Assembly (NCBI GenBank): GCA_021851895.1
Contig: JAJZQJ010000001.1
Coordinates: forward strand, 71,338 to 135,337
From: a bacterium
GTDB lineage: Bacteria; Patescibacteriota; Minisyncoccia; Phycocordibacterales; UBA6899
Reading direction: 5' to 3'
Length of the DNA stretch: 64,000 nucleotides
Position 1 is the stretch's first letter; each line of letters starts with the position of its first letter. Both the position numbers and the translations under genes were made by a program. The notes below the pieces were generated by a model. The model did not search any database. It was not told the origin of the DNA and saw only the letters and a list, made by a program, of their open reading frames with translations. Positions 1 through 64,000 of this stretch are shown here, piece by piece.

Positions 1-697
1 AGGTTGTAATTGTCCCAACCGTCGATGTCGATACGCACGATGATACGTTCCACTGCCAATTGTAACCATTCCATGTACCGCAAGCGAGTGTGCCACCACC
101 ACTACCACCGCCACTTGGGGTCGAGGTTGCACCAGTTGCCAAAACAATCGCCTGAGTGGATCCAATAGTATAACCGCCGACATCCCCACCTGAAGCAACG
201 AGAGTATCGCTCGGTGCCTCCAGCGACACTGCGCTCAAAGCATACGACACTGTTCCCTGTGGCGGTATATACCGATAGTAATTTGTTGCATTGTTCAAGG
301 GATCAAGTGGGAGCATTGAAATCAATGACCCACCAGAAGCACCAGCAAGATCGATCGGCAGCCAGCCAGTACCATCGACATTCCTCAGACTGCCAGCAAG
401 TACACACCGATAACTCCATCCTGATTGCAACGCGGGCAAACTCCAGCTCGCACACGTTGATGACGTATCAGGAAGTGATACGTAGACTGTATTCGCACTA
501 CCATAGTTCGCACCAGAGACACTTGCCGCATATACTCCAATCGCTCTATCTACAGTAGAAAGATCTGCCACGCGACGCGCATCACGAGCCTTCGCACGCG
601 CCTGCGCTAACGCAACGAGCACGACGCTCGAGATGAGTGTGATGATTGCGATAACGACAAGAAGTTCAATGAGGGTAAAACCTTTTTTGCGAGTCAT
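1..697 (-). CDS. Type IV prepilin-like protein, paralog 1 (partial; C-terminal part lies upstream of window)
   Basis: Minus-strand reading from ATG at 695-697 gives [47 protein letters not shown]..., a class-III (prepilin) signal/methylation motif. Open frame continues to position 1 with no stop. DNA at 1-40 is homologous to 1595-1640 of paralog 2. A downstream segment reads ACGTWNGYNWQWN, matching CATWNGYGWQWN of paralog 3. Not in the ORF track because it lacks a stop inside the window. Confidence 0.7.
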   Translation of the reverse strand, partial: MTRKKGFTLIELLVVIAIITLISSVVLVALAQARAKARDARRVADLSTVDRAIGVYAASVSGANYGSANTVYVSLPDTSSTCASWSLPALQSGWSYRCVLAGSLRNVDGTGWLPIDLAGASGGSLISMLPLDPLNNATNYYRYIPPQGTVSYALSAVSLEAPSDTLVASGGDVGGYTIGSTQAIVLATGATSTPSGGGSGGGTLACGTWNGYNWQWNVSSCVSTSTVGTITT

Positions 698-703
698 GAT
701 TCA

Positions 704-732
704 ATTATAATATAGCGAATGATGTTATACAA
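704..732 (-). promoter_or_regulatory. Sigma70-like promoter of pilin paralog 1 (TTGTAT-17-TATAAT), -10 ends 6 nt before ATG
   Basis: Minus strand reads TTGTATaacatcattcgctatatTATAATtgaatcATG. An almost identical cassette is repeated at 2231-2259. Confidence 0.55.
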
Positions 733-745
733 TGTATAGTGTCAC

Positions 746-773
746 AAAAACAGAACCACTGGTTCTGTTTTAT
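746..773 (-). terminator. Rho-independent terminator overlapping stop of pilin paralog 2
   Basis: aaaaACAGAACCActgGTTCTGTttttat. The paralogous copy at 2276-2298 carries compensatory changes (ACAGGACCAttgGTCCTGT). Confidence 0.6.
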
Positions 774-2224
774 CGCGCTACGATCTTCGTAACACTATTA
801 CCTCCCCTGTTTGCAGTCCATATATTTAAACCATCGAAAGTAATACCCACGGGGCCCGCACCCGTTCCCGTAAAGGTCGTCATTGGCGTTGGACTGAGTG
901 GATCGATCCTTGTCACACTATTGCCCGTATTATTTGCCGTCCACAAATATTTTCCATCAAACACGATCCCACTTGGACTTCCACCAGTCCCCGAATAAGT
1001 CGCAATGAGGGCCCCATTCGCTGGGTTGAACTTCGAAACACTATTAGTGTTATAATTCGTCGTCCATAAATAGGTGCCATCATATGCAATACCGAAGAGA
1101 TTAGCTCCGGATCCTGCCGTTGTATTCATTCCACCTGTTGTTATATCTATCTTTGTGATTCCGCTTACTCCCCAATTTGCTGTCCACATAGATGTTCCAT
1201 CAAATACGATCCCTGTCGGAATTGACCCAAGTCCCGAATAACTCGTTGTAGCACCTGAGGAAGTAACCTTGGTAACCGCATTTGATGCTTGATCCACTGC
1301 CCACATATTCGCACCATCAAAAGCTATGAAATAGGGATTCGTCAATGTTCCTCCATATGTTGTCATGGTTCCTGTAGGAGTCACCTTCGTCACACTATTT
1401 CCATTCCAATTCGTAACCCACATGTTCGTACCATCGAACGCAATACCTTCAGGATTTGCGCCAGTTCCAGGGTAATTGGTCATACTCCCATCTGTCGTGA
1501 TCTTTGTAACACTGTTCGTATTATAATTAGCAGTCCAGACGTTGTTTCCATCAAATGCGATTGCATAAGGACTTGCGCCAATACCCGTATAGGTTGTCAT
1601 TGTTCCAACTGTCGATGTCGATGAACATGAGGTATTGTACGTAAAGCTATACCCATTCCACGTTGCGCAAACAGGCGCGCCACCTCCACCTCCACCAGTT
1701 CCTGCGGCAATACCACCCCCCTCAGCAGAACCGATGTTCAGCACATAGTTGAATCCATTCGCGAGTGCATTTGTGCCATCACATGCTGCTGCGATCGTCG
1801 TTGAAGATTGTGCCAAAGCGCTCTGTTCGACTTTCACAAAAATACTATAATCCGACGAAGTAGCACAAACACCAAGATAATATGCACCATCACCATAGAC
1901 GGGGTCAATGAGATTGGTATTAGAATAGGTGTCTGCGTTCTTCAGGGCAGTAATGATCGACGTCGTGTAATCGGTCACGCCACTCTTTGCAAAGTATCCT
2001 GCACCCGTATTTTGGTATCCAGCACCTGCAACACGATATGATCCAGTACTCGTCTGATAAAGTTCAAGCGCGGTGCGGAGCTGCACTGCATTCGCCAAAC
2101 GATTCGCGTCACGTGACTTCACCCGTGCTTGCGAAAGTGCGACAAGCACGACGCTCGAGATAAGTGCGATGATCGCAATGACAACAAGGAGTTCGATGAG
2201 GGTAAAACCTCTATGACGATTCAT
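770..2224 (-). CDS. Type IV pilin-like protein fused to C-terminal beta-propeller repeat domain, paralog 2 (484 aa)
   Basis: N-terminus [24 protein letters not shown] (prepilin cleavage/methylation motif G|FTLIE), followed by a pilin-like head ([14 protein letters not shown]...). The C-terminal half has ~7-8 repeats of ~38 aa (P.GIAFDG.N.W.AN...NSVTKIT..G..TTY.G.G) resembling Vgb-lyase/NHL-type propeller blades. Confidence 0.75.
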
Positions 2225-2230
2225 GATTCA

Positions 2231-2259
2231 ATTATAATATATCGGATGCTGTTATACAA
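2231..2259 (-). promoter_or_regulatory. Sigma70-like promoter of pilin paralog 2 (duplicate of 704-732 cassette)
   Basis: Minus strand reads TTGTATaacagcatccgatatatTATAATtgaatcATG: 17-nt spacer, -10 is 6 nt from the start codon. Confidence 0.55.
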
Positions 2260-2275
2260 TGTATAGTGTCTGAAA

Positions 2276-2298
2276 AACAGGACCATTGGTCCTGTTTT
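2276..2298 (-). terminator. Rho-independent terminator of pilin paralog 3
   Basis: aaaACAGGACCAttgGTCCTGTttt, directly after the stop of 2297..3733. Confidence 0.6.
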
Positions 2299-3733
2299 AT
2301 CTTGCCACGATCTTCGTGATCGAACTTGAGTTATAATTCGGCGCCCACATACTTGTCCCATCGAATGTGATACCTGCGGATCCAACACCGGTCACCGCAT
2401 ACGAAGTAACACTTCCCAATGGAGTGATGCGTGATACCGTACTTGCGGTATAATTCGCGGTCCACATATTGATGCCATCGAACGCGATACTATTAACACC
2501 GGCACCGGTACCACCATAAGTCGACATCGCACCTGCAGGAGTGATTTTTGTCACACTCGCACCACCATTATTGCCTGTCCACATATTTGTACCGTCAAAT
2601 GCAATGGCGGCCGGATTTGATCCCGTTCCACCGTATGTTGTTATCGTCCCCGCAGGAGTGATCTTACTCACACTGTTTCCATTGAAATTCGCGGTCCACA
2701 TGTTCGTTCCATCAAAGGCGATGCCGTCAGGCTGTAAGCCCGTAGCGGCATAGGTCGTCATTGTACCCGATGGAGTGATCTTCGTTACATTATTATCTTG
2801 CCAATTTGCAGTCCACATATTCACTCCATCAAAAGCAATACCCGACGGCTTTGCTCCTGTACCTGTATATGTGGTCATGACTCCTGAAGGCGTGATCTTT
2901 GTCACACTATTCCCCCCTTGATTGGCGGTCCACATATTCGTCCCATCAAATGCAATATCGATCGGAGATAAACCAGTTCCCACATATGTTGTTGTTGCGC
3001 CCAAAGGAGTGATCTTCGTAACACTATTGCTCCCAAAATTGACCACCCACATATTCGTCCCATCGAATGCAGCAATACGTGGCTTCACCTGAAGACCAGG
3101 ATAATTTGTCACTGTGCCGAGAGCTGCGCCGGCCGTACAGGAGAGATTCCATTGCCAGCCGTAGCCATTCCACGTCGCGCAAACTTGCTGGGCAGGAGTA
3201 CCCTGTCCTGCAGCAAGACCAGCGCCACCTTCCGCTGAGCCAACATCCAATACGTAATTAAAACCATTCGCAAGTGCATTTGCTCCATCGCAGGCTGCAC
3301 CTACAGTTGTCGTCGATTGCGCGAGTGACGACTGCTCAAGCTTAAGAAAAATTGAATAGACCGAAGAGGTCGAACAAACTCCGAGAAAATATTCTGAATC
3401 TCCAAAAACGGGATCGACGAGATTTGATTGTGAATAATAACCGGAATTCTTGAGCGCACTGGTGATTGACGTTGCATAATCGACAACCCCTCCGCGTGTC
3501 ATGAATCCAGCACCCGTATTTTGGTATCCCGCACCTGCAACACGATATGATCCAGTACTCGTCTGATAAAGTTCAAGCGCGGTGCGGAGCTGCACTGCAT
3601 TTGCAAGACGATTCGCATCACGTGATTTCACGCGCGCTTGAGATAATGCAACAAGCACAGCGCTCGAGATAAGTGCGATGATCGCAATGACGACAAGGAG
3701 TTCGATGAGAGTGAAAGCTCTTCTATGAAACAT
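2297..3733 (-). CDS. Type IV pilin-like protein fused to C-terminal beta-propeller repeat domain, paralog 3 (478 aa)
   Basis: [24 protein letters not shown] prepilin N-terminus. The first ~70 aa are near-identical to paralog 2, then diverge. It carries eight [26 protein letters not shown] blades. Confidence 0.75.
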   Translation of the reverse strand: MFHRRAFTLIELLVVIAIIALISSAVLVALSQARVKSRDANRLANAVQLRTALELYQTSTGSYRVAGAGYQNTGAGFMTRGGVVDYATSITSALKNSGYYSQSNLVDPVFGDSEYFLGVCSTSSVYSIFLKLEQSSLAQSTTTVGAACDGANALANGFNYVLDVGSAEGGAGLAAGQGTPAQQVCATWNGYGWQWNLSCTAGAALGTVTNYPGLQVKPRIAAFDGTNMWVVNFGSNSVTKITPLGATTTYVGTGLSPIDIAFDGTNMWTANQGGNSVTKITPSGVMTTYTGTGAKPSGIAFDGVNMWTANWQDNNVTKITPSGTMTTYAATGLQPDGIAFDGTNMWTANFNGNSVSKITPAGTITTYGGTGSNPAAIAFDGTNMWTGNNGGASVTKITPAGAMSTYGGTGAGVNSIAFDGINMWTANYTASTVSRITPLGSVTSYAVTGVGSAGITFDGTSMWAPNYNSSSITKIVAR

Positions 3734-3794
3734 ACTATTATTATACTATATTTTTTATAGTATAAAGCACAAACAAAAACATCCTTTCGGATGT

Positions 3795-5588
3795 TTATGC
3801 TGTGACTTGACGCTTTGCTTTCGAGCGCTCTGTCTCAGTGAGGAGCTTCTTGCGCAAACGAATACTCTTTGGAGTAATCTCGAGATATTCATCATCATCC
3901 ATGATCTCCATACCGTTCTCGATACCGAGCACAACAGGAGGCACGAGATTGATCGCCTCATCAGAACCCGATGCACGCATGTTCGTGAGCTGCTTACCCT
4001 TTGTTGGATTCACAAGCATCTGCTCTCCCTTGCTCGTATTGCCGATGATCATTCCTTCGTATACTTCAGTCGTTGGAGTGATATATATTTCTCCGCGCTC
4101 CTGAAGATTCCAAAGCGAGAAAGCAAGTGCCTTACCGGACTCCATAGAGATCATCGCTCCCGCATTGCGGTGATCGATCTCTCCTGCCCATGGGCGGAAT
4201 CCGATGACGCGCGAAGACATAATACCTTCTCCGCGCGTATCAACGACAAATTGCATACGATAGCCAAGGAGTCCACGTGTTGGGCCCTCGAAAATCATAC
4301 GGACCATATTGTCATGCTGCACCATGTGCGTCATGACAGCGCCGCGCTTACCGAGCTTCTCGATCACCACGCCCTGTGATACGGATGGGACGTCGATAGT
4401 GACTTCCTCGAAAGGCTCGCTCTTAACGCCATCGATCTCTTTCACAATGACCTGCGGCTGTGAAATCTGGATTTCAAACCCTTCACGGCGCATGTTTTCG
4501 AGCAAGATAGCAATATGAAGCTCACCACGTCCTGCGACGCGAAAAGACTCACCCGAAGCGGAGTCAAAATCAACACGGAGACCGACGTTCACTTCGAGCT
4601 CCTTCTCGAGTCGCTCGCGAATCTGGCGACCGGTAACGAATTTACCTTCACGGCCTGCAAACGGAGAGTTATTGACGAGGAAGTTAAGCTCGATCGTCGG
4701 CTCATCGACAGTGATCATTGGAAGCTGCTCTACATCTGCAGAGTGTGCGATAGTCTCACCGATAAAGACATCGGGAATACCTGCAATGATACCGATATCA
4801 CCCGAAACGAGCTCGGGAACCTCAACGCGCTTGATACCGCGGAATGCGAAAAGCTTCGTGATCTTCGCTTTGCGCGCGACTCCATTATTCAAGACAATAA
4901 GATTATCCGCATCCTTCACAACACCGTCGACAACGCGAACGACTGCGAGGCGTCCAAGATAATTATCGTATGCGAGATTAAATGGCTGCGCACGCATTGG
5001 GAGCGAGGTATCGCCATTTGCAACCGGAACATACTCAAGGATCATATCAAGAAGTGGCGTGAGATCCTTACGCTCGTCATCAAGCTTGCGCATCGCAACG
5101 CCTTCGCGTCCGATCGCATAGCACACATGAAAATTCATCTGCTCCTGCGTTGCGCCGAGATCCATGAAAAGCTCGAGCACTTCCTCTTCTACGCGATGAG
5201 GATCAGCTGCAGGCTTGTCGATCTTGTTTATAACAACGATCGGCTTAAGACCCAAGTCGAGAGACTTCTTCAAGACGAAGCGCGTCTGTGGCATAGGACC
5301 TTCCTGGGCATCAACAATAAGGAGCACGCTATCGATCGAGCGCAAGACACGCTCAACTTCGGATCCGAAATCCGCGTGGCCTGGTGTGTCCACGATGTTG
5401 ATCTTTGTGTCCTTGTAGTATGCTGCAGTGTTCTTCGAGTAGATGGTGATGCCACGCTCAAGCTCAAGCGAGTTCGAGTCCATTGATTCACCCTCTGCAA
5501 ACATGCCCGTTTGGCGCATCAGCGCATCGGTCAATGTGGTCTTTCCGTGGTCGACGTGTGCGATGATCGCGATGTTGCGAATTTCCAT
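3795..5588 (-). CDS. typA: Translational GTPase BipA/TypA
   Basis: [30 protein letters not shown]... G-domain with TypA-like length and C-terminus. The ORF-track start at 5618 adds 10 residues; the conserved N-terminus begins at the second Met (5588). Confidence 0.9.
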
Positions 5589-6049
5589 AATAATATTGCG
5601 TTTAGTTGAGCATGGCACAAGGTTTAAGGAAAGCGAGTGGATGAAATTCGAGGAGCGGGCAAAACTTCGAAGAAGATGTACTTGAAGTACATTGACTGAG
5701 AAGTTTGGGTGCCCGCGACAAAGAAGTTCGCCTCTCGCTTTTCTTAAATAAAAAAGAGCCAGATGCCATGTAATAATGTCGCGATATTATAGCACGAAAA
5801 TTTTTATTTTACAAGGCCAAAATGAATTTTTCACAATGCTATACAACACTTTGCCTCGACGATGATTTTTTTGTTTAGCTAATACATTGTATAGACCCAC
5901 TCAAGTGATACGTGCCCTTCGCGGTGATCAGTACCCCACCGCTCATTCACCGAAGAACTACTTACATAAAAAATATTGCTTTGTTAAGGGATTTTTTTAT
6001 TACCATACCTATTTACAAAATTATGAAATAGTGTTATAGTCGTCCTCAT

Positions 6050-7492
6050 ATGAACTCATCCCGATCACACTCCTCGCGCGGAGGCTACGGAGACCGCCCG
6101 AAAGGTGGAGCACGCTCCTACGGACCACGCCCGTCTTTCGGTGACCGCAAGCCAACAGGTGCGCGCAAGTCATACGGAGACAAACCATCGTTTGGCAGCC
6201 GCCCTTCATTTGGCGAAAGGAAATCGTATGGAGATCGTCCATCATTTGGCGATCGCAAGCGCTCTCCATTTGGTGAACGTAAGTCATTTGGTGATCGAAA
6301 ACCATTTGGAGATCGTAAACCATTCGGAGATCGTCCATCCTATTCTGATCGACCAAGGAAATCATTTGGCGACAGACCATCATTCGGGGATCGCCCATCA
6401 TTCGGTGATCGCCCTCGAAGGTCATTCGGTGATCGTCCATCATTCGGGGATCGTAAGCCTTTCCGAGATGGCATGCGCTCTGAACATTCAGCACGATCGT
6501 TCTCACGAGCGCCTCGCGAGGAAAAGCCTGTCGAGAAGGAAGATTACTTCCCAAAGACATCTCGACGAAATGTCACACGAAGCTTCGACCAAGACTTCGA
6601 GAAAAAGAAGAGTGCACCAAAGAGTGAGCGCCCTTCTCTCATGAACGATGTCATGGCGCAAGCGACGAATGAGGCGGATACGCTGACTCCGCGAAAGCAA
6701 AAGGCGTACATGCGTACGACACCACAAAGCGCAACACCAAAGACCTCTTGGGGTGATGTGTCATCATGGTACGACGAGCATCTTGAAAATGAAACAGACA
6801 CCTATCACCTTCAAGTGATCCTTCCAAATCTCAAGCGCTTGATCACACCAGAGAATGGCACAAGCGTACTCGAGCTCGCCTGCGGACAAGGATTCTTTAC
6901 ACGACGTTTTCAGGATGCTTTCCCTGATGCGACCTTTGAAGGCGTCGATATTGGTGATGAGCTTATCGCTATCGCGCAGAAACGTGCACCGAAGATGCAT
7001 TTCGCGGTTGATAATGCGGAGGAACTGAAAACGATCGCTGATGCTTCGTTCGATACGGTGTACATCGTGCTCGCGATACAGAACATCGAGAACATGGAGA
7101 AACTCTTTGGGGAAGTCTCTCGTGTACTCAAACCGTCTGGAACATTCCATGTTGTCATGAACCACCCCGCGTTCCGCATACCAAGAGAATCATCTTGGGA
7201 ATATGTTGACGATAAGGGTATTCAAGCGAGACGCATCGATGCGTATCTCACGAACTCGAAAGTGAGTATGGAGATGCATCCGGGAATCATTGGTGCACCG
7301 CAGACCATCTCATTCCATCGCCCACTGCAAACCTACTTCAAACAACTTACGAAGTATGGCTTCGCTGTCGACCGACTTGAGGAGTGGATCTCTCATAAGG
7401 TGAGCGATTCAGGCCCACGCAAGGATGCTGAGAATAAAGCACGTAAAGAGTTCCCCCTCTTTATGTATCTCCGCGCAAAGAAACTTGGATAA
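6050..7492 (+). CDS. Class I SAM-dependent methyltransferase with ~170-aa N-terminal (R/K)SFGDRP tandem-repeat low-complexity region
   Basis: C-terminal half has VLELACGQGFF (motif I), DTVYIVLAIQNIEN and VLKPSGTFHV typical of the Methyltransf_11/25 fold. The N-terminal 6050-6560 encodes >15 degenerate copies of SFGDR(K)P. Confidence 0.7.
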   Translation: MNSSRSHSSRGGYGDRPKGGARSYGPRPSFGDRKPTGARKSYGDKPSFGSRPSFGERKSYGDRPSFGDRKRSPFGERKSFGDRKPFGDRKPFGDRPSYSDRPRKSFGDRPSFGDRPSFGDRPRRSFGDRPSFGDRKPFRDGMRSEHSARSFSRAPREEKPVEKEDYFPKTSRRNVTRSFDQDFEKKKSAPKSERPSLMNDVMAQATNEADTLTPRKQKAYMRTTPQSATPKTSWGDVSSWYDEHLENETDTYHLQVILPNLKRLITPENGTSVLELACGQGFFTRRFQDAFPDATFEGVDIGDELIAIAQKRAPKMHFAVDNAEELKTIADASFDTVYIVLAIQNIENMEKLFGEVSRVLKPSGTFHVVMNHPAFRIPRESSWEYVDDKGIQARRIDAYLTNSKVSMEMHPGIIGAPQTISFHRPLQTYFKQLTKYGFAVDRLEEWISHKVSDSGPRKDAENKARKEFPLFMYLRAKKLG

Positions 7493-7494
7493 AA

Positions 7495-7518
7495 AAACAC
7501 CGCGAAAGCGGTGTTTTT
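7495..7518 (+). terminator. Rho-independent terminator after methyltransferase gene
   Basis: aAACACCGCgaaaGCGGTGTTttt. Confidence 0.6.
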
Positions 7519-7544
7519 GCTTGGAAGCGTGAAATGCCCGGATG

Positions 7545-7877
7545 CTAGAAACGGTCACTTTCACGCCGAGGGGGCGGAGCCTGAACCGAATAGCCTTTCC
7601 TTAAGAGGAAGAAGAATGCGGTTGCCTCGAACTCGTCGGCCTCCACAGAGAAGTGCTGCTTCCCGTCGGCACTCTTCAAGACTACCGAACTACCGACGGA
7701 TGTGAACTCCAAAGAGTTGCGATCATGTCCGACGAGTTTCCCCGAGTGCATACGCTTTACCCAAGAGGACTCCTTGATATGCTCAGGATCGACCATCGCG
7801 GTCACACCGTCGATGATGACCTGCACACATCTTTTGCAGAACACACCCTTCAAGCGATCGATAAATGACATCGGCAT
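7545..7877 (-). CDS. Hypothetical protein (110 aa)
   Basis: GGAGG sits 8 nt upstream of the ATG on the minus strand. I recognise no domain. Confidence 0.4.
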   Translation of the reverse strand: MPMSFIDRLKGVFCKRCVQVIIDGVTAMVDPEHIKESSWVKRMHSGKLVGHDRNSLEFTSVGSSVVLKSADGKQHFSVEADEFEATAFFFLLRKGYSVQAPPPRRESDRF

Positions 7878-8068
7878 CTATTGCCTCCGAAAAATCTGAA
7901 ATAAAAAAGAGGAACGAATCCTTTGTTCACTCTATAGTAGAGAGAGTCATTGTCAACTGAACATTATTTTAGTTTTATTACAAGAACACACATACACTGT
8001 CACAAAAAGATGTTTCATAAATTATTATATGTGAAGGCAATCCTTCATGACATAAACACAGCAGCTAT

Positions 8069-8812
8069 ATGAAAAAAATCATTATTTTAAGCGGTATTTT
8101 CATGCTTTTTGGAGCATATGCGCACGCAGATACCAGACATCCGATGGATATCATGGTATTACGACCGCTACCCGCGCCGATCGTTTCCGAGGTAGCAACG
8201 ACTTCAGCGTCTGTAGCACTTCCTGATCTTTCAGGATGGTTTGATACATCATCAAGCACGTTAAATGATGTCGCGAAGCAGAGCATATATTTCCAGTATG
8301 GAGAGCTCAAGCAGATCTGTCCGGCGATTTACCCACCACTCCCCTCATGCATGCCAAAGGTCACCGCAAAGGGATTGGCAACGACGACCCTCAATGATCT
8401 CAAGCCCGGCACATGGTACTATGTGCGTTATATTAAGGACTCGAGTATCGCATGTATCAAAGCTCCTTGTCCAACAAATGAGCGCAGGAGTGAACAAACA
8501 ACCTTCCTAACGCTGGGCTCAAATCTTGCGACAAGTACTGCCACGAGTTCCGATGACCGCGGAAGTGAGCGCAAGAATGAGAATAAACAGAAGAAGTTCA
8601 AGCGCGATCTTTGGTATCGCACTCGCGGGGACGAAGTGAAGACATTACAAGAGCTCCTCATCAAGCTCGGCTTCCTCAAAGACGAAGCGACAGGATTCTT
8701 CGGAGTTAATACACTAAAGGCTGTGAAGAGCTACCAGCGTGAGGTCATGCATATTCCACCAACAGGAAAAGTCGGACCACTGACACGATCATCTCTTCAT
8801 GTTGAAGACTAA
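8069..8812 (+). CDS. Secreted protein with C-terminal peptidoglycan-binding (PG_binding_1-like) domain
   Basis: Signal peptide MKKIIILSGIFMLFGAYAHA. C-terminus LQELLIKLGFLKDEATGFFGVNTLKAVKSYQREV matches the peptidoglycan-binding domain signature. Terminator hairpin at 8818-8848. Confidence 0.6.
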   Translation: MKKIIILSGIFMLFGAYAHADTRHPMDIMVLRPLPAPIVSEVATTSASVALPDLSGWFDTSSSTLNDVAKQSIYFQYGELKQICPAIYPPLPSCMPKVTAKGLATTTLNDLKPGTWYYVRYIKDSSIACIKAPCPTNERRSEQTTFLTLGSNLATSTATSSDDRGSERKNENKQKKFKRDLWYRTRGDEVKTLQELLIKLGFLKDEATGFFGVNTLKAVKSYQREVMHIPPTGKVGPLTRSSLHVED

Positions 8813-8899
8813 TAAACAAGCACCACTCGGTGCTTGTTTTCTTTACAGCACATCGAATTTACACTAGGATAACGAAAGATGCTTCTTCTTGGAGGCATT

Positions 8900-9457
8900 A
8901 TGTCCGCGCTTCGCATCATCCATGGATCAGAAAGTCCCTCAAAAGTGAGTGCTGTGCGCAATGTGATCACCTCTTATTTCCCTTCCCCGCTCGATCTGAT
9001 ACATGTGCATATAGATTCGGGAGTCGGGCGACAACCGCGTTCACTCACAGAAACCGTGCGCGGTGCAAAGAAGCGTGCCTGTGACGGACTCATCGCTCTT
9101 GATGGCACGTTCGGCATCGGTATCGAGTCAGGAATCGTTGAACTCCCCGGATCGAGCAGTCTTGCCATGGAGCTTGCCGTCTGCGCAATCTTCAATGGTA
9201 AACACTATGCGATCGGACAATCCGCCGGATTTGAAATTCCTCGGTGTGTCATGGGAGATATCATTACTCATGGGCACACACTCACTGAAGGCTTTGCGAG
9301 CGTTGGTTTCATCAAAGGTGACCACGAGCACGGATCAAGCAATCTGCTCCGAGAGCTCACCAACGGACGAATGACCCGACAGATGCAAAACGAGCAAGCA
9401 CTCACCATGGCACTCATCCAGCTCGACCACTATCAGCTCTACGGCTATCGCGACTGA
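8900..9457 (+). CDS. Inosine/xanthosine triphosphatase, YjjX/DUF84 family (non-canonical NTP phosphatase)
   Basis: IHGSESPSKVSAVRNV...IDSGVGRQPRSLTETVRGAKKRA...GIGIESGIV aligns to the conserved blocks of E. coli YjjX. GGAGG lies 5 nt before the ATG at 8900 (the ORF-track start at 8879 is probably too early). Confidence 0.6.
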   Translation: MSALRIIHGSESPSKVSAVRNVITSYFPSPLDLIHVHIDSGVGRQPRSLTETVRGAKKRACDGLIALDGTFGIGIESGIVELPGSSSLAMELAVCAIFNGKHYAIGQSAGFEIPRCVMGDIITHGHTLTEGFASVGFIKGDHEHGSSNLLRELTNGRMTRQMQNEQALTMALIQLDHYQLYGYRD

Positions 9458-9670
9458 ATCAAACGCACCCATCGGGTGCGTTTTTCTTTTCTTTGCATTT
9501 GCATTTCCACCCACAAACACCCATGAAACACTGAGCATTTTTGTCGGCGGTTGCCTCGCTGGAGCCTGACGACGTACAGTGGTACGGCGAAGGCGAAGCG
9601 TGAGGCGACCCCCGTCAAAAAGACCAGTGCCGTACATGGACAGCACGTAATCAATAAATTGCGCAAATTA

Positions 9671-9694
9671 AAAACCCTAAGAAGGGTTTTTAAT
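9671..9694. terminator. Bidirectional rho-independent terminator (rpoD 3' end / convergent plus-strand transcripts)
   Basis: aaAAACCCTaagaAGGGTTTTtaa, overlapping the rpoD stop. Confidence 0.6.
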
Positions 9695-11060
9695 AATTGC
9701 GCAATTTATTGATGTTCTCGTGCTGCCTGATCTTCTCATGCGCTTTCGCCTCGATCTGCCTGATACGCTCACGTGTCACTCCAAACTCCTTACCCACTTC
9801 CTCAAGCGTATGCTGTACACCATCTTCAAGTCCATGACGCATCTCGAGGATCTTTCGCTCCTTTGGAGAGAGCTCCGCGAGTACCTCTTGGATTTGCTCC
9901 GAGAGAATGAGGCGCGAAACCTCTTGATCTGGAGAAAGTATACGTTCATCAGGTATGAATTCGCCGAGTGTTGACTTATCCTCATCATCACCGATCGGCT
10001 TTTCGAGTGAAACCGTATCTTGATCGATGTTCTGAATATTACGCACGCGCTCGACTTCGATGCCCATCTCCATGGCGATTTCCTCAGCCATTGGCTCACG
10101 GCCGAGATCCTGAGTCAAACGGCGGTGCACCTGCTTGTATTTTGCGATCGTCTCAACCATGTGTACCGGAATACGAATGGTACGCGATTGATCAGCGAGC
10201 GCACGGGTGATCGCCTGGCGAATCCACCACGTCGCGTAGGTGCTGAACTTGAATCCCTTTGACCAGTCAAATTTATCAACGGCTCGGAAGAGTCCGAGAT
10301 TACCCTCCTGAATGAGATCGAGCAAAGTAAGGTCTGGGGAACGACCGACATATTTCTTTGCGATCGAAACGACAAGACGGAGGTTTGCACGTGCAAGAAG
10401 TCCCATTGCCTCCTCATCGCCCGCAGCGATACGCTGCGCGAGCTCACGCTCATCTTTTGCAGTAAGCAATGGATACTGACCGATTTCGCGGAGATACATC
10501 TGTGTAGAATCTCCACCTGCACCCTTGCCAAGCTTTCGATTGATAAGCTCCTCATCGGTATGCACATCAAGGAGACCACCTGACTCTATGACATCAACAC
10601 CAAGGTTCGAAAGTTTCTCGTAGATATCATCAAGGAAATCGATATTGTTCTCTATGTCAGGATATGTGCGCAAAATCTCATCATACGTTACAAAGCCACG
10701 CTCCCTGCCGCGATGCACCAGCGACTGCAACTTATCCTCGAGGCCCTTTCGTGCGCGCTCGCCCGTCTTTGGTGGATTCGGTGCAAGTTTTACCTTTTCA
10801 AGCTTCGACGGCTTTGTGCTCGTCTTTGCAGTAGCCTTCTTTGCAGTGGCTTTCGACTGCACAACCTTCTTTGAGGCAGCATTCTTTGAAACAACCTTCT
10901 TGACCGCTGGCTTCTTTGCCGGTGCCTTCTTTATGACAGGCTTCTTCACCGCGACCTTTTTTGTCACGGGCTTCTTTACCACCACTTTCTTTGTGGTGAC
11001 CTTTTTCGCTGAAACAGTCTTTTTGACCGCAGCCTTAGTAGTCTTCTTTGTCGTCGGCAT
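9690..11060 (-). CDS. rpoD: RNA polymerase sigma factor RpoD (sigma-70) with lysine-rich N-terminal extension
   Basis: Regions 1.2-4 are recognisable: [23 protein letters not shown]; [40 protein letters not shown]; [20 protein letters not shown]. The first ~95 aa are KK(P/V/A) repeats. Confidence 0.95.
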
Positions 11061-11139
11061 ATACTTTATAATGTGATATTAGTAAAAATGAGCGTTTCCG
11101 CAACCCTATACAGTGACACGGCCCGTGTCCTACTGTTCC

Positions 11140-12906
11140 CTACATGAGATGCGCACGTTGACGCATTCTATCTTCCACAGCGATTATTCTCGGTGCAAGA
11201 GCGCGATATTGTGCCATGTATTCTGAAGTATCCTCCTTTGCACTCTCCGCACGTGAAATCTCTCTGAAAAGTGATTCTTGTTTCTCTTTAAGCAATTCTC
11301 TTTCAACGCGATCAAGTAACTCTTCAGCAATTTCCTGCAATTTAGCGTCTTTACCATAACGACTTTCAGCGGTGATGAGCAAACGCGCTGCATCAGCCTC
11401 GCCCGGCTCGACGAAATCTATTTCGAGCTCTTTGTAGAGCTGCGCATGTCTTGCCCTTATTTCTTCATGAGCAAGCGTCGATTCTTTGTGAATCTCCTGC
11501 CACAAGAGCAAGCCGATAAGTTCATCACTCACGCGCACAAGCGTCGAGACCGCGTTCATAGATGGTGGACTCACTGGGGGTTCCACTTCGCGCTCCCGCT
11601 GCTCACTAAACGGTTCATTCTTACTGCGAAAGCGTTCGATATCCTTCCAAGCTGAATCTTCGGGTATCTCGAGCAAACGTGCGATCTCTGATATATATCG
11701 TGCACGCTTCATACTGCTCTGCATAATTGCTATGAGTGGGAAAATGTTTCGTTCCACGCGCTCCTGATTCTCATCGCGCGTCAATCGAAGCTTGCGAAGT
11801 GCATCAATGTAATAGAGTACGATATCCTTCGCATTCTCCAATACTGCGGGCCACTCTGCTTGATGCTCGAGTATGTAATCAGCCGGGTCCTTTCCTCCAG
11901 GCACCATAGCTGCACGCACGTCCATCTCTTCCCCGAGCGCAATAAGCGCACTACGGTATGACGCATTGATTCCTGCGGAGTCCGCATCGAGCAAGATGAT
12001 GACATGCTTGGTTAGCCTTTTAATGAGCTCAACCTGCTGCTTCGTCAGTGCTGTTCCTGATATTGCGATCGTATTCTCGCTTCCCGCTTGATGGGCCATG
12101 ATACAGTCCATCTGACCTTCAACGAGTATCGCAACATCAGCTTTTCGCATCGGCACTTTTGCGCGATCATACGCAAAGAGGACGCGAGATTTTTCATAGA
12201 GTTCACCCTCCGGAGAGTTGAGATACTTCGCCACGGGTGTACCATCGGGTGCCTTTTGGTCTCCCCAAACGCGGCCCGTGAATGCGATCACGCGACCCGA
12301 TGGATCCATGATCGGAAACATGATGCGACCGCGAAAAGTATCGTAATACCCGCGACCTTCGACTTTCTTGACCACACGAGAACGTTCTATTTCACTATCG
12401 GAGAATCCTTTTGATCGAAGCGCTTCATGGAGTGCACGCCACTCAAGTGGCGCAAAACCGATACGAAATTTTGCTATCGTCTCGTCAGTGAGACCTCGTC
12501 CATGAAGATACTCACGCACCTCGGGGTGCTCCACGAGATGCGCCTCGAAAAGTTTCGTCGACACTTCCATAAGTTCGATAAGGCGCTCTTTCGCTGATTT
12601 CTGCTGATCAAGTAGCGCTGAGCTTCGCTCAGGAAGCTGCACGCCCGCTCTTGCAGCGAGCAACTTCAGTGCCTCAGGAAAAGAAATGCCTTCGATCTCT
12701 TGTACGAATGTAAAGATATCACCACCCTTTGCGCAACCGAAACAATAAAATGCATCACGCGCAGGAGAAACATTAAATGATGGGCTGCGCTCCTTATGAA
12801 ACGGACAAAGCGCGCGGAAATTACTTCCTGCACGCTCCAACCTCACATATGTTCCAACTACATCGGCGATAGGTAGTCGTGCTTTTATCTGTGCGATATG
12901 GTCCAT
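11140..12906 (-). CDS. dnaG: DNA primase DnaG
   Basis: CHC2 zinc finger CPFHKERSPSFNVSPARDAFYCFGCAKGGDIFTFV and Toprim IILLDADSAG. Located upstream of rpoD, the classic MMS-operon order. Confidence 0.9.
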   Translation of the reverse strand: MDHIAQIKARLPIADVVGTYVRLERAGSNFRALCPFHKERSPSFNVSPARDAFYCFGCAKGGDIFTFVQEIEGISFPEALKLLAARAGVQLPERSSALLDQQKSAKERLIELMEVSTKLFEAHLVEHPEVREYLHGRGLTDETIAKFRIGFAPLEWRALHEALRSKGFSDSEIERSRVVKKVEGRGYYDTFRGRIMFPIMDPSGRVIAFTGRVWGDQKAPDGTPVAKYLNSPEGELYEKSRVLFAYDRAKVPMRKADVAILVEGQMDCIMAHQAGSENTIAISGTALTKQQVELIKRLTKHVIILLDADSAGINASYRSALIALGEEMDVRAAMVPGGKDPADYILEHQAEWPAVLENAKDIVLYYIDALRKLRLTRDENQERVERNIFPLIAIMQSSMKRARYISEIARLLEIPEDSAWKDIERFRSKNEPFSEQREREVEPPVSPPSMNAVSTLVRVSDELIGLLLWQEIHKESTLAHEEIRARHAQLYKELEIDFVEPGEADAARLLITAESRYGKDAKLQEIAEELLDRVERELLKEKQESLFREISRAESAKEDTSEYMAQYRALAPRIIAVEDRMRQRAHLM

Positions 12907-13107
12907 AATAGTAAGAAGGAGGAAGTGAGCAGTAAGAAGGAAAGAATTAGGAAGAAGTGAGAAGGATGAAGATAATCAAATGGGTATTTGTGCATCGCAT
13001 CAACCTTCTTACTTCTTACTTCTTACTTCTTACTATTTCCCTACTCGCGCATACGCACAAGAATGATCTTATGCGTATAACGAAGAGAGAAACCAAAATC
13101 TATAGAT

Positions 13108-16100
13108 CTAGAGTGCCTCTTCAGCCTTAACCTCTTCTTGCTCTGCCGGCTCGATCTCATTTGACCAGAATCCGGTACCTGCAGGAATAAGACGGCCGAG
13201 GATGACATTCTCCTTGAGCCCACGAAGATGATCCGTTGCACCCTCGACTGCGGCCTGTATGAGGACGCGTGAGGTACTCTGGAACGATGCCGCAGAGAGG
13301 AATGACTCCTTGGTAAGTGCGATATCAGTGATACCGAGCACGATACGCTCTGCAACTGCTGGCTCTCCACCCTTTGCGATGACCGCGTTGTTCTCATCCA
13401 CGAGCTCTGCCTCTTCGACAGTGTCGCTTGGAGAGAATCGCGTATCGCCAGGATTGCGCACGCGCATGCGAGAGAACATCTGGCGCACCATGATCTCGAG
13501 GTGCTTACGTGAAGTAGACACACCCTGGGTCTCATAGATACGATTGATCTCTGAGATGATGTAGCGCTCTGCTGCCATCTTGCCACCGTACTTGAACAGT
13601 GTCTCGATGTCCGCGTAACCGTCGGTCATGATCTGACCTGCGACAACAGTATCGCCAACCTTCACCTTTGGCTGACGGCGATAAGAGACGGAGTGCTCAG
13701 CTTCATTCTTACCCTTCTTGCCACCCTCACCAACGACAACGATCACGAGGTCTTCCTTGTCACCACGACGGATCTCAGCAACGACACCATCGAATTTCGC
13801 GACGGCAGCCTCTGCTTTTGGCGTCTGACGCTCAAAGACGTCCTCGACACGTGGGAGACCCATGGTGATGTCTTCTCCGACTGCTCCTCCGGCATGGAAG
13901 GTACGCATCGTAAGCTGCGTTCCTGGCTCACCGATAGCCTGAGCGGCAACGATACCCACCGTCTCTCCGAGGGCGACAAGTCGTCCGCGACCGAGGTCCA
14001 TACCGTAACACTGCTGACATACTCCACGAAGCACCTTACAAGTGAGTGGAGAGCGAACATTCGCGGAGAGTACACCCGCCTTATCTGCGGCGATAGCCTC
14101 ATCGCGCCCAAGGAGCGTACCCTTCTTGAACACGACGGTTCCATCTGGGGTAACGATATCCTTGGCGGCAACACGGCCGCGCAAAAGGCGAGAAAGTGGA
14201 ATCTCGATACCGCCTGCGTTCTCCTTCGAGAGTGCAATGCCAGAGCGATCGCCACAATCAGCCTCAGAGACGATGAAATCCTGTGCGACATCGACGAGAC
14301 GTCGAGTAAGGTAACCTGCTTTCGCGGTATTAAGCGCGGTATCGGTCATACCCTTACGTGAACCGTGCGTAGAGAGGAAGTACTCGAGTGGAGTAAGCCC
14401 CTCCTTCAGCGATGGGATCATTGGGAAGTCGATGATGCGTCCTGAAGGACCCTGGGTGAGTCCCTTCATACCAACCATCTTCGTCACCTGTCCAATCGAA
14501 CCACGAGCACCAGAAGTGATCATGTCGACGACTGGACCGTCCTTTGGAAGTCCTGCAGGGACGACGCGCTGGATAGCATTTTCGACTTCACGCCAAATCG
14601 CAATCACACCATCATACTTCTCCTCAGTTGAGAGAAGACCCTCGTTGTACTGTTCGAAAATGACTTGCTCATTACGATATGCCTCAGCAAGGATGGCATC
14701 CTTCTCTGGTGGGACATTGACGTCAGAGAGTGACCAGGTAATACCTGACTTCGTGACGTACTTATATCCGAACGCCTTCACCTTATCGAGCACATCTGGT
14801 GTCGCGTCGACACCATACTTCGTGAGAAGATCGTCGACGAGATTCGAGAGATCCTTCTTGGTGATCTCCTTGTTGATATAAGGAAAATCCTTTGGAAGCA
14901 CTGAGTTGAAGAGCAGGCGGCCTGCGGTCGTCTCGAATGGCTTACCACCGAACATTGCATACTTAGGACTCGATGATGGCATCACCACGATCTTCGCACG
15001 GAATCCAACGATGTTGAAGTCGTATGCAGTGATCGCTGAATTTGGTGATGGGAAGATCTTCCCTTCACCCTTATCGCCATTGATGATCTTTGTCATCCAA
15101 TAGCAACCGAGGACGATGTCCTGTGATGGATTCACCACTGGATCACCTGAACCTGGCTTCAAGAGATTCTTGTTCGACGCCATGAGCTCACGTGCCTCCG
15201 CCTGAGCCTCATCGGAAAGCGGAACGTGCACGGCCATTTGGTCTCCGTCGAAGTCAGCGTTGAAGGCTGGCGTCACGAGCGGATGCACCTGAATAGCATT
15301 TCCCTCAATAAGTATTGGCTGGAATGCCTGAATACCAAGACGATGGAGCGTTGGTGCACGATTCAAGAGAACATACTTTCCCTTGATCACCTCTTCGAGA
15401 TTTGCCCACACCTCCGGAATACCATCATCGATGAGACGATTTGCACCACGGATGTTGAATGCGAGCCCCTGCTCGATAAGCTTCGCGATCACGAACGGAC
15501 GGAAGAGCTCGAGCGCCATGTGCTTTGGAAGTCCACACTGGTGGAGCTTGAGATCTGGACCAACGACGATGACTGAACGGCCAGAGTAGTCGACACGCTT
15601 TCCAAGGAGATTCTGACGGAAGAGACCGCCCTTACCCTTCAACATGTCTGCAAGACTCTTGAGCTCACGCTTGCGCGCTGGGCTTGCTGCCTGGCTCGCA
15701 GTCGAGTGACGGATCGAGTTGTCGATAAGTGCATCGACAGCCTCCTGGAGAATACGCTTCTCGTTGCGGAGAATGACTTCTGGAGCATCGATCTCAAGAA
15801 GCTTCTTGAGACGATTATTACGATTGATGACGCGACGATAAAGATCGTTCACATCACTCGTCGCATGACGGCCTCCCTCAAGTGCGACCATTGGTCGTAC
15901 TCCTGGAGGAATCACCGGAAGCACCGTAAGGAACATCCACTCTGGGCGTACCCCTGAGCGAAGCATTGCCTTGATAAGCGAAAGACGCTTATAGAGCTTC
16001 GGACGGTCAGTTGCATTTGCCTTCTCGAGACGCTCTTCTACCGCCTTCTTGTAATCAGCGATATTCATCTTCTTGAAGAGCTCGTAGATCGCTTCTGCAC

Positions 16101-16737
16101 CGATCGCTGCTTCAAATGCTGATGAATATTTGAGGGAATACTTATGATAAGTCAATTCGTCCATGACGAGACCTATTGCAAGTGATTCGATCTCTTTCTT
16201 TGCTGCAGTGAGTGCCTCCTTGATACGATCCTTCGCGCGCTGGTCTGTAAGACTCTTCACGCGTGACTTATATTCACGATCAAGCTCGTCGAGCAAGCCC
16301 TTCTTTTGCTCCTCTGATACCGAAGTGATCATGTAGGCAGCGAAGTAAATAACACGCTCGATATCTGCCATCGGAGTGTTCAGCAAGAGACCGATACGGC
16401 TTGGCACACCGCGCAGAAACCAAATATGGGAAACTGGTGCTGCGAGCTCGATATGACCCATACGCTCACGGCGCACGACAGAACGAGTGATCTCAACTCC
16501 ACACTTCTCACAGACGATACCACGGTAGCGAATACCCTTATACTTCCCGCAGTAACACTCGAAATCCTTCTCAGGACCGAAGATGCGCTCGTCGAAGAGA
16601 CCTCCGCGCTCTGAGCGCTGGGTACGGTAATTGATGGTCTCTGGCTTGGTTACCTCACCATAGGACCACGCACGCATCACTTCTGGTGAAGCGAGCGCCA
16701 TGGTCATCGCATTGAAATCGTTTTGTGGTTCTTTCAT
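13108..16737 (-). CDS. rpoC: DNA-directed RNA polymerase subunit beta'
   Basis: Zinc-binding CYCGKYKGIRYRGIVCEKCGVE, NADFDGDQM catalytic motif; 1209 aa. Confidence 0.97.
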   Translation of the reverse strand: MKEPQNDFNAMTMALASPEVMRAWSYGEVTKPETINYRTQRSERGGLFDERIFGPEKDFECYCGKYKGIRYRGIVCEKCGVEITRSVVRRERMGHIELAAPVSHIWFLRGVPSRIGLLLNTPMADIERVIYFAAYMITSVSEEQKKGLLDELDREYKSRVKSLTDQRAKDRIKEALTAAKKEIESLAIGLVMDELTYHKYSLKYSSAFEAAIGAEAIYELFKKMNIADYKKAVEERLEKANATDRPKLYKRLSLIKAMLRSGVRPEWMFLTVLPVIPPGVRPMVALEGGRHATSDVNDLYRRVINRNNRLKKLLEIDAPEVILRNEKRILQEAVDALIDNSIRHSTASQAASPARKRELKSLADMLKGKGGLFRQNLLGKRVDYSGRSVIVVGPDLKLHQCGLPKHMALELFRPFVIAKLIEQGLAFNIRGANRLIDDGIPEVWANLEEVIKGKYVLLNRAPTLHRLGIQAFQPILIEGNAIQVHPLVTPAFNADFDGDQMAVHVPLSDEAQAEARELMASNKNLLKPGSGDPVVNPSQDIVLGCYWMTKIINGDKGEGKIFPSPNSAITAYDFNIVGFRAKIVVMPSSSPKYAMFGGKPFETTAGRLLFNSVLPKDFPYINKEITKKDLSNLVDDLLTKYGVDATPDVLDKVKAFGYKYVTKSGITWSLSDVNVPPEKDAILAEAYRNEQVIFEQYNEGLLSTEEKYDGVIAIWREVENAIQRVVPAGLPKDGPVVDMITSGARGSIGQVTKMVGMKGLTQGPSGRIIDFPMIPSLKEGLTPLEYFLSTHGSRKGMTDTALNTAKAGYLTRRLVDVAQDFIVSEADCGDRSGIALSKENAGGIEIPLSRLLRGRVAAKDIVTPDGTVVFKKGTLLGRDEAIAADKAGVLSANVRSPLTCKVLRGVCQQCYGMDLGRGRLVALGETVGIVAAQAIGEPGTQLTMRTFHAGGAVGEDITMGLPRVEDVFERQTPKAEAAVAKFDGVVAEIRRGDKEDLVIVVVGEGGKKGKNEAEHSVSYRRQPKVKVGDTVVAGQIMTDGYADIETLFKYGGKMAAERYIISEINRIYETQGVSTSRKHLEIMVRQMFSRMRVRNPGDTRFSPSDTVEEAELVDENNAVIAKGGEPAVAERIVLGITDIALTKESFLSAASFQSTSRVLIQAAVEGATDHLRGLKENVILGRLIPAGTGFWSNEIEPAEQEEVKAEEAL

Positions 16738-16757
16738 ATATATGCTGATGAGGGTAA

Positions 16758-19700
16758 TTAATTATTCTGCGTATCTGAAGCCGCTAACGATGGAGCGCGA
16801 TAGATCGTCTCTTCATCTCCAACGCGCTGCTTGAGCTGCACATCGAGCGCGAGACCACGCAATGTCGCAAGGAGGACATGGAAGGTTGCGGGCAAGCCCG
16901 GCTCCTTGATCTCCTTACCGCGGACGATCGAATCAAATACTGCTGAACGTCCGAGAATATCGTCAGACTTATAGGTGAGCATTTCTCGGAGGATATGCGC
17001 TGCGCCGTATCCCTGGAGTGCCCACACTTCCATCTCTCCAAAACGCTGACCACCTCCCTGCGCACGTCCACCAAGTGGCTGCTGCGTGATGAGTGAGTAT
17101 GGTCCAATTGAGCGCATGTGGATCTTGTCTTCAACCATGTGGTGAAGCTTCAAAATATACATGTAACCGACAGAGACTGGTTGTTCGAAATACTCACCAG
17201 TGCGACCGTCGCGAAGCATCTGCTTACCATCCTCGCGGAAGCCTGCTTTCTTGAGCTCTTCGCGAATCTCCTCTTCTTGAACACCGAGGAATGATGGCGT
17301 AATTGCCTGGTATCCGAGCTTCTTTGCTGCCATACCAAGATGGAGCTCAAAGATCTGTCCGAGGTTCATACGTGATGGGACACCAAGTGGAGTGAGGATC
17401 ACATCTACAGGACGACCATCATCCATGTATGGCATTTCTTCCTGTGGAAGGATCTTGGAGATGACACCCTTGTTTCCGTGACGACCGGCAAGCTTGTCAC
17501 CGACCGAGATGTTGCGCAACTGTGCAACCTCGATATAGATGCGCTTGATGACGCCACTCTCGAGTGCATCACCCTTTTCGCGAGAAAAGACCTTCACGCC
17601 AATGACGCGACCGCGCTTGCCGTGTTCCATGCGAAGAGACGTATCCTTCACATCGCGCGCCTTCTCACCGAAGATCGAACGAAGCAAGCGCTCCTCTGGA
17701 GTAAGCAATGCCTCACCCTTTGGTGTGATCTTACCAACGAGTATGTCGCCAGAGCGCACTTCGGCACCGATGCGAACGATACCCTCGTGATCCAAGTCTT
17801 TCAACTTTGCCTCACCGACGTTTGGAATATCTGGCGTCGTTGACTCTGGTCCAAGTTTCGTGTCGCGTACGTTCACGATGAACTTCTCGATATGTATAGA
17901 GGTAAGGTACTGCTCACGTACGAGTCGCTCATTCAAAATGATAGCGTCTTCGTAGTTGCTTCCACCCCAACTCATGAATGCGACCATAAGGTTCTGTCCA
18001 AGTGCCATCTCTCCCTTATCTGAAGTTGAAGTATCTGCAAGCACGTCACCCTTCTTTACCTTGTCACCAACAGAAACGATCGGTCGCTGATGGAAACAAC
18101 CAGCATCGTTGGTCATAAGGAAATTCATGAGTGGGAAATCCACCTCATTACCCTTACTGTCCTTCAATACGATATGACGAGCGTCAACAGCCTTGATCGT
18201 ACCATCGCGATCCGCGAGAACAACACGACCGGAGTCGCGTGCGATACGTCCCTCAATACCCGTAGCAACGATAGGTGCTTCCGGAGCAATGAGTGGAGTT
18301 GCCTGCTTCTGCATGTTCGAACCCATGAGTGCACGGTTCGCATCATTGTGCTCGAGGAATGGAATTGATGATGTTGCCACTGAGAATGCCTGGTTCGTAG
18401 AAACATCGATGAAATCAACCTGCTTCGAATCAACGATTGACGGGATACCCGCGACACGTGCCTCGATTCGACTTGCAGTGATCTTGCCTGACGCGTCATA
18501 TGGAACTGCGGCATGAGCGATCGTCACGCGCTCTTCCTCGAGTGCGTTCATATAGACGATCTCATTGGTGATCTTACCCTTTACGACACGTGCATATGGA
18601 GTTTCGATGACACCGAACTCATTCGTACGAGCGTACGTTGAGAAGCGGAGCACGAGACCGATGTTCTGACCTTCTGGGGTATGCACTGGACAGAGACGTC
18701 CGTAGTGTGATGAGTGCACGTCACGTACTTCAAGTCCGGCACGCTCCTTGGTGAGACCACCAGGACCCATGGCTGAACAGGTACGGAGCTGCTCCACCTC
18801 GTCGAGGATGTTTGCCTGACCCAAGAGCTGTGAAAGCTGGTTGGTCGTGAAGAACTCCTTGAGACGAGCCTGGAGTGGGCGTGGAGAAACGAAATTGACA
18901 GGAAGCGTCGTATCGCTCTCGGCGGTCGACATGCGATCCTGAATATTGCGCTTCATCTGTGTCATACCAACGCGAAGCTTCTGAAGAAGCATCTCTCCGA
19001 CATATCGGACACGGCGACTACCGAGGTGATCGATATCGTCTTCTCGTGCATTTGGAGTGTGATTCAACTCAGCAACATGGGAGATCGTAAGAACGAGATC
19101 CTCGATCGTAAGGAGGCGCTGCGCGGTTGCCTTATCATCCATAGGAAGATTGAAGCGCTTATTGAAGCGGAAGCGACCGACCGTCGAGAGGTCATAACGC
19201 TCACGCTGAAAGAGCGCACTGATGAGCTCAGCAGCGTTGGTTGTGGTCGTGACATCACCATCACGGATCTTGCGATAGATCTCGACGTATGAATCCTCGA
19301 CGTTCTTTGCAGGATCCTTGGCGAGCGTCTTCTCGATAGCACGCTTCGCATCAGGATTTCCCTTAAAGAGATCGATGAGCTGTTCGTCATTCTTCGTATT
19401 CGCAAAGATGCGCAACAAAGCCGTCACTGGGAACTTACGCTTGCGGTCGATCTTCGCCCAAACGACTTCATCTGCGTCGGTTTCGAGCTCTATCCATGCA
19501 CCACGTGATGGAATGATCTTCGCACCGAAGAAACGGCCTGTCTTGAGCTCCTGCGCAGTAAAGAAGATACCGTATGAACGTGCGAGCTGAGGAACGACTA
19601 CACGCTCCACGCCGTTAACGATAAAGGTACCGCGGACGGTCATCACGGGGAAATCCGCCATGAAGATCTCCTGCGTCTTCTCGATGCCGAGCTGCTTGTT

Positions 19701-19979
19701 CGAGAGCTTCACCTCTGCACGAAGTGGGGTCTCGAGAGAGATCTTGTTCTCACGTGCGTAGTGCTCGTCAAAGCGAGGGGGCAAGAGTTCGAATCCCGTG
19801 AATTCGAGATCGAACTTCTTCTTCGAATAATCCTGTATCGGACTGAACTCCGCGAAGACCTCCTTGAGACCTTCAGTGATCAGCCACTGATACGATTCTT
19901 TTTGTGCCGCAACCAGATCTGGTGCTTCGACCAGCGGCGCGCGATACAAACCGAAATGCTTCTTATTCAACTTCTCCAT
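16758..19979 (-). CDS. rpoB: DNA-directed RNA polymerase subunit beta
   Basis: 1073 aa with conserved RpoB blocks (GRHGNKGVISKI, RFGEMEVWAL). 20-nt spacer to rpoC. Confidence 0.97.
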   Translation of the reverse strand: MEKLNKKHFGLYRAPLVEAPDLVAAQKESYQWLITEGLKEVFAEFSPIQDYSKKKFDLEFTGFELLPPRFDEHYARENKISLETPLRAEVKLSNKQLGIEKTQEIFMADFPVMTVRGTFIVNGVERVVVPQLARSYGIFFTAQELKTGRFFGAKIIPSRGAWIELETDADEVVWAKIDRKRKFPVTALLRIFANTKNDEQLIDLFKGNPDAKRAIEKTLAKDPAKNVEDSYVEIYRKIRDGDVTTTTNAAELISALFQRERYDLSTVGRFRFNKRFNLPMDDKATAQRLLTIEDLVLTISHVAELNHTPNAREDDIDHLGSRRVRYVGEMLLQKLRVGMTQMKRNIQDRMSTAESDTTLPVNFVSPRPLQARLKEFFTTNQLSQLLGQANILDEVEQLRTCSAMGPGGLTKERAGLEVRDVHSSHYGRLCPVHTPEGQNIGLVLRFSTYARTNEFGVIETPYARVVKGKITNEIVYMNALEEERVTIAHAAVPYDASGKITASRIEARVAGIPSIVDSKQVDFIDVSTNQAFSVATSSIPFLEHNDANRALMGSNMQKQATPLIAPEAPIVATGIEGRIARDSGRVVLADRDGTIKAVDARHIVLKDSKGNEVDFPLMNFLMTNDAGCFHQRPIVSVGDKVKKGDVLADTSTSDKGEMALGQNLMVAFMSWGGSNYEDAIILNERLVREQYLTSIHIEKFIVNVRDTKLGPESTTPDIPNVGEAKLKDLDHEGIVRIGAEVRSGDILVGKITPKGEALLTPEERLLRSIFGEKARDVKDTSLRMEHGKRGRVIGVKVFSREKGDALESGVIKRIYIEVAQLRNISVGDKLAGRHGNKGVISKILPQEEMPYMDDGRPVDVILTPLGVPSRMNLGQIFELHLGMAAKKLGYQAITPSFLGVQEEEIREELKKAGFREDGKQMLRDGRTGEYFEQPVSVGYMYILKLHHMVEDKIHMRSIGPYSLITQQPLGGRAQGGGQRFGEMEVWALQGYGAAHILREMLTYKSDDILGRSAVFDSIVRGKEIKEPGLPATFHVLLATLRGLALDVQLKQRVGDEETIYRAPSLAASDTQNN

Positions 19980-20593
19980 ATATAGAGTGTGGTATAGGAA
20001 TACAGTGATTAATAAGAGCTCGACGAATCAGCATAAGTAATCGGTAAGCAGTAATCAGTAATCAGGGCAAATGCACGAACAGTATTCAGCGCATCTAGCC
20101 TGATTACTGTTTACTGATTACTGTTCACTAACTACGAGAACATGACGAAAAAATACCTGAGAGCAAAAAGCCCCTCCAGGTCTCAGTTCAATACGTTCTT
20201 TGTTATGCTGAGTTCTTCAAAGCGTGGATTATACTCAACCAACCAACACCTCCAGCAAGTACTCATTCACGAGGATATGCAAGGCATTATAACGCCTCGT
20301 CCACAGGTTTGTCAAGCAAATATATTGACATTCTGGGGATAAACGCTAGGAAAACTTGTGGATAATGTGTAGTGAATGGCATAACACACTTATATGGCCT
20401 CATTACTACATATATTTATACTGCCCACAACAAAACCCGCAAGCTGTTGCGAGTTTTGTTAAGTTCTAGTTAAACTTTAGATTTTTGATGCAGGTTGCTT
20501 CGCTGGAGCACCCTGAACTCTAGCAAGCCGTATGTGCTATACGGTGAGCGAGTCGGGGTGTGAAGTGAGGCAAGATGCGCAAAAATATGAAGT

Positions 20594-22399
20594 TTAATCC
20601 ATATCGGAGCGGATCATCTTCACAAATACATCGGGAGGAATATGCACGTTTGCTGATTCCTGCATCTTCTTCTTTCCCTTCTTTTGTTTTTCGAGGAGTT
20701 TCATCTTTCGAGTGATATCACCACCATAAAGATACCCGGTGACATCCTTACGAAACGCAGAGAGTTCCTTCGAAGCAACGATACGCCCCATCGCACGTGC
20801 CTGTATCTTGATCTTGACCTGCTGTCGGGGAAGCACTTTATAGAGCTTCTCCACTGCCGCGTCAGCATCATCTTGCATGCGACGGCGAGAGACAACGCGA
20901 GCAAATGCAGGTACCGGATCCCCGCCGACAAGCAAGTCCATGCGAACAACATCCGCGTCGCGCATTCCTGCAATATCATAAGAAAGTGACGCGTAGCCTG
21001 ATGACACTGATTTCAGCCGATCGAAAAATCCTCTCATCAATTCACGTAACGGCATCACAAATTTTATCTGGAAACGATTGTCTCCAAATATGTCTGAGTC
21101 TCCAGTTTCAGCCTCGTGCTCGAATAAAAGCTGTGATACAGGACCAACATAATCAGGAGGCGTAATGATCGAACCATCGATCCACGGCTCACGTATCTTC
21201 TCAATATCCGCATCATCTGGAAAGAGTGCGGCAGAATAGACGATTAGCGGATCTTCCTTCTTGCGCAATTTCACCTCATAGGTGATCGACGGTGTTGTCA
21301 CGACCAAAGCGAGCTGGTGCTCACGACGAAGCCTCTCGGTAACGATTTCCAAGTGCAGCATGCCGAGACACCCACAACGGAATCCGCGTCCTAATGTCCC
21401 CGATGCCTCCTCCTCATAGGTAAGCGCGGAATCCGAGAGCTGAAGACGCTGTAGTGCTTGTCGTAATACATCGAGATCATCCTGGCTCTCAGGGAAAACA
21501 GACGCCCAGACAACAGGTCGCGGCTTCGCATAACCCGGCAACGCTGGTAATGGCTGTTTCGTGAGCGTGACCGTATCACCAACCCCCGCCACACCAGGAC
21601 GCTTGATACCTGTGACAATGTAGCCGATCTCACCTGCAAGTATTTCAGATGCGGGAGTTTGTGCAGGTAAAAAGTGCCCCACTTCGATACCGAAGAATTT
21701 CTCTCCTGCGGCAATGAACGATAATTCCGCACCCTTAGTGATCTTTCCATCCAAAACACGCACATAGAGTATGACTCCGCGATGATTCGAGTACGCGAAA
21801 TCAAAGATAAGCGCTCGCGCGCCAGGCCTTCCCTCGAACTCTTCCTCTGGGGACGGCACTCGATCGACAATAGCATCGAGTAACTCGGGAACACCTGCAC
21901 CGGTCTTACCAGACACCTTGAGTATTGAAGATGGGTCACAGTCGAGCAACTGCACAACCTCATCAACGACCTCAGGTATATCAGCGAGAGGAGAATCGAT
22001 CTTCGAAAGAACAGGTATGATCGTGAGCCCCTGCTCTTTTGCCATAGCAAGCACAGAGAGTGTCTGCGCTTGCACACCCTGCGTTGCATCAACAAGCAAA
22101 ATACAACCCTCGACGGCCTTTTGCGCGCGAGAGACCTCATAGGAAAAATCTATGTGTCCGGGAGTATCGATCAGATTAAGCACGTAATCCTCACCACCCT
22201 TTGTATAGTGCATGCGCACGGGGGTCATTTTTATGGTGATGCCGCGTTCACGCTCGAGATCCATTGAGTCGAGCACCTGAGCCTGCATCTCTCGTGCGCT
22301 GACGGTACGCGTGATCTCAAGCATGCGATCGGAAAGGGTCGATTTACCGTGATCGATATGTGCGATAATACTGAAATTGCGAATATGAGACTTCGACAT
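20594..22399 (-). CDS. lepA: Elongation factor 4 (LepA)
   Basis: IRNFSIIAHIDHGKSTLSDRMLE...LERERGITIK. Length and C-terminal domain are typical of LepA. The conserved N-terminus starts at the second Met (22399). Confidence 0.9.
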   Translation of the reverse strand: MSKSHIRNFSIIAHIDHGKSTLSDRMLEITRTVSAREMQAQVLDSMDLERERGITIKMTPVRMHYTKGGEDYVLNLIDTPGHIDFSYEVSRAQKAVEGCILLVDATQGVQAQTLSVLAMAKEQGLTIIPVLSKIDSPLADIPEVVDEVVQLLDCDPSSILKVSGKTGAGVPELLDAIVDRVPSPEEEFEGRPGARALIFDFAYSNHRGVILYVRVLDGKITKGAELSFIAAGEKFFGIEVGHFLPAQTPASEILAGEIGYIVTGIKRPGVAGVGDTVTLTKQPLPALPGYAKPRPVVWASVFPESQDDLDVLRQALQRLQLSDSALTYEEEASGTLGRGFRCGCLGMLHLEIVTERLRREHQLALVVTTPSITYEVKLRKKEDPLIVYSAALFPDDADIEKIREPWIDGSIITPPDYVGPVSQLLFEHEAETGDSDIFGDNRFQIKFVMPLRELMRGFFDRLKSVSSGYASLSYDIAGMRDADVVRMDLLVGGDPVPAFARVVSRRRMQDDADAAVEKLYKVLPRQQVKIKIQARAMGRIVASKELSAFRKDVTGYLYGGDITRKMKLLEKQKKGKKKMQESANVHIPPDVFVKMIRSDMD

Positions 22400-22427
22400 A
22401 AGTAATGAGCGCATACTAGCATAGAAT

Positions 22428-22570
22428 TAGTCATAAGTCATGAGACATGAGTTCTTGATGCAAGTCATGAGTCATGGGTCATAAGTCATGAGAAAATTCG
22501 TAAACAAATACACACAATGCTTGGCATTGTGTGTATTTTGAGCGGTCTCATGACTCCTGCTCATGACTCA
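22428..22570. repeat. Short tandem-repeat tract (GTCATGAGTCATG-type units) plus terminator hairpin between lepA and murJ
   Basis: agtcataagtcatgagacatgag...agtcatgagtcatgggtcataagtcatgag, inverted copies ctcatgactcatgact, and hairpin ACACACAATGcttgGCATTGTGTGT. Confidence 0.6.
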
Positions 22571-22576
22571 TGACTG

Positions 22577-24253
22577 TTATTGTATCACTGTTTCTGTTTC
22601 CACTGCGATCGGCTTCTGCTTCCAGAACTTACGATGAAGTGCCGTCTTCGTCTCCTTATATTCCTCATTATCAAGGATGCTAAAGAAGAAGACACCCACT
22701 ATGATCGCCAAACCACCGCTTACCAATCCTTGCCCGAAGATACCGAGCAATGTCTTCTGGTCGAAATAGGAAACTGAAAATTGAAGCATGTGATATGCAA
22801 CAAATCCCATGATCACTGCTATCGAGAAGCTCTGAATGAATGCACGGCGCATGCCTATCCAAACCCTATCAACGATCTTATGCAACGCGATCAGTAACAT
22901 GCTGACATTGAAGATCATTCCGAGCGAGTATGCCAACGGCAACATCAATACGCTTGTCCCATATATCCCGTCGACACGAAGAATGGTCTCGATGAAATAT
23001 CGAAATGTCAGACTATGACCAAATACCCAAGTAAGACCATATGCAAGTGCGATAATGAGGCCACCCGAGAATGCATTGATCGAGAGCGGCACTTTCGAAT
23101 TCCCCGCAGCATAGAAAGCACGAGTAAATAAAGAGACGAGTGACTGTGCCACAACAGATATGACAAAGAGCGCAAGCGCAGCCGCTACAAGACGTGTGGC
23201 GCTCCAATCGAAACGACCTGTTCCCAGGATCACACGAACGATCTGTGCGCGCAAGACGACGAAAAGCGCAGTGATCGGGAGAGACCAGAAGATGATATGA
23301 CGAGCTGCACTCAATAGATGTGTTCGAAAGTGATGGTATTCCTGATCTGCCCAGAACTTGGCGAATGTTGGGAATGCAGCAACAGAATAACTCGAACCGA
23401 TGATCGTGAATGTGATACTCTGCAATGTCATACCGAACGTGAAGACAGCAACGCCACCTTCGACGTGCGATGCAATTCCGATGATGGCGATCGTCGCAAG
23501 GTGCGACGAGGTCAAGGCGATCGTTCTCGGCACCGAAGTCAACAATACGCGCCTCACGTCTTTGAGGTGACCAAAGAAAACACTAGGAACCAACCGCTCT
23601 CGAATGAGTACCGGAAGCATGATGAGGTCCTGCAGTAATGCCCCAAATACCACACCCCAAGCGATACCATATATACCGAAATAAGGATAGAGAAAAATGA
23701 TACCGAAAATGATGCCCAGATTATAAATTGCAGGGCTTATCGCATAGACAAAGAAGCGCTGCAATGACTGTGTGAGGGCACCGTAAAGATTCGACATTCC
23801 TTGGAATATCGGTGAGAGCAAGAGTATACGCGCGACCTGAATATTCATCGCCTGTTCAACGGGACTAAAACCAGGGACAAGCCAGGGCACGATCTTTGGC
23901 ATGAAAATGAAGGCAAGCGCACAAATGACAAAGAAGGCTGAAATGAACGCAGTAAACATAGCGCTCATAAATCGACGCAGCTCGCCATTACCTTTTTTCG
24001 CATATTCTGCAATGAATGGAATGAGCACCGTGATGGCAACCGCGGAACCCAAAGTATCATAGAGAAAATCAGGAACACGAAAAGCGGAATAGTAGATATC
24101 AAGCTGCGCGCTCGCTCCAAAATGAGACGCCAGCAATCGATCTCGAACAAACCCAAGCAACTGTGCAACCAGGGCCATAGAACCCAAAAGCAGGGCAGCC
24201 TCATGAAGGCTTCCCCACTCCTTGTGCAATAGATTAATTATTCGTCGTACCAT
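22577..24253 (-). CDS. murJ: Lipid II flippase MurJ (MviN family)
   Basis: 558 aa, ~14 TM segments, N-terminal LLGFVRDRLLASHFGASAQLDIYYSAFRVPDFLY typical of MurJ. Confidence 0.8.
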   Translation of the reverse strand: MVRRIINLLHKEWGSLHEAALLLGSMALVAQLLGFVRDRLLASHFGASAQLDIYYSAFRVPDFLYDTLGSAVAITVLIPFIAEYAKKGNGELRRFMSAMFTAFISAFFVICALAFIFMPKIVPWLVPGFSPVEQAMNIQVARILLLSPIFQGMSNLYGALTQSLQRFFVYAISPAIYNLGIIFGIIFLYPYFGIYGIAWGVVFGALLQDLIMLPVLIRERLVPSVFFGHLKDVRRVLLTSVPRTIALTSSHLATIAIIGIASHVEGGVAVFTFGMTLQSITFTIIGSSYSVAAFPTFAKFWADQEYHHFRTHLLSAARHIIFWSLPITALFVVLRAQIVRVILGTGRFDWSATRLVAAALALFVISVVAQSLVSLFTRAFYAAGNSKVPLSINAFSGGLIIALAYGLTWVFGHSLTFRYFIETILRVDGIYGTSVLMLPLAYSLGMIFNVSMLLIALHKIVDRVWIGMRRAFIQSFSIAVIMGFVAYHMLQFSVSYFDQKTLLGIFGQGLVSGGLAIIVGVFFFSILDNEEYKETKTALHRKFWKQKPIAVETETVIQ

Positions 24254-26624
24254 ACGGGTCTTCTATGAAAGGGTCGGTTCCTTGTTCTATAGCATTAATG
24301 ATCTGAACAAGCAACTCTCTCCCCGGATCCACTTTTTTGACTATCTTGAATTGTGCGAGGGCCATATCTCTCTCTCCTGCACGGAAAAGAGATGCTGCCA
24401 GATAGAAACGAGCATCAACATTGCGTGGATCCCCACGAAGCGCTGCTGCGAATGTGCGTGCAGCATATGCAAAAGAGCGCTCATCGTAATATATCTTCCC
24501 TAATGTGAAAGCTGCGAATACATTTTGTGGGTCAAACTCAAGGGCACGGATAAGCAACACTCGAGCTTCATCGACATTGTTCTCTTTGAGTAAACTGCGC
24601 ACCTCGGCGGAAAGTGCACCCTGATGATTCGGCTCCAAACTGAGTGCACGATTGAACCATTCCTTTGCCTTTGATTCGTTACCATCAGCAAATTCAATAC
24701 GACCAAGATCGGTCATGATATCCGGAGAGTTCGGATCTCTAAGCAACGCTGCAGTATACGCATCCACTGCAAGTGCGCGTGCGCTCGGAACACCGAATGC
24801 AGCGATAGACTCGTATACTGCTCCGCGCTGAACATAATTCCGTGCATCCGTAGGATCGAGCTTGATAGCTTCATCAGCGGCAATTTTTGCAACCTCAAGT
24901 ATTGCTGCAATGCCATTTTTCGTGCGCGTATCTAATACTGAACCGCCATGAACAGAACTCCCGATTTCTAAGAGTGCGAGGGCAGATACGTCACGTGCAT
25001 ACAGTGGTGTCGGGAAACGCTTATATGCAAAACCAAGATCGAGCTGTGCCGACTTAATATCGCCGCGAGACAACGCCTCCTGACCATGAATATAATCAAA
25101 ATATGCAAAGGTCTCTCTCCATAACATCGTCGCAATAACGATGAGCGCGATGAGTTTTATGATGGCAATTAGAACAAAAATATGATCATTTTGTCCCCTC
25201 AGTGAGCCGACATGTATGTCCTCGAGCAATCCTGCTGAACGAAGTGAGCCGATCGATCCTCCGATCATTACAAAGGAAAGTACAATAACCGATACTCCAG
25301 GGACGCTACATATTACGAAAAATAAAAGGTATATGCCAAGAAGCGTGAAGGCTATCACCTCATACCCCTCTGCGCGAGGAAGAGTGAGTGCACGCTTAAG
25401 ATAACGTAACAAACCAAGAACAGAGAATACAAAAAGTAGAATAACGAGCGCACCTACGATTCCAGTCGTCACGAAGAAGGTTGGAAGGTAACCAAATCCC
25501 ATGTCGTAGACGGGAACAGTACGCAATCCAGCATCGCGAAGACGCATGAATTCTACAGCATAGCGATTGGGCCCTATGCCAAATAATGGCGACTGCATGA
25601 AAACCGATCGCGCAAACAAAAACGTCGACGTTGGAGTTGAAGTGAGCGCATCAAACTTCTCGATCCGTGTCACATTTCGCGCAAGATCGACAACGGTCGT
25701 ATGACCGACCCGCAAGTGTCCAAGCCCAAATGCAAACGAAATGAAGAGCAGAAAACCGATCAATGCGGAACGCGACACACTTGCAAGCGCCACCATGAAT
25801 GCACGAGTATGCTTACGGGGATCGTGTACGCGAAGAGAGACGGAAATGATGTCACTCATTGTCACGAAGAGGAAAATCCCAGAGAATAATCCGAGTACGA
25901 TCCACAACAGGAAAGAATCGATGGCGATAAGCACCGGAAGCACGAATATGAGCGCCACCATTGACCATATACGCAATTGTTTCTTTTCGGCGAAAAAGTA
26001 TGGCGCAATGAAGGAAAGCAGCGCCACGCCACCCGAAAGCACCCCAAGATCAAGAGGACTCTCGACGGAGACGATTTGCGTCAATGTGTATGTCGGTAAA
26101 ATGAAATGTAGAATCTGATAAGCAATAAGAACAAATACAGAAACTATAAATGACCTCCTCAATAGCTTAAGCCGGGAAGGAGTGAAGAACAACAAAGCGG
26201 ACAGCAAAAGTGCAGCAAATACGAGAACGACGATCATCGCAGTATCCATCTCGCTCCCGATGCCAAAAAATGAGACTCTTGGAACAGGAGAGAAAGCAGC
26301 TGCGAGCACGAAGAACACTGCTCCCAACCACGAGAAAAGAAATACGAAGCTCTTCGGCAATGAAAAACTACGCTCCCTCAAATAGGAAAACAAGACAATA
26401 AATGAAGACAATATTACTAGCGACTCAAAAGTGATCAATTTCACTTGATGAATACGCGCCAAAGAACCTGATGACCCAACGATCGGCAACAGAAATACAA
26501 GTGCGAGGAGTATGACCGAGGCCAGACGCACATTGAAAATCCACTGTGGAAATATAATGCGTAAAAGACCGGCAATTCCACCGTTACGTCGGTCACCGCT
26601 CACATTGTTCATATCTGAGCCCAT
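24234..26624 (-). CDS. Polytopic membrane protein (O-antigen ligase/Wzy_C-like core) with C-terminal TPR repeats
   Basis: ~500 aa of TM helices followed by 6-7 TPR-like repeats (ARNYVQRGAVYESIAAFG; AKEWFNRALSLEPNH; AAFTLGKIYYDERSFAYAARTFAAAL). Overlaps the murJ start by 20 nt, so probably co-transcribed. Confidence 0.5.
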   Translation of the reverse strand: MGSDMNNVSGDRRNGGIAGLLRIIFPQWIFNVRLASVILLALVFLLPIVGSSGSLARIHQVKLITFESLVILSSFIVLFSYLRERSFSLPKSFVFLFSWLGAVFFVLAAAFSPVPRVSFFGIGSEMDTAMIVVLVFAALLLSALLFFTPSRLKLLRRSFIVSVFVLIAYQILHFILPTYTLTQIVSVESPLDLGVLSGGVALLSFIAPYFFAEKKQLRIWSMVALIFVLPVLIAIDSFLLWIVLGLFSGIFLFVTMSDIISVSLRVHDPRKHTRAFMVALASVSRSALIGFLLFISFAFGLGHLRVGHTTVVDLARNVTRIEKFDALTSTPTSTFLFARSVFMQSPLFGIGPNRYAVEFMRLRDAGLRTVPVYDMGFGYLPTFFVTTGIVGALVILLFVFSVLGLLRYLKRALTLPRAEGYEVIAFTLLGIYLLFFVICSVPGVSVIVLSFVMIGGSIGSLRSAGLLEDIHVGSLRGQNDHIFVLIAIIKLIALIVIATMLWRETFAYFDYIHGQEALSRGDIKSAQLDLGFAYKRFPTPLYARDVSALALLEIGSSVHGGSVLDTRTKNGIAAILEVAKIAADEAIKLDPTDARNYVQRGAVYESIAAFGVPSARALAVDAYTAALLRDPNSPDIMTDLGRIEFADGNESKAKEWFNRALSLEPNHQGALSAEVRSLLKENNVDEARVLLIRALEFDPQNVFAAFTLGKIYYDERSFAYAARTFAAALRGDPRNVDARFYLAASLFRAGERDMALAQFKIVKKVDPGRELLVQIINAIEQGTDPFIEDPYGTTNN

Positions 26625-26764
26625 AGTTCACAAGAGTTAAATAACATTCGAATTATAGCACAGACCGAATGTACGAGGGCGACAGAATTGTTACTTAAGA
26701 TAATAAAAATGCCGCCGAAGCGACATTCCTATTGTCATCTGATAAGCCGAATTCTGTTCCGACG

Positions 26765-27085
26765 ATAGTCGGTGACGATCATTTTTCTCCGATATGCATT
26801 ACTGCAGACCTCTAGCGGCACTCTCTACGGTTTCCCGCAAAGCACGGCCTTGCATGGAAGTAAGGGTTTAGCCGTTTCACCCACAAGGTTACCCTTATGG
26901 CTCACCCCAGTAAAGGGGGCTCGAATTCTTTCGTTTTCGAGCGTCTCTGCTCGCACCTCGCGCATTACTGCGGACGGGAATTACCCGCTACCCTGCTGCA
27001 CACATCTTTCGATGTAGCCCATGTTCGGACTTTCCTCCCCTCTTTCAAGGAGCGATCGTCTGGATGGCACACTGATTATGTCACA
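26765..27085 (-). ncRNA. rnpB: RNase P RNA (bacterial type), approximate ends
   Basis: Minus-strand RNA contains GGGGAGGAAAGUCCGAAC (P4 5' strand), UGGGUGAAACGGCUAAACCCUUAC (cf. AGGGUGAAANGGUG..GUAAGAGC) and a GACGAUCG/UGAUCGUC P2-like pairing. It lies in an ORF-free 530-bp gap. Confidence 0.6.
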
Positions 27086-27163
27086 AAATCGAAATATTGA
27101 CAAGTGCAAAAAAGAGATGTAGTATTTTCTTGGCAACCTTGCCCTTTCAATAGGAGCTCTCTC

Positions 27164-27535
27164 ATGAGCGCGATCACCATCAAACGCCTGAATCCCTACA
27201 CGGAGACGCTTTGCGGACTCCACTGGGGAGTCGGTGCTGGCATTATCCTTGCGGCGTGCTTCGGCATGACGCAGGACATGCTTTCCACCATCAACGTGCA
27301 CATCTACTGCCACCAGTACACTGGTGCGATCGTCGGTGCGATCGTCGTCGCACTCTATGCGCTCCTTAGCCGTGAGGTGCGCACGCTATTCACGATCACC
27401 ACGCTCATCTCGACGGCTCTCTGCTTCTCGATGGTGCAACATCAAATCAATGACGTGCTCACGATCTGCAGCATCATCGCGGCCATCCTGCTCGTCTACG
27501 GGACATGCATCATGGTTGAAAGAAACTGGCACTAA
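27164..27535 (+). CDS. Small hydrophobic membrane protein (123 aa)
   Basis: AGGAG 8 nt upstream of the ATG at 27164; three predicted TM helices. Confidence 0.45.
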   Translation: MSAITIKRLNPYTETLCGLHWGVGAGIILAACFGMTQDMLSTINVHIYCHQYTGAIVGAIVVALYALLSREVRTLFTITTLISTALCFSMVQHQINDVLTICSIIAAILLVYGTCIMVERNWH

Positions 27536-27566
27536 AGAACGGCGCCCCAGCATGGGGCGCCTTTTT

Positions 27567-28025
27567 CTATGAACAGCTAAATACCAAACGATCGCCGATA
27601 TGAACTGGACTCCTCCTTCCGTCGAATGCGGGAATTTCAAGTACACGCTCTACGGGCACTTGAGAAGAAAACGTATTCGGATATGACTCTGGAGTTGCGT
27701 GCTCTGCGATACCTACGACATTCCAGTCCTTATCTACCCATATGATGTCTAGGGAGAACAACATGTCTTTCATCCAAAATATCCGTACCGATGGCGAAGG
27801 AAACAAGAATAGCATTCCTTCGTCCGGGGAAAGCGGCGCATGCCCGGAAAGCCCATGCGACCACTCTGATTGTGTAGTAGCAAGAGAGACTCGAAAAGTA
27901 GTAGTACTACCACTGATTTTCACAACCCCATTTTTACACCTTGTTGACGAGAAATAACCAGATATGAAAAAAAATATGATGACCATCGCGAACACTGGAC
28001 CAACAAAAACGAGAAGTCTTCTCAT
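27567..28025 (-). CDS. DUF192-family protein (COG1430)
   Basis: Signal/TM N-terminus; MKDMLFSLDIIWVDKDWNVVGI matches the DUF192 core. Confidence 0.55.
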   Translation of the reverse strand: MRRLLVFVGPVFAMVIIFFFISGYFSSTRCKNGVVKISGSTTTFRVSLATTQSEWSHGLSGHAPLSPDEGMLFLFPSPSVRIFWMKDMLFSLDIIWVDKDWNVVGIAEHATPESYPNTFSSQVPVERVLEIPAFDGRRSPVHIGDRLVFSCS

Positions 28026-28266
28026 AGGGAGAGTATAGCATGTAGACGATACAGTTCATGAAACTAAATTCCTACTTATCTCATAGGGATTTAAAAGGAC
28101 CGGCGAGGGCCAGTCCTTCCCACAGTTTCCACGATGTATCGGAACATGACTTGTTCCTGTACCCATACTACCCCCTTAAGCACTTCATGCAATTGTGGAT
28201 AACACACAACCACACACTTTGCCTATACTGTCGAACGATAGTAAGTACTCATGTTGCAGGTCATTA

Positions 28267-28680
28267 TCATTGCGCTGTGCGCGAGAGCACTGCACGCACG
28301 CGTTGCAGAACATCATCCATGGTCCAAGCGGCCTTCACAAGAAAATCCACTGCACCATTTTCGAGTGACTGTTGACTTGCACTTTCATCGCTAAGGTTGG
28401 TGAGTATGATCACCTTTGCATTCTTGCCCCACTCGTCGACACGCATCTTCTTGAGCATAGTAAGGCCGTCCATGACAGGCATGATGATGTCGAGCAAAAT
28501 AAGATCGGGGTGATCGCGCAAAGCAAGCTGCAATCCCTCCTCACCATCGCGCGCCTCTCTGATCTCAAAACCTGACGCTGAAAGTTTCCGCGCAAGCGCC
28601 TTTCGCAATGGGGTCTCATCCTCGACGATGAGCACAGTTGGAATTGTTTGTTGTTCCATCATAGTGAAGTTATGCGCCAC
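28267..28680 (-). CDS. Single-domain response regulator (CheY-like receiver)
   Basis: VLIVEDETPLRKALARKL...DLILLDIIMPVMDGLTMLKKMR...KVIILTNL; no output domain. Confidence 0.85.
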   Translation of the reverse strand: MAHNFTMMEQQTIPTVLIVEDETPLRKALARKLSASGFEIREARDGEEGLQLALRDHPDLILLDIIMPVMDGLTMLKKMRVDEWGKNAKVIILTNLSDESASQQSLENGAVDFLVKAAWTMDDVLQRVRAVLSRTAQ

Positions 28681-28725
28681 AATTTTGGCTACGAACGCGC
28701 TGTTTACTTAATATTATCATACTAA

Positions 28726-30234
28726 TTATATATTTTTGCAAGTGAACGGAAGGATAATGTCGAAACGCGTACCACCAGTCTCGATCTTTTTGAATGTTAT
28801 CTTTCCTCCTGCCTTCTCGAGAAGTGACCGAACGATCGAGAGACCTAGTCCCGACCCGCTCGAATCAACATCGCGTGCATTCGTTGCTCGATAGAATCGC
28901 GAAAATATCCTACTTGACTCATCATCAGGAATACCAATGCCATTATCTTCGACATACACGTGCGCACTCTTATCCTCTTCATGCGACTCAATGCCAACTT
29001 TTATCAGGCCACCATCTCCGGTATATTTGACCGCGTTCGACAGAAGATTCTGCATCACCACCTGACCAAGTTTTGGCTCTCCATAAATAAGCGGGGTATT
29101 CAAATCGTAACTCTTCTCGATCGTCTGATGTTTTGTATGCGCAAGTGCCATAGTATCGCGAATGGCAATATCAGCGACCTGTACAATATCAAACATCGTG
29201 CCCTCACTCTTAAAGGTACCGAGCTCTATACGCGATGCATTCAAAAGCGTATCAATGAGCTTCGACATCCTCGCGCTACTTTCCTTGATCTGTGTTATAA
29301 ATCCCCTTTGGTCCTCAGTAAGATGTTCCATATCTTCTGGCGCGTTCAATAATTCGACGTACCAATTAATGATAGAGATCGGAGTACGCAACTGGTGTGA
29401 TGCAAGCGACACGAAATCCGACTTCTCGCGCTCAACCTCTTTCATGTCCGTAATGTCGAGCAACGTCGATATGACATAAAGCAATCTATTATTCGCATCA
29501 AGCACAGGCACACTCGTCATTCTGAAGGCAGCCATGCGCATATCTGGATAACGGAAATAGATATCACTGCGAGTTTCAAGAATTTTCGTTTTCTGAACTA
29601 CGACATTCGGCAATTCCTCGAAAGGATAAGGACTACTGTCTAATTTACAAAATGATGATATACCACTGCGCATGAGTGTATTCTTCCCTATCAATTGTGC
29701 TGCGCGCTCATTCATACGCATGATCTCGAAATCTGGCTCCTTCTGCAAAAATACTCCTAGGGGCAAGTGATCAACGAGCAGACGCAAAATCTCAGCATCG
29801 TGACCGAGTACTGCATATTGCCCATGCAGAGACCCCGAAAGCTGGTCATATGATGTTTTAAGTCGCTTGATCGCATCGACATAGGAGCGCACCATAACCG
29901 ATAGCTCATCATCGTCATCCGTCTCGACGAGATCTCCAATGTCACCCCCTTTGACCTTCTCCGCTGCGATCTTGTAGCGATCTATCGGGGAGAGAAAGAC
30001 ATAGTGAATATATCCGATGAGTAAAAGCACTGATATGACGAACGAGGCAAAAACAATTGGAGCAAGTACGCTCGCGATAGAAAAACCAGGAAAAAGCGCA
30101 AGTATCTGACTAACTTCCCATATCGGTCGATCGGTCACTTGTGCGGCATAAAGAAGCACCGAGCCAATGAGCACGATTCCCTGGAAAACTCCTATGACCG
30201 CAGAGGCGGTTATGATCTTCGAACGAATTGACAT
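28726..30234 (-). CDS. Sensor histidine kinase (TM sensor - PAS - HisKA - HATPase_c)
   Basis: H-box SLASHQLRTPISIINWYVELL; N/G boxes VEDNGIGIPDDE...GSGLGLSIVRSLLEKAGGKITF. Confidence 0.85.
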   Translation of the reverse strand: MSIRSKIITASAVIGVFQGIVLIGSVLLYAAQVTDRPIWEVSQILALFPGFSIASVLAPIVFASFVISVLLLIGYIHYVFLSPIDRYKIAAEKVKGGDIGDLVETDDDDELSVMVRSYVDAIKRLKTSYDQLSGSLHGQYAVLGHDAEILRLLVDHLPLGVFLQKEPDFEIMRMNERAAQLIGKNTLMRSGISSFCKLDSSPYPFEELPNVVVQKTKILETRSDIYFRYPDMRMAAFRMTSVPVLDANNRLLYVISTLLDITDMKEVEREKSDFVSLASHQLRTPISIINWYVELLNAPEDMEHLTEDQRGFITQIKESSARMSKLIDTLLNASRIELGTFKSEGTMFDIVQVADIAIRDTMALAHTKHQTIEKSYDLNTPLIYGEPKLGQVVMQNLLSNAVKYTGDGGLIKVGIESHEEDKSAHVYVEDNGIGIPDDESSRIFSRFYRATNARDVDSSGSGLGLSIVRSLLEKAGGKITFKKIETGGTRFDIILPFTCKNI

Positions 30235-30243
30235 AAAGTTTTC

Positions 30244-32634
30244 TTATACAAGCAATTTCACTTCTCCTTTTCTCGACTTCATTCCACCGACGGGAACCGT
30301 GAAGAAAAATGTAGTCCCAACGTTTTCCGTACTCTCGAACCACAACTTACCACCGATCTCTTCAACGAGTGACCTTACGAGGGACAAACCCAAACCAGTA
30401 CCCGATGGTACTTTTTTCAATGCGTTCTCAGCGCGGTAGAACTTCTCATATATGCGTTCCTCTGCAGACTTCGGTATGCCGATTCCATTATCTCGAACGG
30501 AAACAAGGACATGACCCTCTTCTGCTCGAATGTGCACTTCTATCTTCGTATCGTCATAAGCATAGCGCTGTGCATTCGTGAAAAGATTCTGAAATATCTG
30601 CCATGGATAATCGCGGTCGAGCATGATCTTCGCCGGAGGATCAGGATCTGCGGTGACGATGATCTCCTGATGGTGTTCTTTCAGTTGTGCTTCAATGGTC
30701 TTTGCTACGGAAATAGCAAGCTCTTTAAGGTCAACGGGAACTGGTTCAATCGCGACCCTGCGCGCCTCAACACGCGCGATCTGCAGCAGCATGTTCACGA
30801 GTCCCGTCATGCGCTCGACACCTTCGCTGATCCTCTCAAGAAAATGTCGTTGACCCTCATTTACATCTCCAGCATCGCCATCAATGAGCATCTCAGTGAA
30901 CCAACGCATGCTCGTGAGCGGTGTACGAAGTTGATGTGAAGCGGTAGAGATGAAACCTATGCGTGCCTCTTCGAGAGCCTTTTCCTCAGTCACATCCTGT
31001 AATGTGAATATCGCTCCGCGAATAATACCGCCACTCTTCGCATCAGTTATTGGAGCAATAACTCCGGACACTGGAGTCTCGAGACCATCGCTCTTTCGCT
31101 TAAGGATCATGAAGCGTATCGCATGCAACTTCCCCTCTGCAAAAATTGGGAGCATAAATTCATCTCCGAGTGAAGCGCGATCGTTTGAAAGCAATTCGAA
31201 GTGTTCACGCCAATCTCTGCCCCGAAGATCTTCACTCTTCACGCCGAGCATACGCTCCGCCGTCTCATTGACGACCGTAATGCGGCGCTCCGCATCAATG
31301 ACAATGACACCTTCACCAATTGACGAGATAAGCAGAGAATAAGTCAGGCGCTCGCGATCAGCGTTGCGTGCAAAACGCTGTACTTCTTCGAACGCATCTT
31401 CAACCTGCCTGCTCTTCTCGCGCATCTTCTCTTCGGCATCCTCTGCGGCCCTCAAAGCATTTTCGGTTTGTTTTTTGCTTCTCCCGAGCTCGTAAATATT
31501 CTTTTCGAGCGCCGCGGTCTTTTCTCGAACTCTCTCTTCGAGTGATGCATACAACCCGGAGAGCTTTATCGACATGGTTTCGAATGCCCCCGCGAGATCT
31601 CCAATTTCATCTTTTGCGGTCACACTGATGTGCTTAGAAAAATCACCCTGAGCAATAGCGGTTGCAACATTACGTAGACGCACCACTGGGCGGACAACAG
31701 TACGAGAGATCAAAAAGATGAAAACGAGCGCGAGTACGAAAAGTGCAATTGCGGAGACAACAACGATCTGCTGAATCCCACTTTCAGCGGATACAATATA
31801 TGCACTCGCATCCCGGACACTCGCGAGTACCCATTTATTTCCAGAATAATTCGGAACGCCCTTCTCTCTCGTGAGCGTCTTCATATATTCAATATTCCCA
31901 AGCTGCACCAGCTGCGCAGATTCATCCGTAGTGAAGGAACTGACCTCTCTGCGCTCGAATGCGAGTGACGTGTGTATGTCGCCTATACTCGAAATGAGTG
32001 TCCCATCATTACGAAAGAGCTGCACGCCAGAATTATCTCGACTCAGTATATCTTCGACAGATCGCCACGCTATCCTCCCGATGAGGTAACCATCTATCTG
32101 TTCCTTGCCATCAACGAAGGACTTGATCGCGAGTGCGTACGACATCCCTGGCATACCGTTTTGAAAGGTTGCATCCGTATGCGCAACCGGAACGGTATCA
32201 GACTTGGCAAGCACTTGAAGCTCTTCTTCCGTAATATCTATGGGTACGTTGCCCTCACGTAACGAGGCAGCACTCACCGTGACGCCTCGTTTATCGACAA
32301 GCAAAAGTGCATCCCATGGTCCAGAATATACGAGCAGATTCGACAACCAGCTGCTCACCTCTTGAAGGCGAGTGGGCGTCGGTGCACCCGAAGGAGAGAG
32401 CGCGATAGCGATTTCAGGATCAGTCGATATGATCTGCAGTTGCGTCTGATAGCCAGCGAGAAGCTCGTCAACCTGAAAGACCAAGTTCGACATTTTATCA
32501 AGAATGAAACGTGATGCCCCTTGCTGGACGGACTGCCGCGTAAGCGAAAAACTAAGCGTCAGCATGATGCCAACCATCACTGTGGCGGTAAACAATGAAA
32601 GCCCGAGGACTCTTTGTGACAAACCGATTTTCAC
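30244..32634 (-). CDS. Sensor histidine kinase with large periplasmic (Cache-like) sensor, HAMP, PAS, HisKA, HATPase_c
   Basis: TM - ~270-aa extracytoplasmic domain - TM; ISTASHQLRTPLTSMRWFTEMLID; VRDNGIGIPKSAEERIYEKFYRAENALKKVPSGTGLGLSLVRSLVEEIGGKLWFES. Confidence 0.85.
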   Translation of the reverse strand: MKIGLSQRVLGLSLFTATVMVGIMLTLSFSLTRQSVQQGASRFILDKMSNLVFQVDELLAGYQTQLQIISTDPEIAIALSPSGAPTPTRLQEVSSWLSNLLVYSGPWDALLLVDKRGVTVSAASLREGNVPIDITEEELQVLAKSDTVPVAHTDATFQNGMPGMSYALAIKSFVDGKEQIDGYLIGRIAWRSVEDILSRDNSGVQLFRNDGTLISSIGDIHTSLAFERREVSSFTTDESAQLVQLGNIEYMKTLTREKGVPNYSGNKWVLASVRDASAYIVSAESGIQQIVVVSAIALFVLALVFIFLISRTVVRPVVRLRNVATAIAQGDFSKHISVTAKDEIGDLAGAFETMSIKLSGLYASLEERVREKTAALEKNIYELGRSKKQTENALRAAEDAEEKMREKSRQVEDAFEEVQRFARNADRERLTYSLLISSIGEGVIVIDAERRITVVNETAERMLGVKSEDLRGRDWREHFELLSNDRASLGDEFMLPIFAEGKLHAIRFMILKRKSDGLETPVSGVIAPITDAKSGGIIRGAIFTLQDVTEEKALEEARIGFISTASHQLRTPLTSMRWFTEMLIDGDAGDVNEGQRHFLERISEGVERMTGLVNMLLQIARVEARRVAIEPVPVDLKELAISVAKTIEAQLKEHHQEIIVTADPDPPAKIMLDRDYPWQIFQNLFTNAQRYAYDDTKIEVHIRAEEGHVLVSVRDNGIGIPKSAEERIYEKFYRAENALKKVPSGTGLGLSLVRSLVEEIGGKLWFESTENVGTTFFFTVPVGGMKSRKGEVKLLV

Positions 32635-32852
32635 GTATTCTTATTATACTATACGATTCGATAGCTTGTATACGATAGATACAAATTTGGGGGGATGATG
32701 GAATAAGGTGATATGGGATTAAGGGAGATTCACGAAACCGATCGATACGAAACTCTTTTATTCGTGAGGAATGAAAAATACGGGCAGAAATACCCGTATT
32801 TTTGTATTAACCCATATTCCCTGATCCCCTTATCACATTATTCCCTTGAATT

Positions 32853-33893
32853 TTACAAATGCTTTCCTGCTAATCGAACATGCTGCACAAGCGTATTCGT
32901 ATATCCCGCCTCATTGTCATACCACGCAAATACCTTTACGAGGTCCCCATCAACGACTCTCGTCATCGACAAGTCTGCGATTGAACCGAATGGCTCGCCC
33001 ACAATATCCGTAGACACAAGAGGCTCTGCGGTCACGGTAAAAATACCTGACCAGCGAGGATCAAGCGAAGCATCTTTGAGTATCTTATTTACCTCCTCGA
33101 CACTCGTCTTTCTCTTTGCAATAAAGGTCACATCAGCAATAGAACCCGAAACAACGGGAATGCGTAGTGATATACCCTCAAACTTCCCCTCAAGTTCCTT
33201 AATGACATCAGTGACCGCGATCGATGCACCTGTCGATGCAGGAACGATATTCATCGCAGCAGCGCGACCTTCACGAAAATCCTTCTTCGTAGGACTATCG
33301 ATAAGACGCTGAGATGCTGTATACGCATGTGTCGTATTCAAGACCGCTTTTTCGATACCGATGGCCTTATTTAGGATGTCGACGAGTGGAGACACTGCAT
33401 TTGTCGTACATGATGCGTTCGACGTCACCTGCGATTTTTCCATATCAGCCTCATTAATACCCATCAGCACAGTATCATGGTCAACTCCTTTTGCGCACTT
33501 GAACGGTGCGGTCACGACGACCCGCCTTGCACCCGCAGCAAGATGTACCTCAGCAGCACCACACGCAACGAGCATACCCGTCGACTCAACAACGATATCG
33601 ATATCATATGCCTTCCATGGGAGCTTTGTTGGATCACTCTCCTGAATGACCTCTATAGGAACTCCGTCAACAACAATAGTCGGTCGCTTTCCTTCAGCTG
33701 CAGGTGTCACCGATACGACAGAATTCAATCGCCCATAAGTACTATCGTACTTGAGCAGATATGCGAGGTTATCAATATCACCAAGATCATTGACTGCTAC
33801 AACCTCTATATCAGGAAGATCCTTCACTGCACGAAAAAATGCGCGACCAATTCTTCCAAAGCCATTTATGGCAACTCGTATATTCTTTTTCAT
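32853..33893 (-). CDS. gap: Glyceraldehyde-3-phosphate dehydrogenase
   Basis: INGFGRIGRAFFRA...; active-site SNASCTTNAVSPLVDIL; 346 aa. Confidence 0.92.
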   Translation of the reverse strand: MKKNIRVAINGFGRIGRAFFRAVKDLPDIEVVAVNDLGDIDNLAYLLKYDSTYGRLNSVVSVTPAAEGKRPTIVVDGVPIEVIQESDPTKLPWKAYDIDIVVESTGMLVACGAAEVHLAAGARRVVVTAPFKCAKGVDHDTVLMGINEADMEKSQVTSNASCTTNAVSPLVDILNKAIGIEKAVLNTTHAYTASQRLIDSPTKKDFREGRAAAMNIVPASTGASIAVTDVIKELEGKFEGISLRIPVVSGSIADVTFIAKRKTSVEEVNKILKDASLDPRWSGIFTVTAEPLVSTDIVGEPFGSIADLSMTRVVDGDLVKVFAWYDNEAGYTNTLVQHVRLAGKHL

Positions 33894-33918
33894 ATGCTTT
33901 ATTTTAACATATTAATGA

Positions 33919-34980
33919 TCAGGGAAGATTTCTCACTGCATTCGGGTAGATAAGGTCATCGGGATTGATATTCGATATAACCATATACTGATTCGCAAAA
34001 AGACTAATGAGTCGCACATTCCCATAAATAGACCCTAAGCCAGAATAGAAATACATAGCACTTTTATTTGCATCCCTATCGAGCATCTCGATATAACGCA
34101 TCTGATTTTCGAAGTCACTCTCTGTTATGTGAAAAGTACTCCTCACGATCCGGTATGCATCTTTTGGATGCGATTTCCAATAATCATATGCTCTGAAATA
34201 TGCACGCATGAATCCATCGAGTACATGGGGCTGTCCACGCACGTATTTCGTATCAAATGCGATAATATCCGTAACCACTCCTGGGCTTTCAGCACTTGTG
34301 TATTCTTCGGTCGCCCCCAATTGCTTCGCCATGGAAACATATGGCTCATAGGTGATGATGTGATCAACAAGACCTTTTCGTAATAGTTCGACCGATGCCT
34401 CCTCTGAACCCGCATCGATGAACACATAATCCTTGGGAGTGGTATTGAACGAACTCAGCGCCCACTGAACGAAAAAGTCAGGCTCTCCGATATATGCGAT
34501 TTTTGACCCTTTTGACGCACCGATCGGCTTCGCACCCTTACGTGTGAGTACCGCATCCGCTCCGACGGAATGGTCAGTTATGAGGACAATGTATGCCCGA
34601 ATACCACTTTCACGTGCCTCATAGACGATTTCAGAACTCAACCCAGCACGAGCGTTGATCTTTCCTGATGCCACGTCATTTACAAGATCATTCACGCTTA
34701 TATAGGGATACAATTGCACATCGATCCCTTCGTCATGGAAATATCCCAACTTCTCTGCCAGAGGAACGATAAGAAAGCCAGGCCATAATTCGAAACCGAA
34801 ATTGATCGATGGATAAAGCGAGAATGACGTCGACGGAGTGAATTTTCCGCGCACCCCGCAACACGAAGGAGAAATCACAAAACAAGCATATGCGCTACTC
34901 ATTGCAAGGACAATGACAAACATTATTGCGACCGGTCTTCTCACGTATGACATTACTTTATTATAGTATAGTACGCACAA
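33919..34980 (-). CDS. NMT1/THI5-like (NitT/TauT family) substrate-binding lipoprotein, orphan
   Basis: Signal/lipobox-like N-terminus, periplasmic-binding-fold sequence, no cognate permease/ATPase adjacent. Start may be the internal Met at 34953. Confidence 0.45.
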   Translation of the reverse strand: MCVLYYNKVMSYVRRPVAIMFVIVLAMSSAYACFVISPSCCGVRGKFTPSTSFSLYPSINFGFELWPGFLIVPLAEKLGYFHDEGIDVQLYPYISVNDLVNDVASGKINARAGLSSEIVYEARESGIRAYIVLITDHSVGADAVLTRKGAKPIGASKGSKIAYIGEPDFFVQWALSSFNTTPKDYVFIDAGSEEASVELLRKGLVDHIITYEPYVSMAKQLGATEEYTSAESPGVVTDIIAFDTKYVRGQPHVLDGFMRAYFRAYDYWKSHPKDAYRIVRSTFHITESDFENQMRYIEMLDRDANKSAMYFYSGLGSIYGNVRLISLFANQYMVISNINPDDLIYPNAVRNLP

Positions 34981-35015
34981 TAGATTTTACAAACAAAAAG
35001 ACGCACGCGTGCGTC

Positions 35016-36929
35016 TTATGCTGCATCGAGCCCTGTAAGGAATGATGCATCCCACGAATCCTTTATATCATTCGAGACTTCCTCGAGCAGCTCTTCTCGA
35101 CTCTTCTCCTGTGAATCCTCCGTAGCATTATCCACCGCAGAGGTGCGCATCGTAAGTGGAGCAAGCATCTCATCCCATGCGTCCTCTGGCATAGGCATAT
35201 TCGGTGGTAGCGCACGTATATCATTCGCTGGATGTTCGACATGTGGCTCTACTGGAATAACTACTGGCGGAGTCGGTTTACCGACTACCGAAACAAAAAC
35301 TTTTTGTGGCGCAGCAGATTCTTTCATCTCTGCGGATGTAGGTGCTCGTGCTGGTATACCTGGAGTCTTGTCGGCAATTGCGGCGACAGGCGTAGCATTC
35401 TCTTTTGTCTCCACTGATTCTTCAATATCCGCTGCTACAGAATAACGAGGAAATGATGGTCTCACCTCAGGATGCGTCGCATTCTGCACTGCGACTTTCG
35501 AGAAATGACTTGTGCGCATCCAAGGAAGCCATTCTGCAGCCCGAGCATGTGGTTGAGTAAAGACTGCTGCAACTTTTGGATATGCACCTGGAGCGACTGT
35601 TGCAAATGGTACCACCTTCGGAGGTAATGCGAGTGGATGCATCGATGGAGTCATTTGCTGGACAGTAAAATGCGGCACAGCGACAATGGGCTCACTAACA
35701 TCCTCACTCTCCTCCCCGACTTCGGTTTCAACTACTGGAGTCGGTGCACTTTCAAGACCCTCCTGCAATATACGATCTGAGACTTCTCTATCGATCGAAG
35801 GAGGAGTCTTATCGATAACGACTTCTGGTCGCGCACCCTGCGGTGGAAGTTCCTCTACTGCTTCATTCGATTCCACAGCCTCATCTTGCACATCATCAGG
35901 GATCTCTTGCTCGGAAGACGACACCTCATCATCCTTCGCAATCACGGGCTGCGGAGCAGCAACATCGTCCTCGTTTGTCGTAGTATCACCCTGCTGGTCA
36001 TTTTCATAATAAGGATTCATTTCACCCTGTTCGAGAAGTGGACGCTCCTCTGACTCCATGACCTCATGTTGCTCGGCGACTTCTACGGCCTGCACTTCGT
36101 GTATCCCTACCGCTCGTTCTGGCTCCTCTTCGACTGCGGTCGGAGTTTGCATTGCAATTGCACTCTCTGTAGGAACATCGACTGCAAGTTCTTTTTGAGT
36201 TTCGATTGCGTCCCCCGGCGCTTCTTCGATAGCCATTGCACCCCTTACTTCCGGCAATAGATCTTTTTGCGGTTCGACCTGCATGTTTTTTGGGACATCG
36301 AGGGTGACCTTTCCCGAATCTGCCGCTACTGATTTTTCTGACAATGGCGGCAAAAGCGGAGCATCATCAAAATGCTTCGCTGAATCAAGACTTGTCTTTA
36401 TTGGCCAGTGCTCCGGAAGAGACTTCCTCGTACTTGGTGGAGGTGGAGGCATTTCGATTATCGCATCAACGACATCCCCTCTAGCAACGGGAGTAGTCTC
36501 ATCAACACGAGCTGCTTCATCCTCAGAAATGATAGAGAATGGCAAAGGACCTCGCTTAAGTGGTGCAGGTTCAGATACCGCTCCGGCCACCATATCCACA
36601 GGATGATTTCCCACTACAGCTGATGGGTCACCAAGACCAAGTGCAATAAGTTGCGCTTTTGAAAGTCGAGGGATAGCGATCGCCTCTACCGCGACAAAAG
36701 GAATCGAGACATCTTCTCCAAGAGCTATTCCAAGTATCTTTAACAACTCGTGAAGATTAAGAAACAATTCACCGGATTTTCCTCCTGCACATGTTATGCG
36801 GCCATCAATACAAAGCCGCTCAATTCGTCCAGACGGCTGATTCGTCAAAGCGACAGCGACAGCGAGAGTCACGAAAGTATTCTTCAAATCCTGCCCTACG
36901 AAAGAAGCGCCGGAAGCTGTTTCGGTCAT
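35016..36929 (-). CDS. Hypothetical protein: ~130-aa N-terminal globular domain followed by ~500 aa acidic, Pro/Glu/Val-rich low-complexity region
   Basis: Long ORF with coherent codon usage. The central region is EEPERAVGIHEVQAVEVAEQHEVMESEERPLLEQGEMNPYYENDQQGD...EAVEELPPQG; I recognise no catalytic motif. Confidence 0.5.
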   Translation of the reverse strand: MTETASGASFVGQDLKNTFVTLAVAVALTNQPSGRIERLCIDGRITCAGGKSGELFLNLHELLKILGIALGEDVSIPFVAVEAIAIPRLSKAQLIALGLGDPSAVVGNHPVDMVAGAVSEPAPLKRGPLPFSIISEDEAARVDETTPVARGDVVDAIIEMPPPPPSTRKSLPEHWPIKTSLDSAKHFDDAPLLPPLSEKSVAADSGKVTLDVPKNMQVEPQKDLLPEVRGAMAIEEAPGDAIETQKELAVDVPTESAIAMQTPTAVEEEPERAVGIHEVQAVEVAEQHEVMESEERPLLEQGEMNPYYENDQQGDTTTNEDDVAAPQPVIAKDDEVSSSEQEIPDDVQDEAVESNEAVEELPPQGARPEVVIDKTPPSIDREVSDRILQEGLESAPTPVVETEVGEESEDVSEPIVAVPHFTVQQMTPSMHPLALPPKVVPFATVAPGAYPKVAAVFTQPHARAAEWLPWMRTSHFSKVAVQNATHPEVRPSFPRYSVAADIEESVETKENATPVAAIADKTPGIPARAPTSAEMKESAAPQKVFVSVVGKPTPPVVIPVEPHVEHPANDIRALPPNMPMPEDAWDEMLAPLTMRTSAVDNATEDSQEKSREELLEEVSNDIKDSWDASFLTGLDAA

Positions 36930-36949
36930 GAAAATATTATATCATGAAG

Positions 36950-37045
36950 AAGGTGATAGGTTATAGGTCATAGGGTATAGGTTTTATATAAAAATGCACA
37001 GAGCTTTTATACACTGTGCATTTCCCATGACCTATGACCTATTAC
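36950..37045. repeat. Short tandem/inverted repeat tract (TAGGGTATAGG / CATGACCTATGACC) with terminator hairpin
   Basis: gtgataggttataggtcatagggtataggtt ... AAATGCACAGagcttttataCACTGTGCATTT ... catgacctatgacctatt. Confidence 0.55.
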
Positions 37046-38451
37046 CCAAGTAATTTTGTGAATATTTCTCCAAGCAATTTCGGATTTCCGGAACCTTTCA
37101 TCGCTTTCATGCCCTGTCCAACAAAGAACATCAGGAGTGAGGTCTTCCCTGCACGATATTCTGCGGCCTGCGACGGATTCGCCGCAATGATCTCGCTCGC
37201 AACACGCTCGATCTCTCCAAGGTCACTTTTTTGGATAAGACCATTCTTCTCTGCGATCTCGCGCACAACGCCACCTTCGCGATAGGCGATCGTCAATGTA
37301 TCCTTCGCGCCACGCGAAGAGAGTTCATTTGCGCCGATCATGGAAACTAGATCTATGAATGTCTTTGCGCTTAACTTAAGTGGCAACACTGGCTCCGCCT
37401 TGATCAAACTCACAAGGTCAGTCGAAATATAGTTCGATGCAAGTTTTATTGCGGCAGCATCACCCGAAAGACCGGCAACCACTTCATCGAAGAGCTTTCC
37501 AAGCGTATCATCTGAAACGTAGATCTCAACGACCTTCGCATCGATACCGAGGGCGAGCAAGCGCTCTCGTTTTTCCCAAGGCAACTCAGGGAGCGGTGCG
37601 AGTTTCTCATAGTTCTTTCCAAAAACCTCTGTACAGACGAACTTTGGAATATCTGGATCAGGGAAATAGCGGTAATCGTTAGCTGATTCCTTCTTTCTCT
37701 GACTGAACGTCTTCCCCGTACTCTCATCCCAACCTCTGGTTTCTTGTATGATCTTTTCACCCGCCTCTAAAGCTGCTTCTTGTCGTGCCATTTCATATGC
37801 AATAGCAGCGCCCGCAGCACTAAATGAATTGATATTCTTCACTTCGACTTTCGTACCGAACTTATCGGTCTTTGAAATCGAGATGTTGACCTCAACACGC
37901 ATCTGGCCCTTCTCCATGTTCGCTTCAGAGGCACCAAGTGTTCGAAGCAAAAGCTGTAATTCTTTACCAAAACGCATAGCGGTCTCCGCATCGTGGATGA
38001 CCGGCTCTGTGACGAGCTCCATCAAAGGAACGCCAGCGCGATTGTAGTCGACGACAGAGAAATCGCCCATATCATGACGGGAGGATCCTGTATCTTCCTC
38101 AAGATGGATTCGGGTAAGTGCGACTCCTGCAAGGCTTCCCCCAGAGACGAGTGGATACTTATATTGTGTTATCTGATAACCCTTTGGAATATCAGGATAG
38201 AAATAATTTTTTCGATCCCACTCAGTGAAATCTGCGAGCTGTGCTCCGATAGCCTTCCCTACGCGCAATACCTGCTCCACTGCGGCCTCATTGACCACGG
38301 GGAGCGTGCCTGGCTGGGCAGTACAAACAGGACAAATATTCGTATTTGGCGTCTCTTCATCAGGATCGTTCTTGCACGAACAAAACATCTTTGCACGTGT
38401 GTTAAGCTCGGCATGTATCTCAAGACCAATGGTTGCGCGATATTCAGACAT
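37042..38451 (-). CDS. gatB: Asp/Glu-tRNA amidotransferase subunit B
   Basis: MSEYRATIGLEIHAELNTRAKMFCSCKNDP... and C-terminal YqeY/GatB domain. The conserved start is at the internal Met (38451). Confidence 0.9.
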   Translation of the reverse strand: MSEYRATIGLEIHAELNTRAKMFCSCKNDPDEETPNTNICPVCTAQPGTLPVVNEAAVEQVLRVGKAIGAQLADFTEWDRKNYFYPDIPKGYQITQYKYPLVSGGSLAGVALTRIHLEEDTGSSRHDMGDFSVVDYNRAGVPLMELVTEPVIHDAETAMRFGKELQLLLRTLGASEANMEKGQMRVEVNISISKTDKFGTKVEVKNINSFSAAGAAIAYEMARQEAALEAGEKIIQETRGWDESTGKTFSQRKKESANDYRYFPDPDIPKFVCTEVFGKNYEKLAPLPELPWEKRERLLALGIDAKVVEIYVSDDTLGKLFDEVVAGLSGDAAAIKLASNYISTDLVSLIKAEPVLPLKLSAKTFIDLVSMIGANELSSRGAKDTLTIAYREGGVVREIAEKNGLIQKSDLGEIERVASEIIAANPSQAAEYRAGKTSLLMFFVGQGMKAMKGSGNPKLLGEIFTKLLG

Positions 38452-38528
38452 ATTGGGAGTATAGCATAAGCCTCGCACAGTTCACAATCAGCAGAAAGCA
38501 TACTATACTATACAACAAGATATCAACC

Positions 38529-38942
38529 ATGCCATACATAAATGAGATAACAAACTGGAAAAGGACACTCGACGGTCTTTATCACATCACACTGCCGAAA
38601 CAAATAACCGTTGCGAATGCGGTGGACATTTGGGCGCAGATATTCAATGACTATTCTGAACATTTTGCTGGTGCGGGACCACTGCTTGTCATCGTTGATG
38701 GCTCAAAAGTGGAAAGTTACGACGAACGCGCACTTTCCATCTCCTCGCTTCACGTCATACCGAATAACACTGAGGCGCTCATCGCGATACACAGTCGCTC
38801 TCCACAATACAGGAAGATATCGAATGATTTCTTCCGCACACATCCGATGCCAAATAATATGCGCTACTTCGATGATGAGCTTTCTGCGCGAGCATGGCTC
38901 GAACTTGTACTTGAAGACTACAATAAACGCATTCACTTATAA
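38529..38942 (+). CDS. Hypothetical protein (137 aa)
   Basis: ORF MPYINEITNWKRTLDGLYHITLPK... with no recognised motif. Confidence 0.4.
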   Translation: MPYINEITNWKRTLDGLYHITLPKQITVANAVDIWAQIFNDYSEHFAGAGPLLVIVDGSKVESYDERALSISSLHVIPNNTEALIAIHSRSPQYRKISNDFFRTHPMPNNMRYFDDELSARAWLELVLEDYNKRIHL

Positions 38943-38976
38943 AAAAATACATGGCCTTCCATGTATTTTTTTATAT

Positions 38977-39690
38977 TCATTTCGAGAGATCCTCAAGTAC
39001 GCAAACACCATGACCCTCAGGTTTGACATCACGATAGATGCGCTCGATGATACCATCGGGACCAACGACGAACGTCGTTCGCTTATTGAAGAGTCCTCCC
39101 CAGACACCGCAAGCCTTTGCGAATGCGTGCCCCTCATCAACGAGAAGCGGAAATGCGATTTGCTCCTTCGCAATGAAATGCTCATGACTCTCCAGGGAGT
39201 CAGGTGAAACACCATAGATAGCAACCCCCTGCAAAGAGAACTCCGCAGCGAGCTTTGAGAATTCATGCGCTTCTGTAGTGCATCCTGATGTCTCATCCTT
39301 TGGATAAAAGTAAAGCACGAAGCGAGTGCCCAGAAGTTCATCCAACGAAAGTGTTCCTCCGTTTGTCGAAAGCATTGCAAAAGGCGGCAATGGACTTCCA
39401 ATATCAAGTACGTTCTTTTGCGATGGTACAATGGCTTTCTTATCCAACGCCACAGGCTTCACTGTCTTCACCCGTGGAGACGGCTTCTTTTTCGAATCAC
39501 GAATCACCGTCTTCTTTGCCACCTTTGCTACTTTTGTCTTTTTTGCAGATGACGACTTCGTTAATGTGCGTTTCTTCGCAACAGACTTCTTCGCAAGACT
39601 TGTTTTCGAAGTAACACGCTCGACAACGAGCTTCGTTGGCGGACGCTTTTTCTTTTCTACGTGACGAGTAACGGTGAGTTTGATAGCCAT
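38977..39690 (-). CDS. bcp: Peroxiredoxin Bcp (thiol peroxidase) with ~90-aa lysine-rich N-terminal extension
   Basis: FVLYFYPKDETSGCTTEAHEF (peroxidatic Cys in the PxxxT/SxxC context), AhpC/TSA fold. The N-terminus is KKxx/AKK repeats (TKLVVERVTSKTSLAKKSVAKKRTLTKSSSAKKTKVAKVAKKT). Confidence 0.85.
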   Translation of the reverse strand: MAIKLTVTRHVEKKKRPPTKLVVERVTSKTSLAKKSVAKKRTLTKSSSAKKTKVAKVAKKTVIRDSKKKPSPRVKTVKPVALDKKAIVPSQKNVLDIGSPLPPFAMLSTNGGTLSLDELLGTRFVLYFYPKDETSGCTTEAHEFSKLAAEFSLQGVAIYGVSPDSLESHEHFIAKEQIAFPLLVDEGHAFAKACGVWGGLFNKRTTFVVGPDGIIERIYRDVKPEGHGVCVLEDLSK

Positions 39691-39783
39691 GATATTACTT
39701 TAATCCATTAAGCTTAAAGTAGTATAGCACAAAGAATAATGAACGTGCATGATTTTATAGTATCAAAATGAAAAACCGCCAAT

Positions 39784-40764
39784 TTAGGCGGTCTTTGCGG
39801 CGCGAAGTTTCGCAATAAGCATATCCCTGAACGTCTTTATCGACGCATCATCAATGATGGAGATCGCGTAAACTTCTCGCCCAAGTGACGCGAGCGCGGC
39901 TTTCGCAGAATCTACTGTCGCTTGATCAACGAGATCTGTCTTGGTGAGCAATATGATCTCATCTTTTTCAGGCAATCCATTACCGAATTGCTCGAGCTCA
40001 TTACGCATCGTTTTATATGCACCAACAACGTCCTCATTCTCGAGCGAGATGAGATGGAGAAGCATCTTCGTGCGTGAGACATGACGAAGAAACTTGATTC
40101 CTAAACCCCTACCCTCTGCAGCACCTTCAATGAGTCCAGGAATATCAGCAAGGACATATCCATAGAAAGCACCGAGATTCGGCTCGAGTGTCGTGAATTG
40201 GTATGCACCGATCTTCGCAGTTGCATTTGTGAGCTCATTAAGCAAAGAAGACTTTCCCGCATTTGGGAAACCAAGGAAGCCAACATCGACAACAAGCTTG
40301 AGTTCGAGATGAACCTCTGATTGTTCACCCGGCTTTCCAGGAGTTGCCTTATCAGGTGAACGATTTGTTGCGCTCTTAAAACGCTCGTTACCGAGTCCAC
40401 CTCGCCCACCTTCAAGTATGAGCATCGGCTCATCTTCAGTTATCACGTCAAAGACCTTACCAGAATCGAGCAAGGTGACCACGGTACCTACAGGGACAGG
40501 AAGGATGAGATCCTCTCCGTTTCTCCCAAAGAGTGAGTCGCGTCCACCATCGACGCCTCGCTCTGCATGAAACTCCTTCTGGTGTCGATATTTGTAAAGC
40601 AAGCCGAGATCTCGCGATCCGACGACATACACACTGCCACCGTTTCCACCATCTCCACCTGAAGGACCAGCGAATTCCTTTCCTTTTTCGTGACGCCAAC
40701 GGACAACACCGTTCCCACCGTCACCCGCCGCCATATGTATTGTCAATTCATCAACGAATGCCAT
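39784..40764 (-). CDS. obg: GTPase Obg/CgtA
   Basis: Glycine-rich Obg fold (MAAGDGGNGVVRWRHEKGKEFAGPSGGDGGNGGSVY) and G domain (GFLGFPNAGKSSLLNELTNA...DIPGLIEGA). Confidence 0.92.
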   Translation of the reverse strand: MAFVDELTIHMAAGDGGNGVVRWRHEKGKEFAGPSGGDGGNGGSVYVVGSRDLGLLYKYRHQKEFHAERGVDGGRDSLFGRNGEDLILPVPVGTVVTLLDSGKVFDVITEDEPMLILEGGRGGLGNERFKSATNRSPDKATPGKPGEQSEVHLELKLVVDVGFLGFPNAGKSSLLNELTNATAKIGAYQFTTLEPNLGAFYGYVLADIPGLIEGAAEGRGLGIKFLRHVSRTKMLLHLISLENEDVVGAYKTMRNELEQFGNGLPEKDEIILLTKTDLVDQATVDSAKAALASLGREVYAISIIDDASIKTFRDMLIAKLRAAKTA

Positions 40765-40867
40765 AAAAATGATTTAAGATAGAACACCGCGCAGGCGGCG
40801 TATGCGTAATGGCGACAAAATAACACGAAAAAATAGTTTTGTCGAGTAAACATTGCGGCAATTATCG

Positions 40868-41803
40868 CTATCCTATAGCGATCTTCGCAAGCGCGAGCGC
40901 AGCGTCTTTTGTTTTCGCAATTGCAAGAAAACCCTTCTTGTGACAAAAGATACTCCCCTCTACTCCCGTCATCCTCTCGAGTTCCTCGCCCATGAGGCCA
41001 TACCAAGACAGCGGTAGTGGTCTCCTCGTAACGAATGTTGTGATATCGCTTCTGACCGCCTCAACTCTCCATTGATATACATCTGGCGAGAGGACCTGCG
41101 GAGAAACAACGTAGAGTGGTTCTGTATATTTCGATAACTCAGCCTCCCATGGAAGATCTTTGTCGAGAACAATGATACGTTTATCCTCGGTTTGATCATA
41201 AACAGCACGCACGAGACGTGCACCCTCTTGTTCATCCTTTGCGATCGTAAGCTCACGCTCCATGAAGCGTTTCGCAAGTGGAAGCAATTCCGAGAAAAGC
41301 ACATCGGCGTTTATACCCGCGTCCTTCTCCTTCCACGTAGGGTGAAATGCGAAGACGATGTGATGAAAAAGAAGCGGTCGTACGTTAGGGAATACTGGTT
41401 CATAAAGATTGAGTCCATTGTCTCCTGCGTCTACAGGATATGCGATCTTCTGTTCGATCGCATTCCAGGAAAAAATATTTCCATCACAAAGTTCGAGACC
41501 GAAATGCTTCCAGATCAGGCCGAATGATGAATATGGAATACCATCACGCTCCCCTACGCCCTCGCGCTGATGATGATCAAATCGCCCCGATGATGCATCG
41601 AGTACACCTCCGACGTCACACACGATATCACCGCCATCAATGACCTTCTGGTCCCGGGAGCGAACGACGACAGCAGAAAGTCCCTCCCGCTCAAGAAAAA
41701 TCTGCAAGGTTGCAACTGCAAGTAACTCATCAGCATGGAAAGAACCTGAATGCGTCACGATGCGCACAGGACGGTCGTGAGGAAGTGGACATGGAGAATT
41801 CAT
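40868..41803 (-). CDS. MYG1/UPF0160-family metal-dependent hydrolase
   Basis: IVTHSGSFHADELLAVATL (the family's THNGxFHxDE motif) plus conserved DHHQ. Confidence 0.7.
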   Translation of the reverse strand: MNSPCPLPHDRPVRIVTHSGSFHADELLAVATLQIFLEREGLSAVVVRSRDQKVIDGGDIVCDVGGVLDASSGRFDHHQREGVGERDGIPYSSFGLIWKHFGLELCDGNIFSWNAIEQKIAYPVDAGDNGLNLYEPVFPNVRPLLFHHIVFAFHPTWKEKDAGINADVLFSELLPLAKRFMERELTIAKDEQEGARLVRAVYDQTEDKRIIVLDKDLPWEAELSKYTEPLYVVSPQVLSPDVYQWRVEAVRSDITTFVTRRPLPLSWYGLMGEELERMTGVEGSIFCHKKGFLAIAKTKDAALALAKIAIG

Positions 41804-41894
41804 GAATCCATTATACGCGAGCAGAATAGCACGTCTATGGTCAGCAGATGATCGTTTACATGGTATACTATATATACATTAATATATCTTCAAC

Positions 41895-42407
41895 ATGGAA
41901 TTCACAATATTATTAGGGACAGCAAGAGAAGGAAGACGATCAGAGCAGGTCGCACGTTTCGTCGAGAAAACACTCACAAGCGAAGGTCATCAAGTCGACT
42001 TCGTTGATGTTCGCGATTATCTCGACGTAACCTCAAAGATGGGTGGTGCACCCCTCTCCGATCCCATAGGTAGCAAGTGGAGAGAGATCGTCGCGCAAAA
42101 GAAAACACTTATCATCGTTTCACCAGAATATAATCATAGCTATCCTGGTGAGCTCAAGCGTCTGATCGATGCAGCATACCCGGAATACAAAGGAAAACAT
42201 GTTGGCATTATCGGTGTCTCTATGGGCCCCTTTGGTGGTGCGCGCATGATAGAGCAGTTGCAGCTCGTCCTTGTTGCAGTTGGTGCACTTATGCCACGAT
42301 CAGGTATGATCTTTCCTTTTGTACAGGAGCTCTTTGACGACGGAGGCGAGATCAAGGATCCGGCATATAAAGACAGGGTGATCAACTTTATCAAAACATT
42401 CGACTAA
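41895..42407 (+). CDS. NAD(P)H-dependent FMN reductase family protein
   Basis: MEFTILLGTAREGRRSEQVARFVEKTL...LIIVSPEYNHSYPGELKRLID is the flavodoxin-like FMN_red signature. Confidence 0.75.
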   Translation: MEFTILLGTAREGRRSEQVARFVEKTLTSEGHQVDFVDVRDYLDVTSKMGGAPLSDPIGSKWREIVAQKKTLIIVSPEYNHSYPGELKRLIDAAYPEYKGKHVGIIGVSMGPFGGARMIEQLQLVLVAVGALMPRSGMIFPFVQELFDDGGEIKDPAYKDRVINFIKTFD

Positions 42408-42433
42408 CCCATAAGTGTCATGTTCGTTTTGTC

Positions 42434-42802
42434 GTGTATACTATCATCATGATGAAATTACTTGTGAAATGGGCAACACTAACTGTTGCGATCTATATAC
42501 TTGCGACGTACACTCCGGCGATGACGATCACCGAACCCAAGGTCGCTGTCTACGCCGCGCTCGCACTCGGTTTACTGAACGTACTTGTTCGCCCTATCCT
42601 CAAATTACTCGCCCTTCCGATCACACTCATCACATTCGGACTATTCTCACTTGTTATAAACGGATTCATGCTGATCATCGTTCCCCGCTTTGTTGACGGC
42701 ATCACCGTCAATGGATTCTGGTGGGGTGTCATTGGTGCAGCATGTATCAGCATCATCACATCGTTCTTCAACCATCTCCTTCTTGGGTCAGACGATCGTT
42801 AA
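42434..42802 (+). CDS. DUF360 / phage-holin-4-superfamily small membrane protein
   Basis: 4 TM segments; LVRPILKLLALPITLITFGLFSLVINGFMLIIV is characteristic of the family. Confidence 0.6.
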   Translation: MYTIIMMKLLVKWATLTVAIYILATYTPAMTITEPKVAVYAALALGLLNVLVRPILKLLALPITLITFGLFSLVINGFMLIIVPRFVDGITVNGFWWGVIGAACISIITSFFNHLLLGSDDR

Positions 42803-42811
42803 ATAAAAAAA

Positions 42812-43693
42812 TCACTCAGCAAGAGTGATTTTTTTATTCTTCGCGATCAGAATACCTTCCCGTATCAATTCATCGACAGCCTCTTTGCCGCTGTATGGGG
42901 TATCATGAAAAACAGCCTCAGCACGTGCGCGTGAACAAGTGTGGTCACGTACGAGCATTTTGAGTAATGCTCCCCTATATGATCGCTTCGAGCCCTTAAA
43001 TTTCGATTGGGGTTTCTTATATACGAAATCTTCTACCTCTCCATGAAAATCAAACATTGGACAGGCCGGACTATGCCTTCGTGCGGTACATACCATTGCC
43101 CCAAGATCGAGCATCGCATAATTCCAAGCACGACCACGCCCCTTCGGTATCATAGAAGTTGCGAACGCAAAAAGTTCCCTATCGGATGGTATCCTTCCAT
43201 CAAAAAATGCACGAACGAGGATCCTCCGGAGATTCGTATCGATCATGGGGTATGGATCATTCCATGCAAATGCCATGATCGCAGCAGCAGTTGATGCTCC
43301 GATACCAGGGAGACGCTGCAAGGCGTTGAAGTCTCGCGGAAATATGCCTCCATGTTCATCAACGACCGCCCTTGCGGCGAGATGCAAGTACTTCGCGCGA
43401 CGATTGTAGCCGAGTCCAGACCAAAGCACGAGGACAGAAGAGAGCGGAGCTGTGGCAAGTGTATGCACATCCGGGAAACGTTCGATGAATGCTGCGAATT
43501 TCTCTCGCACACGATCGACCTGCGTCTGTTGTAACATGATCTCGGAGACAAGAATGCGATACGGATCGAGCTTCCCCTTGAATTCACGCTTCTTTGGTCT
43601 CCAATCCATCGCACGATACGTGGTATCACTCCAAGAAAACAATATTTCGTTAAATTCTTCGATGCGGTTGTTCACCAGCACAGCATAACCCAA
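42812..43693 (-). CDS. HhH-GPD base-excision glycosylase with 4Fe-4S cluster (MutY/Nth family; no NUDIX C-domain)
   Basis: ILVSEIMLQQTQVDRV, helix-hairpin-helix LQRLPGIGASTAAAIMAFAW, catalytic D (YPMIDTNLRRIL) and a Cys cluster (CTARRHSPACPMFDF). Confidence 0.75.
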   Translation of the reverse strand: MGYAVLVNNRIEEFNEILFSWSDTTYRAMDWRPKKREFKGKLDPYRILVSEIMLQQTQVDRVREKFAAFIERFPDVHTLATAPLSSVLVLWSGLGYNRRAKYLHLAARAVVDEHGGIFPRDFNALQRLPGIGASTAAAIMAFAWNDPYPMIDTNLRRILVRAFFDGRIPSDRELFAFATSMIPKGRGRAWNYAMLDLGAMVCTARRHSPACPMFDFHGEVEDFVYKKPQSKFKGSKRSYRGALLKMLVRDHTCSRARAEAVFHDTPYSGKEAVDELIREGILIAKNKKITLAE

Positions 43694-43763
43694 GAATCAT
43701 GGAACGCAAATGTAAAACAGGCACGTATCCGTGCCTGCTACAGTATGTTTCTTCGATCCGTCA

Positions 43764-44051
43764 TTATTGTACCGGAGATGTCGTCGTTGGTGCGACCGGT
43801 GCCCCGCCGACAGGCGCTACACCGTTTGTGCCCATGCGTCCATCTGGACGGGCATATGCACGTCCATCGCGGCCTGCAAAATTGCCACCGAAGTTCCCAT
43901 CACGAAGCTGTGAGAAATCACGGCCAGCCATGTCACGGAAATCTCGCTCATGGTGACTCAGTGCAAACCCAGACAAACCGCCGAGTAGGCCACCAAGCAC
44001 AAATACGGTGAGCAGAAGCAATCCGACCTTCTTATCGATATGGAGATCCAT
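43764..44051 (-). CDS. Small membrane protein with Gly/Arg-rich tail
   Basis: One TM helix (VGLLLLTVFVLGGLLGGLSGFAL), then GRDFSQLRDGNFGGNFAGRDGRAYARPDG. Confidence 0.4.
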   Translation of the reverse strand: MDLHIDKKVGLLLLTVFVLGGLLGGLSGFALSHHERDFRDMAGRDFSQLRDGNFGGNFAGRDGRAYARPDGRMGTNGVAPVGGAPVAPTTTSPVQ

Positions 44052-44132
44052 AGATAAAAGTTAGCGTATAACTATGCATAAGCATATTACGTACACGATA
44101 CAATATATGGATGAAGAACGAGTGAAGCTGAT

Positions 44133-44414
44133 TTAAGGAGCTATAGGCAACGCATTATCCGTGTTTTTCGCATTTCCCCCTGGCTTCTTGAGATTTCTCT
44201 TTGAAGCTCGTGCTTTCTTTGTCGGGTGTTTCTTGCGATGCTCAACGAGCGAACTATCGGAACTACCCTCTATGAATGTCGTTTTGTTCGATCCGATATC
44301 GTGCATCTTAGATACTGATGCCGCAAGAGCGGAATTACTGAATCCGAGTGCACCCAAACCAAATGCAGTAACCATCACCATCGTGGTGAATTTTTCTCTT
44401 TTGTATGGTCTCAT
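44133..44414 (-). CDS. Small secreted basic protein (start uncertain)
   Basis: Signal-like MRPYKREKFTTMVMVTAFGLGALGFSNSALAA; K/R-rich C-terminus. Confidence 0.3.
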   Translation of the reverse strand: MRPYKREKFTTMVMVTAFGLGALGFSNSALAASVSKMHDIGSNKTTFIEGSSDSSLVEHRKKHPTKKARASKRNLKKPGGNAKNTDNALPIAP

Positions 44415-44559
44415 CGTTATATATCTTAAACTTATAAGACGTGCGCTCATTGCATGTAGCGCAACGATCACCAAACATATCTCATGCCCGCATGGGCAAT
44501 CGATAATTAAAAGTATAAGTTGACCACATGAAGCAAAGATGAGCCCTTAAAGGGCTCAT

Positions 44560-45708
44560 CTAGGCTATAGGAAGACCGATATGCACCGTTGTCCCCACAC
44601 CCTCTTCACTGTCGATATGCACCGTGCCGCCATGCCCTTCGATGATCTGCCTCACGATCGGTAACCCCAACCCTGAACCAGAACCCTCATTACGAGAATG
44701 CGAAGCCTTGTAGAATCGATCAAAGACGAAAGGCAAATCTTTCTTTGCAATACCCACTCCAGTGTCGGAGATACTGATCTCGTAATTATTTCCCTTGATC
44801 TTCGACTTCATGGTGATAGTGCCACCTGCCATCGTATAATTTATTGCATTCTGCAAGACGTTCTGAAAAGCACGTTCAAGCTGATAGCGCTCTCCGCGCA
44901 CGAGCCCATCAATGATCTCCACATGAACAAGTTCGATTGCTCGCCCTTTCGCTTGAGATTCGAATTTCTTCGCAAGCCTCTCAAGGAGATCGCTTATGCG
45001 CACAGTCTCAAAAGTCGAACGATCAGGAAGCTCTTCAGTGCGCGCCATAACAAGAAGATCATCAACAAGCTTCGACATGCGATCGATCTCCTCGAGGTTA
45101 CTTTTGAGTACTTCTTTGAACTCAGTATGATCGTGCGAACCTGTATGCAAAAGCACTTGCGACTCACTTTTCATTATAGCGAGTGGCGTACGCAGATCAT
45201 GAGATGCATCTGCGAGAAAGCGCTTTTGGATGGCGATATTCTCTTGTATCGGCTTCAACGTCCTTCCGGCAATGATATAGCCGAGCAGCGCCACCAAAAA
45301 GAGGAGCACGCCGTCAGCGAGTATGATATTATGCTCGAGATCATCTACGGTACGGCGAAATACGAGAAATCGATTCATTGTAACTCCGGAATGTACCCGA
45401 GGAAGACGAAGGGCCTTCGGTGGAGGCGTCGGTTGCACGGGTGGAGAAGCAAGATCATCAGAAAGTGATTTCGTCGCATTGCTGATGATTGAAAGCTCGT
45501 CGGGTATCATGAACTCATCAGCGACGACCATTCGTGTATTCCGTTCCAATGAAATAAGGAGGGCTATACTGAAAAGTCCGATGATCGCCATAGTGATCAC
45601 CGTATAGAAGATCGTCAGCCGTATGCGCGCGATCTCGAAAGGACTCCTCTTTAATTTACGCCTTAAGGCGGTAACCCACCCCGTGAACCGTTTCAAATAA
45701 TGTTTCAT
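44560..45708 (-). CDS. Sensor histidine kinase (2 TM - HAMP - HisKA - HATPase_c)
   Basis: LADASHDLRTPLAIMKSESQVLL; ISDTGVGIAKKDLPFVFDRFYKA...GSGLGLPIVRQIIEGHGGTV. Overlaps the upstream RR gene. Confidence 0.85.
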   Translation of the reverse strand: MKHYLKRFTGWVTALRRKLKRSPFEIARIRLTIFYTVITMAIIGLFSIALLISLERNTRMVVADEFMIPDELSIISNATKSLSDDLASPPVQPTPPPKALRLPRVHSGVTMNRFLVFRRTVDDLEHNIILADGVLLFLVALLGYIIAGRTLKPIQENIAIQKRFLADASHDLRTPLAIMKSESQVLLHTGSHDHTEFKEVLKSNLEEIDRMSKLVDDLLVMARTEELPDRSTFETVRISDLLERLAKKFESQAKGRAIELVHVEIIDGLVRGERYQLERAFQNVLQNAINYTMAGGTITMKSKIKGNNYEISISDTGVGIAKKDLPFVFDRFYKASHSRNEGSGSGLGLPIVRQIIEGHGGTVHIDSEEGVGTTVHIGLPIA

Positions 45709-46327
45709 GTTTATGCTGAAGCTTCTTGCGGAGATTCTTTATATGTACATCGACCACATTACTTAAGCCATCATATGCGAAATCCCAAGCATGACCAAGT
45801 ATCTTCTCTCTGGTCAAAGCCTCATTTGGATGTCGCATGAATTGTTCGAGTATTGAAAACTCCTTCGCGGTAAGTGAAATTTCCTTACCCGCGCGTGTTA
45901 CAATGCGCGTGATCGGATTCAATGTAATACCGCGCACTTCTATCTCGGAAACAAACTTCTCCGTAGGGCGCCTAAGCAACGCTTGCACGCGCGCAGCGAG
46001 CTCTGGAAAATCGAAGGGCTTCACAAGGTAATCATCTGCGCCGATATTCAGTCCTTCTATCTTGTCGTCGAGTGCATCCTTTGCAGTCAACATGATGATC
46101 GGCAACGTTGCACCCTTCTCTCTCAGCGTACGACAAATATCCATGCCATCCATCCCTGGAAGCATGCGGTCGAGTATGATGAGGTCATAATCACCATAGT
46201 CGAATTCGAGGCGACGCATGGCCTCACCGCCATCATGGATCATATCCACAGCATAACCATAGTGCTCAAGTCCTTTTTTGACCGAGCGCGCCAACTTTTC
46301 CTGGTCTTCGATGATAAGTATTCTCAT
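45656..46327 (-). CDS. OmpR-family response regulator
   Basis: MRILIIEDQEKLARSVKKGL...DLIILDRMLPGMDGMDICRTLR...LTAKDALDDKIEGLNIGADDYLVKPF plus winged-helix C-terminus. Confidence 0.9.
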   Translation of the reverse strand: MRILIIEDQEKLARSVKKGLEHYGYAVDMIHDGGEAMRRLEFDYGDYDLIILDRMLPGMDGMDICRTLREKGATLPIIMLTAKDALDDKIEGLNIGADDYLVKPFDFPELAARVQALLRRPTEKFVSEIEVRGITLNPITRIVTRAGKEISLTAKEFSILEQFMRHPNEALTREKILGHAWDFAYDGLSNVVDVHIKNLRKKLQHKHETLFETVHGVGYRLKA

Positions 46328-46446
46328 ATCCTTAACTATGTATTATGAGAATGAAGATATCATGAACACTATCATTCTCATCTTACGTTCAGCATACTGC
46401 ATAAATCATGTAACGCAATATGGGCCATAGGGCCCATATTTATGCA

Positions 46447-46905
46447 TTACTCCACAATGACTGTCCCCTGATCTTTTGGAGAGAGATGATTATGGTAGTT
46501 CCATGACCCAGCGATATCGAACTTAAAACTCCAAGATTCTCCAGGAAGGAGCCCTCTACATGCATCAAAGGTACTTCCGATACAACCACCTGTCGTAGGA
46601 TACTCCCTATGGGTAGGATGTACGCCAGAAGCCGGCCACATGCTTTGACTACTGTTGTTTACGAAAGTCACCTCTGTTCCTGCTTTCACGCGCAAAGGAT
46701 CCGGTGAAAATCCTGTATCTGAATAGACGATGGTCGAAGAAGTTGCCGGCGGCTGCACTGCGTTTCTATTTTGCTGCACTTCAGCTGATGGAGCATTCGT
46801 CTGAGGATGCACCGCGGTCTTATTGCCATTATCGCGCACATAAGAAAATACGACGATACCAACCAAGACAAGAGTAATGACTACAATGAGCGCATATTTA
46901 TTCAT
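46447..46905 (-). CDS. Secreted cupredoxin-like protein
   Basis: Signal/TM anchor, VKAGTEVTFVNNSSQSMWPASGVHPTH...WNYHNHLSPKDQGTVIV (His-rich, Greek-key-like). Confidence 0.4.
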   Translation of the reverse strand: MNKYALIVVITLVLVGIVVFSYVRDNGNKTAVHPQTNAPSAEVQQNRNAVQPPATSSTIVYSDTGFSPDPLRVKAGTEVTFVNNSSQSMWPASGVHPTHREYPTTGGCIGSTFDACRGLLPGESWSFKFDIAGSWNYHNHLSPKDQGTVIVE

Positions 46906-47278
46906 GGTAGTGGAAAAGTTTATATGCGATAGGCTCTGGTAAAGACTCCATCATGAGTGCAAGTGCTGCAGCCAAGATAGCGATATCGCGAACAGTGATA
47001 TCAGTAATGCCACTCACCACAAGAACGAAAAATACATGGAGCGCACCTACCGCAGCGGCAAGCGGAATGACCACACCGAGCGCGAGCAATGCGCCGATGA
47101 CGAGATCAAGCACGCCGACACTGAGCATCATGGGCTCCATCGCAAATGGAATGAGCTTCTCTGCCCAAGGCTGCATATAGCTTCCCCACATTGCAGGTTG
47201 CATGATGATCAATACACCGATCCAAAGAAATGTTACCGCGAGCCCGATACGCAGAATATGTAAGGGTATCTTTTTCAT
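46898..47278 (-). CDS. Small polytopic membrane protein (DoxX-like)
   Basis: 4 TM helices; overlaps the downstream gene by 8 nt. Confidence 0.4.
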   Translation of the reverse strand: MKKIPLHILRIGLAVTFLWIGVLIIMQPAMWGSYMQPWAEKLIPFAMEPMMLSVGVLDLVIGALLALGVVIPLAAAVGALHVFFVLVVSGITDITVRDIAILAAALALMMESLPEPIAYKLFHYHE

Positions 47279-47373
47279 GTTACTTAACTTATGTATAGTA
47301 TTATAACGCGACTATTTGCTTTGGCAAAGAAAATAGGATAATAAAAAACCTGCACATGCAGGTTTTATTATGA

Positions 47374-47793
47374 TCATTCTGAAACCGTAAGCGTACCCCA
47401 CTGACCCCCTGCTCTATGTCCAGGCTTTGAACAGTAGTACACGAAACTTCCCACCTTGTCTGCAATGAACTCCACAACGACTTCCTGATTCAAGGGGAGT
47501 TCCTTCTTGATCCCATATTCATCGATAGTGAAATCATGCATTCCCGCAGTGTTCGTGATCTTCACGCGAACGAGATCCCCCTTCTTGACCGACATCTCTT
47601 TGAGTGAATACCATTTCCCTTTTGCGTCATAGTATGCGGTCATGGAAAATTCTTTGACCGGAGCAGTACTTGCGACACTTGCCTTTGTCTCATTAGCGCC
47701 TGATGGAGAAACTGCCTGTCTGCTCCGCAATGCAAAGTATCCACCGATAACAACGAGTATGAGCAGTGTGAGCACTGTATTTCTTGAATTCAT
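47374..47793 (-). CDS. Blue-copper (type 1) cupredoxin, plastocyanin/azurin-like
   Basis: Signal anchor; copper ligands in the canonical spacing, H..(N)..YYCSKPGHRAGGQWGTL (Cys-x2-Pro-Gly-His...Gln/Met). Confidence 0.6.
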   Translation of the reverse strand: MNSRNTVLTLLILVVIGGYFALRSRQAVSPSGANETKASVASTAPVKEFSMTAYYDAKGKWYSLKEMSVKKGDLVRVKITNTAGMHDFTIDEYGIKKELPLNQEVVVEFIADKVGSFVYYCSKPGHRAGGQWGTLTVSE

Positions 47794-48309
47794 GTATGTT
47801 ATATTGATTGTTATTTTCCCAAAATTTCGATTTCAATGACTGAAGAGCACTAACGTATTATACCTGAGAGATAGTAAATATCACGAGCATGGCTCGTGAT
47901 ATTTGGAGATACGGGGAGAATCTCACGTCGCGATGCGGCGACACGGCTCACAAAGTATCTTGCTCCACGTATTCGCAAGATGCTAAGTGGCCGTCGTCAC
48001 GACTCGCGGCCTCGAAGACTCGGCATCGCTCCGTCTCGCTCAGGGGAAAATGCTCCGCATTTTCTTTCTCCCTTTGCGCCCCAAAGGGGCCCGCACGGCA
48101 CTGCTCCTCTATCTCCTTACAGGAGCTGTACACCTTTTGGATCTTTTGTTTCGAAGACTCACAAAAGTTCTCAAAAGGTCTTGCGCTCTCGCTCCCATAA
48201 GAATGGGACCCATGTGCGAGAGCTCACCCACGGTTCCTAACGCTTTCTTTGAAGACGAAGAAAGCTGTGCTCCTCCACGGGGAACCTCCCCGTTCCCCGA
48301 CCCCTTCGA

Positions 48310-48395
48310 CGTTCGAATCCCCGCGACTCCGCAAAAACAAAAAATGAACAAGCATTCTTGTTCATTTTTTGTTTTTGCGGAGTCGCGGGGATTCG
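48310..48395. repeat. Perfect ~42-bp-arm palindrome formed by an inverted copy of the tRNA-Ser 3' end plus trailer
   Basis: GTTCGAATCCCCGCGACTCCGCAAAAACAAAAAATGAACAAG cattc CTTGTTCATTTTTTGTTTTTGCGGAGTCGCGGGGATTCGAAC; the right arm is the 3' T-loop/acceptor of the tRNA gene itself. Confidence 0.8.
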
Positions 48396-48464
48396 AACCC
48401 CGGATGGCTGTTACACCATACTCACTTTCCAGGCGAGCGCACTAGACCACTATGCGACGACTCC
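48378..48464 (-). tRNA. tRNA-Ser (anticodon GGA), type II with long variable arm
   Basis: GGAGUCG-UC-GCAU-AGUGGUCUA-GUGC-G-CUCGC-CUGGAAA-GUGAG-UAUGGUGUAACAGCCAUC-CGGGG-UUCGAAU-CCCCG-CGACUCC-G; 87 nt, CCA not encoded. Confidence 0.9.
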
Positions 48465-48820
48465 AATATTATCTCCAACTTAACATATACAAACCAAATT
48501 TCGCAATGCAACAAACTCTAATCGAAGTGAGCATAGTGTCTACCCGAAAGAGCAAGAGCGTAGCTATTGCTTGAGTTGCTCTGTGTCGCGGAGGCGACAC
48601 CTTATCGGGCAAGACCGCCTGGTCCGCATTATTATGCGGCGGTCTTATGCGACGACTCCTTTTGAATTTTTATCTTAACATACCGAACCGAAGAATAACA
48701 ATACCCTCTATAAATGCACATCGCGAATCCGAGTCCGAAATTTTTGTATTGGCATTTACCCTACTCCCTATTCCCTATACCCTATCCCCATGTATTTAGC
48801 ATCATGCTATACTTCCTATC

Positions 48821-49213
48821 ATGAACTTCATAGACTGGGATGAAAGCTTCAGCGTCGGCATCGACCTGATAGATAATCAACACAAAAAACTGTTCGATAC
48901 CATCAATAATTATCATAATGAACACAGCGATACTGAGGAATCGCTCAATAAACTCCTCGCTTACATCGATTTCCACTTCACGACCGAGGAAGATTATTTT
49001 AGAAAGTTCAATTATGAAGATGCTATCGAGCATACCGCTCAGCACCTTCGCTATAAGGATGAGATCAACAAGCTCTATACGCAATACCATTATAAGAATG
49101 ACGATGAAAAAATACGTGCGGAGCTCGAAGAATTCATAAAGAACTGGATCACCCATCACATAAAAATAGCCGACAAACAGTACGCCGAATGCTTCAAAGA
49201 GCATGGACTGTGA
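48821..49213 (+). CDS. Bacteriohemerythrin
   Basis: WDESFSVGIDLIDNQHKKLFDTIN...H...E..YF...H...H...WITHHIKIADKQY matches the H/E/D iron-ligand pattern of hemerythrin-like domains. Confidence 0.8.
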   Translation: MNFIDWDESFSVGIDLIDNQHKKLFDTINNYHNEHSDTEESLNKLLAYIDFHFTTEEDYFRKFNYEDAIEHTAQHLRYKDEINKLYTQYHYKNDDEKIRAELEEFIKNWITHHIKIADKQYAECFKEHGL

Positions 49214-49225
49214 TACACTCAATAT

Positions 49226-49780
49226 ATGATGAAAGAAAAGCAGTTCAATATCATTGCGACCATCGTCATCGTTTTGATAGCCGTCGCGATAGCTATCGCC
49301 GCAATGATCTATGCACCCGAAGAAACTCCTCCGAAAAATGTAGCTCCGCAGGTGCAGCAGCCAGCGACCGCAGAGGGTACGAATGCGGTCATCTATACGA
49401 ACAATGATTTTCACTTCTCTGTAACACTTCCTCCAGAATGGAAGGGGTTCACTATCGTGAAAAATACATGGCTTGGACAAGCGATCGGCGATACTGGCGA
49501 CATCCCATTCACGAGTGGGCCACTCATCTCAGTAAGAGACCCGAGATGGACGAATGATGCACCAAGACAGGACATTCCGATCATGATCTTCACGCTCAAG
49601 CAATGGGATGAGATGAAAGCCGAACAATATCATATAGGGGCCGCACCCATTCCGCCGAGCGAGCTCGGGAGGAATGCTGACTACGTCTTTGCGCTCCCCG
49701 CAAGATATAATTTTGCTTTTCCCCCAGGATACGAAGAAGTACAGCGTATCATTGAGACAGGATCATTCCATGCATACTAA
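49226..49780 (+). CDS. Membrane-anchored hypothetical protein
   Basis: N-terminal TM anchor, then ~150-aa extracytoplasmic domain; no recognised motif. Confidence 0.4.
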   Translation: MMKEKQFNIIATIVIVLIAVAIAIAAMIYAPEETPPKNVAPQVQQPATAEGTNAVIYTNNDFHFSVTLPPEWKGFTIVKNTWLGQAIGDTGDIPFTSGPLISVRDPRWTNDAPRQDIPIMIFTLKQWDEMKAEQYHIGAAPIPPSELGRNADYVFALPARYNFAFPPGYEEVQRIIETGSFHAY

Positions 49781-49788
49781 AAACAGAG

Positions 49789-50550
49789 CTACGCTCTGTT
49801 TTTTGCTATTCGGTCAACATAATAGAGCATCGCATCGCTCATGAACTGCGCGAGTCCAGGATGATACTTCTCATAATATGCAGTGAAACGCGGGTCAGTG
49901 ATATACATCTCAGCGAGACCTTTATAGATCTCAGCGTTTGGAGCATAGAAACGACCAAGATGCGCATAGTGCCTGCCAATAACGTCTTGAACTTCGCGCG
50001 AAGAGATATCACGACCATACAATTGCGCCATATCTTTGACGATTTCCTCGGCCTCCTCCTTCACCTCATCCATCTGCTCCTTCGTCATATTGCGCACACG
50101 TTTCATTGATTCTTTATATGCATCAGTCTCACCCCAGCGCTCTTTCGCCTCTCTACTGATACGCTTCGCCTCCTCTTTCGAGAAGCCATCATAAAGCTCT
50201 TCGTCTTTCATTTGTTTTCTTTTTGTTAATTTATCGACCGTCTCATCCAAGGTATGGATCAGCTTTTGCATACGTGCGCGCTCAGCAACAAGTGCATTAC
50301 GGTGGGCCGCAAGCGCATGCAAGAGATCGAACTCGCGATCGGAAAGTATCTTTTTAATTTGCCCAAGTGTGAATTCGAGTTCCCTATAAAAGAGTATCTG
50401 CTGAAGTCGCAGGAGTTCTTTTTCTCCGTATCTCCTGTAGCCATTGGCATGATCCCTCGGAGGAACAAGTATCCCGATCGCATCATAATGATGCAGTGTG
50501 CGTACACTTACCCCAGAGAGACGGGCGAGCGTGTGAATATCGTATTTCAT
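49789..50550 (-). CDS. MerR-family transcriptional regulator (TipA-like, with C-terminal effector domain)
   Basis: MKYDIHTLARLSGVSVRTLHHYDAIGILVPPRDHANGYRRYGEKELLRLQQILFYRELEFTLGQIKKIL is the MerR HTH + coiled coil; ~140 aa TipAS-like C-terminus. Confidence 0.8.
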   Translation of the reverse strand: MKYDIHTLARLSGVSVRTLHHYDAIGILVPPRDHANGYRRYGEKELLRLQQILFYRELEFTLGQIKKILSDREFDLLHALAAHRNALVAERARMQKLIHTLDETVDKLTKRKQMKDEELYDGFSKEEAKRISREAKERWGETDAYKESMKRVRNMTKEQMDEVKEEAEEIVKDMAQLYGRDISSREVQDVIGRHYAHLGRFYAPNAEIYKGLAEMYITDPRFTAYYEKYHPGLAQFMSDAMLYYVDRIAKNRA

Positions 50551-50643
50551 AGTATATGGGATCGACCGTTTCCCCATCAGCATAGCATAAAGTCTAACGT
50601 TACGTCAGGGTCAAGGAGAACAAAAAACAGGGCTACCCCTGTT

Positions 50644-51843
50644 TTATGAACGAACGCCACACTGATCACAATGCATAAGTCCCTTATATCTATCTGCACC
50701 ACATGATGGGCACTTCTCCTTCACCTGGAATCCACAGACCGGACAGAAACGCATATCGTCGCGCAGGTGCATAGAACAATTCGGACACTTCATCGACTTC
50801 ATCGCACGAAGATATACCGCACGACCACTGAAGACCCTTTTTTGGATAAGATATACGATACCACCAAAGAGCAACGGCACCAATATCAAGAGAAGATACT
50901 GCACGATCGAAGCGAGGAACTTGAATTGTGCGAGGAATTTGAGAAGTACCTCAATGAATGCATGCGGGATGATATCGTAAATGAATACCGCAACCACTTG
51001 AGCGAAAAGCAGTACAAAGATCGTCGTCACCGCTGTCCATATGATCGCAGTAAACGATCGCTTCCCTTGTGCAATGAAATATCTTCGTAAAGCAAAGTAG
51101 AAGAGTGGAGTGATGAATAACAGCTCAAGTAGCGCGCGCAATGTATTTGCCCATGCAAGTGCGCTGTCATACCATGCAAATTCATCCTTCAAGGCATTCT
51201 GATGTGTGACCGCAATCGATGCGATCTGCGCGTCGATATCCTTTATTCGTGCCTCAAGCGGAGCAACCTTATCTGCGAGCAGCTTGCGCTGTTCTCTCGA
51301 AGCGAGTAGCGCCGATTGCACTCCACGTTGATCAGTGATCACGGGGGTCGGAACTCCCGCTTGCATCTCTTCCAGAGAAAGATTGTAATCCGATTTCGAG
51401 CTGCCAAGCTGCGCATCAATTGCAACAAGTGATGCGTTCAAGGTATCTAACTCTGATTGAACCACTCGGCGCTCGTCAAAAAGTGGCTTTACGGTGCCAA
51501 TGAGGGCACCCATGCCATGTGCGAGCTCATATGTCGTGAGTTTGCAATCTCGAAAAGTGTCGAAACCGTAATAGTAAAAACTCTTTGTAGACAATCCTCT
51601 CGTCTCGAGATCGAGTTGATCATGGAGTACAACAATGCAGGTCGACGGAGCCTCCGGTTGCTTGATATTCTCAGCGATCTTACGTATGAAACTTTGGCCC
51701 TGCCCGAAACCAACCATGACCATGATAACAAGAAGGATGTAACCAAGAACGGTCGTTCGCTTCTCGCCGATCTCAGGACCAACATGTTCATCGTTCGTCT
51801 CTGGAACTCGTGCGACTTTGCGCAAAAATGCAGATATATTCAT
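50644..51843 (-). CDS. Membrane protein with C-terminal double zinc-ribbon
   Basis: TM segments and coiled-coil region; C-terminus CPNCSMHLRDDMRFCPVCGFQVKEKCPSCGADRYKGLMHCDQCG. Confidence 0.45.
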   Translation of the reverse strand: MNISAFLRKVARVPETNDEHVGPEIGEKRTTVLGYILLVIMVMVGFGQGQSFIRKIAENIKQPEAPSTCIVVLHDQLDLETRGLSTKSFYYYGFDTFRDCKLTTYELAHGMGALIGTVKPLFDERRVVQSELDTLNASLVAIDAQLGSSKSDYNLSLEEMQAGVPTPVITDQRGVQSALLASREQRKLLADKVAPLEARIKDIDAQIASIAVTHQNALKDEFAWYDSALAWANTLRALLELLFITPLFYFALRRYFIAQGKRSFTAIIWTAVTTIFVLLFAQVVAVFIYDIIPHAFIEVLLKFLAQFKFLASIVQYLLLILVPLLFGGIVYLIQKRVFSGRAVYLRAMKSMKCPNCSMHLRDDMRFCPVCGFQVKEKCPSCGADRYKGLMHCDQCGVRS

Positions 51844-51855
51844 AAATATAGTATA

Positions 51856-53097
51856 TCACGGCTGCATTACTGCATTCTCGGGAGTAGCAGGGTGTGGACC
51901 TCCAGAAAACATGAATAATATCGCAGCGATAAGTGCAAGTGTCGCGCCATAGAAAAATGTCCACTCCGAACCAAAATGCGTCCAGAGCAATCCACCAACC
52001 AGCGATGCAAGGAATGCAGCGATTCCCGTAAGCATGTAGTAAAACCCATATGCTGTTCCAAGCTGCTCAGCAGGAACGAGCGTCGCGATATATGATTTCG
52101 AAACGCCGTCAGTAAGTGCCATATAGCACCCATAGATAGGAAAGAGTATCCATATCAATAATCCCGACTGCGCAAGTGCAAACCCGGCATAGACGAGCGC
52201 GAAGATGATGAGACCGAGTATGAATACATTCTTCTGTCCAAGCTTATCGGAGATGACACCAGCAGGAAGAGAGAATGCCGCGTAAGTAATGTTATAAAGC
52301 ACATATGTAAGCACCGTGAGTACCAGCGAGAACTCGAGGCCTTTCGCACGAAGAATGAGAAATGCATCGGAACTATTTCCAAGTGCAAAAACAGTAGCAA
52401 TGAAAGAGAAGAAGAGAAACTTCCGTGGCAATGAGCGGATACGGAACCTCTTGAATCCCTCCTCTACGGGACCGCGCTGCTTTTCTTTGATGTAAACAAG
52501 CAAGAGAATGAGCGCTGTCGTCGTCGGCACAAGTGCAAGGAAAAAGAGCAGGCGATAATTATCCTGGTAGAAGTGCAGAAAGAGTACGGCAAGTAATGGA
52601 CCGAGAATAGCACCGATCGTGTCTGCTCCGCGATGAAAACCAAATGCACTCCCCATCTTTCCTTGTTCCACATTTTCAGCGATCAATGCGTCGCGCGCAC
52701 CCGTGCGTACTCCCTTGCCGATACGACTGGTCACTTTTCCCGCAAGCACCATATGCCACGTATTTGCGAGACCATAGAAAAGATTAGCTATCGTTCCAAG
52801 ACCATAGCCGAGGACGACGAAGATCTTGCGCTTACGAGAGAGATCGGAGAGTTTGCCAAGGAATCCTTTAAGTAAACTCGACACACCCTCGGCAACACCC
52901 TCAATGAGTCCAACGACCGATGCAGGAGCGCCGAGCATCGTCGTCAAAAAGATAGGAATGATCGGATAGAGCATTTCCGAGGCGATGTCATTGAATAAAC
53001 TCACCACGGAGAGGACAAAAACTGGCGGTGTCACACCGAATTTCTTTTCAAGATAATCTCGCATATCATCAAAGTATACCATTGCGGTAAAACACAA
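51856..53097 (-). CDS. MFS transporter
   Basis: 12 TM helices; GKLSDLSRKRKIFVVLG-type loop 2-3 motif. Confidence 0.8.
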   Translation of the reverse strand: MCFTAMVYFDDMRDYLEKKFGVTPPVFVLSVVSLFNDIASEMLYPIIPIFLTTMLGAPASVVGLIEGVAEGVSSLLKGFLGKLSDLSRKRKIFVVLGYGLGTIANLFYGLANTWHMVLAGKVTSRIGKGVRTGARDALIAENVEQGKMGSAFGFHRGADTIGAILGPLLAVLFLHFYQDNYRLLFFLALVPTTTALILLLVYIKEKQRGPVEEGFKRFRIRSLPRKFLFFSFIATVFALGNSSDAFLILRAKGLEFSLVLTVLTYVLYNITYAAFSLPAGVISDKLGQKNVFILGLIIFALVYAGFALAQSGLLIWILFPIYGCYMALTDGVSKSYIATLVPAEQLGTAYGFYYMLTGIAAFLASLVGGLLWTHFGSEWTFFYGATLALIAAILFMFSGGPHPATPENAVMQP

Positions 53098-53151
53098 AAG
53101 AAATAAAAAATTACGGGGTCACTGAGTGACCCCGTAAGGGATTGCGGGAGG

Positions 53152-53898
53152 CTACTTCTTCTTGCCCCCCTTCTTGCCGCCCTCTTCCTGCTTCTTGCCG
53201 CCGCCGACCCCGATCTTGCCGGGGTACAGCGCGGCACGGCTCATCTGGTTGGCGCGCTGCCTGCTCTCGCGAGCCTTGCGCTCCTCGGCCTTATCGGCCT
53301 CGGACTCCGGGCCAGCGACGCGCCGGTAGAGCGTCAGCGGCTGATGGAGCTCAGGGTGGAACAGGACCAGCTGGCCGACGTTCTCGGCCTTGACGATGAA
53401 CCCGCAGCTGACCCACTCCTCATTGCTGAGGTGGTGCTTCAGCTCGGACTCGATGACCTCGCAGGTGGAGGTGATGATCGCGGGGACCTTCGTGCCGGTC
53501 GTCTTGATGGCGACGAGCACCTGGACCTTCTCGGTGAAGTAGGCCTTCGCCCCGAGGAGCACAGCCGCGCGCAGGAGCGCACTCATGCGCTTGCCGCGCT
53601 TCTCCACGTTGTCGGCCTTGAGGTTACCGAGGACGAAGTCGTGCTGCACGACGAGGAGCTTCTCGGGAATCTCCCGGGGCGCGTAGCGCGCCAGGTCCCT
53701 GAAGACGAACTCGGGGAGGAGGCCATTCTCGATGAAGAGATCGGCCGCCTCGGAGAACTTGTGCTCCTTGAGCAGCTCCTTGAGCGTCTTGATGTTGGCG
53801 TCGAACTTGTCCGGGCGCACGAACGACGGGGGCTTGGGCCCCTGCTTCTTGCTGGTCTTGTCGGTGGTGGCGGCCGGAGCCGAGGCCTGGGTGGCCAT
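53152..53898 (-). CDS. Hypothetical protein encoded in GC-rich islet (248 aa, K/G-rich C-terminal tail)
   Basis: GC-rich with strong GC3 bias, unlike all neighbouring genes. GAGGTG sits 5 nt upstream of the ATG. The protein is non-repetitive, whereas the opposite-strand ORFs read as L/E/G/R junk. C-terminus GGGKKQEEGGKKGGKKK. I recognise no family. Confidence 0.5.
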   Translation of the reverse strand: MATQASAPAATTDKTSKKQGPKPPSFVRPDKFDANIKTLKELLKEHKFSEAADLFIENGLLPEFVFRDLARYAPREIPEKLLVVQHDFVLGNLKADNVEKRGKRMSALLRAAVLLGAKAYFTEKVQVLVAIKTTGTKVPAIITSTCEVIESELKHHLSNEEWVSCGFIVKAENVGQLVLFHPELHQPLTLYRRVAGPESEADKAEERKARESRQRANQMSRAALYPGKIGVGGGKKQEEGGKKGGKKK

Positions 53899-54109
53899 AA
53901 TTGCACCTCGCTTTTAGAGGGTTTAGGAAATGTACATGCAACGGGCGTTCCCGTGGCATGTACATAATACCATAGATTGCAATTTTGTCAATACATCAAA
54001 TATATTGGTTTAATGTTCAGTTATATTGACAAATATAATATTTTATTGTATTATTACAATGGATAGCAAATATGCTTGGTCGATACCAAGCCTGCGCCAA
54101 GGAGCGCTC
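53899..54109. promoter_or_regulatory. AT-rich divergent promoter region with inverted repeat TTGTCAATA...TATTGACAA
   Basis: tttTGTCAATAcatcaaatatattggtttaatgttcagttataTTGACAaatat lies between the two divergently oriented GC-rich genes. Confidence 0.4.
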
Positions 54110-54439
54110 ATGACACAGAAACAGTTCTATCTTGCCTTCGGAGTGCTCGTAATCGCGGTGTGCCTCGCTGGCATCATCTTCGGCAACACCAAGCCCAACA
54201 CGACACCCGCCCCGGCCCCCTCCGTCGAGAAAATCGAGGAGAGCCTCAACGGGGTGCCAACCGGCGACTCCTACGTCCTCGTCATCTACACGATGAGTGG
54301 GACACCTGATACGGGCCTGCTGTTCCGGCAGAACAAGCGCCTCGAGGAGATGGGCTACAAGATGGATCCCAGCACTTTCAGAGTGTCTGAGGGGAACAGC
54401 CAGTGCGTCATGCACGCCGTCTATCACAAGATCAAGTAG
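54110..54439 (+). CDS. Small membrane-anchored hypothetical protein in GC-rich islet (110 aa)
   Basis: AAGGAG 6 nt upstream of the ATG at 54110; one TM helix (FYLAFGVLVIAVCLAGIIFG); high GC3; followed by terminator AAGGGCATCCcacGGGATGCCCTTttt. Confidence 0.5.
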   Translation: MTQKQFYLAFGVLVIAVCLAGIIFGNTKPNTTPAPAPSVEKIEESLNGVPTGDSYVLVIYTMSGTPDTGLLFRQNKRLEEMGYKMDPSTFRVSEGNSQCVMHAVYHKIK

Positions 54440-54486
54440 CGCGACCCAACACAAAAGGGCATCCCACGGGATGCCCTTTTTCATAT

Positions 54487-55398
54487 CTACTGTTTGACTG
54501 GAGCTGGCATATTACGCAATGCCGCGATACGCTCCACGGTCGGCGGATGCGTTGCAAAAAGTTTTGCGATGAAACGACCACTCCCTTCGAAGGGATTTGC
54601 GAAATAGAGTGTCGCGGTTGCAGAGTTCGCGGTCGTTGATTCTGCATGCAAACCTTCGATCTTCTCGAGCGCGGATGCAAGCCCCTCAGGGTAACGCGTG
54701 AGCAGTGCCCCCGAAGCGTCTGCAAGGAACTCACGCTTACGCGAGATCGCAAGTCGCATCATCGTCGCGAATAGCGGTGCGAGAATTGCAACAACAATAC
54801 CAAGAATGAGCATCAGACCATTTCCTCCCTCATTATCATTTCCACGACGTCGCCCACCCCAGAACATAGAGCGCAACATCCAGTCAGAAAGTATCGCGAT
54901 CATACCTGCAAGGACAACAGCGATAGTAGAGATCAGCGTGTCACGGTTCCCCACATGCGAGAGCTCGTGAGCAAGCACACCCTCAAGCTCAGAGCGATTC
55001 AAGATCTTCAGTAATCCTGTATGTACTGCGAGTGCAGCATGCTCAGGATTTCGCCCTGTTGCAAATGCATTCGGTGAGGGGTCTTCGACGATATAGACCT
55101 TTGGCATCGGAAGCCCAGCGGTGATCGAGAGATTCTCGACGATGTTCCAGAGCTCCGGAGCATCTTCTTTTTTCTCGATCAGCTGTGCATTGACCATACG
55201 CAACACGATCGAATCAGAGAACCAGAACGCACCAAAATTCATGATGATCGCAAGTACAACCGCAAAGACCAAAATCGCAGGATTGTCATTGACCTGCGCA
55301 AAAACCCAACCGACAGCGATCACTAAGCCAAAGAAACCCATGAGGAAAAACCATGTTTTCGAAATATTCTTCTCCTGTTGTGTATACAGAGTAGCCAT
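54487..55398 (-). CDS. htpX: Zinc metalloprotease HtpX (M48)
   Basis: HELSHVGNRD (HExxH), 4 TM. Likely start at MATLY (55398), which is preceded by TATAAT 6 nt upstream. Confidence 0.85.
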   Translation of the reverse strand: MATLYTQQEKNISKTWFFLMGFFGLVIAVGWVFAQVNDNPAILVFAVVLAIIMNFGAFWFSDSIVLRMVNAQLIEKKEDAPELWNIVENLSITAGLPMPKVYIVEDPSPNAFATGRNPEHAALAVHTGLLKILNRSELEGVLAHELSHVGNRDTLISTIAVVLAGMIAILSDWMLRSMFWGGRRRGNDNEGGNGLMLILGIVVAILAPLFATMMRLAISRKREFLADASGALLTRYPEGLASALEKIEGLHAESTTANSATATLYFANPFEGSGRFIAKLFATHPPTVERIAALRNMPAPVKQ

Positions 55399-55539
55399 TG
55401 GGGCATTATAGCAGAAGCGCGGAAACAATGAAGCACCCTTCATTTTGGCTTCATGAATCGCATTGAAATAGAATCTGAATTGAATTTTCAAATATATGGA
55501 AACGAAAAACCGAAGATTTTGCGTTGAGTGTATTTAAAA

Positions 55540-55680
55540 TATCCGCAAAGCAAAAACTGCAGAATTTGGATGAAATTCACCTCGTTGGAGACAAGAGAAC
55601 TCGAAGGAGATGGGCTCGGCGCCCATTGACTGAGTCTCTTGTCGAAGCGAGGTGAAGTTCGCCAAATTATGCAGTTTTAT
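55540..55680. repeat. Large imperfect palindrome (~45-bp arms) between lemA and htpX
   Basis: aaactgcagaatttggatgaaattcacctcgttggagacaagagaactc ... gagtctcttgtcgaagcgaggtgaagttcgccaaattatgcagtttt. Confidence 0.6.
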
Positions 55681-56241
55681 CTAGAACTTAACAGCAACTG
55701 CATCATGCGCGGCATCTCCATCCGGAAGATCGAAATAATCCATCTTCTTGAAATTGAACATACCGGCAATGATGTTGCTTGGAAATGCCTGGAGTGCGAT
55801 CGAGAGATCACGGACGTTCGTATTATAGAAACGACGTGCTGCCTGGATCTTATTCTCCGTATCCGCAAGCTCACTTTGCAAACTGAGGAAATTCTGGTTT
55901 GCCTTGAGATCAGGGTAGGACTCAGAGAGCGCGAAGATCGACTTCAAGGCACCTGAAAGCCCTGCTTCTTGTGCACCTGCGGTCGCAGGATCATGACTGC
56001 CGCTCATCGCTGCATTGCGTAATTCGACGATCTTCGTAAGCGTCCCCTCTTCATGCTTCGAGTAGCCTTTTACGGTCTCAACAAGATTCGGGATAAGATC
56101 ATAACGGCGCTTGAGTTGAACTTCGATATCCTGCCAAGCTTCTTGCGCACGATTCACCATGCGGACCAAACGATTGTAGGTCGAGATGACAAAAAGCACG
56201 AGCACCACTAATACGATGATAAGTATATATGTAGTAGACAT
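55681..56241 (-). CDS. lemA: LemA-family membrane protein
   Basis: N-terminal TM, YNRLVRMVNRAQEAWQDIEVQLKRRYDLIPNLVETVKGY...; typically paired with htpX. Confidence 0.85.
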   Translation of the reverse strand: MSTTYILIIVLVVLVLFVISTYNRLVRMVNRAQEAWQDIEVQLKRRYDLIPNLVETVKGYSKHEEGTLTKIVELRNAAMSGSHDPATAGAQEAGLSGALKSIFALSESYPDLKANQNFLSLQSELADTENKIQAARRFYNTNVRDLSIALQAFPSNIIAGMFNFKKMDYFDLPDGDAAHDAVAVKF

Positions 56242-56389
56242 GCAGCAATTGTACCGTAATGCGAGCTTGTTGCAAGCGCACTCATGAATGAATGATGAGC
56301 GAAGACGCGCGAAAAAGCGTTGGCTTTACAGCGCTCGTATTTCATTATAACGTTAGTTTAGAACGCACCAACAAGTAAAGGGGGTAGAG

Positions 56390-56827
56390 ATGATCCCGAA
56401 GATCCGACCTATCGCCGTCATACTCAGCAGATTCGAGGACCCGAGACTCAATACTGGACATATCCAACTCATCGCCGGCGCACAAGCGCATGCAGAGTGT
56501 GTCTCGCTGAAGCAGGACATGCTCATCGTCATTTGCGTCCCCAGGATGAGCTCTCCTCGGGATGACCTGTTTTCATTCGAGACCCGAAAAGCAATGCTAT
56601 CGACGCAGCTCGAAGGGTTCCCTCTCGAGCACATCCTCGCGATCGAAGATCGAGCCAACAACGATCCAAGCGAGAACAGTCTCTGGTCGATGAACCTCGA
56701 TGAGCTGATCGCTCAGTATTCAAAAAATCGACCGGTTATCATCTATGGATCACAAGACTGCAGCGCCTTGTGTGGATCCTATACCGGAAGGTACAAAACG
56801 CATCACATCGAAACGACTGGTATTTAA
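56390..56827 (+). CDS. Putative cytidylyl/adenylyltransferase-fold protein (NadM-like NMN adenylyltransferase?)
   Basis: IAVILSRFEDPRLNTGHIQLI resembles the (G)RFxPxHxGH nucleotidyltransferase motif; otherwise weak. Confidence 0.3.
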   Translation: MIPKIRPIAVILSRFEDPRLNTGHIQLIAGAQAHAECVSLKQDMLIVICVPRMSSPRDDLFSFETRKAMLSTQLEGFPLEHILAIEDRANNDPSENSLWSMNLDELIAQYSKNRPVIIYGSQDCSALCGSYTGRYKTHHIETTGI

Positions 56828-56894
56828 GAAGCAACGGCTATGCGCCGAACAGCTCTTTCAAAAACCAAAAGGACGACGCTTCGTCGTCCTTTTT

Positions 56895-57551
56895 TTATAT
56901 AAAGAAAGGTATTTTCTTTGACTTTTTAAACACCTTTGCGGGTCGTCCTTTCTGAAACTTCCTTTCACGCTTCGTTGCCTTTATGGGCAACTCTTCGAGA
57001 AACTTATAGAAATTTCGTTTGTCGACCTCCTTGCCGAGCACGGCATCGAAAGCTGACTTGAGCTCACTTATCACGAATTCATTTTTCACGAAACTCAGCA
57101 TAACGCTCGAGATGAATGCATGCTCTCTGAGAAACTTTATCGCATCCGCCAGTATCGCATTGTGATCATATGCGAGCTTCACTTTTTCATTCAATGGTCT
57201 CCACATGAGACCATGATCTGTTTCTGCATCCGCGATGATGCCGATGTGTGCGAGTGAGACCACACGACCGCGAGGATCGCGATCGACCGCATCATAAAAA
57301 CCCATTCTGTAAACCTCAGGAAATACGTCGCGCATCGCGGACTTCTCCCTTACAATACGCTGTACCGCCTCGATCGCACTCTCCTTGGTATGCAAAATTC
57401 CTCCGAGGAGACCCGGAATGTCACTGAAATAAGGCGGCCTGTCGACAGGTAGGGTCGCATATTCTATGGTTCCATTCTTCATGCGCATCAAGACGACGTC
57501 GGTTGCCACGACTGCAAAACGCAGCGTGTCCTTAGTGTCGAGATCTGTCAT
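56895..57551 (-). CDS. NUDIX-fold protein with degenerate Nudix box (NrtR-like regulator?)
   Basis: GGILHTKESAIEAVQRIVREKS fits G.{5}E.{7}RE.. with the catalytic EE replaced; C-terminal ~90 aa basic/helical. Confidence 0.4.
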   Translation of the reverse strand: MTDLDTKDTLRFAVVATDVVLMRMKNGTIEYATLPVDRPPYFSDIPGLLGGILHTKESAIEAVQRIVREKSAMRDVFPEVYRMGFYDAVDRDPRGRVVSLAHIGIIADAETDHGLMWRPLNEKVKLAYDHNAILADAIKFLREHAFISSVMLSFVKNEFVISELKSAFDAVLGKEVDKRNFYKFLEELPIKATKRERKFQKGRPAKVFKKSKKIPFFI

Positions 57552-57655
57552 GTTTCATTTATTCTTAGTGCACCTTTCGGCGCTCGTACCATTATAGCGC
57601 GCACGCATTTTCCCACAACGGCGCTTCAGCGATTCTTCATGAATCCGATTTTATA

Positions 57656-57690
57656 CCCATAATTCGCCCTTTTCTAAGAGAAAAAGCGCC
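57656..57690. terminator. Bidirectional terminator downstream of groEL
   Basis: gagAAAAAGCGCCgtgGCGCTTTTTctag. Confidence 0.6.
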
Positions 57691-57702
57691 GTGGCGCTTT
57701 TT

Positions 57703-59367
<1,665 letters not shown>

Positions 59368-59374
59368 TTAAAGA

Positions 59375-59698
59375 TTACTTATCAATGATCGCATAGATAT
59401 TTGCTTCGCTGAGCAAAACATACTCGACGGCCTCAAGTGTGAGATCCTCGACATCGTAACCGCGTTTGAAATAGACCTCATCACCGACACGCACATCGAG
59501 CGCAACGCGCTCGCCATCATTATTGCGACGTCCATTCCCCACCGCGACAACTTTTCCTTTTTCGATCTTCTGCTCATCGTCCTTCTTGGAGAGAATGATT
59601 CCTGAGGCGGTCTTCTGCTCACCCTTCTTACTTTCAGGGAGAATGAGTACTCGATCGGCGAGTAATGAGATATTTAATGTATGCTTATCTTTTCTCAT
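59375..59698 (-). CDS. groS: Co-chaperonin GroES
   Basis: LNISLLADRVLILPESKK...GKVVAVGNGRR..., mobile loop; 13-nt spacer to groEL. Confidence 0.9.
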   Translation of the reverse strand: MRKDKHTLNISLLADRVLILPESKKGEQKTASGIILSKKDDEQKIEKGKVVAVGNGRRNNDGERVALDVRVGDEVYFKRGYDVEDLTLEAVEYVLLSEANIYAIIDK

Positions 59699-59856
59699 AT
59701 GTGCAATATATACCTTATAGAAGGTGAGCGTATTATAGCCAGCACACCACTTCTAGGCAAGGGATATATGAGCGAACAAACAGCAGAAAACTGCATATTG
59801 ACTCCAGTAACATCTTGTGTAAGAGTATTGCAAGGAACAATGACAAGGAGCTCCTT

Positions 59857-60111
59857 ATGGCACCACTCGGAACCAGCGACCAGGTCAAGCAGTGCATCAT
59901 CTCCGGCACCGACACCGAGAAGCACCTGATGAAGGAGCTGCTCAGCGTCACCCAAAAGAACGGCGACGTACACCGCGCCCTCGTCTGCACCTCCTGCGGT
60001 GCGAGCGTCACCACCGTGACCGACAAGAACGGCCTCACGCTCAGCCCTGCTGTCCCGTTCGCCTGGGCCAAGTGCCTCGACGACGAGCGGGATCGCTGGA
60101 ATCGCCGTTAA
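59857..60111 (+). CDS. Small Cys-containing hypothetical protein in second GC-rich islet (84 aa)
   Basis: AAGGAG 7 nt before the ATG at 59857; codon usage GC3-rich like 53152-54439; MAPLGTSDQVKQCIISGTDTEKHLMKELLSVTQKNGDVHRALVCTSCGAS...; terminator CACCCGCATAcatgtTATGCGGGTttttt follows. Confidence 0.45.
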   Translation: MAPLGTSDQVKQCIISGTDTEKHLMKELLSVTQKNGDVHRALVCTSCGASVTTVTDKNGLTLSPAVPFAWAKCLDDERDRWNRR

Positions 60112-60231
60112 CAAGGCCATCCACCCGCATACATGTTATGCGGGTTTTTCTGACCCCGAGAAGGTGGCGAGGGCTTTGGTAAGCCGATAGAGCACTTGCG
60201 AAATACCCCGTTCTATGTATAATAGGAGTAC

Positions 60232-60471
60232 ATGGAACTTCAGCAGTCACTGCAATTGGCAGACATCATTCTCTCAGTCCTCATCATTGCCCTCATCCTT
60301 CTCCAGCGCTCTGGAGCCGATGTTGGTAGCGCATTTGGCGGAGGCGATAATTCAGGAAACGTCACATATACACGCCGTGGTTTTGAGCAGGTACTCTTCG
60401 TAGCATCTATCATTGCCGGCGTCCTCTTTGTGCTCCTCAATCTCGCACTCCTCAAGTATCCTCTTGCATAA
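60232..60471 (+). CDS. secG: Preprotein translocase subunit SecG
   Basis: ILSVLIIALILLQRSGADVGSAFGGGDNSG...RRG.EQVLFVASIIAGVLFVLLNL; TATAAT-AGGAG-ATG upstream. Confidence 0.8.
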   Translation: MELQQSLQLADIILSVLIIALILLQRSGADVGSAFGGGDNSGNVTYTRRGFEQVLFVASIIAGVLFVLLNLALLKYPLA

Positions 60472-60706
60472 AGAAAAGAGGATATTTTTACGCAAAAAGG
60501 CACTTTTATAGGGTATTCCTCTCATACTTTCGTCGCACCCTCGACAACTTAGGCACTTTTTCGCGAAGAGAATCATGGAACCAACGCGTGACTAACGCGC
60601 CTTTCTGCTATACACGCGCGCTATTCACTTCCTCTTTGTATGGCAAAAGCCATCATATGGTTTCTCGATAGGCTCAAGCATCGAACCATAGGGCTCGCAC
60701 ATTTCC

Positions 60707-62476
60707 ATGCTTATACACACTCCTTATTGGCTTGTGAACCTTCAAACATCTACTTCAAACACTTCACGGACGCGCTTATTCGAAAAGATACTCGCTCTCC
60801 CGTCCTCACTCAGAGTGCTCGGATTCTTTGCATCACTCATACTTGCGATCAGCACATTCTTCATCATCACCCACGTCATCGATGCACGCTTCTTTGTAAG
60901 CGTACCTGAACAAGGCGGACGATTGACCGAAGGTGATGTCGGTAGGCCAAGACTCATTAATCCTATCTTCGCAAAGACCGAAGTCGATCGTGACCTCTCC
61001 GCACTCCTTTACTCTGGACTCATGCGACCAGTCGGTAATGAACTCGTTCCCGACCTCGCTTCAGGTTATACCGTAAGTGAAGATGGGAAGACTTACACCT
61101 TCACGCTCAGAAACGATGCAACATTCCACGACGGAACGCCAGTCACCGCCAACGATGTGCTCTTTACTGTGGACCACATAAAGAATAAAGGTCTTCCAAC
61201 AAAAAGTCCTCTCGCACCAAACTTCCTCGGAGTGACCGCGACCTCCACCGATCCACATACGGTGATATTCACCCTAGAGCAGCCCTATGCGGCATTTCTC
61301 GAATCACTCACCTTCGGAATTCTTCCTAAACACATCTGGGAGACGGTAGGTACAGACGATTTCGACCAGACGATCTTCAACCTGGAACCGATCGGCTCAG
61401 GACCGTATAAGTTTAAAAGCGTTGAGCGTGATGCGCAGACGGGACTCGCCAAGAGATATGTTCTCGAGGCATTCCCAGGATACGTCCACGGTAAACCGCT
61501 CATCAGTGAATTCGATTTCTATTTCTACGGCAACGAGGATGAACGAATGAACGCATACAAGAATGGGGAGATCGGGCAAATGGCAGGTATCCAAACTTCC
61601 TATGCGCGTGATATCGCAAGTTCAGGAGCACCCGTGCTTTCCGCACAGATGCCACGTATCTTCGGTATCTACCTCAACGAATCAAAGGTCTCCCTATTTA
61701 ACGATGATGTTGTACGCGAGGCACTCGATAGCACGATTCCACGCAAAGACATCGCCGCAAAAGTCTTCTTTGGTTATGCAAACCCAGAGGTAGGACCATT
61801 CCCTGGCCTCGCTCGTCCAGATAACGATCCCGAAGACAAGCACCTCCTTGCAGCACAAGCGATGCTCGAGAAGGACGGCTGGATAAAGAATGCTTCAGGG
61901 GTCTACGAAAAGACAGATAAGAAGACAAAGCAAACACAAACACTTGCATTCGCGATATCACTCCCCGACATACCTGAGCTTACCGAAAGTGCACAATTGA
62001 TCGAAGCATCTTGGAAAGTACTTGGAGCGCAGGTCGAACTAAAGACCTATGACCTCGGTACATTCACGAGTGACATACTCGCTTCAAGAAACTTTGACGC
62101 TGTATTCTTCGGACAGGTAACGGGGCGTGATCCCGACCCATATCCATTCTGGCATTCAAGCCAAAAGACACGTGGGACGAATATCGCACAGTATGCAAAT
62201 AAGAAAGTCGATGCGAAGATCAACGATCTCTCGCACACGATCGACCCCGCGAGCCGTGCAGTCATCCTCAGTGACATCAATGCGATGATCATGGCGGATA
62301 GGCCAGCATTGTTCGCTTACAGTCCAGGTTTCGTCTATGTAACCGATAGAAATGTGCGCGGGATCCAACTCCCCCTCATGACCACAGCGGCAGAACGCTT
62401 CTCGGGCATCGAACACTGGTACACTTCCAGCGAACGCGTCTGGAAATTCCTCTCAAAAAACAAAGCAGCAGAATAG
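60707..62476 (+). CDS. ABC-type peptide/nickel substrate-binding protein (SBP_bac_5 family), membrane-anchored, orphan
   Basis: N-terminal TM anchor, then GYTVSEDGKTYTFTLRNDATFHDGTPVTANDVLFTV and the overall family-5 SBP architecture. Confidence 0.75.
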   Translation: MLIHTPYWLVNLQTSTSNTSRTRLFEKILALPSSLRVLGFFASLILAISTFFIITHVIDARFFVSVPEQGGRLTEGDVGRPRLINPIFAKTEVDRDLSALLYSGLMRPVGNELVPDLASGYTVSEDGKTYTFTLRNDATFHDGTPVTANDVLFTVDHIKNKGLPTKSPLAPNFLGVTATSTDPHTVIFTLEQPYAAFLESLTFGILPKHIWETVGTDDFDQTIFNLEPIGSGPYKFKSVERDAQTGLAKRYVLEAFPGYVHGKPLISEFDFYFYGNEDERMNAYKNGEIGQMAGIQTSYARDIASSGAPVLSAQMPRIFGIYLNESKVSLFNDDVVREALDSTIPRKDIAAKVFFGYANPEVGPFPGLARPDNDPEDKHLLAAQAMLEKDGWIKNASGVYEKTDKKTKQTQTLAFAISLPDIPELTESAQLIEASWKVLGAQVELKTYDLGTFTSDILASRNFDAVFFGQVTGRDPDPYPFWHSSQKTRGTNIAQYANKKVDAKINDLSHTIDPASRAVILSDINAMIMADRPALFAYSPGFVYVTDRNVRGIQLPLMTTAAERFSGIEHWYTSSERVWKFLSKNKAAE

Positions 62477-62530
62477 TGGCGCACACTAAAACCTCCACAA
62501 TCATTCTCTGACATTCGAATAATTAAATCT

Positions 62531-64000
62531 ATGGAAAACAATACTCAACAAAACAGAGCGCCAAATGCCGCAGCACCACAGCGTGCACGCCCACCTCAGG
62601 GTCATGGAAACAGGCCAGGACAGCATCGTGCGCAGTCACGCATGCCACGCAACAATGCACGCGACGGGCATCGCCAAGGACAGCACACTGGGCATGCACG
62701 TACAGGTAATCACTTCGAAAAGACGCGTGATCGCGTACTCGATGTGCGCTACGAGAAAGCCGGTGAGCAAAAGAAGCGCAAGGAAATACCTGCTCTCGCA
62801 AAGAATGACGTACGCGTCATCATCTTCTCAGGAGTTCAGGAGATCGGCCGTAATATGGCTGCAGTCGAATACGGCGATGACATCATCATCGTTGACTGTG
62901 GTTTGCAGTTCAAGGACGAGACTACACCCGGAATCGACTACATCCTCCCGAATACGACGTACCTGGAGGAGCGCAAGGACAGGATCCGCGGCGTGTTCAT
63001 CACGCACGGACACTTGGATCATACCGGCGGACTCCCCTATATTCTCCCTCGTATCGGTAACCCTCCAGTATATGCACGTAAATTGACGAGCATGCTCGTC
63101 AAGAAGCGTCATGACGAATTCCCATCTCTTCCACCACTTGACCTTCGTGTCGTGGAGACAGAGGACGTTGTTCGTTTCAAGGATCTCGCGATTCGCTTCT
63201 TCAAGGTGACCCACACCATCCCCGACTCGATGGGTGTCATGATCGACACACCACACGGAACGATCATTCACACTGGAGACCTCAAACTCGACCACCACGG
63301 CGGTATCGCGACCGAGGAAGAAGAGCGTACCTACAGTAAGTTCAAGAATGAAAAGATCCTTCTCCTCATGTCGGACTCGACGAACTGCCAAAAGGCGGGA
63401 TTCTCGATCCCTGAGCCAACAGTGCACGTGACGATCGAAAAGCTCATAAAAGAGGCTCATGGTCGCGTCATCGTTGCAACCTTTGCATCGCTCTTGGAAC
63501 GCATCATTAAGGTGATCGAATTCGCGGATACGCATGGAAAGAAGATCTGTATCGATGGTCGCTCAATGAAGACGAATATAGAGCTCGCACAGAAGGCAGG
63601 TATCTTCACGCTCAAGCCGGGAACGGTCATCCCTGTCGAGGATCTCGACAAGTATCCACCAGACAGAGTTGTCATGCTCGTTACTGGTGCTCAGGGCGAC
63701 GAATTCGCTGTACTCATGCGCATCGCAATGAAGAAGCATCGCCAAGTGAAGATCAAGGATGGAGATACTATTCTCTTCTCATCATCGGTCGTTCCAGGAA
63801 ACGAGCGTGCAGTGCAGAAGCTCAAGGATCTCCTCTCTCGCCAAGGTGCGAAGATCGTCCACTATGAGACTTCCGATGTCCACTCATCAGGTCACGCATA
63901 TCGCGATGAATCACTCTGGATCATCAGCAAGATCTCGCCGCGATTCTTCGTTCCACTTCACGGATATCACTACATGTTGCGTTCACACGTTGATATCGCT
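62531..64000 (+). CDS. rnj: Ribonuclease J (partial, continues past window end) with ~90-aa basic N-terminal extension
   Basis: Frame verified: VRVIIFSGVQEIGRNMAAVEYGDDIIIVDCGLQF...RIRGVFITHGHLDHTGGLPYIL (metallo-beta-lactamase motif II) ...HTGDLKLD. N-terminus MENNTQQNRAPNAAAPQRARPPQGHGNRPGQHRAQSRMPRNNARDGHRQGQH. The ORF track shows only out-of-frame fragments here. Confidence 0.85.
   Translation, partial: MENNTQQNRAPNAAAPQRARPPQGHGNRPGQHRAQSRMPRNNARDGHRQGQHTGHARTGNHFEKTRDRVLDVRYEKAGEQKKRKEIPALAKNDVRVIIFSGVQEIGRNMAAVEYGDDIIIVDCGLQFKDETTPGIDYILPNTTYLEERKDRIRGVFITHGHLDHTGGLPYILPRIGNPPVYARKLTSMLVKKRHDEFPSLPPLDLRVVETEDVVRFKDLAIRFFKVTHTIPDSMGVMIDTPHGTIIHTGDLKLDHHGGIATEEEERTYSKFKNEKILLLMSDSTNCQKAGFSIPEPTVHVTIEKLIKEAHGRVIVATFASLLERIIKVIEFADTHGKKICIDGRSMKTNIELAQKAGIFTLKPGTVIPVEDLDKYPPDRVVMLVTGAQGDEFAVLMRIAMKKHRQVKIKDGDTILFSSSVVPGNERAVQKLKDLLSRQGAKIVHYETSDVHSSGHAYRDESLWIISKISPRFFVPLHGYHYMLRSHVDIA

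Follow-up and report, generated by a model that had tools for sequence, protein, structure and literature searches.

The 3' ends of tRNA genes serve as attachment (att) sites for tyrosine integrases and, in the T-loop class of these sites, the att sequence starts in the T-loop and extends past the 3' end of the tRNA. Bidirectional intrinsic terminators lie between convergent genes and consist of an A-tract, a hairpin, and a T-tract. Inverted repeats around such a hairpin can be perfected or extended by quasipalindrome correction (template-switch mutagenesis) and by fold-back inverted duplication. Among the larger non-coding elements, GOLLD and ROOL RNAs associate with tRNA genes, REP/BIME elements form intergenic mosaics of palindromic units, and free-standing GIY-YIG genes occur beside tRNA genes. 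Here, we compare these systems with a tRNA-Ser(GGA) locus of an uncultured Paceibacteria (CPR/Patescibacteria) bacterium, found in a 64,000-nt stretch of DNA that we refer to as the window; a literature search returned nothing specific to this locus.

The tRNA-Ser(GGA) gene occupies 48377-48464 on the minus strand, where it is called by ARAGORN and matched by the Rfam tRNA family (RF00005, 54.9 bits); its CCA end is not encoded. Five related loci were available for comparison. Two of these, L028 (Logan DRR125231) and L029 (NCBI GCA_035583355.1, Paceibacterota), encode cupredoxins that are 81% identical to that of the window and, on single contigs, carry genes for MFS, DZR, MerR, a 184-aa protein, and hemerythrin, followed by tRNA-Ser(GGA), a homolog of the block described below, and cupredoxin. 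In both, a palindrome lies between the tRNA and the block homolog region, that is, the architecture is the same as in the window. The tRNA itself is 100% identical to that of the window in L028 and L029, and 97.7% identical in L030. A putative proximal promoter and leader (48465-48523, minus strand) could be read by eye as TTGCGA, 17 nt, TTAAGT, with the counterpart TTGCTAAATTCG..TACAAT in L029 and L030; because the promoter scan did not list this site, the assignment should be treated with caution.

Overlapping the 3' end of the tRNA is an 88-nt palindrome (48311-48398, no strand assigned) whose 42-nt arms, at 48311-48352 and 48357-48398, are perfectly complementary around the 4-nt centre CATT. 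Each arm comprises the last ~22-23 nt of the tRNA, beginning in the T-loop, and ~20 nt of trailer; the original prediction had recognized both the perfect ~42-bp arms and the inverted repetition of tRNA end and trailer. The inner part of the palindrome (48333-48376, no strand assigned) reads directly as A-tract, hairpin (ATGAACAAG/CTTGTTCAT), and T-tract, in the order AAAAACAAAAA-ATGAACAAG-CATT-CTTGTTCAT-TTTTTGTTTTT. This is exactly the layout of the bidirectional intrinsic terminators mentioned earlier and, judging by it, the core is a putative terminator that could act in both directions. The corresponding cores in L029, L028, L030, and L013 have other sequences yet keep their self-complementarity. 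A simple consensus terminator scan did not list the core, since its stem is A+T-rich with fewer than three G-C pairs. The window differs from the known bidirectional terminators in that the complementarity runs 22 nt into the body of the tRNA, the other side holds a gene-less copy rather than a gene, and the perfect stem, which the inverted tRNA 3' copy beyond the terminator lengthens to 42 bp, is accompanied by no added U-tract.

On balance, and with moderate confidence, we read this locus as a conserved tRNA-Ser(GGA) cassette with a self-matching, extended terminator and two unclassified, structured non-coding elements at its flanks, and not as a scar or an artefact. The cassette consists of the tRNA gene, the putative two-way A-tract/hairpin/T-tract terminator, and the inverted last ~22 nt of the tRNA beyond it. 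At its flanks are lineage-specific non-coding elements, namely element U upstream and, downstream, a block of ~430 nt that separates the terminator from the cupredoxin promoter. The original prediction had put an integration scar first and offered a long tRNA terminator with a structured non-coding element as the alternative; it is the alternative that lies nearer to the evidence.

The block (47905-48310, no strand assigned) has no Rfam or Pfam match and, in alignment with relatives, appears as a patchwork of hairpin modules: M1 (47905-47942), M2 (47942-48041), M3 (48042-48075), and M4-M6 (48076-48245), followed by motif X (48226-48310), which takes in the end of M6, M7, and M8. Next to it, a perfect 13-bp palindrome (AAATATCACGAGC/GCTCGTGATATTT, 47876-47904) covers the predicted -35 element of the cupredoxin promoter; it is recognizable in the window and L031 only. 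The description of 47897-48310 as GC-rich and non-coding holds, with a G+C content of 52-58%, where the window averages 48.7% (a moderate excess), and with four ORFs, none of which has a Pfam match. A 4-nt indel between block homologs disrupts all reading frames, and the missing Pfam matches together with such non-triplet indels rule out a coding region. The block had also been likened to other GC-rich islets of the window; the one that we looked at (53152-53898, 68% G+C) is unrelated to it and, from the appearance of its sequence alone, reads as a protein-coding ORF of 248 aa.

Compared with shuffled sequence, the block folds strongly and similarly on both strands (z = -8.6 on the plus strand and -7.6 on the minus strand). 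It is also well conserved: between the window and L029, M4-M6 are 91.8% identical and M8 plus the inverted copy 96.6%, whereas identity in flanking genes is 48-63% at their third codon positions. Of the 17 pairs in the M2 helix, 4 differ on both sides, 95.6% of the cells are paired, and the covariation score of 0.269, as against 0.149 in shuffles, was reached by 2 of 500 shuffles (all from four sequences). M4-M6 contain many broken pairs, and the M7 hairpin varies in sequence while staying in one place. G.U pairs favour the plus strand in M2, and the minus strand in M5, M6, and the closing helix. In our view, the block most probably gives rise to one or several structured RNAs. A transcript might run from a symmetric -10 element shared with the cupredoxin gene to the shared terminator, and another would arise by read-through from the tRNA.

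An Rfam scan had been proposed as a check (tmRNA, SRP, 6S, and others), and no Rfam family accounts for this element. Only the tRNA passes the Rfam thresholds in this region, the other best matches being palindrome-driven miRNA and sRNA models far under threshold, and the homologous loci likewise yielded no family but tRNA. The permuted tmRNA model (tmRNA_permuted) scored 23 bits on the locus against a threshold of 47, and ARAGORN reported no tmRNA; the plus-strand end of the block has neither a G3.U70 pair nor a local T-arm. For lack of Rfam or ARAGORN support, we set aside SRP, 6S, RNase P, GOLLD, ROOL, riboswitches, and tmRNA in either its one-piece or its permuted form. The block does resemble GOLLD and ROOL in being several hundred nucleotides long, multi-hairpin, partly variable, and directly beside a tRNA gene, but no Rfam family, these two included, matches it even with a cutoff of E <= 10, and it is smaller, lacks a prophage context, and has modules that vary between close relatives.

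On the other side of the tRNA, its first 14 nt (GGAGTCGTCGCATA) recur in direct orientation at 48646-48659 on the minus strand, 195 nt away start to start. This copy had been seen before; its existence stands, with its position corrected by 2 nt from 48648-48661. An exact 14-nt match within a 64-kb window is of borderline significance (BLAST E = 0.17), and one unrelated 14-mer match was also found, but the copy is validated by L028, in which it is found unchanged and likewise at -195. At 76% identity the similarity spans 37 nt and reaches promoter-like sequence upstream, where a promoter-like repeat lies at 48660-48682. The copy forms the 5' end of element U (48524-48659, minus strand), a 136-nt structured RNA candidate whose closing stem pairs these tRNA-like 14 nt with its own 3' end; the nested hairpins noted upstream in the original prediction belong to this element.

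U is identical to its counterpart in L028 at 127 of 136 positions, as against 56-64% identity at third codon positions of genes, and the promoter region beside it is visibly less conserved. Substitutions in U fall in loops or produce G.U pairs on the minus strand, and both stem changes are G.U on the minus strand only (two sequences). Folding z-scores favoured the minus strand (-4.4 and -2.9) over the plus strand (-2.7 and -0.7). A covariance model of U, run over 35 sequence sources (381 kb), matched the window, L002, and L028 only. With the modules at 92-97% identity and U at 93%, compared with 48-64% for third codon positions of flanking genes, the block and U, both plainly present in relatives, appear to be under purifying selection and may serve a function. 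Streamlined CPR genomes retain little non-coding DNA and, for that reason, U, M2, and X merit a family-level search as conserved, unclassified structured-RNA candidates.

A different reading, which we regard as possible but improbable, is that the block is a spacer of palindromic DNA modules (REP/BIME, MITE-like, or operator arrays) spread by recombination, with the tRNA fragments as neutral debris. The presence of modules is indeed mosaic, with no module in all five relatives, and the hairpins are genome-specific. Some of these, in their length and perfection, recall young DNA palindromes. A repeat or spacer fits these features as well as an RNA gene does; both strands also fold about alike. 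In L029 and L031, partial second copies of the block lie in neighbouring intergenic regions, one gene away, upstream of HAD and M16 genes, and M1-M2 of the window are nearer to the second copy in L031 (90%) than to the first (69%). Finally, in L024, G+C-rich hairpins break up a pseudo-tRNA 5' half. Against this, the shared modules are much more conserved than third codon positions, M2 shows apparently compensatory changes, and a hairpin that varies in sequence but keeps its place, with conserved linkers around it, is what RNAs typically show.

The distribution of the block also speaks to this point. REP/BIME elements are likewise mosaics of intergenic palindromic units, with which the extra nearby copies in relatives would agree, but the block is not dispersed within the 64-kb window, where no further copy was found, and its units are far longer, mutually dissimilar, and strongly constrained. 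No block homolog was found at the distant cupredoxin loci L004-L027 and L033-L037. Scans of a JGI metagenome collection with the 33-nt junction and a 26-nt M8 motif gave no match, though this collection does not itself hold the JGI contig L030.

To return to the conserved cassette and its extended terminator, its inverted copy of part of the tRNA (GTTCGAATCCCCGCGACTCCGCA, 48311-48333, plus strand), identified by sequence comparison, runs from the T-loop to the 3' end and is separated from the tRNA gene by 44 nt. It is identical in L029, where the tRNA copy is as perfect as that of the window and the palindrome has one mismatch and one indel, and degenerate in L028 and L030. L028 combines a G+C-rich terminator with a copy that has three differences. 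In the close relative L030, the whole tRNA cassette is in the opposite orientation and a partial inverted copy is again found past the terminator. In the distant L013, the tRNA 3' end differs from that of the window at ~7 positions and the downstream copy (GCGGAGAGGAG, a 23-nt insert, AGAGGATTTGAA) matches L013's own tRNA.

We suggest that the far arm originated when sequence was duplicated in inverted orientation (fold-back) across the hairpin of the terminator, and that it has since been held matched to the selected tRNA arm by template switching or gene conversion within the palindrome. Conversion of this kind, which we assume to be neutral, would make the far arm track the tRNA in distant lineages without a function of its own. 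Quasipalindrome correction and fold-back duplication would explain the concerted arms; for this lineage the process is proposed by analogy, and it does not by itself account for the constant boundary at the T-loop. If the copy does track the tRNA in this way, the locus would be a natural case in which a terminator hairpin drives concerted evolution. We also considered whether the inverted copy in L030 is what remains of a complete twin tRNA gene in convergent orientation, and rejected this since there is no significant similarity to the tRNA past the T-loop (a local score of 4, reached by 3910 of 5000 shuffles). A one-step inversion in L030 is awkward as well, because the M8-N junction also occurs in the second block copy of L029.

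The T-loop is where the copy ends in the window and in L013 alike, and the copy stays with the cassette in L030; selection on pairing, instead of conversion, could account for both. According to this explanation, which we rate as unlikely, selection at the RNA level acts directly on the complementarity of the tRNA 3' end to the sequence downstream. Two versions can be envisaged: the 42-bp duplex formed on read-through would be cut or degraded (e.g., by RNase III) or would insulate the cupredoxin operon, or the units that begin with GGAGUCG (U, the tRNA, and the minus-strand block) would act as tRNA-like punctuation and be cut by RNase P from one precursor. The copy in L013 that matches the local tRNA with the same T-loop boundary, and the copy that accompanies the inverted cassette in L030, both agree with such selection. 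So does the pairing of perfect copies with weak, A+U-rich cores (the window and L029) and of degenerate copies with stronger, G+C-rich cores (L028 and L013), though this correlation comes from five genomes. For the second version, U and the minus-strand block both start with GGAGUCG and pair with their own 3' ends, a pairing kept through G.U in L029, but the closing helix of the block is not seen in L028. Moreover, the tRNA would be harmed if its own T-arm and acceptor strand were tied up in a duplex, and an extended stem without a U-tract after it brings no gain for termination. Should the inverted copy nonetheless be selected, it would hint at an unknown tie between a tRNA 3' end and the RNA downstream.

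The three successive units on the tRNA strand that start with the acceptor sequence GGAGUCG, two of which (U and the block) fold onto their own 3' ends, allow a more specific proposal: that U, the tRNA, and the minus-strand block are a set of CPR RNAs with tRNA-mimic ends, released from one precursor by tRNA-processing enzymes (RNase P or RNase Z), and that the complementary segment is selected. This set could be previously undescribed, but we consider the proposal quite improbable.

That the partial tRNA copies are att remnants and the block is leftover foreign DNA, as first proposed, is very unlikely, and for the 3' copy the integration reading is largely refuted. Like many tRNA att sites of the T-loop class, this copy begins in the T-loop, passes the 3' end, and sits beside the tRNA gene, and the block does have a raised G+C content. 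The copy is, however, inverted and adjacent (44 nt off) rather than direct and distant, and it follows the tRNA sequence in a distant lineage, with no element, and no integrase listed, between or beside the copies. The 5' copy, which is direct, brackets only 181 nt without an ORF. No integrase is listed among the recorded Pfam hits for the genes in ~11 kb to the left (from L001) and 13.5 kb to the right (from L002), several flank genes having no Pfam record. Nor did the block have a blastn match in phages or plasmids, and five exact-motif scans of viral contigs gave no match; with no matches in those collections, and with the block conserved in relatives, we set aside a phage, plasmid, or viral origin.

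Nor do the flanks come and go as an island among these relatives. They had been described as carrying accessory genes, but the order of hemerythrin, MerR, DZR, cupredoxin, and the two-component system is unchanged in L028 and L029, so that both sides are syntenic, and L013 keeps LemA, M48, tRNA-Ser(GGA) and, further on, cupredoxin. In favour of a mobile element, the distant L024 has a low-G+C GIY-YIG gene exactly between a 14-nt 5' copy and the tRNA, flanked by 25-nt direct repeats that contain the first 14 nt of the tRNA. These repeats end at nt 14 of tRNA-Ser(GGA), which is the boundary of the 5' copy in the window, and the arrangement recalls the free-standing GIY-YIG genes beside tRNA genes. 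By contrast, the window and L028 have no ORF at this place, where the conserved 136-nt U, which has no similarity to GIY-YIG, is found instead. The original idea that partial tRNA copies mark past rearrangement thus survives in part: the flipped cassette in L030 and the situation in L024 speak for local duplication or rearrangement, of which the copies are real and non-random products, but an att scar is not supported. Partial copies near a tRNA gene need not signal the integration of a mobile element; here they are part of a conserved cassette.

An assembly artefact, in which foldback chimerism or a misjoin at short inverted repeats would have created the palindrome, can for practical purposes be dismissed, because the independent L029 and L028 span the locus on single contigs with the same architecture in diverged, yet still self-complementary, sequence. 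In favour of an artefact, three public assemblies of the identical strain (L001, L002, and L003) break at this spot, L002 ends in a 102-nt foldback, and L001 diverges from the window after 48343. On the other hand, L001 independently joins the block to 33 tRNA-like nt, and the loop CATT is oriented alike in the window and L002. Right-side proteins that are missing from public records might suggest a chimeric window, but the public gene calls use other start codons or the opposite strand, and the synteny with L028 and L029 settles the join. By these comparisons, the 88-nt perfect palindrome is a real feature of the genome, one that repeatedly breaks short-read assemblies. The inverted copy is also present in L001, and the different sequence that continues from there has a tail containing AAAAACAAAAACCCCCTTGCGGGGG; together with the contig breaks, this tail may reflect a structural variant or a further copy of the end of the block.

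A tRNA cassette (the tRNA gene, a terminator and, in inverted orientation, a copy of the tRNA 3' end) is conserved at this locus. Its palindromic terminator is extended and matches itself, and on either side lies a conserved but unclassified structured element: a GC-rich non-coding block and, upstream of the tRNA, an element that we call U. We infer the function and transcription of these elements from sequence, and the evidence base is five related loci. The observation behind the original prediction, a tRNA-Ser gene with partial self-copies, is confirmed, and of the readings offered there a long terminator plus a structured non-coding RNA comes closest. New candidate RNA elements come out of the locus, together with an unusual tRNA fragment that co-evolves.

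The tRNA-Ser(GGA) gene (48377-48464, minus strand; Rfam 54.9 bits) is the sole tRNA across the 64-kb window. Immediately downstream lies the expected palindrome, 88 nt long, its perfect 42-nt arms (48311-48352 and 48357-48398) separated by the loop CATT. Each arm joins the tRNA's final ~22 nt, from the T-loop to the 3' end, to ~20 nt of trailer, which runs from AAAAACAAAAA through the hairpin ATGAACAAG/CTTGTTCAT to TTTTTGTTTTT, the layout of a putative bidirectional terminator. The direct repeat of tRNA nt 1-14 is also present, at 48646-48659, 2 nt from the position first given; past this copy, a weaker, promoter-like similarity extends for 23 nt.

In the window, the terminator has an A+T-rich core with perfect arms, and the inverted tRNA 3'-end copy is perfect. 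It is also perfect in L029, where the terminator has a different sequence (GCAATACAAAAAAGAGCAAG / CTTGTTCTTTTTTTGTATTGC) and keeps its self-complementarity; L028 has a G+C-rich hairpin as terminator and three differences in the copy. L030 (cupredoxin 92% identical to the window's) carries the entire cassette in the opposite orientation, with its own terminator, and again a partial, degenerate inverted copy follows, in which no significant similarity to the tRNA was found beyond the T-loop. In the distant L013 (cupredoxin 52% identical), the tRNA 3' end differs at ~7 positions, and beyond L013's own terminator come GCGGAGAGGAG and, after a 23-nt insert, AGAGGATTTGAA; these two segments are an inverted copy of the 3' end of L013's own, different tRNA, with the same T-loop boundary as in the window. 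Since the copy is present in all five of these loci, including the reversed L030, the unit of tRNA, terminator and inverted T-loop-to-3'-end copy survives sequence change and inversion. No inverted 3'-end copy was seen at any other tRNA of the loci examined. We favor upkeep of the far arm by template switching or conversion inside the palindrome, in which case selection would act on the tRNA arm; selection on the base pairing itself is a live rival.

The block (47905-48310) is indeed GC-rich and ORF-poor: its G+C is 52-58%, where the window averages 48.7%, and it holds no ORF that matches Pfam. An Rfam scan, even at E <= 10, returned only the tRNA. Compared with shuffled sequence, the block folds much better on either strand (z = -8.6 and -7.6), and these scores do not discriminate between strands. 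An alignment of five homologs of the block, which we divide into hairpin modules M1-M8, is a mosaic: M1 is common to the window, L029 and L031; M2 to the window, L028 and L031; M4-M6 to the window and L029; and motif X (the end of M6, M7 and M8; 48226-48310) to the window, L029 and L030. Shared modules are 92-97% identical, against 48-63% at third codon positions of flanking genes. The M7 hairpin varies in sequence and keeps its position between conserved linkers. In the M2 helix, both sides have changed in 4 of 17 pairs, and 95.6% of cells are paired; its covariation score of 0.269, against 0.149 in shuffles, was reached by 2 of 500 shuffles, with only four sequences contributing. By its G.U pairs, M2 favors the plus strand; those of M5, M6 and the closing helix favor the minus strand. 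A plus-strand transcription unit of the block, from a symmetric -10 (47856-47862) to the shared terminator, is possible.

In relatives, the cupredoxin gene and a 126-aa gene are separated by one for an M16 peptidase (L028 5496-6758, L029 5695-6957, L031 937-2781, L032 475-2380), and L031 and L032 also have a HAD hydrolase gene in this interval; the window has neither. The extra intergenic regions in L029 and L031 carry second copies of block modules. That of motif X in L029, between the cupredoxin and M16 genes, is 94% identical to the window, and that of M1-M2 in L031, upstream of the HAD gene, is 90% identical, the first L031 copy being only 69%. The M8-N junction of L030 recurs in the second block copy of L029, which argues against a simple one-step inversion of the cassette.

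The nested hairpins reported upstream resolve into U (48524-48659, minus strand), predicted to form a closed three-way structure of 136 nt whose start is the duplicated tRNA nt 1-14. U is identical to L028 at 127 of 136 positions, and the adjoining promoter region is visibly less conserved. Two of the nine differences lie in a stem, where they give G.U pairs only on the minus strand; the rest are unpaired, in loops or elsewhere. In the window and in L028 alike, folding of the minus strand beats that of shuffles (z = -4.4 and -2.9); for the plus strand the margin is smaller or nil (z = -2.7 and -0.7). Neither L030 nor L029, where a 110-aa ORF occupies the spot, has U, and a covariance model of U gave no further occurrence in the 381 kb of locus sequence searched.

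A lead to the origin of U comes from the distant L024 (4034-4396), where a GIY-YIG gene (Pfam E = 1.3e-16) is flanked by 25-nt direct repeats. These consist of 11 nt plus tRNA-Ser nt 1-14 and end at nt 14 of L024's own tRNA-Ser(GGA); the upstream copy runs on into tRNA nt 15-37, which two G+C-rich hairpins break up. The arrangement looks like a tRNA-targeting mobile cassette. At U, the window has no GIY-YIG ORF and no similarity to the L024 gene, whose ORF encodes 90 aa and is low in G+C. Small GIY-YIG genes likewise lie beside tRNA genes at the related CPR loci L008 (806-1033, 1773-2000) and L022 (11833-12018). The two tRNA-Ser genes of L008 (610-698, 1579-1665), one with anticodon ACT by ARAGORN, are followed by the same sequence and make up a tandem duplication of tRNA plus GIY-YIG. 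Two tRNA-like calls in L027 (882-1196) have anticodons of 2 nt and 4 nt.

The suggestion of a rearrangement or integration scar stands in part for rearrangement and is not borne out for integration: the 3' copy is inverted and lies 44 nt away, both flanks keep their gene order in relatives, and no integrase is listed among the recorded Pfam hits of gene calls within 11 kb on the left and 13.5 kb on the right. Phage, plasmid and viral collections gave no match to the locus. Nor does the block resemble, as proposed, the one other GC-rich islet examined (53152-53898, minus strand), which reads as a predicted protein-coding ORF and is unrelated to the block. This 248-aa ORF (~68% G+C against 48.7% for the window; no Pfam match) was probably horizontally acquired; public gene calls annotate the other strand instead, with an ORF of 207 aa.

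A misjoin was plausible because public assemblies of the identical strain all break at the palindrome, with conflicting ends. L001 (ENA, 119 kb) matches window 37374-48343 at 100% identity and then departs for 48 nt (L001 1-48) into a different terminator and the reverse-complemented 3' end of another tRNA. L002 (NCBI GCA_027330905.1, 224 kb) and L003 (Logan) agree with the right side and stop inside the palindrome, L002 in a perfect 102-nt foldback (13439-13540) reaching 7 nt deeper into tRNA sequence than the window's left arm. The L001 tail and L002 foldback may reflect a structural variant, a further copy of the end of the block, or short tips at the palindrome. Synteny settles the question, and an assembly artefact is rejected: L028 (Logan DRR125231) and L029 (NCBI GCA_035583355.1, Candidatus Paceibacterota), whose cupredoxins share 81% identity with that of the window, each carry MFS, DZR, MerR, a 184-aa gene, hemerythrin, tRNA-Ser(GGA), the block homolog and cupredoxin on a single contig, and L013 has LemA, M48, tRNA-Ser(GGA) and, farther along, cupredoxin. 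Proteins of the right side seemed to lack public records solely because the gene calls there differ from the window's by start codons or strand; at the clear hemerythrin gene (48821-49213, plus strand; Pfam E = 3.7e-10), those on identical contigs show an opposite-strand 140-aa ORF instead.

On the other side of the block, the cupredoxin 5' UTR and promoter (47794-47904; TTTCCCAAAnTTTCGATTTCA) show high conservation across the five relatives, and the symmetric -10, TATTATAC/GTATAATA, is invariant among them. In the window, the -35 is overlaid by a perfect 13-bp palindrome, a possible operator.

What the first reader, a model, noticed from the sequence alone, without database searches (positions are those of the whole stretch)
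59840..60140. Second GC-rich islet: small Cys-containing ORF between groES and secG
59857-60111 again has GC3-saturated codons (ggcaccgacaccgagaagcacctgatgaaggagctgctcagcgtcacc...) and encodes an 84-aa protein with spaced Cys (CIISG...CTSCGAS...AKC). It is preceded by a perfect AAGGAG and followed by a local-type terminator.

It has the same compositional signature as the 53.1-54.4 kb islet 6 kb away, so it may have the same donor. Small, cysteine-bearing, and foreign: it could be a toxin, an antitoxin or a metal-binding peptide.
Basis: seen in the sequence. Interest (0 to 1): 0.55.

Follow-up and report, generated by a model that had tools for sequence, protein, structure and literature searches.

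The report
Resident small zinc-protein gene, stably GC3-rich
The GC-rich patch is a real gene for a small, probably zinc-binding protein found only in a narrow group of uncultured Paceibacterota bacteria; it is not a recent foreign insert, because related genomes carry it in the same place and all keep its odd G/C-ending codon usage.

Summary
Window 59857-60111 (+) is an 84-aa ORF with GC3 0.86, against 0.505 +/- 0.063 for 51 other ORFs (z = 5.7). It has an AAGGAG ribosome-binding site, its own promoter and a hairpin terminator, and it lies between groES and secG.

The "foreign, same donor" reading is mostly not supported.
- A search of 1.84 billion proteins found only four homologues (90 aa, 51-61% identity), and where a source is named it is Candidatus Paceibacterota.
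- All of them lie in the same slot just upstream of secG, and the promoter, ribosome-binding site and terminator are conserved.
- Flanking genes have diverged to synonymous saturation, and the ORF's own synonymous sites are fully randomised. GC3 is still 0.67-0.89 in every orthologue, against 0.40-0.59 for neighbours.
- The favoured codons (GCC, GGC, GAC, AGC, TAC) are rare in the genome and in groEL. GC2 and the lysine content are ordinary.
- The 53-kb islet gene (248 aa, GC3 0.94) behaves the same way.

So the bias is a maintained, gene-specific trait. The cause is unresolved.

The protein is an orphan. It has a confident alpha-beta4-alpha model, invariant Cys13/His23/Cys44/Cys47 and no partner gene. 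It evolves fast, and its tree conflicts with groES, which suggests allele exchange within the clade. The public annotation called the antisense shadow ORF instead.

The parts
59798..59803 (+). -35-like hexamer TTGACT of the small gene's own promoter
   Evidence: TTGAC is invariant, at fixed spacing, in all five orthologous loci (alignment A5). The exact pattern occurs once in the window. Promoter function is inferred, not shown.
59816..59826 (+). conserved TGTG-TAAGAG(T) block, the probable extended -10 region, 16 nt after the -35
   Evidence: TGTGTAAGAC/G is conserved in all five loci. secG's promoter has the same layout (TGTG-TATAAT). The consensus scan did not call it because the hexamer is weak.
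59845..59850 (+). Shine-Dalgarno sequence AAGGAG, 6 nt before the ATG
   Evidence: Read from the sequence. AAGGAG is invariant in all five loci.
59857..60111 (+). 84-aa ORF (stop included): an orphan small protein with GC3 0.86, invariant Cys13, Lys22, His23, Cys44, Cys47, the TVTDK-G-L motif and a C-terminal NRR
   Evidence: dN/dS is 0.13-0.75 in this frame. The only indel is an 18-nt in-frame gap. The AlphaFold2 model has pLDDT 83.6 and an alpha-beta4-alpha layout.
60123..60150 (+). intrinsic terminator: 9-bp stem ACCCGCATA/TATGCGGGT followed by a T-run
   Evidence: A hairpin plus T-run is present at the same place in all five loci, with compensating sequence differences.
59695..60120 (-). 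141-aa antisense 'shadow' ORF; not a gene
   Evidence: The public assembly called this ORF. It is interrupted by 2-5 stops in every antisense frame in L003. Its high GC1 (0.70) simply mirrors the GC3 of the sense gene.
59732..59760 (-). groES promoter (TTGCCT-17-TATAAT), back to back with the small gene's promoter
   Evidence: conserved in the window, L003, L004 and L005. This is context only. In L007 the small gene is not next to groES.
60196..60471 (+). secG with its own promoter (TTGCGA-16-TATAAT at 60196-60223; ORF 60232-60471), the constant right-hand neighbour
   Evidence: secG follows the small gene in every locus.
53152..53898 (-). 248-aa orphan gene of the other islet: GC3 0.94, same codon choices, Lys-rich ends, own promoter, 5'-UTR hairpin and terminator
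   Evidence: The orthologues P0006 and P0007 (83% and 54% identity) have GC3 0.94 and 0.90, and L011 keeps the synteny with the M48 peptidase gene.
54110..54439 (+). small membrane-anchored orphan gene between the M48 peptidase gene and the 248-aa gene: GC3 about 0.73, the third GC3-raised gene
   Evidence: The orthologue in L011 (348-743) is 33% identical and has GC3 0.64.

Best explanation
This is a resident, clade-restricted, monocistronic gene. It has its own sigma-70-type promoter, a strong Shine-Dalgarno sequence and an intrinsic terminator. It encodes a soluble protein of 84-90 aa.

The protein is predicted to fold as helix, four-stranded antiparallel sheet, helix. I infer that one zinc ion holds the fold together, bound by Cys13 (helix 1), His23 (the loop before strand 1) and the Cys44-x-x-Cys47 knuckle in the strand 2-3 turn. 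The most conserved surface is the strand 3-4 hairpin (TVTDK-G-L-L-P-x-x-PF-W) plus the C-terminal W-N-R-R. I take this to be a binding surface for a conserved cellular partner, so the protein would act as a small zinc-stabilised adaptor or regulator, not as an enzyme, a toxin or a metal store. That function is inferred.

The gene has occupied the slot just upstream of secG since before the five known lineages split.

Its saturated use of G/C-ending, mainly C-ending, codons is not a fading trace of import. It is a stationary property renewed in each lineage by a force acting on synonymous sites of this reading frame. My preferred reading, at about 0.4, is selection at the codon or mRNA level. 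This could be translation tuned to C-ending codons, including the NAC codons whose decoding depends on tRNA position-34 status, or protection of the mRNA from A/U-directed RNases. The same force acts on at least two other clade-specific orphan genes 6 kb away.

The coding sequence also evolves fast, and alleles have been exchanged between lineages.

Shown here: the gene is real, its expression signals and location are conserved, the GC3 bias persists through synonymous turnover, the codons used are rare ones, and the gene tree conflicts with that of groES.

Inferred: zinc binding, the adaptor role, and the cause of the bias.
For: The gene is real and resident.
- An exhaustive phmmer search and a profile search find only four homologues.
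- All lie directly upstream of secG, and three of the four also have groES-groEL-NrtR on the other side.
- Promoter block, AAGGAG and terminator hairpin are conserved.
- dN/dS is 0.13-0.75, and the antisense ORF is broken in L003.

The bias is maintained.
- Orthologue GC3 is 0.70, 0.86, 0.89 and 0.67, against 0.40-0.59 for the neighbours.
- Flank dS is 1.2 to beyond saturation.
- At conserved residues, codon identity between orthologues equals a within-amino-acid shuffle in all 10 pairs (p 0.047-1.0). groES and groEL still show residual identity in most pairs.

It is not ordinary translational optimisation.
- The preferred codons GCC, GGC, GAC, AGC, CCC and TAC make up 9%, 17%, 26%, 8%, 10% and 31% of their families genome-wide.
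- They are no commoner in groEL, which uses GAT 79%, TAT 90% and GGT 53%.

It is not a high-GC proteome.
- GC2 is 0.47 in the target and 0.39 in the 248-aa gene.
- The 248-aa protein has 29 Lys, all AAG.

The bias follows the coding strand.
- C3 exceeds G3 in genes on both strands.
- NCC exceeds NCG, the reverse of the genome background.

The other islet behaves the same way.
- Its orthologues are syntenic with GC3 0.90-0.94.
- Its synonymous sites are more conserved than the shuffle (75% against 62%, p<0.0005), although the proteins are only 54% identical.

Fold and ligands.
- The model has pLDDT 83.6 and pTM 0.66.
- C13, H23, C44 and C47 are invariant.
Against: - Only five distinct sequences exist, so the saturation tests rest on 37-59 codons per pair and have limited power.
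- L003 and L007, at GC3 0.70 and 0.67, are about what neutral amelioration from roughly 0.95 would give.
- No highly expressed reference set such as ribosomal proteins lies in the window. groEL, groES and rpoBC are the only proxies.
- No tRNA complement, expression data or polymorphism data were available.
- Zinc binding is inferred from invariant residues and their positions in the secondary structure. I could not read the model's coordinates to check the geometry.
- There is no significant structural neighbour. The best PDB match has E 0.068, and the best viral match has E 0.014 and TM-score 0.58.
- The quartet conflict shows lateral movement of alleles, which keeps a reservoir-import scenario alive.
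Confidence: 0.55

Rival explanations
1. Recent horizontal acquisition from a high-GC donor, the same donor as the 53-kb islet, not yet ameliorated.
For: GC3 is 0.86 and 0.94 in a genome whose genes average 0.50. The two islets share codon choices typical of high-GC organisms (GCC, GGC, GAC, CTC/CTG, ACC).
Against: - The gene is present in the same slot, with the same regulatory signals, in four relatives whose flanking genes are synonymously saturated.
- No homologue exists outside the clade in 1.84 billion representative proteins, phage genomes, plasmids, viral contigs, GTDB species genomes or JGI metagenome contigs.
- There are no mobility genes, no adjacent tRNA gene and no flanking direct repeats.
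- GC2 and the Lys content are ordinary.
- The promoter, ribosome-binding site and terminator are of the host's own type.
Confidence: 0.05
2. Ancient acquisition followed by repeated re-import. The ORF is a cassette that keeps being replaced by homologous recombination from a GC-rich reservoir, such as a phage, a plasmid or a GC-rich sister lineage of the clade. It therefore never stays long enough in one genome to ameliorate.
For: - The quartet topology of the ORF is (window,L005)|(L003,L004) with 90-93% bootstrap. groES, 160 bp away, gives (window,L004)|(L003,L005) with 98%.
- The 5'-UTR and terminator sequences group L003 with L005, as the flanks do, so the breakpoints lie near the ORF ends.
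- There are two allele classes (C-x-[SC]-CGAS and CPGCGAH) and a mosaic N-terminus.
- In Lloydbacteria the same slot holds an unrelated gene.
Against: - No reservoir copy was found anywhere.
- All known alleles sit in the chromosomal slot.
- The amino-acid composition is not that of a high-GC organism.
- The 248-aa islet gene is equally GC3-rich. With the three sequences available, the window is closest to the contig from the L004 metagenome, as in the flanking genes, so no exchange is apparent.
Confidence: 0.17
3. GC-biased gene conversion at a recombination hot spot. Frequent recombination within this ORF drives AT-to-GC fixation at weakly constrained sites, which are the synonymous ones.
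For: There are signs of recombination in the ORF. In bacteria, recombining genes have higher GC3, mainly through non-optimal GC-ending codons (PMC4450053). That matches the rare GC-ending codons seen here.
Against: - The size of the effect, +0.35 to +0.45 in GC3, is far larger than the between-class differences I recall for bacteria (my own knowledge).
- The bias follows the coding strand: C3 is about twice G3 for genes on both strands, and NCC exceeds NCG, the reverse of the background. Conversion bias should be strand-symmetric.
- Variable non-coding bases right next to the ORF stay AT-rich.
- A-ending codons are almost absent from the 248-aa gene, 1 of 248.
Confidence: 0.13
4. Extreme translational selection in a very highly expressed gene. 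C-ending codons would be the true optimal codons, and groEL and rpoBC would be poor proxies.
For: The ribosome-binding site is a perfect AAGGAG and the terminator is strong. The 248-aa gene has a near-consensus promoter. In many bacteria, C-ending NNY codons are read best by G34 tRNAs (my own knowledge).
Against: groEL and groES, normally among the most expressed genes, prefer GAT, TAT and GGT, and show no shift towards the islet's codons. The small gene's -10 hexamer is weak. Slow-growing organisms with reduced genomes usually show weak translational selection (my own knowledge).
Confidence: 0.07
5. Toxin, antitoxin or anti-phage defence component.
For: The protein is small, fast-evolving and lineage-specific, and its alleles have been exchanged. 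Weak, non-significant fold matches include MqsA-like, repressor-like and anti-Cas9 proteins.
Against: The gene is monocistronic between two housekeeping genes that have their own promoters, and it has no partner gene in any locus. There is no PADLOC, Pfam, NCBIfam or PHROG hit for any member.
Confidence: 0.03

Closest known systems
Compositionally atypical 'islet' genes explained by horizontal transfer and amelioration (the Lawrence-Ochman model; my own knowledge)
   Same: A short stretch whose third-codon-position composition lies 5-7 sd from the host's, with codon choices that resemble a high-GC organism's.
   Different: Orthologues in lineages that have diverged to synonymous saturation keep the atypical composition. 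There is no donor homologue, no mobility signature and no shift in GC2 or amino-acid content, and the expression signals are native. The amelioration model predicts decay towards 0.5, which three of the five lineages do not show.
GC-biased gene conversion in recombining bacterial genes (PMC4450053)
   Same: GC3 is raised through non-optimal GC-ending codons in a gene that shows signs of recombination.
   Different: The effect is far larger. It is asymmetric with respect to the coding strand and stops sharply at the ORF boundaries.
Codon-biased translation of stress-response genes through tRNA reprogramming (PMC5114619, PMC10702489; titles and abstracts only)
   Same: A subset of genes is set apart from the rest of the genome by synonymous codon choice, which could serve as a regulatory layer.
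   Different: Those cases, as I recall them, involve moderate enrichment of particular codons. Here nearly every codon family is driven to G/C endings. No link to tRNA modification has been tested here.
Small single-zinc proteins with a Cys-x-x-Cys knuckle (zinc ribbons, the N-terminal domain of MqsA, the Yippee/Mis18/GFA 'Mss4-like' folds)
   Same: A small beta-rich domain with a Cys-x-x-Cys in a hairpin turn plus two further invariant ligand-type residues. There are weak sequence hints to Mis18-alpha (E 0.89) and GFA (E 0.059 for one member).
   Different: It has only one Cys-x-x-Cys. The other candidate ligands are a helix Cys and a loop His. No family model and no solved or viral structure matches significantly.

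Membership tests
Recently transferred genomic islet | Composition clearly outside the host's distribution | tested here: met
   GC3 is 0.86 against 0.505 +/- 0.063 (z = 5.7), and no 85-codon segment elsewhere reaches it.
Recently transferred genomic islet | Absent from the same site in close relatives | tested here: not met
   It is present in the same slot in L003, L004, L005/L006 and L007. Only the distant Lloydbacteria carry a different gene there.
Recently transferred genomic islet | Homologues in a plausible donor lineage or mobile element | tested here: not met
   There are no hits outside the clade.
Recently transferred genomic islet | Mobility signatures such as an integrase, an adjacent tRNA gene or flanking direct repeats | tested here: not met
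   The neighbours are groES and secG. The only tRNA gene is 11 kb away. No flanking repeats were found.
Recently transferred genomic islet | Composition decays towards the host's with time (amelioration) | tested here: not met
   GC3 is 0.86-0.89 in three lineages despite complete synonymous turnover. L003 and L007 (0.70, 0.67) are compatible with partial decay.
Type II toxin-antitoxin pair | Two small adjacent co-transcribed genes | tested here: not met
   The gene is monocistronic with its own promoter and terminator, and no partner appears in any locus.
Type II toxin-antitoxin pair | Match to a known toxin, antitoxin or defence family | tested here: not met
   There is no Pfam, NCBIfam, PHROG or PADLOC hit.
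Zinc ribbon / classical small zinc finger | Two Cys-x-x-Cys (or Cys-x-x-His) knuckles that contribute four ligands | tested here: not met
   Only one Cys-x-x-Cys (44-47) is present. The other invariant candidates are the single residues Cys13 and His23.
Zinc ribbon / classical small zinc finger | Zinc actually bound by the four residues | not testable with these tools
   The model's coordinates could not be read. This needs metal analysis or a solved structure.
Metallothionein-like or metal-storage peptide | High Cys content (typically above 15%) in repeated Cys-x-Cys or Cys-x-x-Cys clusters | tested here: not met
   The window protein has 4 Cys in 84 residues, of which 3 are conserved.
Yippee / Mis18 / GFA (Mss4-like zinc fold) | Significant sequence or fold match | tested here: inconclusive
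   Only sub-threshold hits were found: Mis18-alpha E 0.89 and GFA E 0.059 for one of five members. None of these folds appears among the top Foldseek matches.
Protein-coding gene (as opposed to a chance ORF or the antisense ORF) | Reading frame kept open and under purifying selection across relatives, with conserved translation signals | tested here: met
   The frame is open in all five loci, the only indel is in-frame, and dN/dS is 0.13-0.75. The antisense frames are broken in L003. The ribosome-binding site is invariant.

The most novel reading that the evidence does not exclude
In this Paceibacterota clade, a set of lineage-specific orphan genes forms a separate 'codon dialect'. The set includes this 84-aa protein, the 248-aa Lys-rich protein and a small membrane protein. 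Near-saturated G/C-ending, mostly C-ending, codons that are rare in the rest of the genome are actively maintained by selection on synonymous sites over a time span long enough to randomise those sites. This would mark a codon-based regulatory or mRNA-stability layer in an organism with a reduced genome, where translational selection is thought to be negligible.
Probability: 0.25. Interest if true: 0.7.

Novelty: new variant of a known kind. Interest (0 to 1): 0.48.

Why it matters
Atypical GC3 is routinely read as recent horizontal transfer, and the amelioration clock is used to date such transfers. In this case that inference fails. The atypical codon usage is conserved in orthologues after full synonymous turnover. 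It uses codons that are rare for the genome, and it is not accompanied by a shift in amino-acid composition.

If selection is the cause, this is a compact natural system for studying synonymous-site selection in candidate-phyla-radiation bacteria. If conversion bias is the cause, it would be an unusually strong bacterial example.

There is also a practical point. Gene callers trained on the genome's own frame bias pick the antisense shadow ORF, so this family and the 248-aa family are under-represented or wrongly represented in protein databases.

The protein itself is an orphan with a confident predicted fold and a probable zinc site, and it has no structural relative.

Tried and rejected
Searches that found nothing useful:
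- Pfam, NCBIfam, PHROGs and PADLOC scans of the protein and of all family members gave nothing significant.
- The word-indexed homologue search with the single sequence found nothing. An exact look-up of the 84-aa product also found nothing, because the public record called the antisense ORF.
- tblastn against phages and plasmids gave only chance-level hits.
- PDB sequence searches with the single protein and with the profile gave only chance-level hits.
- Scans of GTDB genomes, JGI metagenome contigs and IMG/VR with the family profile found no relatives. Scanning the metagenome contigs with an invariant 26-nt secG stretch also found nothing. The viral scan for the 248-aa family was negative too.
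- Rfam found no RNA family at the locus.

Ideas tested and rejected:
- A structured RNA as the cause of the GC richness. The transcript's folding energy is only marginally below its shuffles (z = -1.8).
- The antisense ORF as the true or a second gene. It is broken in L003.
- A promoter motif shared between the islets. TTGAC-N13-TGTGTAAGA occurs only at the target.
- Flanking att-like repeats. None were found.
- Homology with the Lloydbacteria gene in the same slot. There is none.
- A role as a groESL regulator. This is weakened because in L007 the gene is not next to groES.

The AlphaFold2 model of the 248-aa protein is too poor to use (pLDDT 46).

Literature searches on GC3 in candidate-phyla-radiation genomes found nothing relevant.
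Full report
1. THE OBSERVATION

The region holds an 84-aa ORF on the + strand, from ATG 59857 to TAA 60111. Its GC1, GC2 and GC3 are 0.58, 0.47 and 0.86. Fifty-one other long ORFs of the window have mean GC3 0.505, sd 0.063 and maximum 0.715, so z = 5.7. None of 13,988 sliding 85-codon segments taken from them reaches 0.86.

AAGGAG lies 6 nt before the ATG. A 9-bp hairpin with a T-run follows the stop at 60123-60150. The neighbours are groES (59375-59698, -) and secG (60232-60471, +).

The other islet is real too. ORF 53152-53898 (-) encodes 248 aa with GC3 0.94. Its codon choices are the same as the target's.

2. WHICH STRAND IS THE GENE

The window matches contig DAHVZP010000016.1 of GCA_027330905.1. 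There the gene caller annotated the antisense 141-aa ORF (59695-60120, -), and likewise a 207-aa antisense ORF over the 248-aa gene.

These are shadow ORFs. The antisense frames carry 2-5 stops in the orthologous locus L003, and their high GC1 only mirrors the sense GC3.

The + frame is open in all five loci. Its only indel is an in-frame 18-nt gap, it keeps an invariant ribosome-binding site, and its dN/dS is 0.13-0.75.

3. DISTRIBUTION

No profile library matches the protein. An exhaustive phmmer search of 1.84 billion representative proteins found two relatives and one chance hit. A profile search of 5.8 billion proteins found four relatives, all 90 aa and 51-61% identical. One of them is from a Candidatus Paceibacterota metagenome-assembled genome, GCA_035583355.1.

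Nothing was found in phage genomes, plasmids, IMG/VR, GTDB species genomes or the JGI contig collection.

Every homologue lies directly upstream of secG.
- In L003, L004 and L005/L006 the other neighbour is groES, as in the window. L003 and L004 are long enough to show groEL and NrtR beyond it as well.
- In L007 the other neighbour is an endonuclease/exonuclease/phosphatase-family gene. The unit therefore travels with secG, not with groES.
- The nearest GTDB genomes with a similar SecG are two Lloydbacteria. One of them keeps groES | X | secG | SBP_bac_5, but X is an unrelated 108-aa gene with ordinary GC3 of 0.51.

4. EXPRESSION SIGNALS

The DNA alignment of the five loci (A5) shows:
- an invariant TTGAC;
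- 16 nt later, a conserved TGTGTAAGA(C/G) block, with the same layout as the secG promoter (TGTG-TATAAT);
- an invariant AAGGAG;
- a terminator hairpin that is kept through sequence change.

secG has its own promoter after that terminator. The gene is therefore a self-contained, host-type transcription unit with no operon partner.

5. IS IT FOREIGN?

Three lines of evidence argue against recent import.

(a) Time. groEL, groES, NrtR and SBP_bac_5 differ between these genomes by dS of 1.2 to beyond saturation.

(b) Persistence. Orthologue GC3 is 0.70 (L003), 0.86 (L004), 0.89 (L005/L006) and 0.67 (L007), beside neighbours at 0.40-0.59.

(c) Turnover. At residues that are identical between two orthologues, the share of identical codons equals what a shuffle within each amino acid gives, in all ten pairs (p 0.047-1.0). 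groES and groEL still show residual identity in most pairs (the pooled four-fold-site version is).

The synonymous sites have therefore been rewritten while staying G/C-ending. With that much turnover, a neutral decay from about 0.95 towards 0.50 would leave roughly 0.65. That fits L003 and L007, but the three lineages at 0.86-0.89 are about 4 binomial sd higher. This last estimate is my own calculation and is approximate.

The composition also does not look like a high-GC proteome. GC2 is 0.47 in the target and 0.39 in the 248-aa gene. The 248-aa protein has 29 Lys, all AAG, and only one A-ending codon in 248.

There is no mobility signature.

The 248-aa gene behaves in the same way. Orthologues come from two of the same metagenomes (83% and 54% identity), have GC3 0.94 and 0.90, and keep synteny with the M48 peptidase gene. 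Its synonymous sites are more conserved than the shuffle (75% against 62% identical codons, p<0.0005). Its well-conserved neighbour M48 gives 50% against 40%.

6. WHAT KEEPS GC3 HIGH?

Ordinary translational optimisation is unlikely. The favoured codons GCC, GGC, GAC, AGC, CCC and TAC make up 9%, 17%, 26%, 8%, 10% and 31% of their families in the window's large genes. They are not enriched in groEL, which uses GAT 79%, TAT 90% and GGT 53%.

Conversion bias is a serious rival. The ORF shows signs of recombination (section 7), and recombining bacterial genes are known to gain non-optimal GC-ending codons (PMC4450053). Four observations argue against it as the sole cause:
- C3 is about twice G3 in genes on either strand.
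- NCC exceeds NCG, the reverse of the genome's background.
- The variable non-coding bases beside the ORF stay AT-rich.
- The effect is very large.

The mRNA is not unusually structured (z = -1.8).

My preferred reading, at modest confidence, is selection at the codon or mRNA level on a small set of clade-specific genes. Codon-biased translation (PMC5114619, PMC10702489) is the nearest described concept. This was not tested here.

7. EVOLUTIONARY MODE

The protein is 44-71% identical among lineages whose SecG is 94-97%, GroEL 89-92% and GroES 76-86% identical.

Quartet analysis gives (window,L005)|(L003,L004) for the ORF, with 90% bootstrap on protein and 93% on DNA. The topology favoured by groES, (window,L004)|(L003,L005) at 98%, gets 0-0.2% support in the ORF.

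The 5'-UTR and the terminator group L003 with L005, as the flanks do. The two allele classes (CPGCGAH against C-x-[SC]-CGAS) and a mosaic N-terminus are visible in the alignment.

This points to exchange of ORF-sized alleles within the clade, or to long-lived allele classes. With four or five taxa it is suggestive, not conclusive.

8. THE PROTEIN

AlphaFold2 with only five sequences gives pLDDT 83.6 and pTM 0.66. The layout is helix 6-16, strands 25-32, 38-44, 50-55 and 61-69, then helix 72-82.

The invariant residues include C13, K22, H23, C44, C47, G48, A49, T53-K57, G59, L60, P64, P67, F68, W70 and N82-R84. C73 is not conserved.

C44-x-x-C47 sits in the strand 2-3 turn, C13 in helix 1 and H23 just before strand 1. 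I infer a single structural Cys3-His zinc site, but I could not check its geometry.

The two hairpins carry an internal repeat, SVTQKNG and TVTDKNG, which is also visible in the DNA.

No solved or viral structure matches significantly. The best PDB match has E 0.068. The best viral match is an uncharacterised Gordonia phage protein (E 0.014, TM-score 0.58). There is no obvious signal peptide or membrane segment on reading the sequence.

My functional proposal is a small zinc-stabilised adaptor or regulator that binds a partner through the conserved strand 3-4 hairpin and the basic C-terminus. This is inference only. Toxin-antitoxin and metal-storage roles fail their defining features (see the membership table).

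9. VERDICT

The sequence observation is correct and far beyond chance. The interpretation as a foreign islet from a shared donor is not supported. The gene is a resident orphan of a narrow Paceibacterota clade, and its extreme GC3 is a maintained trait shared with neighbouring orphan genes.

The protein family is uncharacterised, and the window's assembly annotates it on the wrong strand. The persistence of a 'foreign-looking' codon usage through complete synonymous turnover is the unusual part. Its cause is unresolved, and the evidence rests on five sequences.

Noticed in passing
window 60232-60471 (secG); L003 8417-8656, L004 5221-5460, L005 1229-1468: secG is almost invariant at the DNA level among lineages whose other genes are synonymously saturated. 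Column identity is 92%, the first 57 nt of the ORF are identical, dS is 0.10-0.58, and four-fold sites are 68-94% identical against about 32% expected. Either there is a strong synonymous constraint, such as an overlapping RNA element, or secG was recently exchanged across lineages.
   Followed up: partly
window 59695-60120 (-) and 53344-53967 (+): The public assembly GCA_027330905.1 annotates the antisense shadow ORFs (141 aa and 207 aa) instead of the GC3-rich sense genes. Both exist in the protein collection as singleton clusters. Gene callers tuned to the genome's high GC1 appear to invert such genes.
   Followed up: yes
window 54026-54484: The real gene here is on the + strand: 54110-54439, a membrane-anchored protein with GC3 about 0.73, whose orthologue in L011 (348-743) is 33% identical. 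The 155-aa minus-strand ORF 54017-54484 is another shadow.
   Followed up: partly
window 59712-59725 (- strand RNA, groES 5'-UTR): The conserved inverted repeat ACCTT-loop-AAGGT lies between the groES -10 hexamer and its start codon, and its 3' arm contains the only Shine-Dalgarno-like sequence. The arms are conserved and the loop varies in the window, L003, L004 and L005. It could be an RNA-thermometer-like element. No CIRCE element was seen.
   Followed up: no
window 53932-53963 (- strand), 5'-UTR of the 248-aa gene: A long, nearly perfect hairpin (GTACATGC...GCATGTAC with an inner ACGGG/CCCGT stem) lies between a near-consensus promoter (TTGACA at 53991-53986) and the ribosome-binding site. 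Its inner stem recurs in L010.
   Followed up: no
window 59943-59964 and 60012-60033: An internal direct repeat within the small ORF (82% identical over 22 nt) encodes SVTQKNG and TVTDKNG at the two beta-hairpins. This suggests the four-stranded sheet arose by duplication of a hairpin.
   Followed up: no
L009 4451-4777 (Candidatus Lloydbacteria, MHLP01000041.1): The groES-secG slot holds an unrelated 108-aa gene with its own TTGACG-17-TGTGATAAT promoter and terminator and ordinary GC3 of 0.51. The slot seems to accept different small genes in different lineages.
   Followed up: partly
window 27104-27535 (+): Another ORF with no family match has raised GC3 (0.72) and a hydrophobic product. It may belong to the same class of GC3-raised orphans.
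   Followed up: no
L003 1373-5017; L004 151-1789: In the relatives, the NAD-related genes next to NrtR (NAPRTase, NUDIX) and two genes with no family match have moderately raised GC3 (0.62-0.76), against 0.44-0.57 for the housekeeping genes around them.
   Followed up: no
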